In this document: piece after piece, positions 1 to 43,219 of the stretch
Numbering within the stretch: position 1 is the stretch's first letter
Layout: the number at the start of each line of letters is the position of its first letter
Source: an uncultured Candidatus Saccharibacteria bacterium
GTDB lineage: Bacteria > Patescibacteriota > Minisyncoccia > Minisyncoccales > CG1-02-41-26
DNA: 43,219 bases
Assembly: GCA_964651635.1 (NCBI GenBank)
Contig: CAZYWT010000004.1
Location: 1-43,219 of the forward strand
Direction of reading: 5' to 3'
The notes under the pieces: generated by a model
Database searches by the model: none
What the model saw: only the letters and a program-made list of their open reading frames with translations
What the model was told of the DNA's origin: nothing
Translations under genes and position numbers: made by a program

Positions 1-76
1 GCAAGAAATTATTGAGGGAAAAAGATAAATTAAAAAAAGCGGTAAAATAAAATAAAAAAAATAGATAAATAAAATT

Positions 77-460
77 ATGAATTTGGAAAGTTTCAAACCA
101 AAAAAAGGAGAAAAATTTATTTTTGTGGAAAACGGCGAGCCGAAGGCGGTTTTAGTTTCTTTTGACGATTATAGAAAAATGGAGCGAGAGGAAAACGAAA
201 ATTTAGAAAATGAGCGTCTTTTGGGCGAAGAAGGAGCCAATAGTTTATTTTATCAAAGGGCTAAAGCTGCCGAGTCCGAAGAGTCGGATAAAGAAAATCA
301 AGAGAGTTCCCGAAAAGCGGATACATATTCCACTTATAGAGAATACGAAGATGCTCAAAAGGACGAAGAAGAGGAGGAGGACGAGAACGAAGAAAACGAA
401 AATCGGGAAAAAGAAAAGGACTTGCAGGAAACTTTAACGGTGGAAGATTTACCCTTTTAA
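77..460 (+). CDS. Phd/YefM-like small domain protein with long acidic tail ending in EDLPF
   Basis: 127-aa ORF. The N-terminal ~40 aa (KFIFVENGEPKAVLVSFDDYRKM) resemble the Phd/YefM antitoxin fold signature. The rest is E/D/N-rich low complexity and ends ...TVEDLPF. Confidence 0.45.
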   Translation: MNLESFKPKKGEKFIFVENGEPKAVLVSFDDYRKMEREENENLENERLLGEEGANSLFYQRAKAAESEESDKENQESSRKADTYSTYREYEDAQKDEEEEEDENEENENREKEKDLQETLTVEDLPF

Positions 461-469
461 AAAACAAGG

Positions 470-498
470 TTGACAAGGTAAAAATAAAATTATAAATT
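470..498 (+). promoter_or_regulatory. candidate sigma70-type promoter upstream of tuf
   Basis: Perfect TTGACA at 470-475. A-T rich -10 candidates are TATAAA at 491-496 (15-nt spacer) or TAAATT at 493-498 (17-nt spacer). Confidence 0.35.
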
Positions 499-618
499 AA
501 ATTTATAAACATATTAAAAGCGAGAATACGGCTTTTTCTAAATATAGCTTAGCGGATAAATTCTAACGCCAGCGGCTACATTTAGGGAAGGAACATATTC
601 CGTAAAAACAAAAAATTT

Positions 619-1818
619 ATGGCCGAAAAAGAAAAATTTGAAAGGGGCAAACCCCACCTAAATATCGGAACAATTGGTCATGTTGACCATGGAAAAACAA
701 CTTTGACCGCCGCTCTTTTGAAATATATTGAATTAAAGGGTTGGAAAGGTTCTCACAAAACTGTGGAAGAGATTGATTCCGCTCCCGAGGAAAAGACAAG
801 AGGAGTTACTATTAACATTAGTCATACTGAATTTGAGACCGAAAAAAGACATTACGCCCTTATTGATTGTCCCGGACACGCCGACTATATTAAAAATATG
901 ATTACCGGCGCCGCTCAAATGGACGGAGCTATTTTGGTTGTTTCCGCCGCCGACGGACCTATGCCTCAAACAAGAGAGCATATTTTATTGGCTCGGCAAG
1001 TGGGTCTCCCTTCTTTGCTCGTGTTTTTGAATAAGACAGACCAAGTAGACGACCCCGAAATGTTGGAACTTGTGGAATCCGAGTTAAGAGAACTTTTGAA
1101 TAAATACGAGTTCCCGGGCGACGAAACGCCTATTATAAGAGGTTCCGCTCTTAAAGCGTTAGATGCTTCTTCGGTTGATGACGAAGCCATAAAACCAGCG
1201 GGAGAATTGCTCCAAAAAATAGACGAATTTATCCCCCAGCCGAAAAGGGCGCTTGACCAGCCGTTTCTTATGGGAATTGAGGATGTGTTTACAATAGAAG
1301 GCAGAGGAACCGTTACCACCGGCAGAATAGAAAGGGGAGTTGTTAAACCGGGCGAAGAAGTGGAAATTGTCGGATTAAAAGATACCCAAAAAACAATCGC
1401 CACCAGCGTAGAGATGTTTAAGAAAGTTTTGGACCAAGGAGAAGCCGGAGACAATGTTGGAATTTTGTTAAGAGGCGTTAAAAAAGAGGATGTGGAAAGG
1501 GGGCAAGTTTTGTGCAAACCAGGCTCAATGACTCCGCACAGCGAGTTTGAAGCCGAAGTTTATGTTTTATCCAAAGAGGAAGGCGGAAGACATACACCGT
1601 TTTTTGCCGGTTATAAACCCCAGTTTTATATCCGAACCTCCGATATTACCGGAGATGTAACGCTACCGGAAGGAACGGAAATGGTAATGCCGGGAGATAC
1701 TGTAACATTTAAGGTAAAACTTATCGCTCCGGTAGCCCTAGAAGAGCAGCAAAGGTTTGCCATTAGAGAAGGAGGAAAAACGGTTGGAGCTGGAGTGGTA
1801 ACAAAAATGATTAAATAA
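619..1818 (+). CDS. tuf: elongation factor Tu
   Basis: 399-aa ORF with [17 protein letters not shown] and NKTD GTPase motifs. Full-length EF-Tu-like sequence. Confidence 0.98.
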
Positions 1819-1833
1819 GGAAAAAGAGTTAGT

Positions 1834-1860
1834 AAAAGCCGACGGTGTCCGTCGGTTTTT
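1834..1860 (+). terminator. intrinsic terminator/attenuator hairpin between tuf and rpsJ
   Basis: CCGACGG-tgt-CCGTCGG stem-loop (1839-1855) followed by TTTTT, 20 nt before the rpsJ start. Confidence 0.7.
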
Positions 1861-1879
1861 ACAACTTTGTTAATTAAAA

Positions 1880-2233
1880 ATGCCAACAGAAGCGAAGGAA
1901 AAAACAAAAAAAACAAAAGAGGAAGCGGGAAACAAAATTAAAATAAAGCTTCGTTCCTACGACAGCAGAGTAATAGATAAAAGTTGCCGCCAGATAGTTG
2001 AATTATCCCATAGAGCCGGGCTAAAAATAGCGGGTCCCGTGCCTTTGCCTACGGAGAAGAAAAAATATACTGTTCATCGCTCAACTTTTGTTAACGAAGA
2101 TTCCAGAGAGCAGTTTGAAGTGAGAATACACAAGCGATTGATAGAAGTGTTAAATCCCAACCAAAGATTTATAGAGTTTTTAAGGGAGCTCACGCTTCCC
2201 ACGGGAGTTGAAATTGAGGTAAAAACACTATAA
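1880..2233 (+). CDS. rpsJ: 30S ribosomal protein S10 (uS10) with short Lys-rich N-terminal extension
   Basis: 117-aa ORF. Core IKIKLRSYD...LPTEKKKYTVHRS...HKRLIEV is typical of uS10. It holds the first position of the S10 operon. Confidence 0.95.
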   Translation: MPTEAKEKTKKTKEEAGNKIKIKLRSYDSRVIDKSCRQIVELSHRAGLKIAGPVPLPTEKKKYTVHRSTFVNEDSREQFEVRIHKRLIEVLNPNQRFIEFLRELTLPTGVEIEVKTL

Positions 2234-2317
2234 TATATGTAAAAGATTTTTTTTTAATGTCTTAGTTTTACAAAATGCCGGGCTAAGTCCTGGTATTTAA
2301 TTATATAAATTATAAAT

Positions 2318-2863
2318 ATGTCCGTAATATTAGGCAGAAAATTAAAGATGTCAACGATTTTCAAAGATAAAAAAGCGATACCCGTTACCCTTATTCAAGG
2401 AGGTCATTGTTCTGTGATAGACAAAAAAACAAAGAAAAGAGACGGTTACGAAGCGATGAAAGTGAAATTAGAAGGAACTTCTTTTATAAGGGAGTTTCCA
2501 AAACGAAAAGGAATTAAAAAGGGGGATACAATTACTCTCTCTTTTTTTCAAGAAGGAGATAAATTAAAAATAACGGGGATTAGCAAGGGCAAAGGATTTC
2601 AGGGAGGAGTTAAAAGATGGGGTTTTCACGGGCGAAACGCTACTCACGGAGTAAAGCACGAAGAAAGGAAAATTGGTTCGGTGGGCGCCACTGGTCCCGA
2701 GAAAGTTTTTAAGGGCAAGAAAATGCCCGGCAGAATGGGGGCGGAGAAAAAAACGGTTCATAATCTAAAAGTGGTTGCTGTGGACGAGGAAAACAAAGTT
2801 TTAGCCGTAAAGGGCGCTGTGCCCGGGCCGCCGGGCGGATTTTTGAAAATTAAGAAAATATGA
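2318..2863 (+). CDS. rplC: 50S ribosomal protein L3 (uL3)
   Basis: 181-aa ORF with ILGRKLKMSTIF start and KGKGFQGGVKRWGF motif. Synteny after rpsJ. Confidence 0.95.
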   Translation: MSVILGRKLKMSTIFKDKKAIPVTLIQGGHCSVIDKKTKKRDGYEAMKVKLEGTSFIREFPKRKGIKKGDTITLSFFQEGDKLKITGISKGKGFQGGVKRWGFHGRNATHGVKHEERKIGSVGATGPEKVFKGKKMPGRMGAEKKTVHNLKVVAVDEENKVLAVKGAVPGPPGGFLKIKKI

Positions 2864-3483
2864 GTGTAATTTGTTACGACAAAAAAGGGAAAGAATTAAA
2901 AAAGAGAAAGATTTCAAAGGAAATTTTGGGCGAAGCAAATGCCAACTTGTTAAAACAAGTTTATGTTTGCGAGTATTCCAACAAAAGACAAGGAGCGGCT
3001 CATAGCAAAGACAGAGGAGAAAAAAGAGGAGGAGGCCGAAAGCCATGGAGGCAAAAAGGAACGGGACGAGCTCGCCATGGAAGCAGAAGGTCCCCTATAT
3101 GGCGAGGGGGAGGGGTAACATTCGGACCCAGAAATGAAAGAAATTACAAAAAAGCGATTACCGAAAAAGTGAAGAAAAAAGCCGTGGAAATGGCTTGGGC
3201 GGAGAAAATGAAAGCGGGGAAACTTGTTTTACTTGACGATATTTCGTTAAAATCAAGCAAAACAAAAGAAGTTGCCGAAATCTTAAAAAATTTGCCGATT
3301 TTCGGCTCGGTTTTAATAGTGACGCCCTCTTATCAAAAAAATTGGGTTTTATCTGCTCGGAACATTCCAAAAGTAAAGGTCTGTCCGTTTTCGGAAATTA
3401 CAACATTTAATATTTTGAGTCATAATTTTGTAGTAATGGACGAGGAAACATTTTCTAAAAAATTAAAAAATTTAAGTAAATAA
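2860..3483 (+). CDS. rplD: 50S ribosomal protein L4 (uL4)
   Basis: 207-aa ORF with KPWRQKGTGRARHGSRRSPIWRGGGV motif. ATGA overlap with the rplC stop. Confidence 0.95.
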   Translation: MSVICYDKKGKELKKRKISKEILGEANANLLKQVYVCEYSNKRQGAAHSKDRGEKRGGGRKPWRQKGTGRARHGSRRSPIWRGGGVTFGPRNERNYKKAITEKVKKKAVEMAWAEKMKAGKLVLLDDISLKSSKTKEVAEILKNLPIFGSVLIVTPSYQKNWVLSARNIPKVKVCPFSEITTFNILSHNFVVMDEETFSKKLKNLSK

Positions 3484-3487
3484 ATTT

Positions 3488-3979
3488 ATGAGTATTTTTA
3501 AGAAAAAAGATAAAGAGAAAAAAGTAAAAAAAGGGAAAGAGGAAGAGAAAGAAAGAAAAGTAGAAGTAGATGAAAATAAAGCCAGCAAAAAAATGTCTTT
3601 CGTTAAAAACAAGAAAAAAGAAAAAAAAGAGGAGGCGGAGAAAAAAGGGAAAACAACCGACGCCAAGAAAAAAGAGGAAAAATCCGCAAAATCCGCCAGA
3701 ATCGCTTATAGAACCTTAATATCTCCCCATATTACCGAAAAAGCCAACAACTTAAGCGAGGAGAGAAAATATATTTTTAGAGTTTTCAAAAATGCCAATA
3801 AAGTTATGATAAAGAAATCGGTGGAGGAGGTTTACAATACCCCGGTGGAAAAAGTTATGATAATCAATGTCCGTCCCAAAAAAAGACGATTAGGCAGAGT
3901 GGAAGGAAAGAAACCGGGCTATAAAAAAGCCATAGTTAAATTAAAAGAAGGCCATTCAATAGAGGCAACGCCAAAATAA
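3488..3979 (+). CDS. rplW: 50S ribosomal protein L23 (uL23) with ~70-aa Lys/Glu-rich N-terminal extension
   Basis: 163-aa ORF. The C-terminal ~95 aa (LISPHITEKA...YIFRV...KKAIVKL) is uL23. The N-terminal K/E low-complexity stretch is extra. Confidence 0.9.
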   Translation: MSIFKKKDKEKKVKKGKEEEKERKVEVDENKASKKMSFVKNKKKEKKEEAEKKGKTTDAKKKEEKSAKSARIAYRTLISPHITEKANNLSEERKYIFRVFKNANKVMIKKSVEEVYNTPVEKVMIINVRPKKRRLGRVEGKKPGYKKAIVKLKEGHSIEATPK

Positions 3980-3988
3980 TAAAACTTT

Positions 3989-4801
3989 ATGAGTAAAACA
4001 ATTGTTAGCAAAAAAAAGCCGGAAAAACGGCTCACAAGGATAATAAAAAAGAAGGGAGGCAGGAATAATACGGGCAGGATTACAATGCGTCATAAAGGAG
4101 GAGGCGCTAAAAGAAAATACCGAATTATTGAATTCGGCGAGAAACTTGTCTGCCGGCAGGCAGGGGGTTTTCCCTACAAGGCTCGGGTTCTTGCCATAGA
4201 ATACGACCCCAACAGAACCGCTTATATCGCTTTAATGGAGAAAGAAGATAGCAAAGAAAAATTTTATATTATAGCCCCGGAAAAGTTAAAAGAAGGAGAT
4301 GTTATAGAAGTGGGGGAGAAAGCTCCAATTTTACCCGGTAATAGAATGCGTCTTTTTAACATTCCTTCCGGAACTGTTGTGTCTTCCGTGGAACTTTTTC
4401 CCGGGCAAGGAGCCAAAATAGCTCGTTCGGCGGGAAATTGGTGTCAAACGATGGGAGTGGAAGGAAAATATGTAAATTTGATTATGCCATCCACGGAAAT
4501 AAGAAAAGTTTTGGGAAATTGCTTTGCCACAATTGGAGCGGTTTCTCGGGGAGAACATAGATTTGAAAAAGCGAGAAAAGCGGGGGACAGCAGAAATAGA
4601 GGGATAAGACCCACCGTTCGCGGCTCTGCTATGAATCCCGTGGACCATCCGCATGGAGGAGGAGAGGGAAAAGCTCCCGTGGGATTAAAACATCCCAAAA
4701 CCCCTTGGGGTAAAGTAGCTCGAGGAGGAAAAACAAGAAATCCCAAAAAATGGACAAACAAATTGATAACAAAAAGGAGAAAAAAGAAGAAAAAGAAATA
4801 A
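3989..4801 (+). CDS. rplB: 50S ribosomal protein L2 (uL2)
   Basis: 270-aa ORF with IEYDPNRTA and MNPVDHPHGGGEG motifs. Confidence 0.97.
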   Translation: MSKTIVSKKKPEKRLTRIIKKKGGRNNTGRITMRHKGGGAKRKYRIIEFGEKLVCRQAGGFPYKARVLAIEYDPNRTAYIALMEKEDSKEKFYIIAPEKLKEGDVIEVGEKAPILPGNRMRLFNIPSGTVVSSVELFPGQGAKIARSAGNWCQTMGVEGKYVNLIMPSTEIRKVLGNCFATIGAVSRGEHRFEKARKAGDSRNRGIRPTVRGSAMNPVDHPHGGGEGKAPVGLKHPKTPWGKVARGGKTRNPKKWTNKLITKRRKKKKKK

Positions 4802-4807
4802 AAAAAT

Positions 4808-5098
4808 ATGGCGAGAAAAAGTTTAAAAAAACAACCGTATATAGACAAACGACTTCTCAAAAAAATTTCCGACTTGGAAAAGGGAAGTAAGCTCCCCGTA
4901 AAAACTTGGTCGAGAAGCGCCATTATAACTCCGGAAATGGTGGGCTATACTTTTGCCGTTCACAATGGCAAAGAGCATATCCCCGTTTATGTTTCCGAAG
5001 AAATGGTCGGACACAAATTGGGAGAATTTTCTCCGACTACCAAGTTTTTTAAGCATGGAGGAAGAATGGAAAAAGAAGCGGCAAGAAAACCGCAATAA
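4808..5098 (+). CDS. rpsS: 30S ribosomal protein S19 (uS19)
   Basis: 96-aa ORF with [12 protein letters not shown]...MVGHKLGEF motif. Confidence 0.96.
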
Positions 5099-5137
5099 AA
5101 ATAGCCGTATTATTAGTTGTTTTATTATTAAAGATTT

Positions 5138-5473
5138 ATGAAAGTGGAAGCAAAATTAAAACATTTAAGAATATCCCCCCGAAAAACAAGGTTGGTGGCC
5201 AACCTTATAAGGGGAAAGAAAGCCGAAGAGGCGCGGGCGCTTTTAAGGCATACAAGAAAAAGAGCGGCTCGTCCGATGTTAAAACTTTTAGAGAGCGCCA
5301 TAGCAAACGCCAAAAACAATTTTGAACTTGACGAAAAAGGACTAATTGTGTCAGAATTGTCGGTGGACGAAGGTTCAAAATTAAAAAGATGGCGGGCAAG
5401 AGCGAGGGGGCAAGCCGCCAGAATAGAAAAAAGAACAAGCCATATAAATATGACATTGGAGAAAAAAGAATAA
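5138..5473 (+). CDS. rplV: 50S ribosomal protein L22 (uL22)
   Basis: 111-aa ORF with LRISPRKTRLVANLIRGK motif. Synteny. Confidence 0.95.
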   Translation: MKVEAKLKHLRISPRKTRLVANLIRGKKAEEARALLRHTRKRAARPMLKLLESAIANAKNNFELDEKGLIVSELSVDEGSKLKRWRARARGQAARIEKRTSHINMTLEKKE

Positions 5474-5478
5474 AAATT

Positions 5479-6123
5479 ATGAGCCAAAACACCCATCCAA
5501 AAATTTTAAGAATAGGAGAAAATCAAACTTGGAGTTCGCAAGGATTTTACAGCGATTATCCTTCGCTTTTGAAAGAGGATTTTAAGATAAGAGATTTTTT
5601 GGAGCAAAATCTTCCCGCCAACTCTGTTGAAGAGATAGAAATAGAAAGAGAAAGAGGTAAAGTTAAGGTTATAATAAAAACTTCTCGTCCCGCTCTTATA
5701 ATAGGAAGGGGCGGTGAAGGAGTGGAAAGAATTAAAAAGCAAATTGATAAAATTTTGGAGCGAAAAAATAAAAAATCCAAAAGAGAATTAAAAATAGATA
5801 TTGTTACCGTAAAAGATGTTTGGGCTTCCGCTCCTTTGGCGAGCAAGTGGATTGCTTCTCAACTTGAAAAAAGAATGCCGTTTAGGCGAGCGATAAAAAT
5901 GGCGATGAGAAAAATAATGGCGGCGAAAGAAGTGAAGGGAGCGAGAGTTCAAGTAACGGGCAGGTTAAACGGAATTGATATAGCCAGAAAAGAATGGCTC
6001 CAAGAAGGAAATCTTCCTCGCCACAAAATAAGAGCGAACATTGATTACGGTTTTGCGCAGGCAAAATGCGGATACGGAGTAATTGGAGTAAAGGTTTGGA
6101 TTTTTAAGGGAGAAAATGTTTAA
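5479..6123 (+). CDS. rpsC: 30S ribosomal protein S3 (uS3)
   Basis: The track ORF 5389-6123 overlaps rplV. The in-frame ATG at 5479 (MSQNTHPKILRIG) gives a canonical uS3 N-terminus with KH-domain GRGGEG motif. Confidence 0.93.
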   Translation: MSQNTHPKILRIGENQTWSSQGFYSDYPSLLKEDFKIRDFLEQNLPANSVEEIEIERERGKVKVIIKTSRPALIIGRGGEGVERIKKQIDKILERKNKKSKRELKIDIVTVKDVWASAPLASKWIASQLEKRMPFRRAIKMAMRKIMAAKEVKGARVQVTGRLNGIDIARKEWLQEGNLPRHKIRANIDYGFAQAKCGYGVIGVKVWIFKGENV

Positions 6124-6126
6124 AAT

Positions 6127-6534
6127 ATGTTATTAGAGCCAAAGAAAATGAAATACCGAAAATGGCAGAAAGGAAGAACAAAAGGAAAAGAAAACAGGGG
6201 AGTGGATTTGGCTTTTGGCGCTTTTGGGCTAAAATCATTAGAAGCAAAATGGATAAAATCCTCCCAAATAGAAGCGGGCAGGAAGGCTATCACCAAAGCG
6301 TTAAAAAGAAAAGGGAAAACCTGGATTAGAATTTTTCCCTACAAGCCAGTAACGCAAAAAGGAGCCGAAGTTGGTATGGGAGGGGGGAAAGGCGCTTTGA
6401 GCCATTATGTTTTTCCGATAAGGCCGGGCAGAATTATTTATGAAATTGACGGAGTGGAGGAAACGGCGGCGCGGCTGGCTCTTAAAAGGGCGTCCGCCAA
6501 ACTTCCCGTGCGAACAAGATTTATAAAAAGATAA
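6127..6534 (+). CDS. rplP: 50S ribosomal protein L16 (uL16)
   Basis: 135-aa ORF with MLLEPKKMKYRK start and GMGGGKG motif. Confidence 0.96.
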   Translation: MLLEPKKMKYRKWQKGRTKGKENRGVDLAFGAFGLKSLEAKWIKSSQIEAGRKAITKALKRKGKTWIRIFPYKPVTQKGAEVGMGGGKGALSHYVFPIRPGRIIYEIDGVEETAARLALKRASAKLPVRTRFIKR

Positions 6535-6539
6535 TATTT

Positions 6540-6770
6540 ATGGTAAAAAGAATTGAAACATTAAAAGAATTTAGGGAAATGAAGGAAGCAAACTTAAAAA
6601 AATTTTTAGAAGAAAAAAGAGAAAAATTACGGGAGATGAGATTTAATCATTCCGCCGGACAATTAAAAAAGGTTGATGATATTAAAAAAACAAAAAAAGA
6701 TATAGCGAGGATTTTAACGCTATTAAAGCAAAAAAGCGACGCTAACTCCAAAACCAAAGCTGTTTCGTAA
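6540..6770 (+). CDS. rpmC: 50S ribosomal protein L29 (uL29)
   Basis: 76-aa helical ORF at the syntenic position (LREMRFNHSAGQLK). Confidence 0.85.
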   Translation: MVKRIETLKEFREMKEANLKKFLEEKREKLREMRFNHSAGQLKKVDDIKKTKKDIARILTLLKQKSDANSKTKAVS

Positions 6771-6807
6771 TTTTTGGTTTATGCGTAAGGGTTTGAGTTA
6801 AAAAAAT

Positions 6808-6866
6808 TCCAAGCCAAAATTGCTCCGCAATTTGGCAGGGGAAAGGGTAAGAAATTCTAATATATG
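6808..6866 (+). promoter_or_regulatory. conserved ~60-nt leader upstream of rpsQ, paralogous to the rpsN leader
   Basis: TCCAAGCCAAAATTGCTCCGCAATTTGGCAGGGGAAAGGGTAAGAAATTCTAATATATG is ~85% identical to 8773-8832. It contains a CCAAAATTGC-tcc-GCAATTTGG hairpin. Confidence 0.6.
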
Positions 6867-7100
6867 TCAAAAAAGAGATTAAAAGGAACAATTATTTCGG
6901 ACAAAATGGATAAAACCGCCGTAGTTAGAGTGGAAACTTTAAAAAAACATCCCAAATACAGGAAAAGGGTTAGGATGTTTAAAAAATATATGGCGGACAA
7001 TCCAAACAATAATCGCAAAGAAGGGGAGGAGGTAATTATAGAAGAATCCCATCCTCTTTCCAAACGAAAAAAGTGGAGGATAGTGGAAGGAGAAAAATAA
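6864..7100 (+). CDS. rpsQ: 30S ribosomal protein S17 (uS17)
   Basis: 78-aa ORF with KGTIISDKMDKTAVVRVE...HPKYRK motif. Confidence 0.94.
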   Translation: MSKKRLKGTIISDKMDKTAVVRVETLKKHPKYRKRVRMFKKYMADNPNNNRKEGEEVIIEESHPLSKRKKWRIVEGEK

Positions 7101-7104
7101 ATTT

Positions 7105-7473
7105 ATGATACAAGAAGGAACAAGATTAAAAGTCGCGGATAACACGGGAGCAAAAATCGTGGAGTGCTTTCGAGTGCTGGGCGGAACAAGAAAAAGATAC
7201 GCTAAAATTGGGGATAGGATAAAAGCCGCCGTAAAAGTTGCCGAGCCGAGAAAAGAAGTGAAAACCCACGATGTAGTAAATGCTGTTGTGGTTCGCCAAA
7301 AAAAGGAAATTAAAAGGGAAGACGGCTCCTACATTCGTTTTGACGAAAATGCCTGTTGTTTAATAAACGACGAGGGGCTTCCTCGCGGAAACAGAATTTT
7401 AGGTCCTATTCCGAGAGAGTTAAAACAAAAAGGTTTTGATAAAATTGTTACGCTGGCAAAAGATGTTGTCTAA
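7105..7473 (+). CDS. rplN: 50S ribosomal protein L14 (uL14)
   Basis: 122-aa ORF with MIQEGTRLKVADNTGAK start. Confidence 0.97.
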   Translation: MIQEGTRLKVADNTGAKIVECFRVLGGTRKRYAKIGDRIKAAVKVAEPRKEVKTHDVVNAVVVRQKKEIKREDGSYIRFDENACCLINDEGLPRGNRILGPIPRELKQKGFDKIVTLAKDVV

Positions 7474-7476
7474 ATT

Positions 7477-7797
7477 ATGAAAATCAAAAAAGACGATACA
7501 ATTTTAATAATAAAGGGCAAGGACAAAGGAAAGAAGAGTAAAGTTTTACGAACATACCCCAAAGAATATAAAATTTTGGCGGAAAATATTAATATAAAGA
7601 AAAAAAGAAAAAGAGGGAGAAAAGAGGGAGAAAAGGGACAAACGGTGGAAATATCGGCTCCTTTTTTTGCCTCCAAAGCCAAGATTATTTGTCCGAAATG
7701 CGGAAAACTGACTCGTATTGGATATAAAATAAAGAGCGGAAAAGAAAGCGGAAGAGAAAAAACAAGAGTTTGCAAGAAATGCGAAAAAGAAATATAA
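7477..7797 (+). CDS. rplX: 50S ribosomal protein L24 (uL24), CxxC...CxxC zinc-ribbon variant
   Basis: 106-aa ORF with KIKKDDTILIIKGKDKGK KOW motif. C-terminus is CPKCGKLTRIGYK...CKKC. Confidence 0.92.
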   Translation: MKIKKDDTILIIKGKDKGKKSKVLRTYPKEYKILAENINIKKKRKRGRKEGEKGQTVEISAPFFASKAKIICPKCGKLTRIGYKIKSGKESGREKTRVCKKCEKEI

Positions 7798-8313
7798 AAA
7801 TGTAAAACTGATTTATGTTAAATATAGAAGAACAATATAAAAAGCGGGGAATCCCAAATCTTATGAAAGCAATGGGATATAAAAATAAAATGGAAGTCCC
7901 TCGCCTTGTTAAGGTTGTGATAAATTGCGGATTTGGAGGCAAGGTGGCGGAAAATATTAATATAAAGAAAAAAAGAAAAAGAGGAAGAAAAGAGGGAGAA
8001 AAGGGACAAACGGTGGAAATATCGGCTCCTTTTTTTGCCTCCAAAGCCAAGATTATTTGTCCGAAATGCGGAAAACTGACTCGTATTGGATATAAAATAA
8101 AGAGCGGAAAAGAAAGCGGAAGAGAAAAAACAAGAGTTTGCAAGAAATGCGAAAAAGAAATATAAAAATGTAAAACTGATTTATGTTAAATATAGAAGAA
8201 CAATATAAAAAGCGGGGAATCCCAAATCTTATGAAAGCAATGGGATATAAAAATAAAATGGAAGTCCCTCGCCTTGTTAAGGTTGTGATAAATTGCGGAT
8301 TTGGAGGCAAGGT
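7578..8313 (+). repeat. tandem duplication, 2 x 368 bp, spanning the rplX 3' part, the intergenic spacer and the rplE 5' part
   Basis: 7578-7945 and 7946-8313 align at offset 368 with a single mismatch (G at 7617 vs A at 7985). GGCGG microhomology is present at 7578, 7946 and 8314. Confidence 0.9.
7815..8165 (+). CDS. chimeric in-frame ORF: uL5 N-terminus (about 45 aa) fused to the uL24 C-terminus (about 71 aa)
   Basis: Created by the 368-bp duplication. The reading frame is maintained across the junction (..GGKVA|ENINIKKK..). It may be a real paralog or an assembly artefact. Confidence 0.4.
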   Translation: MLNIEEQYKKRGIPNLMKAMGYKNKMEVPRLVKVVINCGFGGKVAENINIKKKRKRGRKEGEKGQTVEISAPFFASKAKIICPKCGKLTRIGYKIKSGKESGREKTRVCKKCEKEI

Positions 8314-8743
8314 GGCGGGGAAAAATTTGTCGGAGAGAAAGAAAATAGGAGAGGAGATAAAAAATGTTTTATCCTCTATTACCGGGCAAGCGCCCGCAAT
8401 TTGTTCGGCAAAAAAATCGGAGTCAGCTTTTAAGTTAAGGAAAGGATTGGAGATTGGAGCAAAAGTCACTTTAAGAGGAAAGAAATCTTATGATTTTTTA
8501 GCCAAACTTATTGGGATAGTTTTGCCCCGAACAAGGGATTTTAAAGGATTAAACTTGAAATCTGTGGATAAGCAAGGTAATCTAACAGTTGGCTTTAAGG
8601 ATTATAGTCCCTTTCCCGAAGTAAAGGTTGGCAAAGAGAAAAATCTTTTTGGTTTTGAAATAACGGCGGTAACCAGCGTCAAAAATCGCGAAGAAGGAAT
8701 TGCTTTTTTGAAAGAATTGGGAGTGCCTTTCAAAAAACAATAA
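8183..8743 (+). CDS. rplE: 50S ribosomal protein L5 (uL5)
   Basis: 186-aa ORF. PRLVKVVINCGFG and GFKDYSPFPE motifs are typical of uL5. Confidence 0.95.
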   Translation: MLNIEEQYKKRGIPNLMKAMGYKNKMEVPRLVKVVINCGFGGKVAGKNLSERKKIGEEIKNVLSSITGQAPAICSAKKSESAFKLRKGLEIGAKVTLRGKKSYDFLAKLIGIVLPRTRDFKGLNLKSVDKQGNLTVGFKDYSPFPEVKVGKEKNLFGFEITAVTSVKNREEGIAFLKELGVPFKKQ

Positions 8744-8772
8744 TTAAAAACCAAGATATTTAGAAAAGAAAC

Positions 8773-8832
8773 TCCAAGCCGAAATTGCTCCGCGATAGGG
8801 CAGGAGGAAAGAGTAAGAAATTCTAATATATG
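8773..8832 (+). promoter_or_regulatory. conserved ~60-nt leader upstream of rpsN, paralogous to the rpsQ leader
   Basis: TCCAAGCCGAAATTGCTCCGCGATAGGGCAGGAGGAAAGAGTAAGAAATTCTAATATATG aligns with 6808-6866. The last 20 nt before the ATG are identical. Confidence 0.6.
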
Positions 8833-9015
8833 CCGAAAAAATCACAAATAGCAAAAACAGAAAAAAAGCCGAAATATAAAACTCGCAAAGTGAGGAGATG
8901 TTTTAGATGCGGGAGAAGAAGAGGTTTTATTAGGGACTTTGGCTTGTGTCGGATATGTTTTAGAGAAATGTCAAGTAAAGGCGAGATTCCGGGGATTAAA
9001 AAATCATCTTGGTAA
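8830..9015 (+). CDS. rpsN: 30S ribosomal protein S14, type Z (zinc-binding)
   Basis: 61-aa ORF with CxxC...CxxC ([20 protein letters not shown]) and a C-terminal W. Confidence 0.95.
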
Positions 9016-9022
9016 AATATAT

Positions 9023-9409
9023 ATGGATACTATAGCAGACGCTTTAACAAGGGTAAGAAACGCGCAAGCGGTTGGCAAGGAGTTTGTTCTAATTTCATAC
9101 TCCAAACCAGTTTTAGAAATTTCCAAAATTTTAGTTAAGTCGGGATTTTTATCTCAACTTAAAAAAGTTAAAAGAGAGGGCAAAAAATACATAAAGGTTT
9201 ATTTGAAATATACAGAAGGTAAGGGAGCGATAGAGGGTATTAAAAAAATATCTTGTCCCGGACGAAGGTTTTATAAAAAAGCGAAAGAAATAAAAAAAGT
9301 AAGGAGCGGTTTTGGAATTTCTATTATTTCCACTTCCGGGGGTATAATGACGGGAAAAGAAGCCCGCTCTAAAAATTTGGGAGGAGAGATGATTTGCGAG
9401 GTTTGGTAA
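9023..9409 (+). CDS. rpsH: 30S ribosomal protein S8 (uS8)
   Basis: The track ORF 8939-9409 overlaps rpsN. The in-frame ATG at 9023 (MDTIADALTRVRNA) is the canonical uS8 start. Confidence 0.94.
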   Translation: MDTIADALTRVRNAQAVGKEFVLISYSKPVLEISKILVKSGFLSQLKKVKREGKKYIKVYLKYTEGKGAIEGIKKISCPGRRFYKKAKEIKKVRSGFGISIISTSGGIMTGKEARSKNLGGEMICEVW

Positions 9410-9424
9410 TAATTTTTATATAAT

Positions 9425-9967
9425 ATGTCCAGAATAGGCAAACAACCAATAAAAATAGAAGAGGGTGTTTCGGTAGAAGTAAAAAGCGATATTGTTTTTG
9501 TAAAAAGCCCCAAAGGGGGCTTGAATTTTAAGTTGCCCCCCGGGATAAAGGCAAAAGTGAAAAACAGCGATTTAATAGTAGAAATGTTGAATAAAACAAA
9601 GAAAACGCCCGGTTTTTGGGGGCTTACTCGCTCTATATTGTTTAATATGGTAAAGGGAGTAAAAGAGGGTTTTTCTAAAAAATTGATAATAGAAGGAGTC
9701 GGATTTAAGGCGGCTTTGGAAGGAGAGAAAAGATTAAAGTTGGATATGGGATTTTCTCATCCGGTTTTTATTGCTATCCCCGAAGATTTAGAAGTTCAAG
9801 TGGCGAAAAACGAAATTACAATTTCGGGAATAGACAAACAAAAAGTGGGGGAGTTGGCGGCAAAAATTAGAAAGGTTAGGCCTCCCGAGCCGTATAAGGG
9901 AAAAGGTATAAGATATTCAGACGAGGTGGTAAGAAGAAAAGAGGGTAAAAAAGCCGGCGCAGTTTAA
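9425..9967 (+). CDS. rplF: 50S ribosomal protein L6 (uL6)
   Basis: 180-aa ORF with MSRIGKQPI start and PEPYKGKGIRY motif. Confidence 0.96.
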   Translation: MSRIGKQPIKIEEGVSVEVKSDIVFVKSPKGGLNFKLPPGIKAKVKNSDLIVEMLNKTKKTPGFWGLTRSILFNMVKGVKEGFSKKLIIEGVGFKAALEGEKRLKLDMGFSHPVFIAIPEDLEVQVAKNEITISGIDKQKVGELAAKIRKVRPPEPYKGKGIRYSDEVVRRKEGKKAGAV

Positions 9968-10005
9968 TTTATTTTTTAAAAGTTGTTTTTAGAAAATTAG
10001 AAAAT

Positions 10006-10353
10006 ATGAGGAAAAACATTTCGGCAAAAAAAAGAAGACAATTAAGAACGAGAGCCAAAATAAAAGGAACAAAAGAGGTTCCCCGACTTTCCGTTTTTCG
10101 CTCCCACAATCATATCTATGCCCAACTTATAAACGACGAAGAAAATAAAACAATAGGCAGAGCGACCGATTTTGAATTGAAAAGCAAAAAGAGTAAAAAA
10201 ACGGAAAAAGCAAAAAAGGTGGGAGAAGCGCTCGCGAAAAAAGCTCGGGATTTGGGAGTGGAGAAAATTGTTTTTGACCGCGGCGGTTATAAATATCACG
10301 GCCGAGTAAAAGCGTTGGCGGAAGGCGCTCGCCAGAGGGGATTAAAATTTTAA
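10006..10353 (+). CDS. rplR: 50S ribosomal protein L18 (uL18)
   Basis: 115-aa ORF with RLSVFRSHNHIYAQLI and FDRGGYKYHGRVKALAEGAR motifs. Confidence 0.95.
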   Translation: MRKNISAKKRRQLRTRAKIKGTKEVPRLSVFRSHNHIYAQLINDEENKTIGRATDFELKSKKSKKTEKAKKVGEALAKKARDLGVEKIVFDRGGYKYHGRVKALAEGARQRGLKF

Positions 10354-10361
10354 ATATTTTT

Positions 10362-11009
10362 ATGGTTGAAAAAGAAACAAAAAAAACAAAAAAAACAACA
10401 AAGACAAATAAAACGAAAAACGAGGAAAATTCTAAAGTAAAATCTGCTTCGCAAAAAAATTATAAACGCGGTAATCCGCGAGCGGACAAAAAATCTTTTT
10501 CCGGCTCTGCCGGCGGCGGGAGGAATAATAGAGGGGGCAAAGGTAAATTTGGCGAAAAAGAGAAAAAAGATGTTGAATCCCAAACGCTTGATTTGGCGAG
10601 AGTTGTCAAAGTTACCGGCGGAGGAAAACAACTTCATTTTAGAGCGGTGGTTGTTTCCGGCGATAAGAACGGAAAAATAGGGGTGGGCGTTAGAAAAGGC
10701 CGAGATGTGGCTCAAGCCATAGACAAAGCCACTCGTGATTCGCAAAAAAATATGATACAAATTCCCTTTTCCCAAGAAACCATTCCTCACGAAGTAATGG
10801 CTAAATATGGTTCTGCCGTTGTTTTGCTTCGCCCTCAAGAAAAGGGCAGGGGGGTAGTGGCCGGCGGCGTTGTTAGGGTTATTTGTAATCTGTCCGGGAT
10901 AAAAAACATATCCTCCAAGTTAATTTCTCGCTCGCGAAATAAATTAAATATAGCTCGGGCTACGGTTTTGGCGCTAAAAAATCTAAAATCAAACAAAAAA
11001 CAACAATAA
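10362..11009 (+). CDS. rpsE: 30S ribosomal protein S5 (uS5) with Lys-rich N-terminal extension
   Basis: 215-aa ORF. The core VVKVTGGGKQLHFRAVVVSGDKNGKIGVGVRKG is uS5. The first ~60 aa are K/N/G-rich. Confidence 0.93.
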   Translation: MVEKETKKTKKTTKTNKTKNEENSKVKSASQKNYKRGNPRADKKSFSGSAGGGRNNRGGKGKFGEKEKKDVESQTLDLARVVKVTGGGKQLHFRAVVVSGDKNGKIGVGVRKGRDVAQAIDKATRDSQKNMIQIPFSQETIPHEVMAKYGSAVVLLRPQEKGRGVVAGGVVRVICNLSGIKNISSKLISRSRNKLNIARATVLALKNLKSNKKQQ

Positions 11010-11040
11010 TTTTTAAGATATAAAACAAACGCAAAAATAT

Positions 11041-11451
11041 ATGCAAATTCACGAATTAAAATCCGACAAAAAAAAGAAAAAGAAAAGAGTGGGTCGGGGC
11101 GGAAAAAGAGGAACCTATTCCGGACGGGGCGTTAAAGGGCAAAAAGCCCGCGCCGGAACAAGAAAAAACGAGCCGATTATCCGTAAATTTATAAAACAAT
11201 TTCATAAATTAAGCGGCTATAAAAGAAAATCTCGAAATTCTTGGAGTAGGGTTGTTTCTTTAACTAAAATAAACGATAATTTTAAGGAGAGGGACATTGT
11301 TTCTCCCAAAACTCTTTGTCAAAAAGGGATTATAAAAAAGAAAAGCGGCAGATATCCCAAAATAAAGATATTAGACGGAGAATTAAATAAAAAACTTAAA
11401 TTTCAAAATTGTTCTTTTTCCGCTTCCGCAAAAAAGAAGATAAATAAATAA
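11041..11451 (+). CDS. rplO: 50S ribosomal protein L15 (uL15)
   Basis: 136-aa ORF with KRVGRGGKRGTYSGRGVKGQKAR motif. It directly follows rpsE. Confidence 0.92.
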   Translation: MQIHELKSDKKKKKKRVGRGGKRGTYSGRGVKGQKARAGTRKNEPIIRKFIKQFHKLSGYKRKSRNSWSRVVSLTKINDNFKERDIVSPKTLCQKGIIKKKSGRYPKIKILDGELNKKLKFQNCSFSASAKKKINK

Positions 11452-11458
11452 CATTTTT

Positions 11459-12742
11459 ATGGAACTCTTGAAAAAAATCGGAATAATTTTCAAAGATAGA
11501 CAGCTCCGAAACAGAATACTTTTTGTTTTGGCAATTTTTACCGTATTTAGATTGGCGGCAAATATTCCTCTTCCCGGCATTGATTTGGAAAATTTAAGAA
11601 AGTTTTTTTCCGAAAGCCAGTTTTTCGGATTGCTTAACCTTTTTGTGGGCGGAGCAATGAGCAACCTTTCTATAATAATGCTTGGCTTGGGACCCCATAT
11701 TACCGCCGTTATAATTTTACAACTTCTTACAATGATATTTCCCGCTTTGGAGAAAATGTATAAAGAAGAGGGAGAAGAAGGAAAAAGGAAGTTTCAGCAA
11801 TACGGGCGACTCGCCACCCCTCCTTTGGCGGCTTTGCAGGGTTATGGAATGTTGGCGCTTTTGCAAAAACAAGGAGCGATAGAAGCGCTTTCTTCCGTCC
11901 AGATTTTAACGGCTATAATAACAATAACGGCTGGCTCTGTTTTTTTGATGTGGCTGGGAGAAGTTTTGTCGGAGAAGGGGATAGGAAACGGCGTTTCTCT
12001 TTTGATATTCGCTGGAATTGTGGCTCGCACGCCGGCCGAGATTAGACAAATGATTGTTTCTTGGGATTCTTCCCACCTTCCTTCTTATTTGTTTTTCTTT
12101 GCCGCCGCTTTCCTTATAATTTACGGGGTGGTTATAATTACCGAAGCCCGCCGAAATATACCCGTTTCTTACGCCAAAAGAGTGCGGGGAAGAAAAATGT
12201 ATGGGGGAGTTTCCACCTATTTGCCGATGAATATAAACCCGGCCGGAGTAATTCCAATTATATTCGCTCTGGCTCTTATGCTTTTTCCCAATATGCTTGC
12301 CAATTTTTTGCAAGGAACCGACAGCGTTTTTTTGTTGAGCGTAGCGGAATGGATAAAAGCATTTTTAGCCAACGCTTGGGTTTACGGCGCTCTTTTCTTT
12401 TTGTTGGTTTTTCTTTTTACCTATTTTTACACCGCCGTTACTTTCGACCCTCAATCAATTTCGGAAAACTTAAAAAAAATGGGCGGATTTATTCCCGGCA
12501 TAAGACCGGGAGAGGCCACAGCGCAATTTATCCATAGAATACTTTATCGGGTTTTGTTTGTGGGAGCTATTTTCTTGGGACTTATAGCCGTTATGCCTTC
12601 TATTGTTCAAGGAGTGAGCGGAGTGGAAACATTTGGATTTTTAATTGGAGGCACCGCTATTTTAATTGTGGTAAATGTGGTTATTGAGACATGGAGACAA
12701 ATAAAATCTCAAATAGAAATGAAAGAATATGAAAACTTTTAA
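11459..12742 (+). CDS. secY: preprotein translocase subunit SecY
   Basis: 427-aa polytopic membrane ORF at the syntenic position. LNLFVGGAMSNLSIIMLGLGPHITA is typical of SecY. Confidence 0.96.
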   Translation: MELLKKIGIIFKDRQLRNRILFVLAIFTVFRLAANIPLPGIDLENLRKFFSESQFFGLLNLFVGGAMSNLSIIMLGLGPHITAVIILQLLTMIFPALEKMYKEEGEEGKRKFQQYGRLATPPLAALQGYGMLALLQKQGAIEALSSVQILTAIITITAGSVFLMWLGEVLSEKGIGNGVSLLIFAGIVARTPAEIRQMIVSWDSSHLPSYLFFFAAAFLIIYGVVIITEARRNIPVSYAKRVRGRKMYGGVSTYLPMNINPAGVIPIIFALALMLFPNMLANFLQGTDSVFLLSVAEWIKAFLANAWVYGALFFLLVFLFTYFYTAVTFDPQSISENLKKMGGFIPGIRPGEATAQFIHRILYRVLFVGAIFLGLIAVMPSIVQGVSGVETFGFLIGGTAILIVVNVVIETWRQIKSQIEMKEYENF

Positions 12743-13388
12743 TACCTTCACTTTCATAGGACGCTCCGGCTCCGGAAAAGGAACTCAAATAAATTTTTTA
12801 GAAAAAGAACTTTCTTCTCTCCGCCATCTCTACGCTGGTAAAATTTTTCGTTCAATTACAAAAAAAGAAACGGAAATGAGCCAAAAAATTAAAGAGATTG
12901 CCGACAGGGGAGAACTTATTCCTTCTTTTTTGGCGTTTAGTTTGTGGGCGAGCGAGTTTTCTTTTGTTGTAAAAAAGGGGGAGTCGGTGGCTTTTGAGGG
13001 CTCTCCGCGAACAACCGAAGAAGCAAAATGGATGAAAAAGTTTCTTTCCTTTTTAGGCAGATGGGAAAGGACGGTTCATATTGTGATTGATATTTCCGAA
13101 GAAGAAGCGCGGGAGCGAATTTTAAGCAGAAGAGTTTGCGAAGATTGTAAAAAAACTTTGTCTGTGAGGGAAAAACCGATAGAGAAATGTCCCGATTGCG
13201 GGGGAGAGTTGATAAGACGCCATGACGACGAGCCGGAAGCGATAAAAAGAAGAATGGATTTTTATAAAAAAGATGTGGTTCCCGCCATAAAATATTTAGA
13301 AGAAAACGGCAATTTAATTAACATAAACGGAGAGCAATCTCCGCAAGAAGTTTTCGCCGAGATAAAAAAGAAACTTCAATCGCTCTAA
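12729..13388 (+). CDS. adk: adenylate kinase with zinc LID
   Basis: 219-aa ORF with P-loop GRSGSGKGTQ, LID CEDC...CPDCGGELIRRHDD, and synteny after secY. Confidence 0.9.
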   Translation: MKTFNTFTFIGRSGSGKGTQINFLEKELSSLRHLYAGKIFRSITKKETEMSQKIKEIADRGELIPSFLAFSLWASEFSFVVKKGESVAFEGSPRTTEEAKWMKKFLSFLGRWERTVHIVIDISEEEARERILSRRVCEDCKKTLSVREKPIEKCPDCGGELIRRHDDEPEAIKRRMDFYKKDVVPAIKYLEENGNLININGEQSPQEVFAEIKKKLQSL

Positions 13389-13401
13389 TTTTTAATTTTT
13401 G

Positions 13402-14154
13402 ATGACCCTTAAGACAAAAAAAGAAATCGCCAAAATGGCGGAAGGGGGGAAAATCCTTTCCGAAATTCTTCGCCAAACAATAGAGAAAGCGAAAGAGGGA
13501 GAAACAACAAGAAATTTAGATAAATTCGCGGAAAACCTCGCGCTTAGATATAAATCCGAATCGGCTTTTAAGGGCTTTTACGGATTTCCGTCCGCTCTTT
13601 GCGCTTCTCTTAACTCTCAAATTGTCCACGGCGTTCCCGACAATAGGGAATTAAGAAGGGGAGATATTTTGTCTTTGGATATGGGAATTAAATATAAGGG
13701 ATTTTACGCCGATATGGCGCGAACAATATATATAGGAGAACCCGAAGACGCCGATTTTGAAGCGCTTCGCCTTATAAAAGCCACCAAAAAAGCGCTCAAG
13801 GTAGGGATAAAAAAAGCGCGGGCGGGAAATACATTTGGCGATGTGGGAAACACAATCCAAAGATTTTTAGAAGGGCAAAAATTTAGGGTAATTCGCGACC
13901 TTTGCGGACACGGCGTAGGAAAACAACTCCATGAAGAACCGCAAATTTTAAACTACGGCCGAAGGGGAGAGGGCGAAGAAATAAAGCCGGGAATGGTGTT
14001 TTGTTTGGAGCCGATGGCGTCTCTCGGCGATTGGAGAATAAAAAAAGGACGAGACGGTTTTTCTTTTGAGACAAAAGACGGCTCTATATCGGCTCATTTT
14101 GAAGATATGGTGGCGATTGGACAAAATGGAGAACCCAAAACCCTAACAAAATAA
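13402..14154 (+). CDS. map: type I methionine aminopeptidase
   Basis: About 250 aa. Metal ligands sit in the DMG..YADMART, GHGVG and CLEPM contexts. The start may be TTG at 13399 or ATG at 13402. Confidence 0.95.
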   Translation: MTLKTKKEIAKMAEGGKILSEILRQTIEKAKEGETTRNLDKFAENLALRYKSESAFKGFYGFPSALCASLNSQIVHGVPDNRELRRGDILSLDMGIKYKGFYADMARTIYIGEPEDADFEALRLIKATKKALKVGIKKARAGNTFGDVGNTIQRFLEGQKFRVIRDLCGHGVGKQLHEEPQILNYGRRGEGEEIKPGMVFCLEPMASLGDWRIKKGRDGFSFETKDGSISAHFEDMVAIGQNGEPKTLTK

Positions 14155-14159
14155 AACAA

Positions 14160-14430
14160 AAGCAGGGCGGTTGCTTAGTCCGACTAAGCAACCGGGCGGT
14201 TGCCCCAAGCCAGAGTTGCTTCGCAACACGGTTCGGGACTTGTCCCAAGCCAAAGCAAGGCGCTATTTGAGATAAACAAACATTCAAAACACAACCATAA
14301 TTATCCATAACAAAATTGGACGATCGTCCGATTTTGTTATGGATTTATGCCAAAGCGACAGAAATGCCAGAGATTTGTTAGAGACCCGTTCTCTGGCAAA
14401 TCGCCTGCGAAGCGGGTTTCTGGTTTTTTT
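14160..14430 (+). repeat. intergenic repeat element, copy A (~265 bp, hairpin-rich, ends in a T-run)
   Basis: 98-99% identical to 14797-15067 and 16328-16601. Modules: GGTTGCTTAGT-ccg-ACTAAGCAACC hairpin, second GGGCGGTTGC, GTTGC-ttc-GCAAC, GGGA-cttg-TCCC, the 38-nt hairpin CCATAACAAAAT...ATTTTGTTATGG (14305-14342), and a terminal stem plus T7. Confidence 0.95.
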
Positions 14431-14452
14431 GAACTCTGATTTTTTGATATAT

Positions 14453-14482
14453 AAAAAAAGCGGAACAAGTGTTCCGCTTTTT
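14453..14482. terminator. bidirectional intrinsic terminator
   Basis: A7-GCGGAAC-aagt-GTTCCGC-T5. On the minus strand it lies immediately 3' of the 14497-14682 gene. Confidence 0.8.
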
Positions 14483-14496
14483 GGGTGGAGAGAACT

Positions 14497-14682
14497 TTAC
14501 CCTTTTGCTAGGAAGAATACTCCTAGCCAGAATAGGATAAAGAGAATCTTCCACCCCAGGAGGAGTCCCAGTCCTACTATTAGGGACCCCACCAGCGTAA
14601 CTCCTCCCATAAAGAGCGCCACAAAAACAATAGCGCCCCAGAGAAACGGGAGGAACTCTTTTTTTATAAATTCCATCATCAA
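14497..14682 (-). CDS. small two-TM hydrophobic protein (61 aa)
   Basis: AAGGAGG Shine-Dalgarno 5 nt upstream of the ATG. Near-consensus promoter upstream and a terminator downstream. Two predicted TM helices. Confidence 0.75.
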   Translation of the reverse strand: MMMEFIKKEFLPFLWGAIVFVALFMGGVTLVGSLIVGLGLLLGWKILFILFWLGVFFLAKG

Positions 14683-14745
14683 ACCTCCTTTTTTACTTAT
14701 TTTTTAAGGAGAGGGGAGAGAATATCTCACCCTCTCTCTATCTGT

Positions 14746-14775
14746 ATTATAACATAACGCACCTATATTTGTCAA
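14746..14775 (-). promoter_or_regulatory. near-consensus sigma70 promoter for the small membrane protein gene
   Basis: On the minus strand: TTGACA (14775-14770), 18-nt spacer, TATAAT (14751-14746). A GAGAGGG...CCCTCTC hairpin lies in the leader. Confidence 0.7.
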
Positions 14776-14796
14776 GCCCAGCGTAAGCCATAATAA

Positions 14797-15067
14797 GCAA
14801 AACGGGCGGTTGATTAGTCCGACTAAGCAACCGGGCGGTTGCCCCAAGCCAGAGTTGCTTCGCAACATGGTTCGGGACTTGTCCCAAGCCAAAGCAAGGC
14901 GCGATTTGAGATAAACAAACATTCAAAACACAACCATAATTATCCATAACAAAATTGGACGATCGTCCGATTTTGTTATGGATTTATGCCAAAGCGACAG
15001 AAATGCCAGAGATTTGTTAGAGACCCGCTCTCTGGCAAATCGCCGGCGAAGCGGGTTTCTGGTTTTT
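14797..15067 (+). repeat. intergenic repeat element, copy B
   Basis: Direct repeat of copies A and C. It carries a few point differences (for example TTGATTAG, CAACATGG, GCGCGATT). Confidence 0.95.
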
Positions 15068-15084
15068 AAAACACCTCAAATTGC

Positions 15085-15113
15085 TTGCATTTCTTTTAAG
15101 TTTGTGCTATTAT
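15085..15113 (+). promoter_or_regulatory. candidate promoter of the WG-repeat lipoprotein gene
   Basis: TTGCAT (15085-15090), 17-nt spacer ending in TGC (extended -10), TATTAT (15108-15113). Confidence 0.6.
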
Positions 15114-15169
15114 ACAGACAACTAATAATTAGCAGGTTAACAAATTAATAATCAACAGGAGGAAAAAAA

Positions 15170-16288
15170 ATGAAACTCCAAAAGTTTTTTGCAGTTCTCG
15201 CCATTTTTTTTCTTTTGCTTTTTTCCTGCGTTCAGGAAAAAACGAAAGAAAATATTGTCATTAATGAGGAGAAATTTCCTCCTCATTTAATTCCGGGCGA
15301 GATCCTTCGCTACGGGAATCGTTTACATAGCGAAGGATTAATTGTAGTTAGAGGGTGGGACAAAAAAATGTTTCACCTCAATTTATCGGGCGCTCCTATC
15401 TACGAGGAGCGCTACACGATTGTCGGGAATTTTAAGGAGGGATTGGCAATAGCCTATGATGACGGGTGGTGCCATATCAAAAAAAATGGCGACCCCGCCT
15501 ACAAGAAAAGGTACAGACATGTGGGTTCCTTTTCCGAAGGATTGGCGGTGGTGGAAACATTTGAAGGAGAATTGTATCATATTCTCCCCAATGGTTCTCC
15601 CGCCTATAAAGAGCGGTATAATCCACAAGAGCATAGAATTCTTGCTCTATGGAAAATGGCATTTTCCGAAGGATTGGCTGCAATGAAAAATGGAGATGGA
15701 GAGGGTTGGTTCCATATTAGAAAAAATGGGGACCCCGCCTACAAGAAAAGATACAGACATGTGGGTTCCTTTTCCGAGGGTTTAGCCCCAGCGGACAACG
15801 GAAAAGAGCTAGGGGCTTTCCACATAGATAGGAGTGGTAATCCTATTTATGAAGAAAGATTTAGGGTAGTTAAGTCCTTTTACCAAGGAATAGCTTTAGT
15901 GTTAGACAAGAATTTTAATGCATTTTTTATCGACAGAACTGGAAGACCGATTTTTGGAGATAAAAAATGGAAATTCGCCTGGAGATCTTTTCGAGAAGGA
16001 ATGGCGGCGGTGGTATCAGAAAACCACGGTCGTCGAGAATCATATCATATTAATCTTACGGGAAATGCAGCTTATGAAAAGCGGTTTAAATTCGTAAGTT
16101 CCTTTTTCGAAGGATTAGCGGTGGTGGAAACATTTGAAGGAGAATGGTATCATATTCTCCCCGATGGTTCTCCCGCCTATAAGGAGCGGTATAGGGGCGC
16201 AGAGAGCTTCAGGAATGGAATCGCGGTGGTAGAAGATAGCATAGGGGTCTCTCTTATTATAAATAAGAAGGGCCAGATAATAAAATAA
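15170..16288 (+). CDS. WG/beta-repeat lipoprotein
   Basis: 372-aa ORF with AGGAGG Shine-Dalgarno. Signal peptide with lipobox LLFSC. Repeated F.EGLA.V....G..YHI...G.PAYK.RY units resemble WG-containing repeats. Near-identical internal DNA segments. Confidence 0.8.
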   Translation: MKLQKFFAVLAIFFLLLFSCVQEKTKENIVINEEKFPPHLIPGEILRYGNRLHSEGLIVVRGWDKKMFHLNLSGAPIYEERYTIVGNFKEGLAIAYDDGWCHIKKNGDPAYKKRYRHVGSFSEGLAVVETFEGELYHILPNGSPAYKERYNPQEHRILALWKMAFSEGLAAMKNGDGEGWFHIRKNGDPAYKKRYRHVGSFSEGLAPADNGKELGAFHIDRSGNPIYEERFRVVKSFYQGIALVLDKNFNAFFIDRTGRPIFGDKKWKFAWRSFREGMAAVVSENHGRRESYHINLTGNAAYEKRFKFVSSFFEGLAVVETFEGEWYHILPDGSPAYKERYRGAESFRNGIAVVEDSIGVSLIINKKGQIIK

Positions 16289-16294
16289 TCAAAC

Positions 16295-16318
16295 GCCCGG
16301 CATTTGCCGGGCTTTTTT
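16295..16318 (+). terminator. intrinsic terminator of the WG-repeat gene
   Basis: GCCCGGC-attt-GCCGGGC followed by T6. Confidence 0.85.
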
Positions 16319-16327
16319 ATTAAATAA

Positions 16328-16601
16328 AGCAAAACGGGCGGTTGCTTAGTCCGACTAAGCAACCGGGCGGTTGCCCCAAGCCAGAGTTGCTTCGCAACAC
16401 GGTTCGGGACTTGTCCCAAGCCAAAGCAAGGCGCTATTTGAGATAAACAAACATTCAAAACACAACCATAATTATCCATAACAAAATTGGACGATCGTCC
16501 GATTTTGTTATGGATTTATGCCAAAGCGACAGAAATGCCAGAGATTTGTTAGAGATCCGCTCTCTGGCAAATCGCCGGCGAAGCGGGTTTCTGGTTTTTT
16601 T
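16328..16601 (+). repeat. intergenic repeat element, copy C
   Basis: Direct repeat of copies A and B. It starts right after the WG-gene terminator and ends in a T-run. Confidence 0.95.
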
Positions 16602-16648
16602 CTTTTTTTGGATTTGGGGTTTCTATTTTTTATTGCTATAATCTTTAT

Positions 16649-17725
16649 ATGAAAAGAAACGAAAAAGAAACAAAAGATAACTTAAAAAGCAAGACCCCTT
16701 CGGAATTAAGATTGGATTTAGTTAGCAAGGACTGGGTGGTTATAGCCACCGGCCGAGCAAAACGGCCGGAAAGTTTTTCCGAGAAAGAAAACGAAAAAGA
16801 AAAAACATCGTCATTCGAAAAAGCGGAAAATTGTCCTTTTTGCCAAGATGTAAACAAACAAGCCCGTCCTTCTCTTGTTTTCGCTGGCGGAGAAAAATTA
16901 AAAGAATTTGAAAAAGTTCCCGAAAACTGGTCTCTTATTACCTTGTCAAACAAGTTTCCCGCCGTTACTCCGCAAAAAGACGCGCGAGAAAGAGCCGAAG
17001 GGCCTTATCAACTAATGGACGGGGTAGGGTTTCACGAAATTGTTGTTACGCGTTCCCACGAAAAAGATGTTTCGCTCCTCAAAAAAGAGAAAATTAGAGA
17101 AATTTTAGACGCTTATCAAGAAAGATATTTAGAATTTATGAACGAAAAATTTGTTAATTATATCTCTATTTTCCATAATCACGGAGAAAAGTCGGGCGCC
17201 ACATTAGAACATCCCCATTCCCAAATTATGGCTATTCCCACAACAGACCCGGATATAAGGAACAGCATAATCGGTTCGCGCCGTTATTGGAATTATCACA
17301 ATAAATGTATTCACTGCCAAATTATTGAATGGGACCGGGAAGACGGACAAAGAATTGTGTTTGAAAACGAAAAATTTATCGCTCTTTGCCCTTTTGCTTC
17401 AAAAATGGCTTTTACCGTTAGAATTTACCCCAAAGAGCATTTAAGTTATTTTGAAAGAGTAAATGAAGAGCAAAAAGACGCTCTCGCCGAAGTGTTTCAG
17501 GTGGTGACTTCCAAAATTAAAAAAGCTCTTAATTCTCCTTCTTACAATTTCTTTTTAAGAACTTCTCCCTGCGACGGAAAGGACTATTCTCATTATCACT
17601 GGCATTTTGAAATTTTGCCTCGCACTTCCATTCAAGCAGGATTTGAGTTTGGGGCGGGGATGGAAATTTCCACCATAGAGCCAGAAAAAGCGGCCGGCTA
17701 TTTAAGGGAGCAGGACACAAATTAA
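16649..17725 (+). CDS. galT: galactose-1-phosphate uridylyltransferase family (GalT / HIT superfamily) protein
   Basis: 358-aa ORF with zinc motif CPFC near the N-terminus and active-site HPHSQ (HxHxQ). Confidence 0.8.
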   Translation: MKRNEKETKDNLKSKTPSELRLDLVSKDWVVIATGRAKRPESFSEKENEKEKTSSFEKAENCPFCQDVNKQARPSLVFAGGEKLKEFEKVPENWSLITLSNKFPAVTPQKDARERAEGPYQLMDGVGFHEIVVTRSHEKDVSLLKKEKIREILDAYQERYLEFMNEKFVNYISIFHNHGEKSGATLEHPHSQIMAIPTTDPDIRNSIIGSRRYWNYHNKCIHCQIIEWDREDGQRIVFENEKFIALCPFASKMAFTVRIYPKEHLSYFERVNEEQKDALAEVFQVVTSKIKKALNSPSYNFFLRTSPCDGKDYSHYHWHFEILPRTSIQAGFEFGAGMEISTIEPEKAAGYLREQDTN

Positions 17726-17757
17726 CGCCTCGCTTCCTAAAGAGAAAAATAAAAATT

Positions 17758-18492
17758 ATGTCTAAACTAATTGCGGCAAACTGGAAAATGAATCCCTCTT
17801 CCTACCCGAAAGCGAGAAACCTTTTTGACAGGTTAAAAGAAGAAAAGCAAAAAAGGGGGGATATAAAAACGGAAATTGTAATTTGCCCCCCTTTCCCTTT
17901 TCTGCTTTTGGGCAAAAATTACGAATTTGAGTTAGGGGCTCAAAATTGTTTTTGGGAAGAAACAGGGGCTTATACCGGGGAAGTTTCTCCTAAAATGCTA
18001 AAAAGCGCGGGGGCTAACTTTGTTATAATTAACCATTCCGAGAGAAGAAAGATGTTTGGCGAAAACGGGGAAATGGCAAACAAAAAAATAAAAAAAGCTC
18101 TCAAAACAGGACTCACCCCTATTTTATGCGCGGGAGAGAACGCTAAAGAAAGAGAGGAGGGAAAAAAATTTGCGGTGGTGGAAAGGCAAATAAAAGAAGG
18201 AATAAACAGAATTAAAAACTTGGAAGAAATTATCATCGCTTACGAGCCCGTCTGGGCGATTGGCTCGGGCAAAACGCCCTCGCCCGAAGAGGTTGCTAAA
18301 ATGGCGGAATTTGTTAAAAAGGAAATGGCAAGCGAAGAGGTTTATTCTCGGTTCCTTTACGGGGGAAGCGTAAAAAAAGAAAACGCCGAAGATTATTTAA
18401 AGATAGACAAAGTAGATGGATTTCTGTTGGGGGGCGCTTCGCTAAATCCGGGAGAGTTTATGAAAATAGTTGATATTGCCGAAAAATACTGA
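17758..18492 (+). CDS. tpiA: triosephosphate isomerase
   Basis: 244-aa ORF with AANWKMN, YEPVWAIGSG and YGGSV motifs. Confidence 0.95.
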   Translation: MSKLIAANWKMNPSSYPKARNLFDRLKEEKQKRGDIKTEIVICPPFPFLLLGKNYEFELGAQNCFWEETGAYTGEVSPKMLKSAGANFVIINHSERRKMFGENGEMANKKIKKALKTGLTPILCAGENAKEREEGKKFAVVERQIKEGINRIKNLEEIIIAYEPVWAIGSGKTPSPEEVAKMAEFVKKEMASEEVYSRFLYGGSVKKENAEDYLKIDKVDGFLLGGASLNPGEFMKIVDIAEKY

Positions 18493-18521
18493 AAAATACT
18501 AAAAAATATAGGTATAAAATT

Positions 18522-19037
18522 ATGGAATTTATAAACAAAAATAATATATTATTTTACAATCCGGCCAGGGGGTATATAAAGTTTAATCAAGTTATAAACG
18601 AAGTTTTTGATTATATGAAAAAAGATAAGTCCAAGCAATATGAAGTTGTTTTGGGCTGCGATTCTTCCTCCGGAGAAAAGCCTGTTTTTCCCATTGTTTT
18701 GATTGTTCTTAGAAAAGGGGAGGGGGGCAGGTTTTTTATTACAAAAGTGAAATACGGAGAAAAAGAAAGCCAAAGATTTAAAAGTTTGCATGAAAGGATA
18801 TTGCGTGAAGTTTATCTCTCTTGCGAGTTGGGGTTAAAATTCAAAGAAGTCCTTGAAAAAAGCGCCGAAAATCTAATGAAGTTTAATTTTCAGTATATTC
18901 ACGCCGATGTTGGAAAAAATGGCAAAACAAAAGATATGGTAAAAGAAGTGGTCGGGCTTATAAAATCAAACGGATTTGAAGCGAAAATAAAACCGGAATC
19001 TTTTGCCGCTTCCGTTGTTGCCGACAGATTCACATAA
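18522..19037 (+). CDS. DUF458 / YkuK-like RNase H-fold protein (tentative)
   Basis: 171-aa ORF. The pattern VLGCDS ... IHADVG recalls the YkuK family. Assigned from memory only. Confidence 0.45.
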   Translation: MEFINKNNILFYNPARGYIKFNQVINEVFDYMKKDKSKQYEVVLGCDSSSGEKPVFPIVLIVLRKGEGGRFFITKVKYGEKESQRFKSLHERILREVYLSCELGLKFKEVLEKSAENLMKFNFQYIHADVGKNGKTKDMVKEVVGLIKSNGFEAKIKPESFAASVVADRFT

Positions 19038-19054
19038 TAGGTAAGGTAGAAAAT

Positions 19055-20815
19055 ATGGATTCAAAAAAATTTAGACAAAAATTTTTAGAATTTTTCAAGG
19101 AAAAGGGACATAAAATTATTCCTTCCGCTTCTCTTTTGCCAAAAGACGACCCTTCTTTGCTTTTTACAAACGCCGGAATGAGCCCGCTCGTTCCGTATTT
19201 ATTGGGACAGCCGCATCCTTTGGGGCAAAGGTTGGTTAACTCTCAAAAATGCGTTAGAACATCCGATATTGAAGAAGTGGGAGACAATATCCATTTAACT
19301 TTTTTTGAAATGCTCGGCAATTGGTCACTGGGGGATTATTTTAAGAAAGAAGCGATAGAGTGGAGTTTTGAATTTTTAACGGAAAAAATCGGAGTTTCTC
19401 CGGACAATCTTGCTGTTAGCGTGTTTCGGGGAGATAAAAACGCTCCCAAAGACGAAGAGTCGGCTTCCATTTGGTTTAATTGCGGAATTCCCAGCGAACG
19501 CCTCGCTTATTTAGGAAAAAAAGACAATTGGTGGGGACCGGCCGGAGAAACGGGACCTTGCGGACCAGACACCGAGATATTTTATTGGTCGGGAAAACCT
19601 CCCGCTCCAAAAAAGTTTGAGCCCCAAGACGAAAGATGGGTGGAAATTTGGAACGATGTTTTTATGGAATACGCTAAAGATAAAGATGGAAATTTTTTAC
19701 CTCTTTCTCAAAAAAATGTGGATACTGGTTTGGGGTTAGAAAGAACAGTCGCCGTCTTAAACGGGCAATCCTCCGTTTTTCAAACGGATTTGTTTTTGCC
19801 TTTTATAAAAAGAATAAAAGAGAAAGCGGGAAAAGAAGGAGGGGAGATAACAAAAGAAGAAAGGATTATAGCCGACCATATAAAAGCGGCTGTTTTTATT
19901 CTATCGGAAGGGATAAAGCCCTCCAACACGGAAAGGGGATATGTTCTTCGCCGTCTTATAAGACGAGCCATTCGCTCCGCTAAAAAGAGTGGCTTGGAAG
20001 AAAATTTCTTGGCGGATTTAGCCGAAATAGTTTTTAATATATATAACTGGGTTTATCCAGAGCTTGTAAAGAGTAGGGAAACGATAATTTCGGAACTTCA
20101 AAAAGAAGCGAAAATTTTTGGAGACGCCCTAAAGGAAGGTATGAAAGAGTTAAACAAAATGCTAACGGGAGATATTGGCGGAAAAGACGCTTTTTATCTA
20201 TACCAAAGTTTTGGTTTTCCGCTGGAACTCACCGAAGAAATAGCTCGGGAGTCGGGTTTTAATGTTGATAAACAAGGGTTTAAGAGAGAAATGGAAAAAC
20301 ATAAAAGCCGTTCTCAAAGCGGCTCTAATGGAGCGTTTAAGGCGGGGTTGGCTGATAATTCTCAAAAAACAATTGCTTATCATACCGCCACTCATCTTCT
20401 ACACAGCGCCCTTCGGAAGGTTTTAGGCGAGAGCGTAGAACAAAGAGGTTCTAACATTACGGCGGAAAGATTAAGGTTTGATTTTTCGTTCCCTCGCAAA
20501 CTTTCCCAAGAAGAAATAAAAAAAATAGAGGATTTGATAAATAAAAAAATTGAAGAAAATTTAGTTGTGGAGAAAAAAGAAATACCCAAAGAAAAAGCGT
20601 TAAAATCGGGAGCGCTTTCTTTTTTCAAAGAAAAATATCCCGATATAGTTTCCGTTTATACGATTTATAATCCGAAAACGGGAGAGGTTTTCTCAAAAGA
20701 AATATGCGGAGGACCTCACAAAAAATCAATTGGAGATTTGGGAAAATTGAGCGTAACAAAAGAAAAGTCCTCCAGTGAGGGGGTGAGGCGGATAAAAGCA
20801 ATCTTGTTGAAATAA
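19055..20815 (+). CDS. alaS: alanine--tRNA ligase, compact form lacking the C-Ala domain
   Basis: 586-aa ORF. N-terminal FRQKFLEFFKEKGH and FTNAGM class II motifs. Editing-domain HTATHLLH and CGGPH motifs lie near the C-terminus. Confidence 0.92.
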   Translation: MDSKKFRQKFLEFFKEKGHKIIPSASLLPKDDPSLLFTNAGMSPLVPYLLGQPHPLGQRLVNSQKCVRTSDIEEVGDNIHLTFFEMLGNWSLGDYFKKEAIEWSFEFLTEKIGVSPDNLAVSVFRGDKNAPKDEESASIWFNCGIPSERLAYLGKKDNWWGPAGETGPCGPDTEIFYWSGKPPAPKKFEPQDERWVEIWNDVFMEYAKDKDGNFLPLSQKNVDTGLGLERTVAVLNGQSSVFQTDLFLPFIKRIKEKAGKEGGEITKEERIIADHIKAAVFILSEGIKPSNTERGYVLRRLIRRAIRSAKKSGLEENFLADLAEIVFNIYNWVYPELVKSRETIISELQKEAKIFGDALKEGMKELNKMLTGDIGGKDAFYLYQSFGFPLELTEEIARESGFNVDKQGFKREMEKHKSRSQSGSNGAFKAGLADNSQKTIAYHTATHLLHSALRKVLGESVEQRGSNITAERLRFDFSFPRKLSQEEIKKIEDLINKKIEENLVVEKKEIPKEKALKSGALSFFKEKYPDIVSVYTIYNPKTGEVFSKEICGGPHKKSIGDLGKLSVTKEKSSSEGVRRIKAILLK

Positions 20816-20915
20816 GGGGTTGTTATAAAACGCCATAACAACACCATAACAAAATCAGACGATTATCCGTTTGTTATGGATTTATATTTTGCCCCGATAT
20901 TACATTGGGACAAGG
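20816..20915 (+). repeat. repeat-family fragment (copy E)
   Basis: GTTGTTAT...ATAACAAC hairpin, then CCATAACAAA-atcagacgattatccg-TTTGTTATGGATTTAT and GCCCCGATATTACATTGGGAC. These match modules of copy D and of copies A-C. Confidence 0.8.
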
Positions 20916-21015
20916 GAGTGAAGAGGAGTAAAAAACAATAAATAAAAATCAGAATTATATCTTGGTTTTTATATTTTATCTCTTGTGTTATAATAAATTT
21001 GTAATTGGAAATAAT

Positions 21016-22302
21016 ATGAAACGCATTATAGATATTGCTTCGCCGGAAAAGTTTATAAACAATAGCGACGAAAAGGTGAAAAGTTTTTTTAAGAAAAAAA
21101 ACAAGATGCCCAAAAGCAAAAAACCCAAGAAAGAAAAGAGGGGAAAAAGTTTGGTTAAAAAATTTTTTATAGAATTTTTGATTTTAATTTTTTTGGGCGG
21201 AGCCTTTTGGGTGGGTTCTTTAATTTTTTCAAACGCCGAGATTCTCATAACCTTAAAAACGGAGAAAAAAGAATTTTCCGAAATAATAAAAATTAGTGTG
21301 AACCAAGATTTATTAAATATAGAAGAGAGGGCGTTGTCTGGAAGATTTTTTGAAACTTCCGCGGAGAAAACGGAAATATACCAAACAAAAAACAAGGAGG
21401 AAAAAATAACCAAAGCCGGCGGAGAAATCATTGTTTATAACGCCGCCGAGCCGCCGCGCTCGGTTCATTTAGTGGAAAACACTCGTTTTCTTTCTTCGGA
21501 AAAAGGGAAAATTTTCAGAGCCACCGAAAAAATTTATCTTCCCCCGGCTTCTTATTCCGAGGGAGAATTAATTCCTTCTTCTAAAAAAGTTTCCGTGGCG
21601 GCTCAAGAAGGAGGAGAGGAATATAACATCGGTCCTTCCAATTTTTCTGTGCCCGGCCTATCCGGAACAAATCTTTATTACACGATTTGGGCGGAATCGC
21701 AATCGGCTATGAGGGGAGGCGACATAAAAGAGAATGCTATCGTAAAAGCGAATGATTTGGAAGCGGCTCGGGATAACCTTAAAAAAAGTTTAATAGATAA
21801 ATCCTATAATTTATTGACAGAGAAAATATCAAGCGGCTATTTACTGGAGAAAGAGGCGATTTTTGTAAAAAACTTTGATTATTCTTGCTCGGCAAAAGAA
21901 GGGGAAATGGCGGAAACATTTGAATGCAGCGGAAATATATCCGTTCAAGCGCTTGCTTTTTCTTCCAAAGACATAAAAGAATTAGCCGAAAATATTGTAA
22001 CCGCCGAACTGCCTTCGGAAAAAAGATTAGTAAAGGGGGGATTGGAATATGATTTTGCGAAGAAAAACTTAAATCCAGAAGAAGGGGAGGGGAGATTTGA
22101 GTTTAATCTTACCGCCAAAATTTACAGGGAACTCCAAGAAGCAACAATAAAAAATCAAGTTGCGGGAATGAAAGCAAAAGAAGCCAAAAATTTTATTTTT
22201 GAAAATTATGAGCAAGTAGAAAAGGTGGAAATCAGATTAAAGCCGTTTTGGGTGAAAAAGTTGCCAAAAAGCGAAAATATATCGGTCTCCTTGACTTTTT
22301 AA
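21016..22302 (+). CDS. hypothetical membrane-anchored protein
   Basis: The track ORF starts at 20962. ATG at 21016 (MKRIIDIASPEKF) is the more plausible start. One TM helix (FFIEFLILIFLGGAFWVGSLIF) precedes a large extracytoplasmic domain. No recognisable family. Confidence 0.6.
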   Translation: MKRIIDIASPEKFINNSDEKVKSFFKKKNKMPKSKKPKKEKRGKSLVKKFFIEFLILIFLGGAFWVGSLIFSNAEILITLKTEKKEFSEIIKISVNQDLLNIEERALSGRFFETSAEKTEIYQTKNKEEKITKAGGEIIVYNAAEPPRSVHLVENTRFLSSEKGKIFRATEKIYLPPASYSEGELIPSSKKVSVAAQEGGEEYNIGPSNFSVPGLSGTNLYYTIWAESQSAMRGGDIKENAIVKANDLEAARDNLKKSLIDKSYNLLTEKISSGYLLEKEAIFVKNFDYSCSAKEGEMAETFECSGNISVQALAFSSKDIKELAENIVTAELPSEKRLVKGGLEYDFAKKNLNPEEGEGRFEFNLTAKIYRELQEATIKNQVAGMKAKEAKNFIFENYEQVEKVEIRLKPFWVKKLPKSENISVSLTF

Positions 22303-22310
22303 GAGGTATT

Positions 22311-22640
22311 ATGGGTATTTCTAAAAAGGAAAAACAATCTATAGATGAATTTAAGGAAAAGTTGATAAAAAACTTAAGTAATAATTTTGTAAAATTAATA
22401 CTTTTTGGTTCTAAAGCGCGAGGGGATTCGAATAAATATTCTGATATAGACATACTTTTAATTTTAAAAAATTCCAGCGAGAAGGATAAAAACAAAGTTT
22501 ATAATATAGTAGGAGAAATATTGTTAAAATACGGCGTATATTTATCTGTAAAAATATTCTCCCAAAAAGAATATGAAAAACTAAATAAAATCCCTTCTGT
22601 TTTTATGCAGGTAATAAAACGGGAATCAATTGTATTATGA
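22311..22640 (+). CDS. minimal nucleotidyltransferase (MNT-type antitoxin-like)
   Basis: GS.ARGD...SDIDIL motif (LFGSKARGDSNKYSDIDILLIL). AAGAGG Shine-Dalgarno before the ATG at 22311. ATGA overlap with the downstream HEPN gene. Confidence 0.85.
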   Translation: MGISKKEKQSIDEFKEKLIKNLSNNFVKLILFGSKARGDSNKYSDIDILLILKNSSEKDKNKVYNIVGEILLKYGVYLSVKIFSQKEYEKLNKIPSVFMQVIKRESIVL

Positions 22641-23002
22641 TAAGTTATCCCAATGTAGAACCCTCCAAAGAGGAGATAAAAAAACATATTGAATTAGCCA
22701 AAAAAAGGATTCATTCCGCAGAAATCTTGAGAAATGAAAAAGAATATAGAGATGCTGTTTCCAGGGCTTATTATGCTTTTTTCGACGCTGCTTCCGCTTT
22801 ATTATTAACAGAAGGATTGGTCGCTAAAACGCATGCGGGGTTAATAACATTATTTAGTTTACATTTTATTAAAAAAGGAAGAATAAAATCAAAATTTGCT
22901 ACATTTTTCAAAAGAGCTAAAGAGGCAAGAGAGGAAGCTGATTATGAAATATATAAAAATTTTACTCGGAAAGAGACGGAAAGAGACGGGAAGAATTATT
23001 AA
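22637..23002 (+). CDS. HEPN-domain protein, C-terminally truncated by a 10-bp tandem duplication
   Basis: 121-aa ORF with AKEAREEADYE HEPN-type motif. CGGAAAGAGA is duplicated at 22967-22986. Removing one copy extends the ORF to 23057 with a helical tail. Confidence 0.8.
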   Translation: MISYPNVEPSKEEIKKHIELAKKRIHSAEILRNEKEYRDAVSRAYYAFFDAASALLLTEGLVAKTHAGLITLFSLHFIKKGRIKSKFATFFKRAKEAREEADYEIYKNFTRKETERDGKNY

Positions 23003-23091
23003 AGAAGCGAAAGATTTTATTTCTGAAGTAGAGAAGACAATATCCTTGACTTTTTAAGAGAGCTTTGCTACCTTGTTAATAAGAGTTAAAA

Positions 23092-23307
23092 ATGAAACAA
23101 GACAAAATTAAAGAAAAAGGAGAAGTGCTTGAAGCTCTTCCGGGTCTTTTATTTAAGGTAAAATTAGAATCCGGCGAAGAAACTCTGGGATATTTAGGCG
23201 GAAAAATGAAAATGTTTAAGATAAAAATAGTGCCGAGAGACAAGGTGTTGGTAGAGAGAAGTCCTTACGATAAAAATAGGGGAAGGATAGTTTATAGATT
23301 AAAGTAA
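23092..23307 (+). CDS. infA: translation initiation factor IF-1
   Basis: 71-aa S1-like ORF ([21 protein letters not shown]...). Confidence 0.93.
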
Positions 23308-23312
23308 TAATT

Positions 23313-23429
23313 ATGAAAGTTAGACCTTCCATAAAAAAAATTTGTAAAAAGTGCAAAATAATAAAAAGGAACGGAAAGTTAAGAGTAATATGTTCCAATC
23401 CCCGACATAAACAAAGACAGGGGAAATAA
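23313..23429 (+). CDS. rpmJ: 50S ribosomal protein L36 (bL36)
   Basis: Not in the ORF track (38 aa). Translation is [38 protein letters not shown] with the zinc motif CxxC...C...H. Confidence 0.93.
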
Positions 23430-23437
23430 TTTTGATT

Positions 23438-23827
23438 ATGCCAAGAATTGCGGGAACGGATATTCCCGAAAACAAACATATAGTTGTGGGGTTGACCTCT
23501 GTGTATGGAATAGGGAATTCTTCGGCTAAAAAAATTTTAGAAAACGCCAAAGTGACTCGTTATAAAAAAGCCAAAGATTTAACGGAAAAAGAATTAGCTT
23601 CAATAAGGGGAGAGATAGAAAAAAAATATAAAGTTGAGGGGGATTTAAGAAGAGAAGTAATGCAAAATATTAAAAGATTAAAGGATATAAAATGTTGGAG
23701 AGGGGAGAGGCACAAAAGAAAACTTCCCGTTAGAGGACAAAAAACGAAGAAAAATTCCCGAACAATCAGAGGAAATGTAAAGAAAACAGTTAGTTCCGGT
23801 AAAAAAGCCGCTCCAGCCCCCAAATAA
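23438..23827 (+). CDS. rpsM: 30S ribosomal protein S13 (uS13)
   Basis: The track ORF starts at TTG 23432. ATG at 23438 gives the canonical [10 protein letters not shown] start. Confidence 0.95.
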
Positions 23828-23841
23828 TAATTAAATAAATT

Positions 23842-24294
23842 ATGGGAAAAAAAAGAGTTGCCCAAAAAACAGAAAAGGAGTTAATAGGAGAAAAAGATAA
23901 AATAGAGAAAAAACTCCAAAAGCAGTTTTCCGCAAAAGCTTCTCGTGGCAGAAAAGAGGCGCGAGTTTATATATACTCCACTTATAACAACACGATTATA
24001 ACTCTCACCGATATAAACGGAGACACACTGTTTTGGAGAACGGCCGGCAATATTGGTTTTAGAGGAACAAAGAAAGGCACTTCCTACGCTTCATCCAAAG
24101 TTGCCGAAGCCATAGCCATTGTTTGCCAAAAAATGGGGCTGGAAAAATTGGACGCTTTTGTGAAAGGCGTGGGGGGAGGCAGAGACGCGGCTCTTAAAAC
24201 ATTGGCGGGAGCCGGCCTGGAAATTAAAAGTATTAAAGATATAACTCCAATTCCTCACAACGGATGTCGTCCGCCGAAGAAAAGGAGAACATAA
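23842..24294 (+). CDS. rpsK: 30S ribosomal protein S11 (uS11) with short N-terminal extension
   Basis: 150-aa ORF with core IYSTYNNTIITLTD...GFRGTKKGTSYA and C-terminal PHNGCRPPKKRR. Confidence 0.95.
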   Translation: MGKKRVAQKTEKELIGEKDKIEKKLQKQFSAKASRGRKEARVYIYSTYNNTIITLTDINGDTLFWRTAGNIGFRGTKKGTSYASSKVAEAIAIVCQKMGLEKLDAFVKGVGGGRDAALKTLAGAGLEIKSIKDITPIPHNGCRPPKKRRT

Positions 24295-24303
24295 ATATAA
24301 ATT

Positions 24304-24933
24304 ATGAAAGAAAATAGTTGTAAAAAATGCAGAAGAGCCAGACAAAAACTTTTCCTAAAAGGAGAAAAATGTTTTTCGCCTAAATGTCCCTTAATAAGAA
24401 AACCTTACGCTCCGGGAGAACAAAACAAAAAAAGAAGAAGTAAAATGTCAGAATATGGCAAGGAACTTATGGAAAAGCAAAAAATGAGAAGGTGGTATGG
24501 ACTTTCCGAAAGGCAGTTTAAGAAATATGTGGAAACCATAATGTCCAGAGGCGGCGAAATTGAAGATGCCGGGCTGGCTTTAATAAAACTTTTAGAAAAA
24601 CGGTTAGATAATGTGGTTTTTAGATTAGGGCTTGCTCCTTCGCGCAGGCAAGCTCGCCAAATAGTGAGCCACTCTCATTTTAGAGTGAACGGAAAAGCGG
24701 TAAATATCCCTTCTTACCAAGTGAGCGCGGGAGACAAAATAGAAGTGAAAGAAACAAAAAAAGATAAAAAATATTATAAAAATCTTGCTTTGTCCTTAAA
24801 AAAGGTTAATACACCCTCGTGGCTAAAATTAAATCCGGAAAAAATATCCGGAGAAATCACGGGAGAGCCGAGTTTTGAAGATTCCGGCGCGCCGGTAGAG
24901 GTTTCTTCCGTATTTGAGTTATACTCAAGATAA
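24304..24933 (+). CDS. rpsD: 30S ribosomal protein S4 (uS4), zinc-motif form
   Basis: 209-aa ORF with N-terminal CKKCRR...C..KC. The S4 domain is LDNVVFRLGLAPSRRQARQIVSH. Confidence 0.95.
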   Translation: MKENSCKKCRRARQKLFLKGEKCFSPKCPLIRKPYAPGEQNKKRRSKMSEYGKELMEKQKMRRWYGLSERQFKKYVETIMSRGGEIEDAGLALIKLLEKRLDNVVFRLGLAPSRRQARQIVSHSHFRVNGKAVNIPSYQVSAGDKIEVKETKKDKKYYKNLALSLKKVNTPSWLKLNPEKISGEITGEPSFEDSGAPVEVSSVFELYSR

Positions 24934-24956
24934 TAAATAAAATATAAAATAAAAAT

Positions 24957-25934
24957 ATGATTCCCTTGCCAAACGCTCCAAAAATAATAAAAAAAGAAAA
25001 TAATTTTGCCGTTGTGGAAATTTCTCCTTGTTGGCCCGGTTACAGCGCAACACTGGCAAATAGTTTCCGCAGAGTTTTGCTTTCTTCTTTGGAAGGAGCG
25101 GCGATTACTCAAATTAAAGTAAATGGCGCCGGTCATGAATTTGCTTCTCTAAATGGCGTCTTGGAGGATATAGTGGTGATAATGCTAAACCTTAAAAAAA
25201 TACGACTAAAATCTCGCAGTGAAGAGCCGCAACTTATCACTCTAAAAGTTAAGGGAGAGAAAAAGGTTAAAGCAGGCGATTTTAAGATGGGACCTTATGT
25301 AGAAATTGCCAATCCTGAACTTCATATCGCGACCCTCACCGACAAGAACGCCCAACTGGAAATGGAAGCGGTGGTGGAGACGGGCTCCGGCTACGAAACC
25401 GCCGAAGAGAAAAAAGAAGGAAAATCAGAAGTGGGAGTTGTCCATTTGGACGCTATTTACACTCCCGTGAAAAAAGTAAGTTTCAAAACAGAAAATGTGA
25501 GAGTGGGAAAGAAGACGAACTTTGAGAAAATTTTATTAAACATAGAAACAGACGGAACAATAACTCCGCAAGAAGCGTTCTTGGAAGCAAATAAAATTTT
25601 GTTTAATCATTTTTCTGTTTTATCTAAATTTAGCGAAGAAGAAAAGAAAAAAGAAACCAAAGATTCTTCCAAAAAAGAACAAAAAAAGGGAAAAAAGCGG
25701 GAAGACAAAGAAAAGAACAAGCAAAAGCAAAAAAACCCCAAAAAAGTAAATGTGGAAGATATGAAAATTTCCGAAAGAACTAAAAATATCTTGGAAAAAG
25801 GAGAAGTAAAATCAGTCGGGGGATTAACAAAAAAGTCCGAAGAAGATTTACTTAACATAGAAGGATTTGGCGACTCTTCTTTGGAAGAGGTTAAAAAAGC
25901 GCTCAAATCGTTAGATTTGTCCTTAAGGGAATAA
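24957..25934 (+). CDS. rpoA: DNA-directed RNA polymerase alpha subunit with Lys/Glu-rich interdomain insertion
   Basis: 325-aa ORF. The NTD (GYSATLANSFRRVLLSSLEG) and a CTD HhH-like segment are separated by a K/E low-complexity linker. Confidence 0.92.
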   Translation: MIPLPNAPKIIKKENNFAVVEISPCWPGYSATLANSFRRVLLSSLEGAAITQIKVNGAGHEFASLNGVLEDIVVIMLNLKKIRLKSRSEEPQLITLKVKGEKKVKAGDFKMGPYVEIANPELHIATLTDKNAQLEMEAVVETGSGYETAEEKKEGKSEVGVVHLDAIYTPVKKVSFKTENVRVGKKTNFEKILLNIETDGTITPQEAFLEANKILFNHFSVLSKFSEEEKKKETKDSSKKEQKKGKKREDKEKNKQKQKNPKKVNVEDMKISERTKNILEKGEVKSVGGLTKKSEEDLLNIEGFGDSSLEEVKKALKSLDLSLRE

Positions 25935-25940
25935 ATTTTT

Positions 25941-26300
25941 ATGAGAAAAAGGATTAAAAAAATAAAGTTTTCCCGTTCGGCTTCGCAAAGAAAAGCCCTA
26001 CTTGTTAGTTTGGCGACGGACTTGTTTTTGAGAGAAAGAATTAAAACCACGGAAACAAAAGCCAAAGCGTTAAAAAGGTTTGCCGAAAAAATGATAACAA
26101 AAGCCAAAAAAGGCGATTTGGCTTCTCGCCGATTGCTTTTGAAAAAGTTTAACGAAAGAGTAGTAAAGAAACTTGTAGAAAATATAGGTTCTCGGTTTAA
26201 GGACAGGAAGGGGGGCTACACAAGAATTGTAAAATTGGGAGAAAGAGAAGGAGACGCCGCTCGGATGGCTATAATAGAGTTGCTTTCCGAAGAAAAATAA
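25941..26300 (+). CDS. rplQ: 50S ribosomal protein L17 (bL17)
   Basis: 119-aa ORF with LFLRERIKTTETKAK and GGYTRIVKLG motifs. Confidence 0.93.
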   Translation: MRKRIKKIKFSRSASQRKALLVSLATDLFLRERIKTTETKAKALKRFAEKMITKAKKGDLASRRLLLKKFNERVVKKLVENIGSRFKDRKGGYTRIVKLGEREGDAARMAIIELLSEEK

Positions 26301-26318
26301 TTTTTATTAGTTTATTTT

Positions 26319-26681
26319 ATGAAAAAAGAAAAAAGAAAAATTCGCAAAATTGACGCCTCGGGGAAACCCTTGGGAAGGATAGCGACCCAAATTGCTTTAA
26401 CGCTTAGAGGGAAAGACAAGCCCGCGTTTCGTCCTCACAAGGACGGGGGAGATTTTGTTGAAGTGGAGAATATAAAGGAGATAAAAATAACAGGGAATAA
26501 AATGAAAGACAAAGTTTATTATAAGCATAGCGGATATCCCGGACACTTAAAGTCGGAAAAAATGAAGGAAGTTTTTGAAAAAGACCCCGGCGAAGTTCTA
26601 AAAAGAGCCGTTTGGGGAATGTTGCCAAAGAATAAACTAAGGAAAGAAATGATAAAAAGATTAAAGATAGTGAAAAAATAA
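26319..26681 (+). CDS. rplM: 50S ribosomal protein L13 (uL13), short form
   Basis: 120-aa ORF with IDASGKPLGRIATQIA and YYKHSGYPG motifs. Confidence 0.92.
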   Translation: MKKEKRKIRKIDASGKPLGRIATQIALTLRGKDKPAFRPHKDGGDFVEVENIKEIKITGNKMKDKVYYKHSGYPGHLKSEKMKEVFEKDPGEVLKRAVWGMLPKNKLRKEMIKRLKIVKK

Positions 26682-26717
26682 TTATAAAAAATTTGAGTTG
26701 GCAAATTTATAAAAAAA

Positions 26718-27209
26718 ATGGTTGAGAATAAAAACAAAACAAAAAAAACAAAGAACAAAAAAAGGGAGAAACCAAATTCGGTGAAAAATTCCAATACAAG
26801 TAAGTCCCAAAAAAGCAACAGATATTTCGAAGGAGTGGGGAGGCGGAAGCAAGCGGTGGCAAGGGTTCGTTTATATACCAAAAACAAGAAAAAAGAAATT
26901 ACGGTAAATGGAAAAGATATTAAAAATTATTTTCCCTTGACGATTTTACGCGAAAGAGCTCTTTCTCCAATAAAAAATGTTAATTCGGAAGATAAATTTT
27001 CCGCCACAATTTTAATAAAAGGGGGAGGAATTTCCGCGCAAGCTGACGCTTGTTCGTTGGGTGTAGCCCGAGCGCTCTGCCTGATAAATCCTCTTTTTAG
27101 AAAAAACCTCAAAAAGCAAGGTCTTTTAACTCGGGACCCCAGAAAAAGAGAGCGAAAGAAATATGGATTAAAGCGAGCCCGCCGAGCCGCCCAATGGAGC
27201 AAGAGGTAG
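26718..27209 (+). CDS. rpsI: 30S ribosomal protein S9 (uS9) with Lys-rich N-terminal extension
   Basis: 163-aa ORF with core GVGRRKQAVARVRL and GGGISAQADA. C-terminus is RKKYGLKRARRAAQWSKR. Confidence 0.94.
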   Translation: MVENKNKTKKTKNKKREKPNSVKNSNTSKSQKSNRYFEGVGRRKQAVARVRLYTKNKKKEITVNGKDIKNYFPLTILRERALSPIKNVNSEDKFSATILIKGGGISAQADACSLGVARALCLINPLFRKNLKKQGLLTRDPRKRERKKYGLKRARRAAQWSKR

Positions 27210-27212
27210 GTT

Positions 27213-27896
27213 ATGTTAAAAGAATTCATAAACGATTATTACAAGGAAAGAGAAAGGCAAAAAGACAAGAATCGCTTTTATATTACAGACGCCGGGAAAT
27301 GTTGGCGAGCTGTTTTTTTTAAGTTCAAAAAAGCGCCGGAACAACAAAAAGACGGAAGAATTTTAAGAATTTTTGAATACGGAGACAAGGTTCATCAACT
27401 TATTATGGGCGCCTTTTTCGGGTTACAAGCTCTTTATGTTGTGGCGGCGGAAATATATATCCCGCCTCAAGAAATTATTTCGGGGAGAGCGGACGCTATA
27501 ATATCGGTGGATAACGAACTTTTTGTGGTGGATATAAAAAGCGTAAATAATATAAGTTTTAGAAAAATGAAAGAGCCGAAATTAGAGCATATTTATCAAC
27601 TTCAACTTTATCTTTATTATTTTGAAATAAAAAAAGGGATTTTGCTTTATGTGGACAAAGACCAGCAAGATATAAAAGAGTTTGAAGTTGAGTTTAATAA
27701 AAAAATAGCCGAAAATCTTTTGGAAAATTTTAAAAAATTAAAGTCCAAAATAGATGAAAATTTAATCCCTTCCACTCTGCCCGATTATCCCCGAAGCAAG
27801 CAATGCCGGTATTGCTCCTTTAAGCCGATTTGTAAAATTGTCGGCAAGGACGAAATTTCTTGGAAAAAATTCAGAGAAAAAATGGAATTCCAATAA
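27213..27896 (+). CDS. Cas4-like PD-(D/E)xK nuclease with 4-Cys cluster
   Basis: 227-aa ORF. N-terminal Cys (DAGKCWR), GRADAI...VVDIKS (D...DxK), QLQLY (QxxxY) and C-terminal CRYCSFKPIC (Cx2Cx5C). It starts 3 nt after the rpsI stop. Confidence 0.75.
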   Translation: MLKEFINDYYKERERQKDKNRFYITDAGKCWRAVFFKFKKAPEQQKDGRILRIFEYGDKVHQLIMGAFFGLQALYVVAAEIYIPPQEIISGRADAIISVDNELFVVDIKSVNNISFRKMKEPKLEHIYQLQLYLYYFEIKKGILLYVDKDQQDIKEFEVEFNKKIAENLLENFKKLKSKIDENLIPSTLPDYPRSKQCRYCSFKPICKIVGKDEISWKKFREKMEFQ

Positions 27897-28080
27897 AAAA
27901 ATCAGAGACCCGCTCTCTGGCGATTTGCCAGAGAGCGGGTCTCTGTCACTCATCTCTGTCACCCATCTATTGCGGGCGGTTGCCCCGATATTACATCGGG
28001 ACAATCGTCCTTAAATAAATCCATAACAAAATCAGACGATTATCCCTTTGTTATGAATAATGTTAGTTGTATTTTGAATG
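27897..28080 (-). repeat. diverged inverted copy (D) of the intergenic repeat element
   Basis: Perfect 19-bp-stem hairpin CAGAGACCCGCTCTCTGGC-gattt-GCCAGAGAGCGGGTCTCTG (27903-27945). It also carries GGGCGGTTGCCCCGATATTACATCGGGAC and ATAAATCCATAACAAAATC...TTTGTTATGAATAAT...TTTTGAATG. Together these match the reverse complement of copies A-C. Confidence 0.85.
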
Positions 28081-28267
28081 GTCTGGATTTATTTGCTTTT
28101 ATTTTATTGCATTTCCATATTATTTTTTTATTGATTTGCGTGTCCTTGAAATTAGCGAGGGGAAGAGGGAATTCCTCATCCTAATTCTTGCCGCGGTAGC
28201 GGAGAGAATAGGGCTCGCGTTTGGACATTTTAGTTGTCCGACGCGATTTCTCACCTCGATTTTATTG

Positions 28268-28294
28268 GGCGGAACAAGTTGTTCCGCCTTTTTT
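28268..28294 (+). terminator. intrinsic terminator upstream of murA
   Basis: GGCGGAAC-aagtt-GTTCCGCC followed by T6. The stem sequence is nearly the same as the 14460-14477 terminator. Confidence 0.8.
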
Positions 28295-28332
28295 ATTTAT
28301 TTTTCTTGCTAATTTTTTCTATTTAATATAAG

Positions 28333-29616
28333 ATGAAAAAAGAAGATATGGCGGAAAAGTTTGTTATAAACGGCGGAAATAAATTGAAAGGAGAACTCTC
28401 CGTTAGGGGAGCGAAAAACGCGGCCGGCCCTTTAATCGCCGCCTCTATTTTAACGAACGAAGATTGCGTAATTTTTAACATTCCAAAAGTTTCCGATATT
28501 TTTAATCTTTTAGATATTATCGCTTCTTTGGGAAAAAAAGTGGAATGGATAGGCGAGAGAACGGTAAAAATTGGCGGAGAAGGGTTAAAAACAGAAAATT
28601 TGGATTTTGATAAAGTTTCTCGCTGCCGAATTTCGGCTCTTTTTATGGGTTCTCTTTTGGCGAGAATTTCCGAGTTTAAGTTTTACAAACCCGGCGGCGA
28701 TAGGATAGGGGTTAGGCCGATAGAAACTCACATAGAAGGATTTAGAGAGTTGGGAGCGGAGATTGCCGAAGAAGGAGATTTTTATTATATAAAAAACAAA
28801 GGATTAAATGGAGCAAAAATTATTTTGCCGGAATTTAGCGTAACCGCCACCGAAAACTTAATTATGGCTTCTTCGCTCTCAAGCGGAGAAACACTCTTAA
28901 GAGGAGTGGCTCAAGAAACCCATGTTCAACTGCTAATAGAGGTAATAAATAAAATGGGGGGGAAGGTGGAAAAAGTTTGGCCCAACGCTCTAAATATAAA
29001 AGGAGTTTCAAAATTAAAAGGGTTTAGCGCCGAAGTTATTCCGGACTCCACCGAAGCGGCGACTTTTTTTATTATGGGCGCTTGTTGCGGAGAAAATTTA
29101 GTCATCCAAAATTTTGTTTCTCGGCATTTAGAACTTTTTCTTCTTAAAATGAAAAAAGCGGGAGTAAATTTTGAAATAAAAGAAAATTCGGTTAAAGTGG
29201 AAAAAGCCGATTTGATTTCTCCCTTAAAAATTCAATCTCTTCCTTACCCGGGGTTTCAAACAGACATTCAGCCTCTTATGGTTCCATTTTTAACCCAAGC
29301 TCACGGGAAAAGCGCTATTCACGACCCTCTTTACGAAAATCGCTTAAACTATATTCAAGAACTTAGAAAAATGGGCGCTGATATTGATGTGGTTGACCCC
29401 CACAGAGCGCTGATATATGGGCCTACTCCCTTGAAAGGCATAACGGTGGAATCGTGGGATATAAGGGCGGGGGCTTCTTTAATAGAATCTGGCCTTATCG
29501 CTCGGGGGCAAACAATAATAAAGAGAGTGGAGCAAATAGATAGAGGATACGAAAATTTAGAAGAGAGATTGAAAGCAGCGGGAGCGGATATTAAAAGGGA
29601 AGAGGAGCAAGAATAA
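28333..29616 (+). CDS. murA: UDP-N-acetylglucosamine 1-carboxyvinyltransferase
   Basis: 427-aa ORF. The start (FVINGGNKLKGELSVRGAKNAA) and the EPSP-synthase-fold layout match MurA. Confidence 0.93.
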   Translation: MKKEDMAEKFVINGGNKLKGELSVRGAKNAAGPLIAASILTNEDCVIFNIPKVSDIFNLLDIIASLGKKVEWIGERTVKIGGEGLKTENLDFDKVSRCRISALFMGSLLARISEFKFYKPGGDRIGVRPIETHIEGFRELGAEIAEEGDFYYIKNKGLNGAKIILPEFSVTATENLIMASSLSSGETLLRGVAQETHVQLLIEVINKMGGKVEKVWPNALNIKGVSKLKGFSAEVIPDSTEAATFFIMGACCGENLVIQNFVSRHLELFLLKMKKAGVNFEIKENSVKVEKADLISPLKIQSLPYPGFQTDIQPLMVPFLTQAHGKSAIHDPLYENRLNYIQELRKMGADIDVVDPHRALIYGPTPLKGITVESWDIRAGASLIESGLIARGQTIIKRVEQIDRGYENLEERLKAAGADIKREEEQE

Positions 29617-29634
29617 AATAAAAAAATCCAATTT

Positions 29635-30645
29635 ATGTTTATAACAAAAATAGCCATTGATTTAGGAACATGCAACTCTTTGGTTTTTGTTCCCAAAAAG
29701 GGAGTAATATTAAAAGAGCCGTCTGTGGTGGCGATTTCTTATCCCGAGAAAAAAATACTGGCTGTGGGGGAGGAAGCAAAACTTATGATAGGCAGAACTC
29801 CGGACAATATACGGGTTTATAGGCCCCTGCGAGACGGAGTTATAGCGGATTATAAGGTTACCCAGGCAATGCTAAAACATTTTATCCAAAAAGCGCAAGG
29901 AAAGTTTAGTTTTCTAAAACCGGAAGTAATAATTTCCACCCCGGCCGGGAGCACTTCCACGGAAAAAAGAGCTGTGATAGAAGCGGCGATTAGCGTTGGG
30001 GCAAAAAGAGCGTTTGTGGTTAAAGAGCCGATACTGGCCGCCATTGGAGCCGGAATTCCCATAAATTCCAGCGAGGGAAATATGGTGATAGATATAGGAG
30101 GAGGAACTTCGGAGATAGGAGTAATATCTTTGGGCGGAATTGTAGCGTCCGATTCTATAAGGATTGGGGGAGACAAAATGGACGAAGCAATAACGGAATA
30201 TATAAAAAAGAAGCATAATTTAGTCATAGGGACGCAGTCGGCCGAAGAAATAAAAATTAAAATCGGAGCGGCGGTTCGGCAAAAAAAAGACGAGGTAATA
30301 GAAGTTAGGGGAAGAGATTTACCCAGCGGACTGCCTAAAAATGTTAAGGTTTCCACAAACGAACTTGTGGAACCTTTGCGCGAGTCCCTTTCCGATGTGG
30401 TGGAAACCGTAAAGCAAGTGCTTAGAAAAACTTTGCCTCAACTTTCCGCCGATATTATAGACAAAGGAATGATTTTGACCGGCGGCGGCTCGCTTTTAAG
30501 AGGTATAGACGAACTCATATCCAAAAAAACGGGAGTTCCTTGTTTTTTGGCGGACAAACCCCTTTATTGCGTTATAAACGGAATAGGGGGAGTATTGGAA
30601 AATTTGGAAACTTACAAAAAAACATTAATGAGCAAAAAACAATGA
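29635..30645 (+). CDS. mreB: rod-shape determining protein MreB (paralog 1)
   Basis: 336-aa actin-fold ORF with IAIDLGTCNS, DIGGGTSE and LTGGGSLLRG motifs. Confidence 0.93.
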   Translation: MFITKIAIDLGTCNSLVFVPKKGVILKEPSVVAISYPEKKILAVGEEAKLMIGRTPDNIRVYRPLRDGVIADYKVTQAMLKHFIQKAQGKFSFLKPEVIISTPAGSTSTEKRAVIEAAISVGAKRAFVVKEPILAAIGAGIPINSSEGNMVIDIGGGTSEIGVISLGGIVASDSIRIGGDKMDEAITEYIKKKHNLVIGTQSAEEIKIKIGAAVRQKKDEVIEVRGRDLPSGLPKNVKVSTNELVEPLRESLSDVVETVKQVLRKTLPQLSADIIDKGMILTGGGSLLRGIDELISKKTGVPCFLADKPLYCVINGIGGVLENLETYKKTLMSKKQ

Positions 30646-31487
30646 AAAGCGGGATTTTAATAAAAAAAATGGCGAAGGAAAAAAGTATTCCCTCTTCTTT
30701 GATTTTTTCGGGAACGATGAAAGAAGAAAAGAAAAAAGTCGCTTTTTTATTGTTAAAATCGCTTCATTGTCCCGAAGAAAATCCTCCCTGCGGGAAATGC
30801 GCTTCTTGTATTTCTTTTGACAAGGGAAACAATTTGGATTTTATTTCCGTAAAGCCGGAAGAGGGGGTTATAAGATTGCGGCAGTTGGAAAAAGTAAAAA
30901 AGGATTTAGAAGGGAGACCTTCTATTTCGCGGATAAAATCGGTTTGGCTTGGGGACGCCGAACTTATGAATTTGCGAGCGCAAAATTTTCTTTTGAAAAC
31001 ACTGGAAGAGCCAAAGGGAGAAAGAGTTTTTATTTTGTCCGCTTTTCATAAAAACAGATTGCTTTCCACAATTCGTTCTCGCTCTCGAATTTTTAACTTT
31101 TATCCCGAAAAGCAAATTTTTAATTTCAAAAATAATTTTAGTTTTTTATCTTCTATTTTTAGAAAAAACGAAGCGGCTCGCTTTATGTTTTGCGAAGAAA
31201 TAGCCGGCAAAAAAGACAAAGACAAAAAGAAAGAAAAAGAAATAAATTACAACAACTCCTTAAAGTTTATAGAAATGTTGGAAGAATATCTAAGATATTT
31301 CTTGCTCTTTTTCTTGGGGGTAGAGCGGGAAGAAAGTGAAATAGCTGAAAAATATTCGCTTCCGAATAACTATACCGCCGAAGAAGTAGCCAAACTTTTA
31401 AGAGAAACGGGGTATTACAGAAAATTGCTTCTTACAACCAACGCTAATCCAAGATTGATTTTGGAAAATTTAGTTCTTTTGTTATAA
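30642..31487 (+). CDS. holB: DNA polymerase III delta-prime-like clamp-loader subunit
   Basis: The in-frame ATG at 30642 overlaps the mreB stop (ATGA). Zinc module CPEENPPCGKCASC. SRC-like TIRSR motif. No Walker A motif. Confidence 0.7.
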   Translation: MKSGILIKKMAKEKSIPSSLIFSGTMKEEKKKVAFLLLKSLHCPEENPPCGKCASCISFDKGNNLDFISVKPEEGVIRLRQLEKVKKDLEGRPSISRIKSVWLGDAELMNLRAQNFLLKTLEEPKGERVFILSAFHKNRLLSTIRSRSRIFNFYPEKQIFNFKNNFSFLSSIFRKNEAARFMFCEEIAGKKDKDKKKEKEINYNNSLKFIEMLEEYLRYFLLFFLGVEREESEIAEKYSLPNNYTAEEVAKLLRETGYYRKLLLTTNANPRLILENLVLLL

Positions 31488-31578
31488 TGTTAAAAACAAT
31501 AAATCAAAACCATTAACTCTCCGTATTAAAATTATTTAGCAAGTTGAGCGGAGAGTAAAAATTATTATTTAATTATTT

Positions 31579-32130
31579 ATGTATCAAGATATATTAAACA
31601 AAGCGAAACCGAATTTAGAAAAATTAGTTTCCGACTTTCGGGGACAAATTGCGGAAATAAGAACAGGGCGAGTGGCTCCTTCTTTGGTTGAGAATATCTC
31701 GGTGGATTGTTTTGGTTCTCGATTCCCCCTAAAACAATTAGGGGCGGTTACCGCCACCGGAAAGGAGTTGGTTATAAATTTATGGGATAAATCTTACGCC
31801 GAAGCGGTGATAAAAGCGGTTGAAGAAAGAAAAATGAATTTAGGAATAAAATCCGACGGACGAACAATTTATTTATCCGCTCCTCCCCTAACCGAAGAGA
31901 GTAAAAATAATTTGGTGAAAGTTTTATCGGAGAAAAAAGAAGAAATTTTTCAAGAAATAAGAAAATTGCGGGATAAAATTTGGAAGGAAATTCAAGAAGC
32001 GGAAAAAGAAAACGAAATTACCGAAGACGAGAAATTCAAAGGAAAAGAAAAAATGGAAGAGATGATAAAAGATTACAGAGGACAAATAGAAGAAATGGTA
32101 AAACAAAAAGAAACTGATATAAAGTCCTGA
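31579..32130 (+). CDS. frr: ribosome recycling factor
   Basis: 183-aa ORF. IRTGRVAPSLVENI and the PPLTEESKNNLVK motif are typical of RRF. Confidence 0.94.
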   Translation: MYQDILNKAKPNLEKLVSDFRGQIAEIRTGRVAPSLVENISVDCFGSRFPLKQLGAVTATGKELVINLWDKSYAEAVIKAVEERKMNLGIKSDGRTIYLSAPPLTEESKNNLVKVLSEKKEEIFQEIRKLRDKIWKEIQEAEKENEITEDEKFKGKEKMEEMIKDYRGQIEEMVKQKETDIKS

Positions 32131-32469
32131 GTAAAATTAACTTTTTGGGTTAATTTGATAGATTAAAAACAGCGGGTTAAAAATTTGATAAAAGAAAGGA
32201 ATAAGTATGAAACGGTTTTAGTGGAAGTTACATGCGGGAAGTGTGGGAGAGTAAGAAAATTAGGACCCGGGCTTCATCAATTGTTCCGGTTTTTTATTAA
32301 AAAACAAATAGTAATAAAAAATGTCAGGTTTCTGCTTATTGGCATATTGGCAAATTTTTCGGGCGGTTGCCCCGATTTGAATTTTGGGTTTTGTTTGCTA
32401 TACTTAAACATAATAAAATAAGGGGGTGGGATACTAATTCGTGTCCCGTTTTCTTATAGTGAAATCAAG

Positions 32470-33540
32470 ATGTTTATAAACATAATAATCGTAATATTAT
32501 CTCTCGTTATTTTGGTAGCCCTTCATGAGTTGGGGCATTTTTTAATAGCGAAAAAATTGGGAATGAAAGTGGAAGAATTTGGCATCGGTTATCCTCCGAG
32601 AATTTTTGGCAAAAAAATAGGGGAAACAATTTATTCCTTAAATCTCCTTCCATTCGGCGCTTTTGTAAAAATTTTAGGAGAAGAAGACGAGGTAAAAAAC
32701 AAGCGAAGTTTTTCAAGCAGACCTATTTGGCAGAGAGCGGCGGTTGTTTTGGGCGGAGTTGTGTTTTTTTGGATAATCGCTTTTGTTCTTTTCTCGGCAA
32801 TAGCGGGAATTTGGGGCTTGCCGACAGCCGCTCCAAGCGATTACGAAGGAGAGAGCGCAATCCGAATTCTTCAAGTAAAACCCGAATATCCAGCCAAAGA
32901 AGCGGGGATAAAAATTGGAGACGAGATTGTTAAAATTACAAATGATGCCTCCGTAAAACCTCAAAAAGTGGAAACCGTTCAAAACTTTATTTCCTCTCAT
33001 ACGGGAGAAAAAATAACTATACAGGTAAAAAGGGGGGACAAAATTCTTGATTTTTCTCTAATCCCCAAGGAAACCGAAGAAGGGAAGGGGTTAGCGGGAA
33101 TTTCTCTCGCCAAAGTGGCAAACATTAAAATTCCGTGGTATAAAGCGCCGATTGCCGGAGCTACCATTACGGCGCAAAAAACAATTCAGATACCGGTTAT
33201 GCTGAGCTTTGTATTATCTAAATCGTTAAAAGGAGAAAGGGTGGAGGGCGTGGAAGTATCCGGGCCCGTTGGTATTGTGGGGATTATGGGAGACGCTTTA
33301 AGCGCGGGATTGGATAATTTTCTTATGTTTATGGCTCTTATTTCCGTTTGGCTGGCAATTTTTAATATACTTCCCATACCGGCTCTTGACGGAGGAAAAC
33401 TTTTATTTTTGATAATAGAAAAAGTAAAAGGAAAACCCGTCTCTCCTAAGGTGGAACAAAGAGTTACCGTGGCGTTTTTCTCGCTTTTGCTCGCTTTAAT
33501 GGTTATTGTTACCGTAAAAGATATTATGAATTTGTTTTAA
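32470..33540 (+). CDS. rseP: RIP site-2 metalloprotease (M50, RseP family)
   Basis: 356-aa membrane ORF with HELGH, a PDZ-like segment and NILPIPALDGG motif. Confidence 0.9.
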   Translation: MFINIIIVILSLVILVALHELGHFLIAKKLGMKVEEFGIGYPPRIFGKKIGETIYSLNLLPFGAFVKILGEEDEVKNKRSFSSRPIWQRAAVVLGGVVFFWIIAFVLFSAIAGIWGLPTAAPSDYEGESAIRILQVKPEYPAKEAGIKIGDEIVKITNDASVKPQKVETVQNFISSHTGEKITIQVKRGDKILDFSLIPKETEEGKGLAGISLAKVANIKIPWYKAPIAGATITAQKTIQIPVMLSFVLSKSLKGERVEGVEVSGPVGIVGIMGDALSAGLDNFLMFMALISVWLAIFNILPIPALDGGKLLFLIIEKVKGKPVSPKVEQRVTVAFFSLLLALMVIVTVKDIMNLF

Positions 33541-33594
33541 GGGGCGGGTTGAGATATTCAAATTTTTGGGCTAAACTATAATCTATAGAGCAAT

Positions 33595-34845
33595 ATGAAG
33601 CAATCCAAACTTTTTGCCAAAATAACAACGGAAAATCCCTCTAATGAAGACAGCGCCAACGCCAATTTTTTAATAAGAGCGGGATTTATAGACAAACTAA
33701 TGGCGGGAGTTTATAATTTTCTTCCAATGGGGCTTAAAGTTTTACGGAAAATAGAGCGAATAACAAGAGAAGAAATGCTCAAAATCGGCGGGGAAGAAAT
33801 TTTGCTTTCAGCGCTTCAGCCCAAAGAAAACTGGGAGCAAACAGGGAGATGGGAATCATTTGACGCTTTATTTAAATTTCAAAGTTTTTATTCTAAAATC
33901 AATTTTGCGCTCGGTCCCACCCACGAAGAGGTTATAACTCCTTTAGCGAAAAAACATTTATTTTCTTATAGAGATTTGCCCGCTTTTCTTTTTCAGTTTC
34001 AAACTAAATTTAGAGACGAAAAAAGAGCCAAATCCGGAATTTTAAGGGGCAGAGAATTTTTAATGAAAGACCTTTATTCTTTTCACGCCACTCAAAAAGA
34101 TTTAGTTCATTATTACGAAAAAGTAAAAATTGCTTATAAAAATATATTTGAGAGAACGGGAGTAGGGGAGAGAACTTTTTTAACTTTGGCTTCCGGGGGA
34201 ACATTTTCTAAATATTCTCACGAATTCCAAATTCTCGCCGATTCGGGAGAAGATAAAATAAAAATTTGCTCTAACTGTCAATTTGCCACCAATAAAGAAA
34301 TAGAAGACGAAATTAACGCTTGCCCAAATTGCGGAGAAAATAATTTTGAAGAGAAAAAAACGATAGAAGCCGGCAATATATTCAAATTGGGAACTGGTTT
34401 TTCGGAAAAATTCTCCCTTAATTACAAAACAAAAGAAGGGTTAGAAAGACCGATAATTATGGGTTGCTACGGGCTTGGAATTACTCGTCTTATGGGTTCT
34501 ATCGCGGAGGTTTTTAGAGATAACAAAGGGATAATTTGGCCGCCCTCCGTTTCGCCTTACGATATTCATCTTCTATCTTTTCAAAAAAACAAAGAAGCGA
34601 AGCAAATTTATAACCAACTAAAAAAAGAGGGGAAGGAAATTTTATTTGACGATAGAGAAAAAACTCCGGGGCAAAAAATGGCGGAAGCCGATTTAATAGG
34701 AATTCCGTGGCAAGTTATTGTTAGCGAAAAATCGCTAAACAGCGGGGGGATAGAAATATCTCCGCGAAAAAATAAAAAAGAAAAGAAAATTGTAAAAGCC
34801 AAAGATATATTGGAACACATAAAAAAATATGAAAAAGTTATTTAA
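33595..34845 (+). CDS. proS: proline--tRNA ligase, short form without INS editing domain
   Basis: 416-aa class II aaRS. The MKQSKLF start and FRDE..AKSGILRGREF motif 2 match ProRS. A CxxC...CxxC insert (CSNC...CPNC) is present. Confidence 0.88.
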   Translation: MKQSKLFAKITTENPSNEDSANANFLIRAGFIDKLMAGVYNFLPMGLKVLRKIERITREEMLKIGGEEILLSALQPKENWEQTGRWESFDALFKFQSFYSKINFALGPTHEEVITPLAKKHLFSYRDLPAFLFQFQTKFRDEKRAKSGILRGREFLMKDLYSFHATQKDLVHYYEKVKIAYKNIFERTGVGERTFLTLASGGTFSKYSHEFQILADSGEDKIKICSNCQFATNKEIEDEINACPNCGENNFEEKKTIEAGNIFKLGTGFSEKFSLNYKTKEGLERPIIMGCYGLGITRLMGSIAEVFRDNKGIIWPPSVSPYDIHLLSFQKNKEAKQIYNQLKKEGKEILFDDREKTPGQKMAEADLIGIPWQVIVSEKSLNSGGIEISPRKNKKEKKIVKAKDILEHIKKYEKVI

Positions 34846-35890
34846 TAAATTTCTCTCTCTTTTGAATGATGATATCGCTATTGATTTGGGAACGGCTTAT
34901 TCTCTTGTGTATGTGAAGGGCAGAGGAATTGTTATAAACGAGCCGTCGGTAGTTGCTATTAACGAAAAAACGGGGCAAATTTTAGCGGTGGGCGAAGAAG
35001 CAAAAAAAATGGTTGGAAAAACCCCGTCTTACATTCGCGCCATAAAGCCGCTCGAACGGGGTGTGGTATCCGACTTTGAAGTAACGGAGCAGATGATTAG
35101 GTATTTTATAGAAAAGGCTCAAACAAAAAAAACTTTTTCCCTAACTTGGCCCAGGGTGATTATAGGCATTCCTTCCGGGGTAACGGAGGTGGAACGAAAA
35201 GCGGTGGAAGACGCCGCTCGCGGAGCGGGAGCGCGGGAAGTTTATTTAATAGACGAACCGGTCGCCGCCGCCGTGGGCGCTCGCTTGCCTATACAAGAAG
35301 CCAAAGGAAATTTTATAATAGATATAGGAGGGGGGACGACGGAAATCGCCGTAATATCTTTGGGGGGAGTGGTTTGCTCTCAAAGTTTAAAAGTCGCCGG
35401 TGACCAATTAAACAGAGATATAATTTCTTGCATTCAAAATAATTTCAAGTTGCTCATAGGAGAGAGAACCGCCGAAGAAGTTAAAATATCAATAGGAACG
35501 GCAATCCCCCTAAAAGAGAAAAAATACGCCGCCTTGAGGGGAAGAAATTTAGTAAGCGGATTGCCGGAGGAAATACAAGTGAGTTCTGAAGATATAAGAA
35601 AAGCGATGGAAAAGTCCGTTTCTCAAATAGTGGAAGCGGTAAAAACAAACATAGAAGAAACGCCCCCGGAACTTCTCGCCGATATTATGAGAGACGGAAT
35701 AAATATGACCGGCGGGGGAGCTCTTTTAGGCGGATTAGACAAGTTAATATCTCAAAGCGCCGGAATGACGGTTAACATAATAGAAGACCCCTTAACGGCA
35801 GTGGTTCGCGGGGGAGGGATTGTGTTGGAAAATATAGAAGAATTAAAGGAGGTATTATCCGAAACCGAAAATTCGGAAATTCCCAAATAA
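34829..35890 (+). CDS. mreB: rod-shape determining protein MreB (paralog 2)
   Basis: 353-aa actin-fold ORF with IAIDLGTAYS, DIGGGTTE and MTGGGALLGG motifs. Confidence 0.93.
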   Translation: MKKLFNKFLSLLNDDIAIDLGTAYSLVYVKGRGIVINEPSVVAINEKTGQILAVGEEAKKMVGKTPSYIRAIKPLERGVVSDFEVTEQMIRYFIEKAQTKKTFSLTWPRVIIGIPSGVTEVERKAVEDAARGAGAREVYLIDEPVAAAVGARLPIQEAKGNFIIDIGGGTTEIAVISLGGVVCSQSLKVAGDQLNRDIISCIQNNFKLLIGERTAEEVKISIGTAIPLKEKKYAALRGRNLVSGLPEEIQVSSEDIRKAMEKSVSQIVEAVKTNIEETPPELLADIMRDGINMTGGGALLGGLDKLISQSAGMTVNIIEDPLTAVVRGGGIVLENIEELKEVLSETENSEIPK

Positions 35891-35896
35891 ATTAAA

Positions 35897-36202
35897 ATGC
35901 TTGGCAAAAAAGAAACAGAAAAAATCGCTCGCTTGTCTCGCATATCGCTAAGCGAGAGCGAAGAAGAGAAAATAAGGAAAGACCTTTCCGATATCTTGGG
36001 TTATTTCGAAAAGTTAAAAGAATTAGACACCGATTCCGTTTCTCTTTTTTTTAATCCTTCCGGCAATAAAAATGTGTTTCGAGAAGACAGAGCGGAATTA
36101 TCTCAAGATTTTACAAGAGAGCAAATAAAAAAACAATTCCCTGAAAAAGAGAATAATTATTTGAAAGTAAAAGAAGTTCTCAAAAAGGATTTATCAAACT
36201 AA
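35897..36202 (+). CDS. gatC: Asp/Glu-tRNA amidotransferase subunit C
   Basis: 101-aa ORF with KIARLSRISLSESEEE...ILGYFEKL pattern, adjacent to gatA. Confidence 0.88.
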   Translation: MLGKKETEKIARLSRISLSESEEEKIRKDLSDILGYFEKLKELDTDSVSLFFNPSGNKNVFREDRAELSQDFTREQIKKQFPEKENNYLKVKEVLKKDLSN

Positions 36203-36214
36203 AATTTAATTATT

Positions 36215-37648
36215 ATGAATTTTGGTAAAATAACAATAAAAAAAATGGCGGAAGGGCTAAATAAAAAGGACTTTGGCTCGGAGGAAATTGTGAATTATTT
36301 TTTAAGCAATATAAAAGAAAAAGATAAAGAATTGGACGCTTTTTTATCTGTTTTTGAAGAAAAAGCCCAAAAACAGGCGCAAGAAATAGACAAAATAAGA
36401 GGGAAAGAAAAATTGCCAAAATTGGCGGGAATTCCAGTGGCCGTGAAAGACAACATTTTAATTAAAGGAGAACTTTGCTCCGCCGGCTCTAAAATGCTCG
36501 AAAATTACACCGCTCCTTACGACGCCGAGGTAATCAGGAAAATAAAAAACGAAAAAATGATATTTTTAGGGAAAACAAACTTAGATGAATTTGCTATGGG
36601 TTCTTCCACGGAAAATTCCGCTTTCAAAATAACAAAAAATCCTCAAGATAGACGATTAGTCCCGGGTGGCTCTTCCGGAGGGTCGGCGGTAGCGGTAAAA
36701 GCAGGAGAATCTCCCGTTGCTCTTGGCAGCGACACAGGCGGCTCTATAAGGCAACCGGCCGCTTTTTGCGGAGTGGCGGGATTAAAGCCAACCTACGGAG
36801 CGGTTTCTCGCAGGGGATTGGTGGCTTTCGGTTCTTCTCTTGACCAAATTGGTCCCTTGGCTAACCGAGTGGAAGATTGCCGAGAAATGTTTGGCGTTAT
36901 AAAAGGAAAAGACGGCAAAGATTCTACCAGCGCCGACGCGCCGGAAGTAAAAGAAAAAACGGCGGAAAATCTAAAAAACTGGAAAATAGGATTGCCAAAA
37001 GAATATTTTGGGGAAGGAGTGGATAAAACGATTTCGCAAAAAGTGAAAGATTTAGCAAAAAAACTGGAAAAAGAAGGAGCGGAAATAATAGAAATTTCTC
37101 TTCCAACAAACCTTTACGCTTTACCTGCCTATGTTATAATATCAACATCGGAAGCAAGCGCTAATTTGGCTCGTTATGACGGAATAAAATATGGAGGAGT
37201 AAACCCCCGAGATGCGAAAGACCTTTTTGATGTTTATATAAAAAATAGGGGAGAGGGTTTTGGCAGAGAAGTGAAAAGAAGAATAATGCTGGGAACTCAT
37301 TCTCTTTTTTCCGGCTATTACGACGCTTATTACTTAAAAGCGCAAAAAACAAGAAGTTTAATAAAACAAGATTTTGAAAATGCTTTTAAGAAAGTGGACG
37401 CGCTTTTGACTCCTGTTACTCCGTCCCTTCCTTTTAAGATAGGGGAGAAGGTTCAAGAACCGCTTCAAATGTATATGTCCGATATTTTAACCGTGGCGGT
37501 TAATTTGGCGAGAATTCCTTCGCTCGCTTTGCCGATTGGCGAGGAAAAAGGACTTTCCGTGGGATGCCAAATTATGGGAGATTTCTTTTCCGAGAAAAAT
37601 TTGTTTAATTTGGGAGAAAAAATAGAAGAGATTGTCTCTAAAAAATAA
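36215..37648 (+). CDS. gatA: Asp/Glu-tRNA amidotransferase subunit A
   Basis: 477-aa amidase-signature ORF (GGSSGGSAVAV, GSDTGGSIRQPA). Confidence 0.95.
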   Translation: MNFGKITIKKMAEGLNKKDFGSEEIVNYFLSNIKEKDKELDAFLSVFEEKAQKQAQEIDKIRGKEKLPKLAGIPVAVKDNILIKGELCSAGSKMLENYTAPYDAEVIRKIKNEKMIFLGKTNLDEFAMGSSTENSAFKITKNPQDRRLVPGGSSGGSAVAVKAGESPVALGSDTGGSIRQPAAFCGVAGLKPTYGAVSRRGLVAFGSSLDQIGPLANRVEDCREMFGVIKGKDGKDSTSADAPEVKEKTAENLKNWKIGLPKEYFGEGVDKTISQKVKDLAKKLEKEGAEIIEISLPTNLYALPAYVIISTSEASANLARYDGIKYGGVNPRDAKDLFDVYIKNRGEGFGREVKRRIMLGTHSLFSGYYDAYYLKAQKTRSLIKQDFENAFKKVDALLTPVTPSLPFKIGEKVQEPLQMYMSDILTVAVNLARIPSLALPIGEEKGLSVGCQIMGDFFSEKNLFNLGEKIEEIVSKK

Positions 37649-37656
37649 AACAATAT

Positions 37657-38232
37657 ATGAATTCAACATCAAGCGCGATAGGTATTTTGGGAGAAGAATT
37701 TCCGCCCGTTTTTCAAAAAAGCAAAGAAATTTTGGAAATAATTTTATCTTCCGAACTCCAAGAAACTCTCGCCTTATTTAGAACGGCTATTATAGTTTTA
37801 TCCGCCATCGCTTTTGTTTTAGGAATTGTCTTGCTTTTGAAATCCGACTATATGGATTGGCTTTTCTTGAATCATTTTAGGGATTTTTCCTCAAAGAAAT
37901 CGCAAATTAAAAAGAAAGCTATAAGGAGATGGGAGAAAAACAAGAAAAAATTTGAAAAAGCGAAAGCGGAAAACGAATGGAAATTGTCGCTTTTAACGGG
38001 CGCTGATATTTTGGGAGACGCTCTAAAAAGAGCGGGATTTAGGGGGGACACATTGTCGGAAAAAGTGAGCCAGTTAAGCGCCAAAGAGGTTTCCGCGGTA
38101 GAGGAGCTAAAAAATACAATTTTTAAGTGTCAAACAATAGCGGAAAATCCCGAGACGCCTTTTGGCCGAGACGAAGCCGAGAAACATATAAAAACATTAG
38201 ATAAAGCCATAAAGGATATAAGTAAGTTATAA
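37657..38232 (+). CDS. hypothetical single-TM protein
   Basis: 191-aa ORF with one TM helix (AIIVLSAIAFVLGIVLLL) and a K-rich segment. No recognisable family. Confidence 0.55.
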   Translation: MNSTSSAIGILGEEFPPVFQKSKEILEIILSSELQETLALFRTAIIVLSAIAFVLGIVLLLKSDYMDWLFLNHFRDFSSKKSQIKKKAIRRWEKNKKKFEKAKAENEWKLSLLTGADILGDALKRAGFRGDTLSEKVSQLSAKEVSAVEELKNTIFKCQTIAENPETPFGRDEAEKHIKTLDKAIKDISKL

Positions 38233-38279
38233 ATAAATTAACTTTTTTGTTTAAGAAAACACAAATGAGGGATGAGGAG

Positions 38280-38307
38280 TTGCAATTTTTTGATAATGTG
38301 TTATAAT
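38280..38307 (+). promoter_or_regulatory. candidate promoter of the 45-aa membrane peptide gene
   Basis: TTGCAA (38280-38285), 16-nt spacer ending in TGT, TATAAT (38302-38307). Confidence 0.6.
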
Positions 38308-38352
38308 TAAAGCATGATTAGATAGGCAAATTCATAAGCAAAGGAGGAAGGA

Positions 38353-38490
38353 ATGGAAGCAGTTTTTTTTATATATGCATTGATGATAGTGGGAATGGGG
38401 CTTTTCTTTCTCTACATTCTTAACAACGGAATGTGGGAGATTACGAAAGCTCTTCAAGAAATCAAAAAAATTCTTGAAGAGAAGAAATAG
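38353..38490 (+). CDS. small membrane peptide (45 aa)
   Basis: Not in the ORF track. AAGGAGGAAGGA precedes the ATG at 38353. Translation is MEAVFFIYALMIVGMGLFFLYILNNGMWEITKALQEIKKILEEKK. A terminator follows directly. Confidence 0.6.
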   Translation: MEAVFFIYALMIVGMGLFFLYILNNGMWEITKALQEIKKILEEKK

Positions 38491-38498
38491 CCCCCATA

Positions 38499-38525
38499 AG
38501 GCGCCGAAATCTCGGCGCCTTTTTT
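38499..38525 (+). terminator. intrinsic terminator
   Basis: GGCGCCGA-aatc-TCGGCGCC followed by T6. Confidence 0.85.
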
Positions 38526-38563
38526 ATATAGAATTTCGGCGCCTGCCTTGACATCACATCGAT

Positions 38564-38602
38564 ATTGGGCGGTTGCTTCCTCTGGGGAAGCAACCGCCCA
38601 AT
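38564..38602. repeat. 17-bp-stem hairpin built from the GGGCGGTTGC family motif
   Basis: ATTGGGCGGTTGCTTCC-tctgg-GGAAGCAACCGCCCAAT, flanked by the GATATT / ACATCG motifs also seen in copies D and E. Confidence 0.8.
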
Positions 38603-38650
38603 AATTACATCGGAACAGCTCTTTTCGCGGCGCTTTTTTACAAACAAAAG

Positions 38651-38678
38651 TTGATTAGTGATATTTTTTTGGTATAAT
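38651..38678 (+). promoter_or_regulatory. promoter of the tRNA operon
   Basis: TTGATT (38651-38656), 16-nt spacer ending in TGG, TATAAT (38673-38678). It lies 13 nt upstream of the tRNA 5' end. Confidence 0.65.
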
Positions 38679-38691
38679 AAATTACAATTGA

Positions 38692-38765
38692 CGCGGGGTA
38701 GAGCAGTTTGGTAGCTCGTCGGGCTCATAACCCGGAGGACGCAGGTTCAAATCCTGCCCCCGCAA
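38692..38765 (+). tRNA. initiator tRNA-fMet (CAT)
   Basis: Manual cloverleaf. C1xA72 mismatch, three G-C pairs closing the anticodon stem (TCGGG-CTCATAA-CCCGA), T-loop GGTTCAAATCC. CCA is not encoded. Confidence 0.85.
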
Positions 38766-38848
38766 CATCAATTTTATTCAAATCTTTGATTTGATTATAA
38801 AATTGAATGTCTGCCGAAATGAAATGTAGGCAGAAATATGTGGGTATT

Positions 38849-39109
38849 ATGTTTTTCGTTTATGTTTTAAGAAGCGTTGTGGATAAAAAACTTTATATTG
38901 GATTCACTTCTAATCTAAAGAAAAGAGTTGATAAACATAATTCTAAAGAGGTCAAATCAACAAGAGATAGAGTTCCCTTTAAACTTATTTATTACGAATC
39001 TTATATAAATGAAGAATATGCGAGAAAAAGAGAACGCAAACTTAAAAAAATGGGTTCCAAAAGAGAGACCTTAAAAAAAGAATTAGAAAAAACTTTAAAG
39101 GACAATTAA
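38849..39109 (+). CDS. stand-alone GIY-YIG nuclease domain protein (YhbQ/UPF0213-like)
   Basis: FFVYVLRS..KKLYIGFTSNLKKRVDKHN and a downstream E match the GIY-YIG pattern. The track ORF begins at 38807. ATG at 38849 fits family N-termini, so the start is uncertain. Confidence 0.75.
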   Translation: MFFVYVLRSVVDKKLYIGFTSNLKKRVDKHNSKEVKSTRDRVPFKLIYYESYINEEYARKRERKLKKMGSKRETLKKELEKTLKDN

Positions 39110-39156
39110 TTTAAAATATAATTTAGCATAAAGTTTATTTATTTGGAAACCATAAA

Positions 39157-39230
39157 GCCGGGGTAGCTCAGTTGGTTAGAGCGAAGGACTCATAAGCCTT
39201 AGGTCGTGGGTTCAATTCCCACCCCCGGTA
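39157..39230 (+). tRNA. tRNA with CAT anticodon (elongator Met or lysidine-modified Ile2)
   Basis: Manual cloverleaf. Acceptor GCCGGGG/CCCCGGT (G1-U72), D-arm GCTC-AGTTGGTTA-GAGC, anticodon loop CTCATAA, T-arm GTGGG-TTCAATT-CCCAC. Confidence 0.8.
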
Positions 39231-39256
39231 TATAAATAAAAATAAAAAAAATAAAT

Positions 39257-39335
39257 GCGGGTGTGGCTTAGTCCGGTTTAAAGCGCTGCCCTGTCACGGC
39301 AGAGATCAGGGGTTCAAATCCCCTCACCCGCGCCA
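39257..39335 (+). tRNA. tRNA-Asp (GTC), CCA encoded
   Basis: Manual cloverleaf. Acceptor GCGGGTG/CACCCGC, anticodon arm CTGCC-CTGTCAC-GGCAG, T-arm AGGGG-TTCAAAT-CCCCT, then GCCA. Confidence 0.88.
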
Positions 39336-39339
39336 AAAT

Positions 39340-39412
39340 GTCCACGAGATTCGTCTATTGGTTAAGACTACGAAGTAGTGTAAATGGGGTTCAATTCCCT
39401 GATTTCGTGGAC
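39340..39412 (+). ncRNA. tRNA-like element lacking a normal anticodon arm (pseudo-tRNA or tRNA-like RNA)
   Basis: 11-bp terminal stem GTCCACGAGAT/ATTTCGTGGAC, canonical D-arm GTCT-ATTGGTTA-AGAC and T-arm TGGGG-TTCAATT-CCCTG. Only 15 nt lie where a 17-nt anticodon arm plus variable loop should be. Confidence 0.5.
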
Positions 39413-39445
39413 GGGGAAGGTAGCGCGCTACCTTCCCCATTTTTT
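39413..39445 (+). terminator. strong intrinsic terminator ending the tRNA operon
   Basis: GGGGAAGGTAG-cgcg-CTACCTTCCCC followed by ATTTTTT. Confidence 0.9.
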
Positions 39446-39452
39446 ATACTTT

Positions 39453-39461
39453 TGGTATAAT
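39453..39461 (+). promoter_or_regulatory. extended -10 promoter (TGGTATAAT) of the R-M operon, apparently leaderless
   Basis: TTTTGGTATAAT ends 6 nt before the ATG at 39468. No Shine-Dalgarno is possible. Confidence 0.6.
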
Positions 39462-39467
39462 AAAGAT

Positions 39468-40052
39468 ATGATTATAAAAATAAAAAATGAAGAACTTGCC
39501 AAGGAGTTAGTTGGTGAAAGGAAAAAATTTCCTAAATATACCTCTCAAATTATAAATTTAGCAGGACAAAATTCTCATGGGACAAGACCTAAGGTGGTAA
39601 GACAACTTTCCGAATTAATAAATGAATGTCCCGAAAAGAGTTATGAAGGATGGAAAAAATGGTATTTAAAAAAATATCCAAAAGCAATAGAAAATGCTAC
39701 TGAAAAAATAGATTTAATGATTAAAAACCTTGAAGAAGCAATTTCTAAAATTGACAAAAAAATGGTTAGAGAGTGGGTTGAAGATTTAGTTTTGGAAAAA
39801 ACTTTTATAGAATTAAGATTTCAGGAGGCAATTTTGAAAAAAATTGCAAAAATTAAAGGAAAAAAATAGAGGTTGTCCAATCCCGGTGAAGAAAGTAAAG
39901 GAATAGATGGATTTATTGGTAATATCCCTATATCTATAAAGCCGGATACATATAAAACCAAGAAATTACTAAGAGAAAATATAGACGCTAAAATAATTTA
40001 TTATAAAAAAACAAAAAGTGGATTGGATATTGATATTGAAGATTTTATTTAA
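39468..40052 (+). pseudogene. type II restriction endonuclease candidate interrupted by one in-frame TAG (codon 134)
   Basis: The ORF from ATG 39468 stops at TAG 39867-39869. The same frame then stays open for 60 more codons (RLSNPGEESKGIDGFIGNIPISIKPDTYK...) to TAA 40050-40052. It lies directly upstream of a DNA methyltransferase. As I recall it resembles the MjaI-type family (unverified). Confidence 0.65.
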
Positions 40053-40059
40053 TTAAAAT

Positions 40060-41007
40060 ATGAAAACTAAACACAAAATTATTATTGGAGATTCTAGAAA
40101 TATGTCAGAAATTGATAATGAATCTATAAATCTAATTATTACATCTCCTCCTTATTGGCAGATAAAGGATTATGGTAATCAAAATCAAATTGGTTTTAAT
40201 GATAATTATAAGGTTTATGTGGAAAAGTTAAATGAGGTTTGGAGAGAATCATATAGAGTTATAGAACCGGGTTGTCGTCTTTGTATAAATATAGGGGATC
40301 AATTTGCTAGAGCCCTAACCTATGGAAGGTATAAAATAATTCCAATACGAACAGAAATAATTAATTATTGCGAATCAATTGGTTTTGATTATATGGGCGC
40401 TATTATTTGGCAAAAAATGACAAGTATGAATACAAGCGGAGGCGCTTCTGTTATGGGTTCTTATCCTTATCCAAGAAATGGGCATATAGTTATTGATTAT
40501 GAGTTTATTCTCTTATTTAAAAAGTTAGGAAAATCTAAAAATAAAAGAAACAAAGAGGTAAAAGAAAAGTCAAAATTAACCAAGGAAGAGTGGAAAAATT
40601 ATTTTAGGGGTCATTGGAATTTTTCTGGTGAAAAACAAAATAAAGGGCATATAGCTATGTTTCCCGAGGAATTACCCTTTCGTCTTATAAAAATGTTTAG
40701 TTTTATAGGAGATACAATTCTTGACCCATTTTTGGGAAGTGGAACAACAACTAAAGTTTCTAAAAAATTAAATAGAAATTCTGTTGGATACGAGATAAAT
40801 GATAAATTTCTACCGCTCATAAAAAAGAAAGTTGGAATAAATAATAAGGCATTATTTAAAGATAGGCATTCTTTTGAAATTATTTATCAAAATAAAGACA
40901 ATTTTAATCAAAGTGAGAATAAAAGATTTTTAGAAAATTCTGATAATTATATAAAAAACAGGATTAATCATCCTGATTATTGGAAACAATTTAAGAATAT
41001 AAATTAA
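40060..41007 (+). CDS. beta-class N4-cytosine/N6-adenine DNA methyltransferase (SPPY type, probably m4C)
   Basis: 315-aa ORF. Motif IV IITSPPYW lies near the N-terminus. AdoMet motif I DPFLGSGTT lies near the C-terminus (order IV then I means beta class). Confidence 0.88.
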   Translation: MKTKHKIIIGDSRNMSEIDNESINLIITSPPYWQIKDYGNQNQIGFNDNYKVYVEKLNEVWRESYRVIEPGCRLCINIGDQFARALTYGRYKIIPIRTEIINYCESIGFDYMGAIIWQKMTSMNTSGGASVMGSYPYPRNGHIVIDYEFILLFKKLGKSKNKRNKEVKEKSKLTKEEWKNYFRGHWNFSGEKQNKGHIAMFPEELPFRLIKMFSFIGDTILDPFLGSGTTTKVSKKLNRNSVGYEINDKFLPLIKKKVGINNKALFKDRHSFEIIYQNKDNFNQSENKRFLENSDNYIKNRINHPDYWKQFKNIN

Positions 41008-41035
41008 TATTTATTTTTTCTATCTAAAGAATTTT

Positions 41036-41044
41036 TGGTATAAT
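41036..41044 (+). promoter_or_regulatory. extended -10 promoter (TGGTATAAT) of xseA, apparently leaderless
   Basis: TTTTTGGTATAAT ends 7 nt before the ATG at 41052. Confidence 0.55.
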
Positions 41045-41051
41045 ACAAGCA

Positions 41052-42368
41052 ATGGATGAAGAATTAACGGTGTCGCAGGCAATAAAATATCTAAACAAAA
41101 TTTTAACCCCGCAATCCCTCGTTGTTAGGGGAGAAGTGGGAAAGAAAATTAACAATTATTCCTTTGGAACTTTTTTTGATATTTTGGATTCGGAAAATAA
41201 AAACATTCTCCATAGTTTGGTTTGGAGAAAAAATTTAGAGAGTTCCGGGGTTAGTTTAAGCGAGGGGGACGAAATTCGGGTTTACGGACATCCAGAAATT
41301 TACCCCGCCAAAGGAGATTTAAGGTTGATGGCGGAATATATCGCTCCTATTGGCGAGGGAAAATTAAAGAAATTATTTGAGGAGTTAAAAAGAAAATTAA
41401 AAAAGGAAGGTATTTTTTCTTTGGAAAATAAAAAGAAAGTTCCTGCTTTTCCCCAAAAATTAGGGCTTATAACATCCCGGACGGCAGACGCTTATTACGA
41501 TTTCAAAAAGCATTTAGAAAAATTCGGGATAGAAGTTTATCTTTATCACACAAAAGTGGAGGGAATATCCGCTGTTCCGGAAATAGAAAGGGGAATTGAT
41601 TTTTTGAATAAAAATTATCCGCAATTGGACGCAATGGTCATTGTGAGGGGAGGAGGAAGCTGGGAGAGTTTGCAGGCCTTTAACTCGGAGCAAATTGCTC
41701 GAGCTATTTTTGCTTCTAAAATTCCCGTGATTGCGGGAGTAGGACACGAAAAAGACGAAACAATTGCCGGACTGGCGGCAGACAAACGAGTTTCTACCCC
41801 AACAGACGCCGGCAAGTTTATCTCCAAGAATTGGCAAGCGGCGCGGGAAAATATGCCAAAATTTGAAAAAAACATAGAAAGACACACAAAAAACTTTATC
41901 TTAAACGCAAAGGAGAAAGAAAAAGTTCTCAAAGATAATTTAGACAATAATTTTTTTATTTTGCTAAATCAAACAAAAGAAAATCTAAAAAGTTTAGAGC
42001 AAAATATCTCGTTTAGATTTAATAAATTTTTTGAAATATTCAGAATAATGGAAAAATCATTTTTGTTAAATTTTGGTAAAATAAAAAAAGCGATAGGAGA
42101 GATAGAACGAGAAAACGCGAGAGTTTATAGCGAGTTGCAAAAAGAAAAAACAAGATGGTTTAATGGATTAAAAGAAAAAGTTTTTAGAGGAGAGAAAACG
42201 CTAAAAGCGTTAAGCCCAAAAGAAACTCTAAAAAGAGGGTATAGCGTTACAAAAAACAGAAGGGGAGAAATAATAAAGCGAGCCAAAAATTTAGAGAAGG
42301 GAGAAGTGATAAAAACAAAGTTTTATAAAGGTCGGGTAATATCAAAAATTCAACAAAAAAATGACTGA
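41052..42368 (+). CDS. xseA: exodeoxyribonuclease VII large subunit
   Basis: 438-aa ORF with an N-terminal OB-fold segment (VRGEVGK..N..S.G..FFDILD), VRGGGSWESL motif and a long helical C-terminus. Confidence 0.9.
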   Translation: MDEELTVSQAIKYLNKILTPQSLVVRGEVGKKINNYSFGTFFDILDSENKNILHSLVWRKNLESSGVSLSEGDEIRVYGHPEIYPAKGDLRLMAEYIAPIGEGKLKKLFEELKRKLKKEGIFSLENKKKVPAFPQKLGLITSRTADAYYDFKKHLEKFGIEVYLYHTKVEGISAVPEIERGIDFLNKNYPQLDAMVIVRGGGSWESLQAFNSEQIARAIFASKIPVIAGVGHEKDETIAGLAADKRVSTPTDAGKFISKNWQAARENMPKFEKNIERHTKNFILNAKEKEKVLKDNLDNNFFILLNQTKENLKSLEQNISFRFNKFFEIFRIMEKSFLLNFGKIKKAIGEIERENARVYSELQKEKTRWFNGLKEKVFRGEKTLKALSPKETLKRGYSVTKNRRGEIIKRAKNLEKGEVIKTKFYKGRVISKIQQKND

Positions 42369-42558
42369 AAAAAAATTTAATTTTACCGACGCTTACAAAA
42401 AAATAGAAGAAATAAACAATTGGTTTCAAGAAGAAAATCTCGACTTGGACGAAGCGCTAAAAAAATATAAAGAAGGAATGGATTTAATTGAAAAATGTAA
42501 ACAGCAATTAAAAGAAGCGGAAAACAAGTTTGAAGATATAAAAAAGAAATACGAATAA
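42361..42558 (+). CDS. xseB: exodeoxyribonuclease VII small subunit
   Basis: 65-aa helical ORF overlapping the xseA end. LDEALKKYKEGMDLIEKC is typical of XseB. Confidence 0.88.
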   Translation: MTEKKFNFTDAYKKIEEINNWFQEENLDLDEALKKYKEGMDLIEKCKQQLKEAENKFEDIKKKYE

Positions 42559-42692
42559 ATAAAAGTGTTAAATTTTAATGTTCTAATCTTAAAGTCAGAA
42601 ATCTCGAAATTAGAATTATTTTATTGATTAAATATATTCTTTGTGTTAGTTTGTTTAGTGTAAAGGCAAGCAAATTAAAAAAGGAGGAAAAG

Positions 42693-42830
42693 ATGAGGTG
42701 TTTTATAATATGGATATTGATATTAGCGCTTTTGGCGCTAAATATCATAAAAGTAATACCTTATCCCGCGTTTTTGACTGGCATAATATGCTTTGTCGCG
42801 GGGTTTGCTCTTGGAGCGTTGCGTAGATAA
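42693..42830 (+). CDS. small membrane peptide (45 aa)
   Basis: AAGGAGGAAAAG precedes the ATG at 42693 (internal Met of track ORF 42624-42830). Two hydrophobic segments. A terminator follows directly. Confidence 0.6.
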   Translation: MRCFIIWILILALLALNIIKVIPYPAFLTGIICFVAGFALGALRR

Positions 42831-42858
42831 CCGGACTTATAAAAAAGTCCGGTTTTTT
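42831..42858 (+). terminator. intrinsic terminator
   Basis: CCGGACTT-ataaaa-AAGTCCGG followed by T6. Confidence 0.85.
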
Positions 42859-42991
42859 AATCCATAAAAATTCCTATATAGGTCAAGATACATATAATAC
42901 ATCTTGTTTTGATTTTGTTTTGGTTATTTTCTATCATTATATTTTATCAATCACCCATAACAGGGCGGTCGCCCGATACAATAATAGGGGC

Positions 42992-43023
42992 GGTTGCTTA
43001 GTCGGACTAAGCAACCATTTTTT
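42992..43023 (+). repeat. repeat-family module 1 in inverted orientation, terminator-like
   Basis: GGTTGCTTAGT-cgg-ACTAAGCAACC followed by ATTTTTT. It is the reverse complement of the first hairpin of copies A-C, preceded by GGGCGGTCGC and GGGCGGTTGC. Confidence 0.8.
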
Positions 43024-43119
43024 AATAGCTAATTTTAAGAGCTAATGTGTATCATATCATATGGACCAAAACAAAATCTTGAGAAATGTCCTTTTTTAAG
43101 TTAAAATAATAATAGAATT

Positions 43120-43219
43120 ATGAATATAGAGGAGATTAAAAAAGTATTTAATGATGAGATTTCCAAAGTAAAATCATCTGAAGAGGTGGATTTTTTGTAT
43201 AAAAAATATTTAGGAAAAA
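43120..43219 (+). CDS. pheS: phenylalanine--tRNA ligase alpha subunit, N-terminal fragment (runs off the window)
   Basis: MNIEEIKKVFNDEISKVKSSEEVDFLYKKYLGK matches the usual PheS N-terminal helix pattern ending ..KYLGKKG. Confidence 0.55.
   Translation, partial: MNIEEIKKVFNDEISKVKSSEEVDFLYKKYLGK

Follow-up and report, generated by a model that had tools for sequence, protein, structure and literature searches.

A tandem duplication across the rplX–rplE boundary of a Patescibacteria genome, probably recent and microhomology-mediated, encodes an in-frame uL5–uL24 chimera

We describe two head-to-tail copies of a 368-nt unit in the spc operon of a Patescibacteria genome assembly and interpret them, with a probability of about 0.63, as a recent microhomology-mediated tandem duplication that would be carried by much of the sampled population, if not by all of it. 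The unit begins within rplX (uL24) and ends within rplE (uL5). Its duplication is accompanied by a chimeric open reading frame that joins the start of the second gene to the end of the first. The genome comprises 667 kb in 48 contigs (37.7% G+C, 99.8% estimated completeness), and the names attached to its database homologues point to Patescibacteria/CPR. The window, by which we mean the whole stretch of DNA analysed, is contig C4 of this assembly, 43,219 nt in length; the genes, repeat copies and microhomology arms of the locus are on the forward strand.

Results

Two abutting copies share the same hexamer at each border

The two copies of the unit occupy positions 7578–7945 and 7946–8313, abut without a spacer and are identical at 367 of 368 positions, the sole mismatch being G at 7617 versus A at 7985. 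Base-by-base comparison at a period of 368 yielded a single continuous run of identity, 7577–7950 against 7945–8318 (374 nt), and TRF returned a period of 368, 2.0 copies and a 99% match, with which a repeat search and BLAST of the genome against itself concurred. The direct tandem copies proposed in a preliminary description of this DNA are therefore upheld by the period-368 comparison, by TRF and by self-BLAST. In the whole 667-kb genome the unit is present in exactly two copies, which is far beyond chance. Copy 1 comprises codons 35–106 and the stop codon of rplX, the 17-nt spacer, codons 1–43 of rplE and part of codon 44; copy 2 was delimited by the same approaches.

The hexamer TGGCGG is found at the left border, at the junction and at the right border of the repeat. 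The first arm (7577–7582) lies in codons 34–36 of rplX (tTG GCG Gaa, encoding L-A-E) and the third (8313–8318) in codons 44–46 of rplE (gTG GCG Ggg, encoding V-A-G). The second arm (7945–7950) constitutes the novel join, at which the frame crosses from the rplE part (gTG GCG G) into the rplX part (..Gaa); the sequence spanning it at 7930–7965 reads …GGCAAGGTGGCGGAAAATATTAAT…. Microhomology at all three borders had been described before, with GGCGG given as its extent; the microhomology stands, but the motif is one base longer. Its G+C content is 83%, compared with 37.7% for the genome. At least six extra matching border bases occur for 0.36% of 368-nt units genome-wide (p = 0.0036), which places the repetition of the same motif at the three positions beyond chance.

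Both parental genes are intact

Complete copies of both genes flank the join, as the preliminary description had stated: the ORFs are full and their Pfam domains complete. rplX (7477–7797, 106 aa) has its last 72 codons and stop codon inside copy 1, while the part of rplE (8183–8743, 186 aa) inside copy 2 comprises codons 1–43 plus two bases of codon 44. The rplX product carries the two features of uL24, namely KOW and ribosomal_L24 (the latter with 55.8 bits), and is 53–63% identical to 17 Patescibacteria uL24 proteins; the rplE product carries the two features of uL5, Ribosomal_L5 and L5_C.

An AF2 model of the native uL24 reached a pLDDT of 89, with strands at residues 8–11, 20–27, 32–35, 40–45, 55–60, 68–71, 81–86 and 94–99. 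Residues 72–102 form a CxxC-X23-CxxC motif, the cysteines of which (C72, C75, C99 and C102) are invariant among 18 Patescibacteria homologues and are flanked in the model by the hairpin strands 68–71, 81–86 and 94–99. The protein thus contains two conserved CxxC knuckles on β-hairpins, a Cys4 module that would be expected to bind a metal. Generic Pfam zinc-ribbon models scored under their cut-offs on the window proteins. Compared with uL24 of Thermus thermophilus (e.g. chain 4zer_1Y), the window protein aligns over residues 1–103 with both CxxC pairs in register (ICPKCG / ICPACG and VCKKC / VCAKC). With its four cysteines conserved and in register, the earlier wording of a 'zinc-ribbon C-terminal half' of uL24 is fair, and the Cys4 form is one already known from solved T. 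thermophilus ribosomes. The likeness concerns the module borne by the chimera rather than the duplication, and metal binding by the CPR protein is a prediction.

The join-point ORF lacks part of each parental fold

The ORF created at the join (7815–8165, 116 aa) fuses residues 1–45 of uL5 in frame to residues 36–106 of uL24. The 237 nt upstream of it are the same as those upstream of rplE, and the context of its stop codon is the same as that of rplX. Across the 7945–7950 join it encodes the junction peptide …GGKVAENINIK… (in longer form, VVINCGFGGKVAENINIK). ORF and Pfam analyses agree with the earlier account of an in-frame fusion of a uL5 N-terminus with a uL24 C-terminus that has its own copy of the rplE start. 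Residues 24–46 match the first 23 of the 57 positions of Ribosomal_L5 (PF00281) with 24.2 bits, under the cut-off of 34.9, and residues 48–116 match the whole ribosomal_L24 model (PF17136) with 55.9 bits. The chimera is accordingly neither a uL24, as it has PF17136 alone and the KOW part is absent, nor a uL5, as it has a partial PF00281 match under the cut-off and no L5_C.

The breakpoint after uL24 residue 35 leaves the chimera without strands 8–11, 20–27 and 32–35, the first three of the KOW/SH3-like barrel. Its AF2 model has a pLDDT of 58.5 and a pTM of 0.31 and exceeds 70 in the C-terminal Cys4 hairpins only; the underlying alignment contained zero homologues for the uL5 part, so the poor model is weak evidence. 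Among 5.8 billion clustered proteins, the architecture was found in none except the window's own protein. Given the three missing barrel strands and the presence of only the first 45 residues of uL5, we judge the chimera to be most likely a non-functional, tolerated by-product, and there is no sign of any function. It is presumably expressed, and a cost might be expected if a product containing half of an rRNA-binding protein is made at ribosomal-protein level. For annotators, the locus carries a warning, as it gives a spurious extra 'L24' gene call.

Gene order, frame and spacing follow from the position of the breakpoints

Any tandem duplication with its ends in two adjacent genes leaves the upstream gene intact, a fusion of the downstream start to the upstream end, and the downstream gene intact. 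The intact rplX and rplE, as well as the rplE start and rplX stop of the chimera, are explained by this geometry without recourse to selection, and they are not signs of it. Likewise, the fusion is in frame because TGGCGG stands in the same codon phase in rplX and rplE, a one-in-three outcome by chance. Translation from 7815 reaches the stop codon ending at 8165, 17 nt short of the rplE ATG, in the observed frame only; in either of the remaining frames it would terminate at 7960 or 7965, 217–222 nt upstream of that ATG. The 17 nt between the chimera stop and the rplE ATG equal the ancestral rplX–rplE spacing, and neighbouring genes in the operon are 3–17 nt apart, consistent with coupled translation. 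We would expect rplE and the genes downstream of it to be still expressed normally. In an out-of-frame version, rplE might have been uncoupled and the duplication lost.

Relatives carry a single copy

In each of 11 relatives, all from other genera, one uL14, one uL24 and one uL5 stand in a row with no partial copies, from which we conclude that the single copy is ancestral. A look for the same duplication in related genomes, which the preliminary description had suggested, thus found it absent from the loci of these 11. BLAST over the 40 nearest genomes revealed no pattern of a duplicate; all of them belong to other genera with at most 71% nucleotide identity, so the timing of the duplication is loosely bounded. 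Tandem repeats of about 368 nt revert readily, and the genome encodes recA, so a fixed difference between the copies would imply surprising persistence. In S. pombe, tandem duplications revert about 100 times faster than they form (PMC8639346).

One could suppose that the duplication is old and that its copies have been held near-identical by gene conversion, for which recA is at hand and with which a difference near the copy edge, where conversion tracts would end more often, would agree. RecA-dependent recombination of tandem copies, however, deletes more easily than it converts, and no trace of the duplication is found in family-level relatives. Moreover, old duplications lose their microhomology arms (bioRxiv 10.64898/2026.02.28.708716), and those of the 368-nt repeat have remained perfect. 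We consider an old, converted duplication very improbable.

The single difference between the copies is a weak clock

Positions 7617 and 7985 correspond to the third base of rplX codon 47 (GGG and GGA, both Gly). The change had been called synonymous, and the two translations are indeed identical (KRKRGRKEGEKG). We rejected it as an indication of either purifying selection or age, since a single site has no statistical weight. Position 7617 is contained in an 11-nt purine mini-repeat (AAAAGAGGGAG, 2.5 copies by TRF, 7609–7635); the mini-repeat is perfect in copy 1, whereas its counterpart in copy 2 (7977–8003) is imperfect. At 40 nt from the start of the copy, the difference is also close enough to unique flank for a read or k-mer to cover both. 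Its place inside the mini-repeat and close to the copy edge makes it a weak clock. It may be a polymorphism between strains, placed in one copy by the assembler thanks to the nearby unique sequence, and local slippage or conversion in the mini-repeat could have made or erased it.

Another reading is that the duplication is real and the chimera is kept by selection. The join-point gene would then be a newborn ribosome-associated protein, expressed at ribosomal-protein levels and consisting of a Cys4 fragment of uL24 with a uL5-derived leader. It might act as a small zinc-ribbon protein at the uL24 site on 23S rRNA or as an assembly modulator, or its translation might serve as an obligatory coupling bridge to rplE. 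The open frame, the synonymous nature of the single copy difference and persistence despite recA could all be taken in this sense, as could the complete, conserved Cys4 module, the sole part modelled above pLDDT 70. Yet an in-frame join is what one such event in three would give, one synonymous change is without statistical weight, and the copy difference may reflect strain polymorphism rather than age. Furthermore, the chimera is absent in the 11 relatives and in the protein database, and it combines the loss of three barrel strands with a poor model. We regard selection for the chimera as very improbable. If it were true, the birth of a gene out of two universal ribosomal proteins would have been caught in the act, in a CPR bacterium with a reduced genome.

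The junction was probably present in the reads

Six matching bases at the borders are rare for a join between contig overlaps and too short to mislead a k-mer assembler, for which reason the junction was probably in the reads. On the evidence of the assembled sequence, we hold it to be quite likely that the junction existed in the DNA of the sample.

The alternative is that the organism has a single copy and that the second was introduced during assembly, scaffolding, curation or library preparation, as an unmerged contig overlap, an over-walked graph loop or through amplification chimeras formed at TGGCGG. We find this unlikely. All evidence comes from one assembly with no independent record of the organism: an exact look-up of the chimera protein returned no record, and a metagenome scan with the unit-end 22-mer GGATTTGGAGGCAAGGTGGCGG gave 0 matches, in collections from which entries for this genome or a very close one may be missing. 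In a collection of 5.8 billion proteins, the chimera, rplX and rplE proteins are each found on one contig only and the organism in one assembly only. Homology search of the same 5.8 billion proteins placed the nearest foreign uL24 at about 60% identity, the close matches being the window's own three proteins only. The genome is also scaffolded and contains six gaps of 100 N and one of 10 N. Another of its contigs, C22, ends within the third copy of a 3249-nt unit with alleles X, Y, X, like a graph loop through a strain bubble; and the sole difference between the 368-nt copies is near the unit start (offset 40), as in C22.

Set against this, plain concatenation of overlapping contig ends would give at least six border matches only 0.36% of the time, and the site has no N gap in its vicinity. 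As every assembler uses a k far larger than six bases, we infer that the reads must have contained the k-mers across the junction, together with the A allele linked to it. Chimeric molecules formed at random would be few and dispersed, and de Bruijn assemblers normally prune such low-coverage edges. Should the second copy be an artefact after all, a reference MAG would contain an assembly error that ought to be flagged.

Other repeats and regulatory signals

Further repeats were observed in the genome. On contig C22 (locus L015), positions 3473–10181 contain 2.06 tandem copies of the 3249-nt unit, running into the contig end. The unit codes for two proteins, one of 712 aa with a dockerin domain and an LPG_synthase_TM protein of 344 aa. 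Its copies are identical but for four sites within the first 155 nt, with alleles X, Y, X, and one border mismatch at 3477. Either the array is real and has at least three copies, or a loop in the assembly graph was walked through a strain bubble. In the window itself, positions 22967–22986 are a perfect 10-nt tandem duplication (CGGAAAGAGA twice) followed by CGG, that is, with 3 nt of border microhomology. Besides the 368-nt repeat, contig C4 therefore has another fresh duplication of the microhomology type. Being other fresh tandem duplications, the 10-nt repeat and the C22 array were counted for the reading of the 368-nt repeat as a duplication. Two near-tandem pairs with unique spacers are each 100% identical, one on contig C11 (12182–12937, 339 nt repeated at period 417) and one on contig C2 (14799–15281, 216 nt repeated at period 267). 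TRF also reported a 26-nt tandem unit at many contig ends.

The S8 operator of E. coli is located where rplE begins. An Rfam search of 6000–10000 at E up to 1 returned no family, and the fold of the rplE start region (7770–7880) was not significant (z = -1.48). A duplicated regulatory RNA in the unit was consequently dropped as a candidate. A promoter or terminator inside the 368-nt unit was likewise rejected, with weak 9/12 promoter-like matches only and no terminator. Elsewhere in the operon region, two intergenic leaders of about 90 nt, upstream of rpsQ (6800–6891) and of rpsN (8765–8857), are 79–90% identical by segment, with the consensus …CCAAGCC.AAATTGCTCCGC…GGCAGG.G.AAAG.GTAAGAAATTCTAATATATG. 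BLAST found just these two copies in the genome, and they had no Rfam match.

Discussion

We propose that the present arrangement was produced by replication slippage, or else by template switching, from one TGGCGG hexamer to another at a distance of 368 nt, with breakpoints in rplX codons 34–36 and rplE codons 44–46. Such an event would yield, in order, an intact rplX, a fusion of the rplE start to the rplX end and an intact rplE, and the identical codon phase of the hexamer in the two genes would place the fusion in frame. Ribosomes on the fusion would terminate at the duplicate of the rplX stop codon, which leaves 17 nt to the true rplE ATG. With the ancestral stop-to-start spacing kept in this manner, expression of rplE and of the genes downstream would remain normal. 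The duplication would belong to the slip type of a known mutation class.

Long GC-rich arms are preferred in microhomology-mediated tandem duplication, being reported as '1,000x more likely' (PMC8639346), and the length of the arms correlates with their GC content (bioRxiv 10.64898/2026.02.28.708716). A GC-rich TGGCGG arm in an AT-rich genome fits this reported preference (PMC8639346; bioRxiv 10.64898/2026.02.28.708716). The preliminary description had called the duplication 'very unusual'. This can be maintained for its location but not for its mutation class, since microhomology-mediated tandem duplications are common and well described (PMC8639346; bioRxiv 10.64898/2026.02.28.708716). The duplication opens neither a new mechanism nor a long-standing question; what is mildly notable is its location in the spc operon of a minimal genome, combined with an in-frame join that keeps the spacing. 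If the duplication is real, a tandem duplication smaller than a gene can be accommodated even in the most conserved and highly expressed operon that a minimal genome has, and the locus would illustrate from nature how join-point fusions come about and are tolerated while the flanking genes are spared. Our literature search for chimera-making tandem duplications in ribosomal-protein operons found none.

Three known systems offer themselves for comparison. With the false tandem duplications that short-read metagenome assemblies show at contig joins or graph loops, the present case shares its occurrence in one scaffolded MAG only, a copy difference near the unit edge and the company, in the same genome, of a contig (C22) that ends in a multi-copy loop. 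It differs from them in having significant border microhomology (p = 0.0036) and no N gap, and in that a 6-nt match cannot make a k-mer junction.

In structure, the repeat resembles microhomology-mediated tandem duplications as described in S. pombe, in E. coli and across microbes (PMC8639346; PMC13167724; bioRxiv 10.64898/2026.02.28.708716). Shared features are two spacerless head-to-tail copies, near-identity of the copies, a single copy in relatives and a short GC-rich arm found once per border, here of 6 nt within the 4–25 nt range of those papers. In contrast, the 368-nt unit is larger than the inter-arm spacings discussed for S. pombe (about 100–150 nt), and the duplication is seen in an assembly consensus rather than as a rare subclonal variant. 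It is also situated in a core ribosomal-protein operon.

RecA-independent duplications with short-homology join points in Salmonella and E. coli give rise to hybrid genes or fused operons at the join. The classical examples usually span kilobases to hundreds of kilobases and are selected for dosage, whereas the duplication in the window is sub-gene sized, doubles no complete gene and has no evident dosage benefit. In its outcome it nevertheless resembles them, as the 5' part of a downstream gene becomes fused to the 3' part of an upstream gene while both parents stay intact.

Follow-up and report, generated by a model that had tools for sequence, protein, structure and literature searches.

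The map–galT locus and its three repeats

In the window, by which we mean the whole 43-kb stretch of DNA that was analysed, a direct repeat of ~273 nt, here termed E, lies in three copies between map, which closes the ribosomal-protein operon, and galT of a Patescibacteria (CPR) bacterium. Repeat searching of the window and MAFFT alignment gave identities of 96–99% among the copies, in agreement with the original prediction of a near-identical triplet in a single orientation. The copies occupy one place in the window, spanning 2.4 kb, and bracket two single-gene cassettes as follows:

14156..14428, plus strand: copy A of E; the core common to B and C is 14165-14428
14429..14794, minus strand: cassette 1 (366 nt), with a 60-aa two-TM ORF (14500-14679, minus strand) and an AGGAGG ribosome-binding site
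14795..15067, plus strand: copy B of E, with 3 private substitutions in its 5' half (14813, 14868 and 14903)
15068..16326, plus strand: cassette 2 (1259 nt), with a WG-repeat lipoprotein gene (15170-16288) and a terminator (16295-16312)
16327..16599, plus strand: copy C of E, followed by the promoter-like TGCTATAAT of galT and then by galT itself (16649-17725)

Copy A begins 2 nt past the map stop codon, and the start-to-start distances are 639 nt from A to B and 1532 nt from B to C. When B is taken as an ungapped reference, copy A is 96% and copy C 99% identical to it; copy A departs from B and C over the first ~9 nt, and its identity over the 264-nt core is 98.1%. Six substitutions in total distinguish the cores, three found only in B (14813, A; 14868, T; 14903, G), two only in A (14389, T; 14406, T) and one only in C (16556, T), with no recombinant pattern among them. 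Copies A and C have an identical stretch of 222 nt in common. All three copies have identical ends, their flank contexts all differ, and the GC content of E is 47% versus 37.5% for the window. Coding by E is not credible, in agreement with the original prediction: its ORFs continue into the differing flanks and none is conserved. The predicted lack of terminal inverted repeats and of a transposase was likewise borne out, by local alignment of the first 50 nt with the reverse complement of the last 50 (best score 6, 10 of 11 columns matched) and by searches of the window's proteins.

The gene of cassette 1 has a promoter that matches the consensus at 12 of 12 positions (TTGACA, 18-nt spacer, TATAAT; 14775-14746, minus strand) and a terminator with a 12-bp hairpin (14482-14455), so that the claim of a minus-strand two-TM gene with its own signals between A and B holds for this 60-aa ORF. 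No Pfam family was assigned to its product, which had zero homologs in 1.84 billion representative proteins. The WG-repeat protein of cassette 2 matches PF14903, its nearest homolog being only 40% identical, and the loci of its best homologs (40% identity) have unrelated contexts from which E is absent. The claim that this gene also has its own signals stands for the terminator at 16295-16312; its promoter is weaker than had been stated, as the upstream site, of extended -10 type (TTGCAT, 17-nt spacer, TGCTATTAT), is only promoter-like and lies below the scan threshold. To judge from its sequence, it is a plausible promoter. An exact protein look-up of the map and WG products returned no record. 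An ORFan and a gene with ≤40% identity to anything known are typical of accessory gene content. We rejected the idea that the cassettes are foreign by composition, as their GC and GC3 are near those of the neighbouring genes.

E is a mosaic of modules that are scattered through the window

Each stem-loop that had been named for the repeat is present. These are a hairpin of 11–12 bp near the start of E (16340-16364 in copy C), two GGGCGGTTGC boxes, the hairpins GGGCGGTTGCCCC and GGGACTTGTCCC with AAGCC after each, a 38-nt hairpin (16476-16513 in copy C) that contains CGATCG, and, at the end, the stem AGAGAYCCGY / GCGGGTTTCT with GG and then a T-run behind it. E is not a self-contained element: it is a mosaic whose hairpin modules recur singly, reordered or inverted elsewhere in the window, where they were found in at least six further intergenic regions in altered order or orientation. 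The modules, as delimited in copy C, and their other occurrences are:

16336..16377, plus strand: M1 and M2; M1 is a GGGCGGTTGC box with the 12-bp palindrome GGTTGCTTAGTC/GACTAAGCAACC, M2 the mini-hairpin CGGGCGGTTGCCCC
16376..16422, plus strand: M4; CCAAGCC, the hairpin GTTGC-TTC-GCAAC, the GGGACTTGTCCC hairpin and a second CCAAGCC
16452..16519, plus strand: M5; the flank ATTCAAAACACAACCATAATTAT and the 38-nt hairpin at 16476-16513, with GGACGATCGTCC at its centre
16551..16601, plus strand: M6; AGAGAYCCGCTCTCTGGCAAATCGCC...GCGGGTTTCT, GG and a T-run, terminator-like on the plus strand
6808..6863, plus strand: M4-like module (CCAAGCC and hairpin) that, joined to a ribosome-binding site and ATG, makes up the S17 leader
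8773..8829, plus strand: a further M4-like leader module, which precedes the S14 gene
20844..20913, plus strand: M5 variant hairpin and then a CCCCGATATTACATTGGGACAA hairpin, between alaS and the next gene
27903..28080, no strand assigned: intergenic reshuffled modules, namely M6, M2, the hairpin CCCCGATATTACATCGGGAC and M5 inverted
32360..32376, plus strand: solo M2, CGGGCGGTTGCCCCGAT
38563..38603, no strand assigned: M1 variant with the full palindrome TATTGGGCGGTTGCTTCC...GGAAGCAACCGCCCAATA
42963..43016, plus strand: mini-hairpin GGGCGGTCGCCC and a copy of M1 (42988-43016), then ATTTTTT

In E, five to six short, palindromic, GC-rich modules are joined in a fixed series, and each is a member of a small dispersed repeat family. 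Modules M1–M6 each have 2–6 intergenic copies in the window; all counts of copies and modules given here are for these 43 kb. The GGGCGGTTGC box occurs exactly 10 times, every time in an intergenic region, and 15 times when up to one mismatch is allowed, versus 1.29 expected, a number that none of 100 shuffles reached. In the rearranged region at 27903-28080, M6 forms a perfect 18+18 palindrome (27903-27945), M2 lies at 27973-27989 and M5 with its inverted flank at 28015-28080. The M5 variant at 20844-20913 is 97% identical to the copy at 28021, and the inner palindrome of this variant has eroded with no compensatory substitutions. The two M4-like leaders are 89% identical to each other and sit inside the ribosomal operon, at places where relatives have gaps of 8–10 nt. 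Around 20 other intergenic regions hold fragments of E and no full element. As full-length E is confined to 2.4 kb and only fragments are found elsewhere, the triplet points to local copying rather than dispersal.

Folding of E and the structured-RNA reading

The plus strand of E folds considerably better than shuffled sequences (z = -7.5; -103 to -111 kcal/mol, with 7–9 G-U pairs), and the minus strand does so to a similar extent (z = -6.9; -102 to -108 kcal/mol, with 6–8 G-U pairs). Equal folding on both strands, with no strand bias, is no more than is expected of DNA palindromes. The original prediction had seen a hint of RNA-level constraint in two C-to-T changes of the terminal stem. Both changes do keep G-U pairing, as stated, but they are not the only substitutions there, a third change, at 14406, also falling in the terminal region. 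Moreover, a neutral transition has a chance of ~50% of yielding G-U on a given strand, so that two such changes have p ~0.25 and are statistically uninformative. G-U counts and energies are alike on both strands.

A reading of E as a plus-strand structured RNA, or as an element that includes one, could take the form of a module that serves the ribosomal operon as 3' UTR or terminator, or of a small RNA of ~110 nt that would start from a TAAACA-17-CATAAT site and end with the terminal hairpin and its U-run. Its attractions are the strong predicted fold (z = -7.5), the position of E as a GC-rich island in an AT-rich genome, the terminal stem with a T-run after it on the plus strand, the two C-to-T changes that retain G-U pairing, and the weak promoter-like site just named, which is internal to every copy and matches at 9 of 12 positions. 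In addition, copy A lies right behind map with no terminator between them, and is therefore probably transcribed. The equal folding of the minus strand (z = -6.9) with its similar G-U count, and the p of ~0.25, weigh against this reading, as do the substitution at 14406, which strikes the inner palindrome CGCCGGCG, the loss of the inner stem of the M5 variants without compensation, and the lack of E in all relatives examined. Rfam is also blank: at gathering thresholds only three tRNAs pass in the whole window, the best permissive matches inside E (E <= 10) are to miRNA models at 23 bits versus thresholds of 98–211, and the other module-bearing regions gave no match, so the statement that E belongs to no recognised RNA family stood up. 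The modules are, besides, DNA palindromes that are reshuffled and inverted at other places, which would not be expected of a folded RNA of set architecture. The structured-RNA reading is not supported, and we consider it distinctly unlikely. More generally, a repeat rich in hairpins and GC in an AT-rich genome will pass for a structured RNA unless its folding on both strands and the scatter of its modules are looked at.

Relatives and database searches

Four relatives with a syntenic locus were compared, at ~70% amino-acid identity and thus at the level of a family and not of strains; the closest GalT in the collections is 70% identical, and no genome of the same species or second contig of the host organism was found in them. 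The map–galT gap of these relatives contains 0, 1, 2 or 3 unrelated genes, as it is empty in L006 and holds a 43-aa ORF in L009, a 63-aa ORF and a GT2 gene in L003, and a 79-aa ORF with DUF218 and GT2 genes in L010. The gap is a hot spot of variable gene content in the clade. A kinship of the 60-aa ORF of cassette 1 with these small post-map ORFs was considered and rejected, as the printed sequences show no similarity by eye.

No homolog of E was detected by blastn or nhmmer in the four syntenic loci or in any of the 152 loci that were fetched. In two of the four relatives, the same operon contains intergenic repeat families of their own, with no relation to E. Genome contigs matched the big hairpin CCATAACAAAATNNGACGATNNTCC twice, both times in Flavobacterium and by chance. 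A scan of metagenomes with CCATAACAAA-N14-22-TTTGTTATGG, a pattern that proved too loose, returned at least 120 mostly unrelated terminator palindromes, with no E among the matches listed. Viral contigs scanned with module patterns yielded chance matches in high-GC contigs or nothing, and distant BLAST searches of phage and plasmid collections left E unmatched.

Comparison with known repeat systems

The closest parallels to E are among composite intergenic repeats. BIMEs, clusters of REP palindromes which have been tied to recombination, to mRNA 3'-end protection and to termination (PMC3184786), resemble E in being mosaics of extragenic, GC-rich, imperfect palindromes of 20–40 nt that lie between transcription units, and in being non-coding and without terminal inverted repeats. 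The units of E are such short palindromes, extragenic and in multiple copies, and they occur in varied order and orientation (27903-28080, 20844-20913 and the solo M1 and M2). However, BIMEs are known from E. coli and enterobacteria, whereas the host of E is a CPR bacterium, and there is no sequence similarity; a BIME consists of alternating REP orientations with short linkers, whereas in E five to six different modules form a fixed chain of 273 nt at 98–99% identity, so that it exceeds typical BIME or NIME arrays in both size and uniformity. The BOX elements of Streptococcus pneumoniae (boxA, boxB and boxC) are transcribed with their neighbours and can alter their expression (PMC3184786). Like BOX, which measures ~100–300 nt, E is modular, hairpin-forming, intergenic and restricted to a lineage, but BOX has >100 dispersed copies and is presumed to owe its mobility to an IS transposase, in contrast to a local triplet with scattered single modules.

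NIME arrays of Neisseria (RS units and dRS3) are intergenic modular repeats of 200–2700 bp that flank genes for surface proteins, for example pilC1, and have been proposed as sites of integration and deletion (PMC3898611). The related minimal mobile elements are whole-gene cassettes that vary between strains at a fixed site and are exchanged by homologous recombination alone (PMC3898611). The genes for a lipoprotein and a membrane peptide between the conserved map and galT recall both, and differing cassettes do lie between these two genes in relatives, although at family level (~70% aa). The modules of E differ from NIMEs in having no dRS3-like 20-bp bounding unit and no known link to a phage integrase, and the locus differs from classic minimal mobile elements in that the repeats are inside the site, whereas in the latter the homology is in the flanking conserved genes.

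We favour, with about even confidence, a reading of E as a lineage-specific composite intergenic repeat of the BIME/NIME kind that was copied locally around two accessory genes and serves as portable homology. Of the options offered by the original prediction, a repeat element or recombination scaffold is the one that fits best, given the variability of the map–galT gap in relatives. The whole composite would have been duplicated as a unit, in one orientation, during the gain of two unrelated accessory genes. We infer that E could provide ~270 bp of portable homology, so that circular or transformed DNA with one gene and one E may have recombined with a resident E to give E-gene-E, a second such event then giving E-gene1-E-gene2-E. 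Recombination between flanking copies of E could also loop a cassette out again. Against this reading, the six core substitutions give no sign of recombinants, and no polymorphic site, empty or filled, was seen. A probable secondary role falls to the hairpins, chiefly the last stem with its T-run: they would end or insulate plus-strand transcription that enters from the ribosomal operon, which is highly expressed, and from the WG gene, although the terminal hairpin passes the terminator scan in copy A only. If this reading is true, the host, a CPR bacterium with a tiny genome, and two of the four relatives each have private families of palindromic intergenic repeats that evolve fast and reach even into the ribosomal-protein operon, and such a repeat here brackets newly gained surface and membrane genes. 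It would amount to a simple, recombinase-free means by which organisms that rely on DNA uptake, and in which classical mobile elements are few, could turn over their accessory genes.

Alternative explanations for the triplet

The discrete common ends of E are also compatible with a mobile element or with an att site for site-specific recombination, and so count against the favoured reading. E does not look like a MITE, for it has no terminal inverted repeats and no target-site duplications, the flanks of A, B and C sharing none. Elements of the IS200/IS605 PATE or REPIN type end in hairpins and lack terminal inverted repeats; their insertion duplicates no target, and their orientation is biased. 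E might accordingly be a non-autonomous single-stranded-DNA element moved by a transposase acting in trans (an IS200/IS605-type PATE or a RAYT-moved REPIN), the copies being local hops. It has discrete ends with neither inverted repeats nor target duplication, subterminal hairpins at both ends (16340-16364 and 16551-16592 in copy C), and three of three copies that point the same way, as do nearly all genes; the modules are scattered in the manner of REPs, and M4-type modules are inserted in the ribosomal operon at the 8–10-nt gaps of relatives. The 43 kb are nevertheless free of a transposase, including Y1, and only fragments, not full elements, lie in other places. By our estimate, the occurrence of three full copies in adjacent intergenic regions would have a probability of ~1% if they were placed at random among ~23. 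The immediate 5' flanks (aaataaa, ccataat and ttaaata) are A/T-rich with ATAA nearby; aside from this no conserved motif, such as the tetra- or pentanucleotide target of these elements, is evident 5' of the copies, of which there are three, with a fuzzy boundary. This explanation appears unlikely. An att-like site for site-specific recombination, in a cassette array whose recombinase is encoded elsewhere, is in our view improbable. CALINs are integron cassette arrays without an integrase, CIMEs are tandem integrase-less elements between att sites, and the arrays of chromosomal integrons have repeats of high identity. The locus shares with attC arrays such as the Vibrio VCRs the repeat-gene-repeat-gene-repeat layout, single-gene units, and similar hairpin repeats that are co-oriented whatever the strand of the gene; the identity between repeats is high, the hairpin-rich sequence could fold when single-stranded, and the location is a hot spot. 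Unlike attC, however, E with its 15-nt flanks contains neither RYYYAAC nor GTTRRRY cores on either strand, and at 273 nt it is twice the size of the largest attC (57–141 nt). No tyrosine recombinase or IntI was found among the window's proteins, both cassette genes have their own promoter-like and terminator signals with one gene inverted, and individual modules lie in ordinary intergenic regions outside any array, which is not expected of a dedicated att site.

A similarly small probability attaches to E serving an as yet undescribed gene-cassette system of CPR bacteria as its recombination site. Such a system would be analogous to integrons in function, while its sites would be unrelated to theirs. 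Single-gene units, each with one hairpin-rich 273-nt site, would be inserted and excised directly behind the ribosomal-protein operon, by a recombinase encoded elsewhere or by way of folded single-stranded DNA. A diversity-generating retroelement, a CRISPR or TIGR array, a retron and a TnpB/IscB guide RNA were set aside, as the repeat architecture does not suit them and no reverse transcriptase, Cas, Tas, TnpB or IscB was found in the window. It is very improbable that the arrangement is partly an artefact in which alleles or loci sharing E were stitched serially at the repeat during assembly. The 222-nt identity of A and C is hard on short-read assemblers, and a suspicious tandem duplication of 368 bp, with 299 of 300 aligned bases identical, lies at 7577-8244 of this contig. 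Against this, the copies carry private substitutions and have three distinct flank pairs, and both cassettes are unique, so each must adjoin E at both sides; even then, variable cassettes flanked by E would exist at the locus. The 368-bp tandem duplication yields a chimeric L5/L24 ORF.

Results

The observation of three near-identical direct repeats between map and galT was confirmed, since both a repeat search of the window and a MAFFT alignment recovered all three copies of the hairpin-rich element, here termed E.

Copies of E (repeat search of the window, 273-nt family)
14156-14428, direct, copy A
14795-15067, direct, copy B
16327-16599, direct, copy C

Copies A and B are 98.1% identical over 264 nt and copies C and B 98.5% over 273 nt (blastn-short), and in the MAFFT alignment only six substitutions occur across the core common to all three, with the first ~9 nt of copy A being divergent. 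E has a GC content of 47% versus 37.5% for the window, and its plus strand has a folding energy of -109.5 kcal/mol (z = -7.5 versus shuffles). The sub-features of E in the original prediction are all legible in the sequence, and the window's only three CGATCG sites (14321, 14960 and 16492) are each the centre of E's big hairpin.

The 60-aa, two-TM, minus-strand ORF between copies A and B (cassette 1) has the promoter (12/12 consensus) and strong terminator of its own that had been predicted; no homolog was found among 1.84 billion representative proteins, nor any Pfam family. For the WG-repeat lipoprotein gene (PF14903) between copies B and C (cassette 2), the predicted terminator is present, whereas the promoter is weaker, being a by-eye assignment (TGCTATTAT, extended -10). 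Its closest homologs have 40% identity and lie in unrelated contexts. Both cassettes resemble the neighbouring genes in composition.

E is a mosaic and not a self-contained unit. A blastn-short search with E, together with an all-against-all comparison of the window's intergenic regions, revealed its modules elsewhere.

Modules of E at other sites in the window
42988, GGGCGGTTGC box plus hairpin
38563-38603, GGGCGGTTGC box plus hairpin, variant forming a full palindrome
27973 and 32360, CGGGCGGTTGCCCC
20844 and 28015, CCATAACAAAAT hairpin, flank inverted at 28015
27903-27945, AGAGACCCGCTCTCTGGCAAATCGCC, here a perfect 18+18 palindrome
6808 and 8773, CCAAGCC plus GTTGCTYCGCAA hairpin, leaders of the S17 and S14 genes

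Module order and orientation vary from locus to locus, and full-length E occurs in only three adjacent intergenic regions, with fragments alone in ~20 others. The 10-mer GGGCGGTTGC is strongly over-represented, with 10 exact occurrences in the window, and 15 at ≤1 mismatch versus 1.29 expected. All of the exact copies are intergenic (spanning 14165-43016) and nine share the plus strand with nearly all genes; the 10-mer may serve as a signal for protein binding or of the uptake type.

The S17 and S14 leaders (6808-6863 and 8773-8829), inside the ribosomal-protein operon, have in common a 57-nt module (89% identity, no Rfam match) comprising CCAAGCC, a hairpin, a ribosome-binding site and ATG. 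Since the L29-S17 gap is just 8-10 nt in the relatives L003 and L009, this module looks like an inserted repeat supplying translation start signals. The gap from alaS to the next gene (20816-20961) contains module remnants, namely another hairpin and a variant of M5 (the module with the CGATCG-centred hairpin). At that position relatives have an FtsA-like gene (L003, L010) or a 94-aa ORF (L006), a hint that gaps with modules are also the places where gene content changes.

The window's ribosomal-protein cluster starts at EF-Tu and extends to secY-adk-map, with galT-tpiA-RNaseH-like-alaS next in order. GalT homologs place the organism in the Patescibacteria (CPR), near Gribaldobacteria, Portnoybacteria and Nealsonbacteria; identity to the GalT of the best relative reaches only 70%, and neither a second contig of the organism nor a close relative was found. 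Gene order is the same in four relatives, which vary between map and galT.

Content between map and galT in syntenic loci of relatives
L006, nothing
L009, 43-aa ORF
L003, 63-aa ORF and glycosyltransferase
L010, three genes

This variability indicates that the copies of E sit in a gene-content hot spot. E and its modules are absent from all relatives examined, and private intergenic repeats are habitual in the clade. Several intergenic regions of L006 contain arrays of the heptamer GTAACRT, and L006 also has a repeat with 54-nt inverted arms (143 nt for the repeat, ~230 nt for the element). Within the ribosomal operon, L010 carries long CTAAATCC/GGATTTAG hairpins together with a 138-nt repeat.

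Repeat sites in the same ribosomal operon of relatives
L006, 3701-3838, 7061-7240, 20864-20987, 5036-5245, 17851-18079
L010, 647-743, 3116-3253, 4696-4833

None of these families is related to E, and taken together they demonstrate colonisation of these intergenic regions by lineage-specific repeats.

The CGATCG core also occurs in intergenic ACGATCGT palindromes of other CPR-like contigs (L006 at 12511 and 12627, L010 at 8251, L016 at 694, L127 at 636), a sample too small for significance. Two of these palindromes lie inside CCATAACAAA...TTTGTTATGG hairpins, whose inner stems differ and are still self-complementary. The L127 hairpin is directly upstream of a TTGACA promoter-like site, and the L010 palindrome closely follows a promoter-like TTGACA-GATAAT site.

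Discussion

The original prediction proposed a structured RNA, a mobile element or a recombination scaffold, and drew a hint of RNA-level constraint from two C-to-T changes (14389 in copy A, 16556 in copy C) that keep pairing as G-U. That constraint is unsupported, since the two strands fold alike (minus strand z = -6.9; similar energies per copy, with 7-9 G-U pairs on the plus and 6-8 on the minus strand), the C-to-T argument has p ~0.25, as under neutrality each transition would produce G-U on a given strand roughly half the time, and the Rfam search was empty, in agreement with E not having been recognised as a known family. A third substitution (14406) hits the enclosed CGCCGGCG palindrome (MAFFT), and in both M5 variants the inner palindrome is gone, with no compensating changes. 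E may still function as RNA. The map transcript probably has copy A as its 3' end, and E's last stem and T-run look like a terminator; the sole promoter-like site within E is weak (9/12), and no evidence points specifically to a structured RNA gene.

The prediction's exclusions hold: there are no terminal inverted repeats at E, no transposase among the window proteins, and no ORF in E conserved across copies. Target duplication and attC core motifs are also absent from E, and the window proteins include no integrase. The hairpin ends, which lack inverted repeats, would be compatible with an IS200/IS605-type or REPIN-like element, but the confinement of full-length E to adjacent intergenic regions argues against simple transposition. 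The best-supported reading, at moderate confidence, is a BIME/NIME/BOX-like mosaic repeat (PMC3184786 reviews BIMEs, REPs and BOX elements), which favours the scaffold or repeat-element option. On this reading, the acquisition of two accessory genes went along with the copying of E as a unit, and as portable homology E would permit insertion and loop-out of single genes through a recombination step that we infer. E would also be likely to serve secondarily as a terminator or insulator downstream of the highly transcribed operon. That E marks a genuine cassette-recombination system is improbable. The closest published analogues are the Neisseria NIME arrays, which flank pilC1 and are proposed integration/deletion sites, and minimal mobile elements, which lie between conserved genes and are exchanged through homologous recombination (PMC3898611).

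The three-copy array was read from the same contig as a 368-bp tandem duplication that may be either real or an assembly artefact (300-nt copies 7577-7876 and 7945-8244, 299/300 aligned bases identical). It covers the L24 gene's 3' half and the beginning of L5, and it creates a chimeric ORF (7815-8165), in which the N-terminus of L5 is joined to the C-terminus of L24, between the intact L24 and L5 genes.

Further accessory insertions relative to the relatives' synteny
22248-23002, nucleotidyltransferase/HEPN pair before infA
27213-27896, PD-(D/E)XK (Cas4-like) nuclease after the S9 gene
38807-39109, GIY-YIG gene between tRNA genes
39384-41007, MjaI-like restriction enzyme with N4/N6 methyltransferase

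A GC-richer stretch at 28140-28300, with no convincing ORF and sub-threshold Rfam matches only, has at its end an orphan terminator (GGCGGAACAAGTTGTTCCGCC plus T-run) whose hairpin is near-identical to the cassette 1 terminator GCGGAACAAGTGTTCCGC (14459-14476); the stretch could represent either a small RNA or what is left of a related mini-gene.
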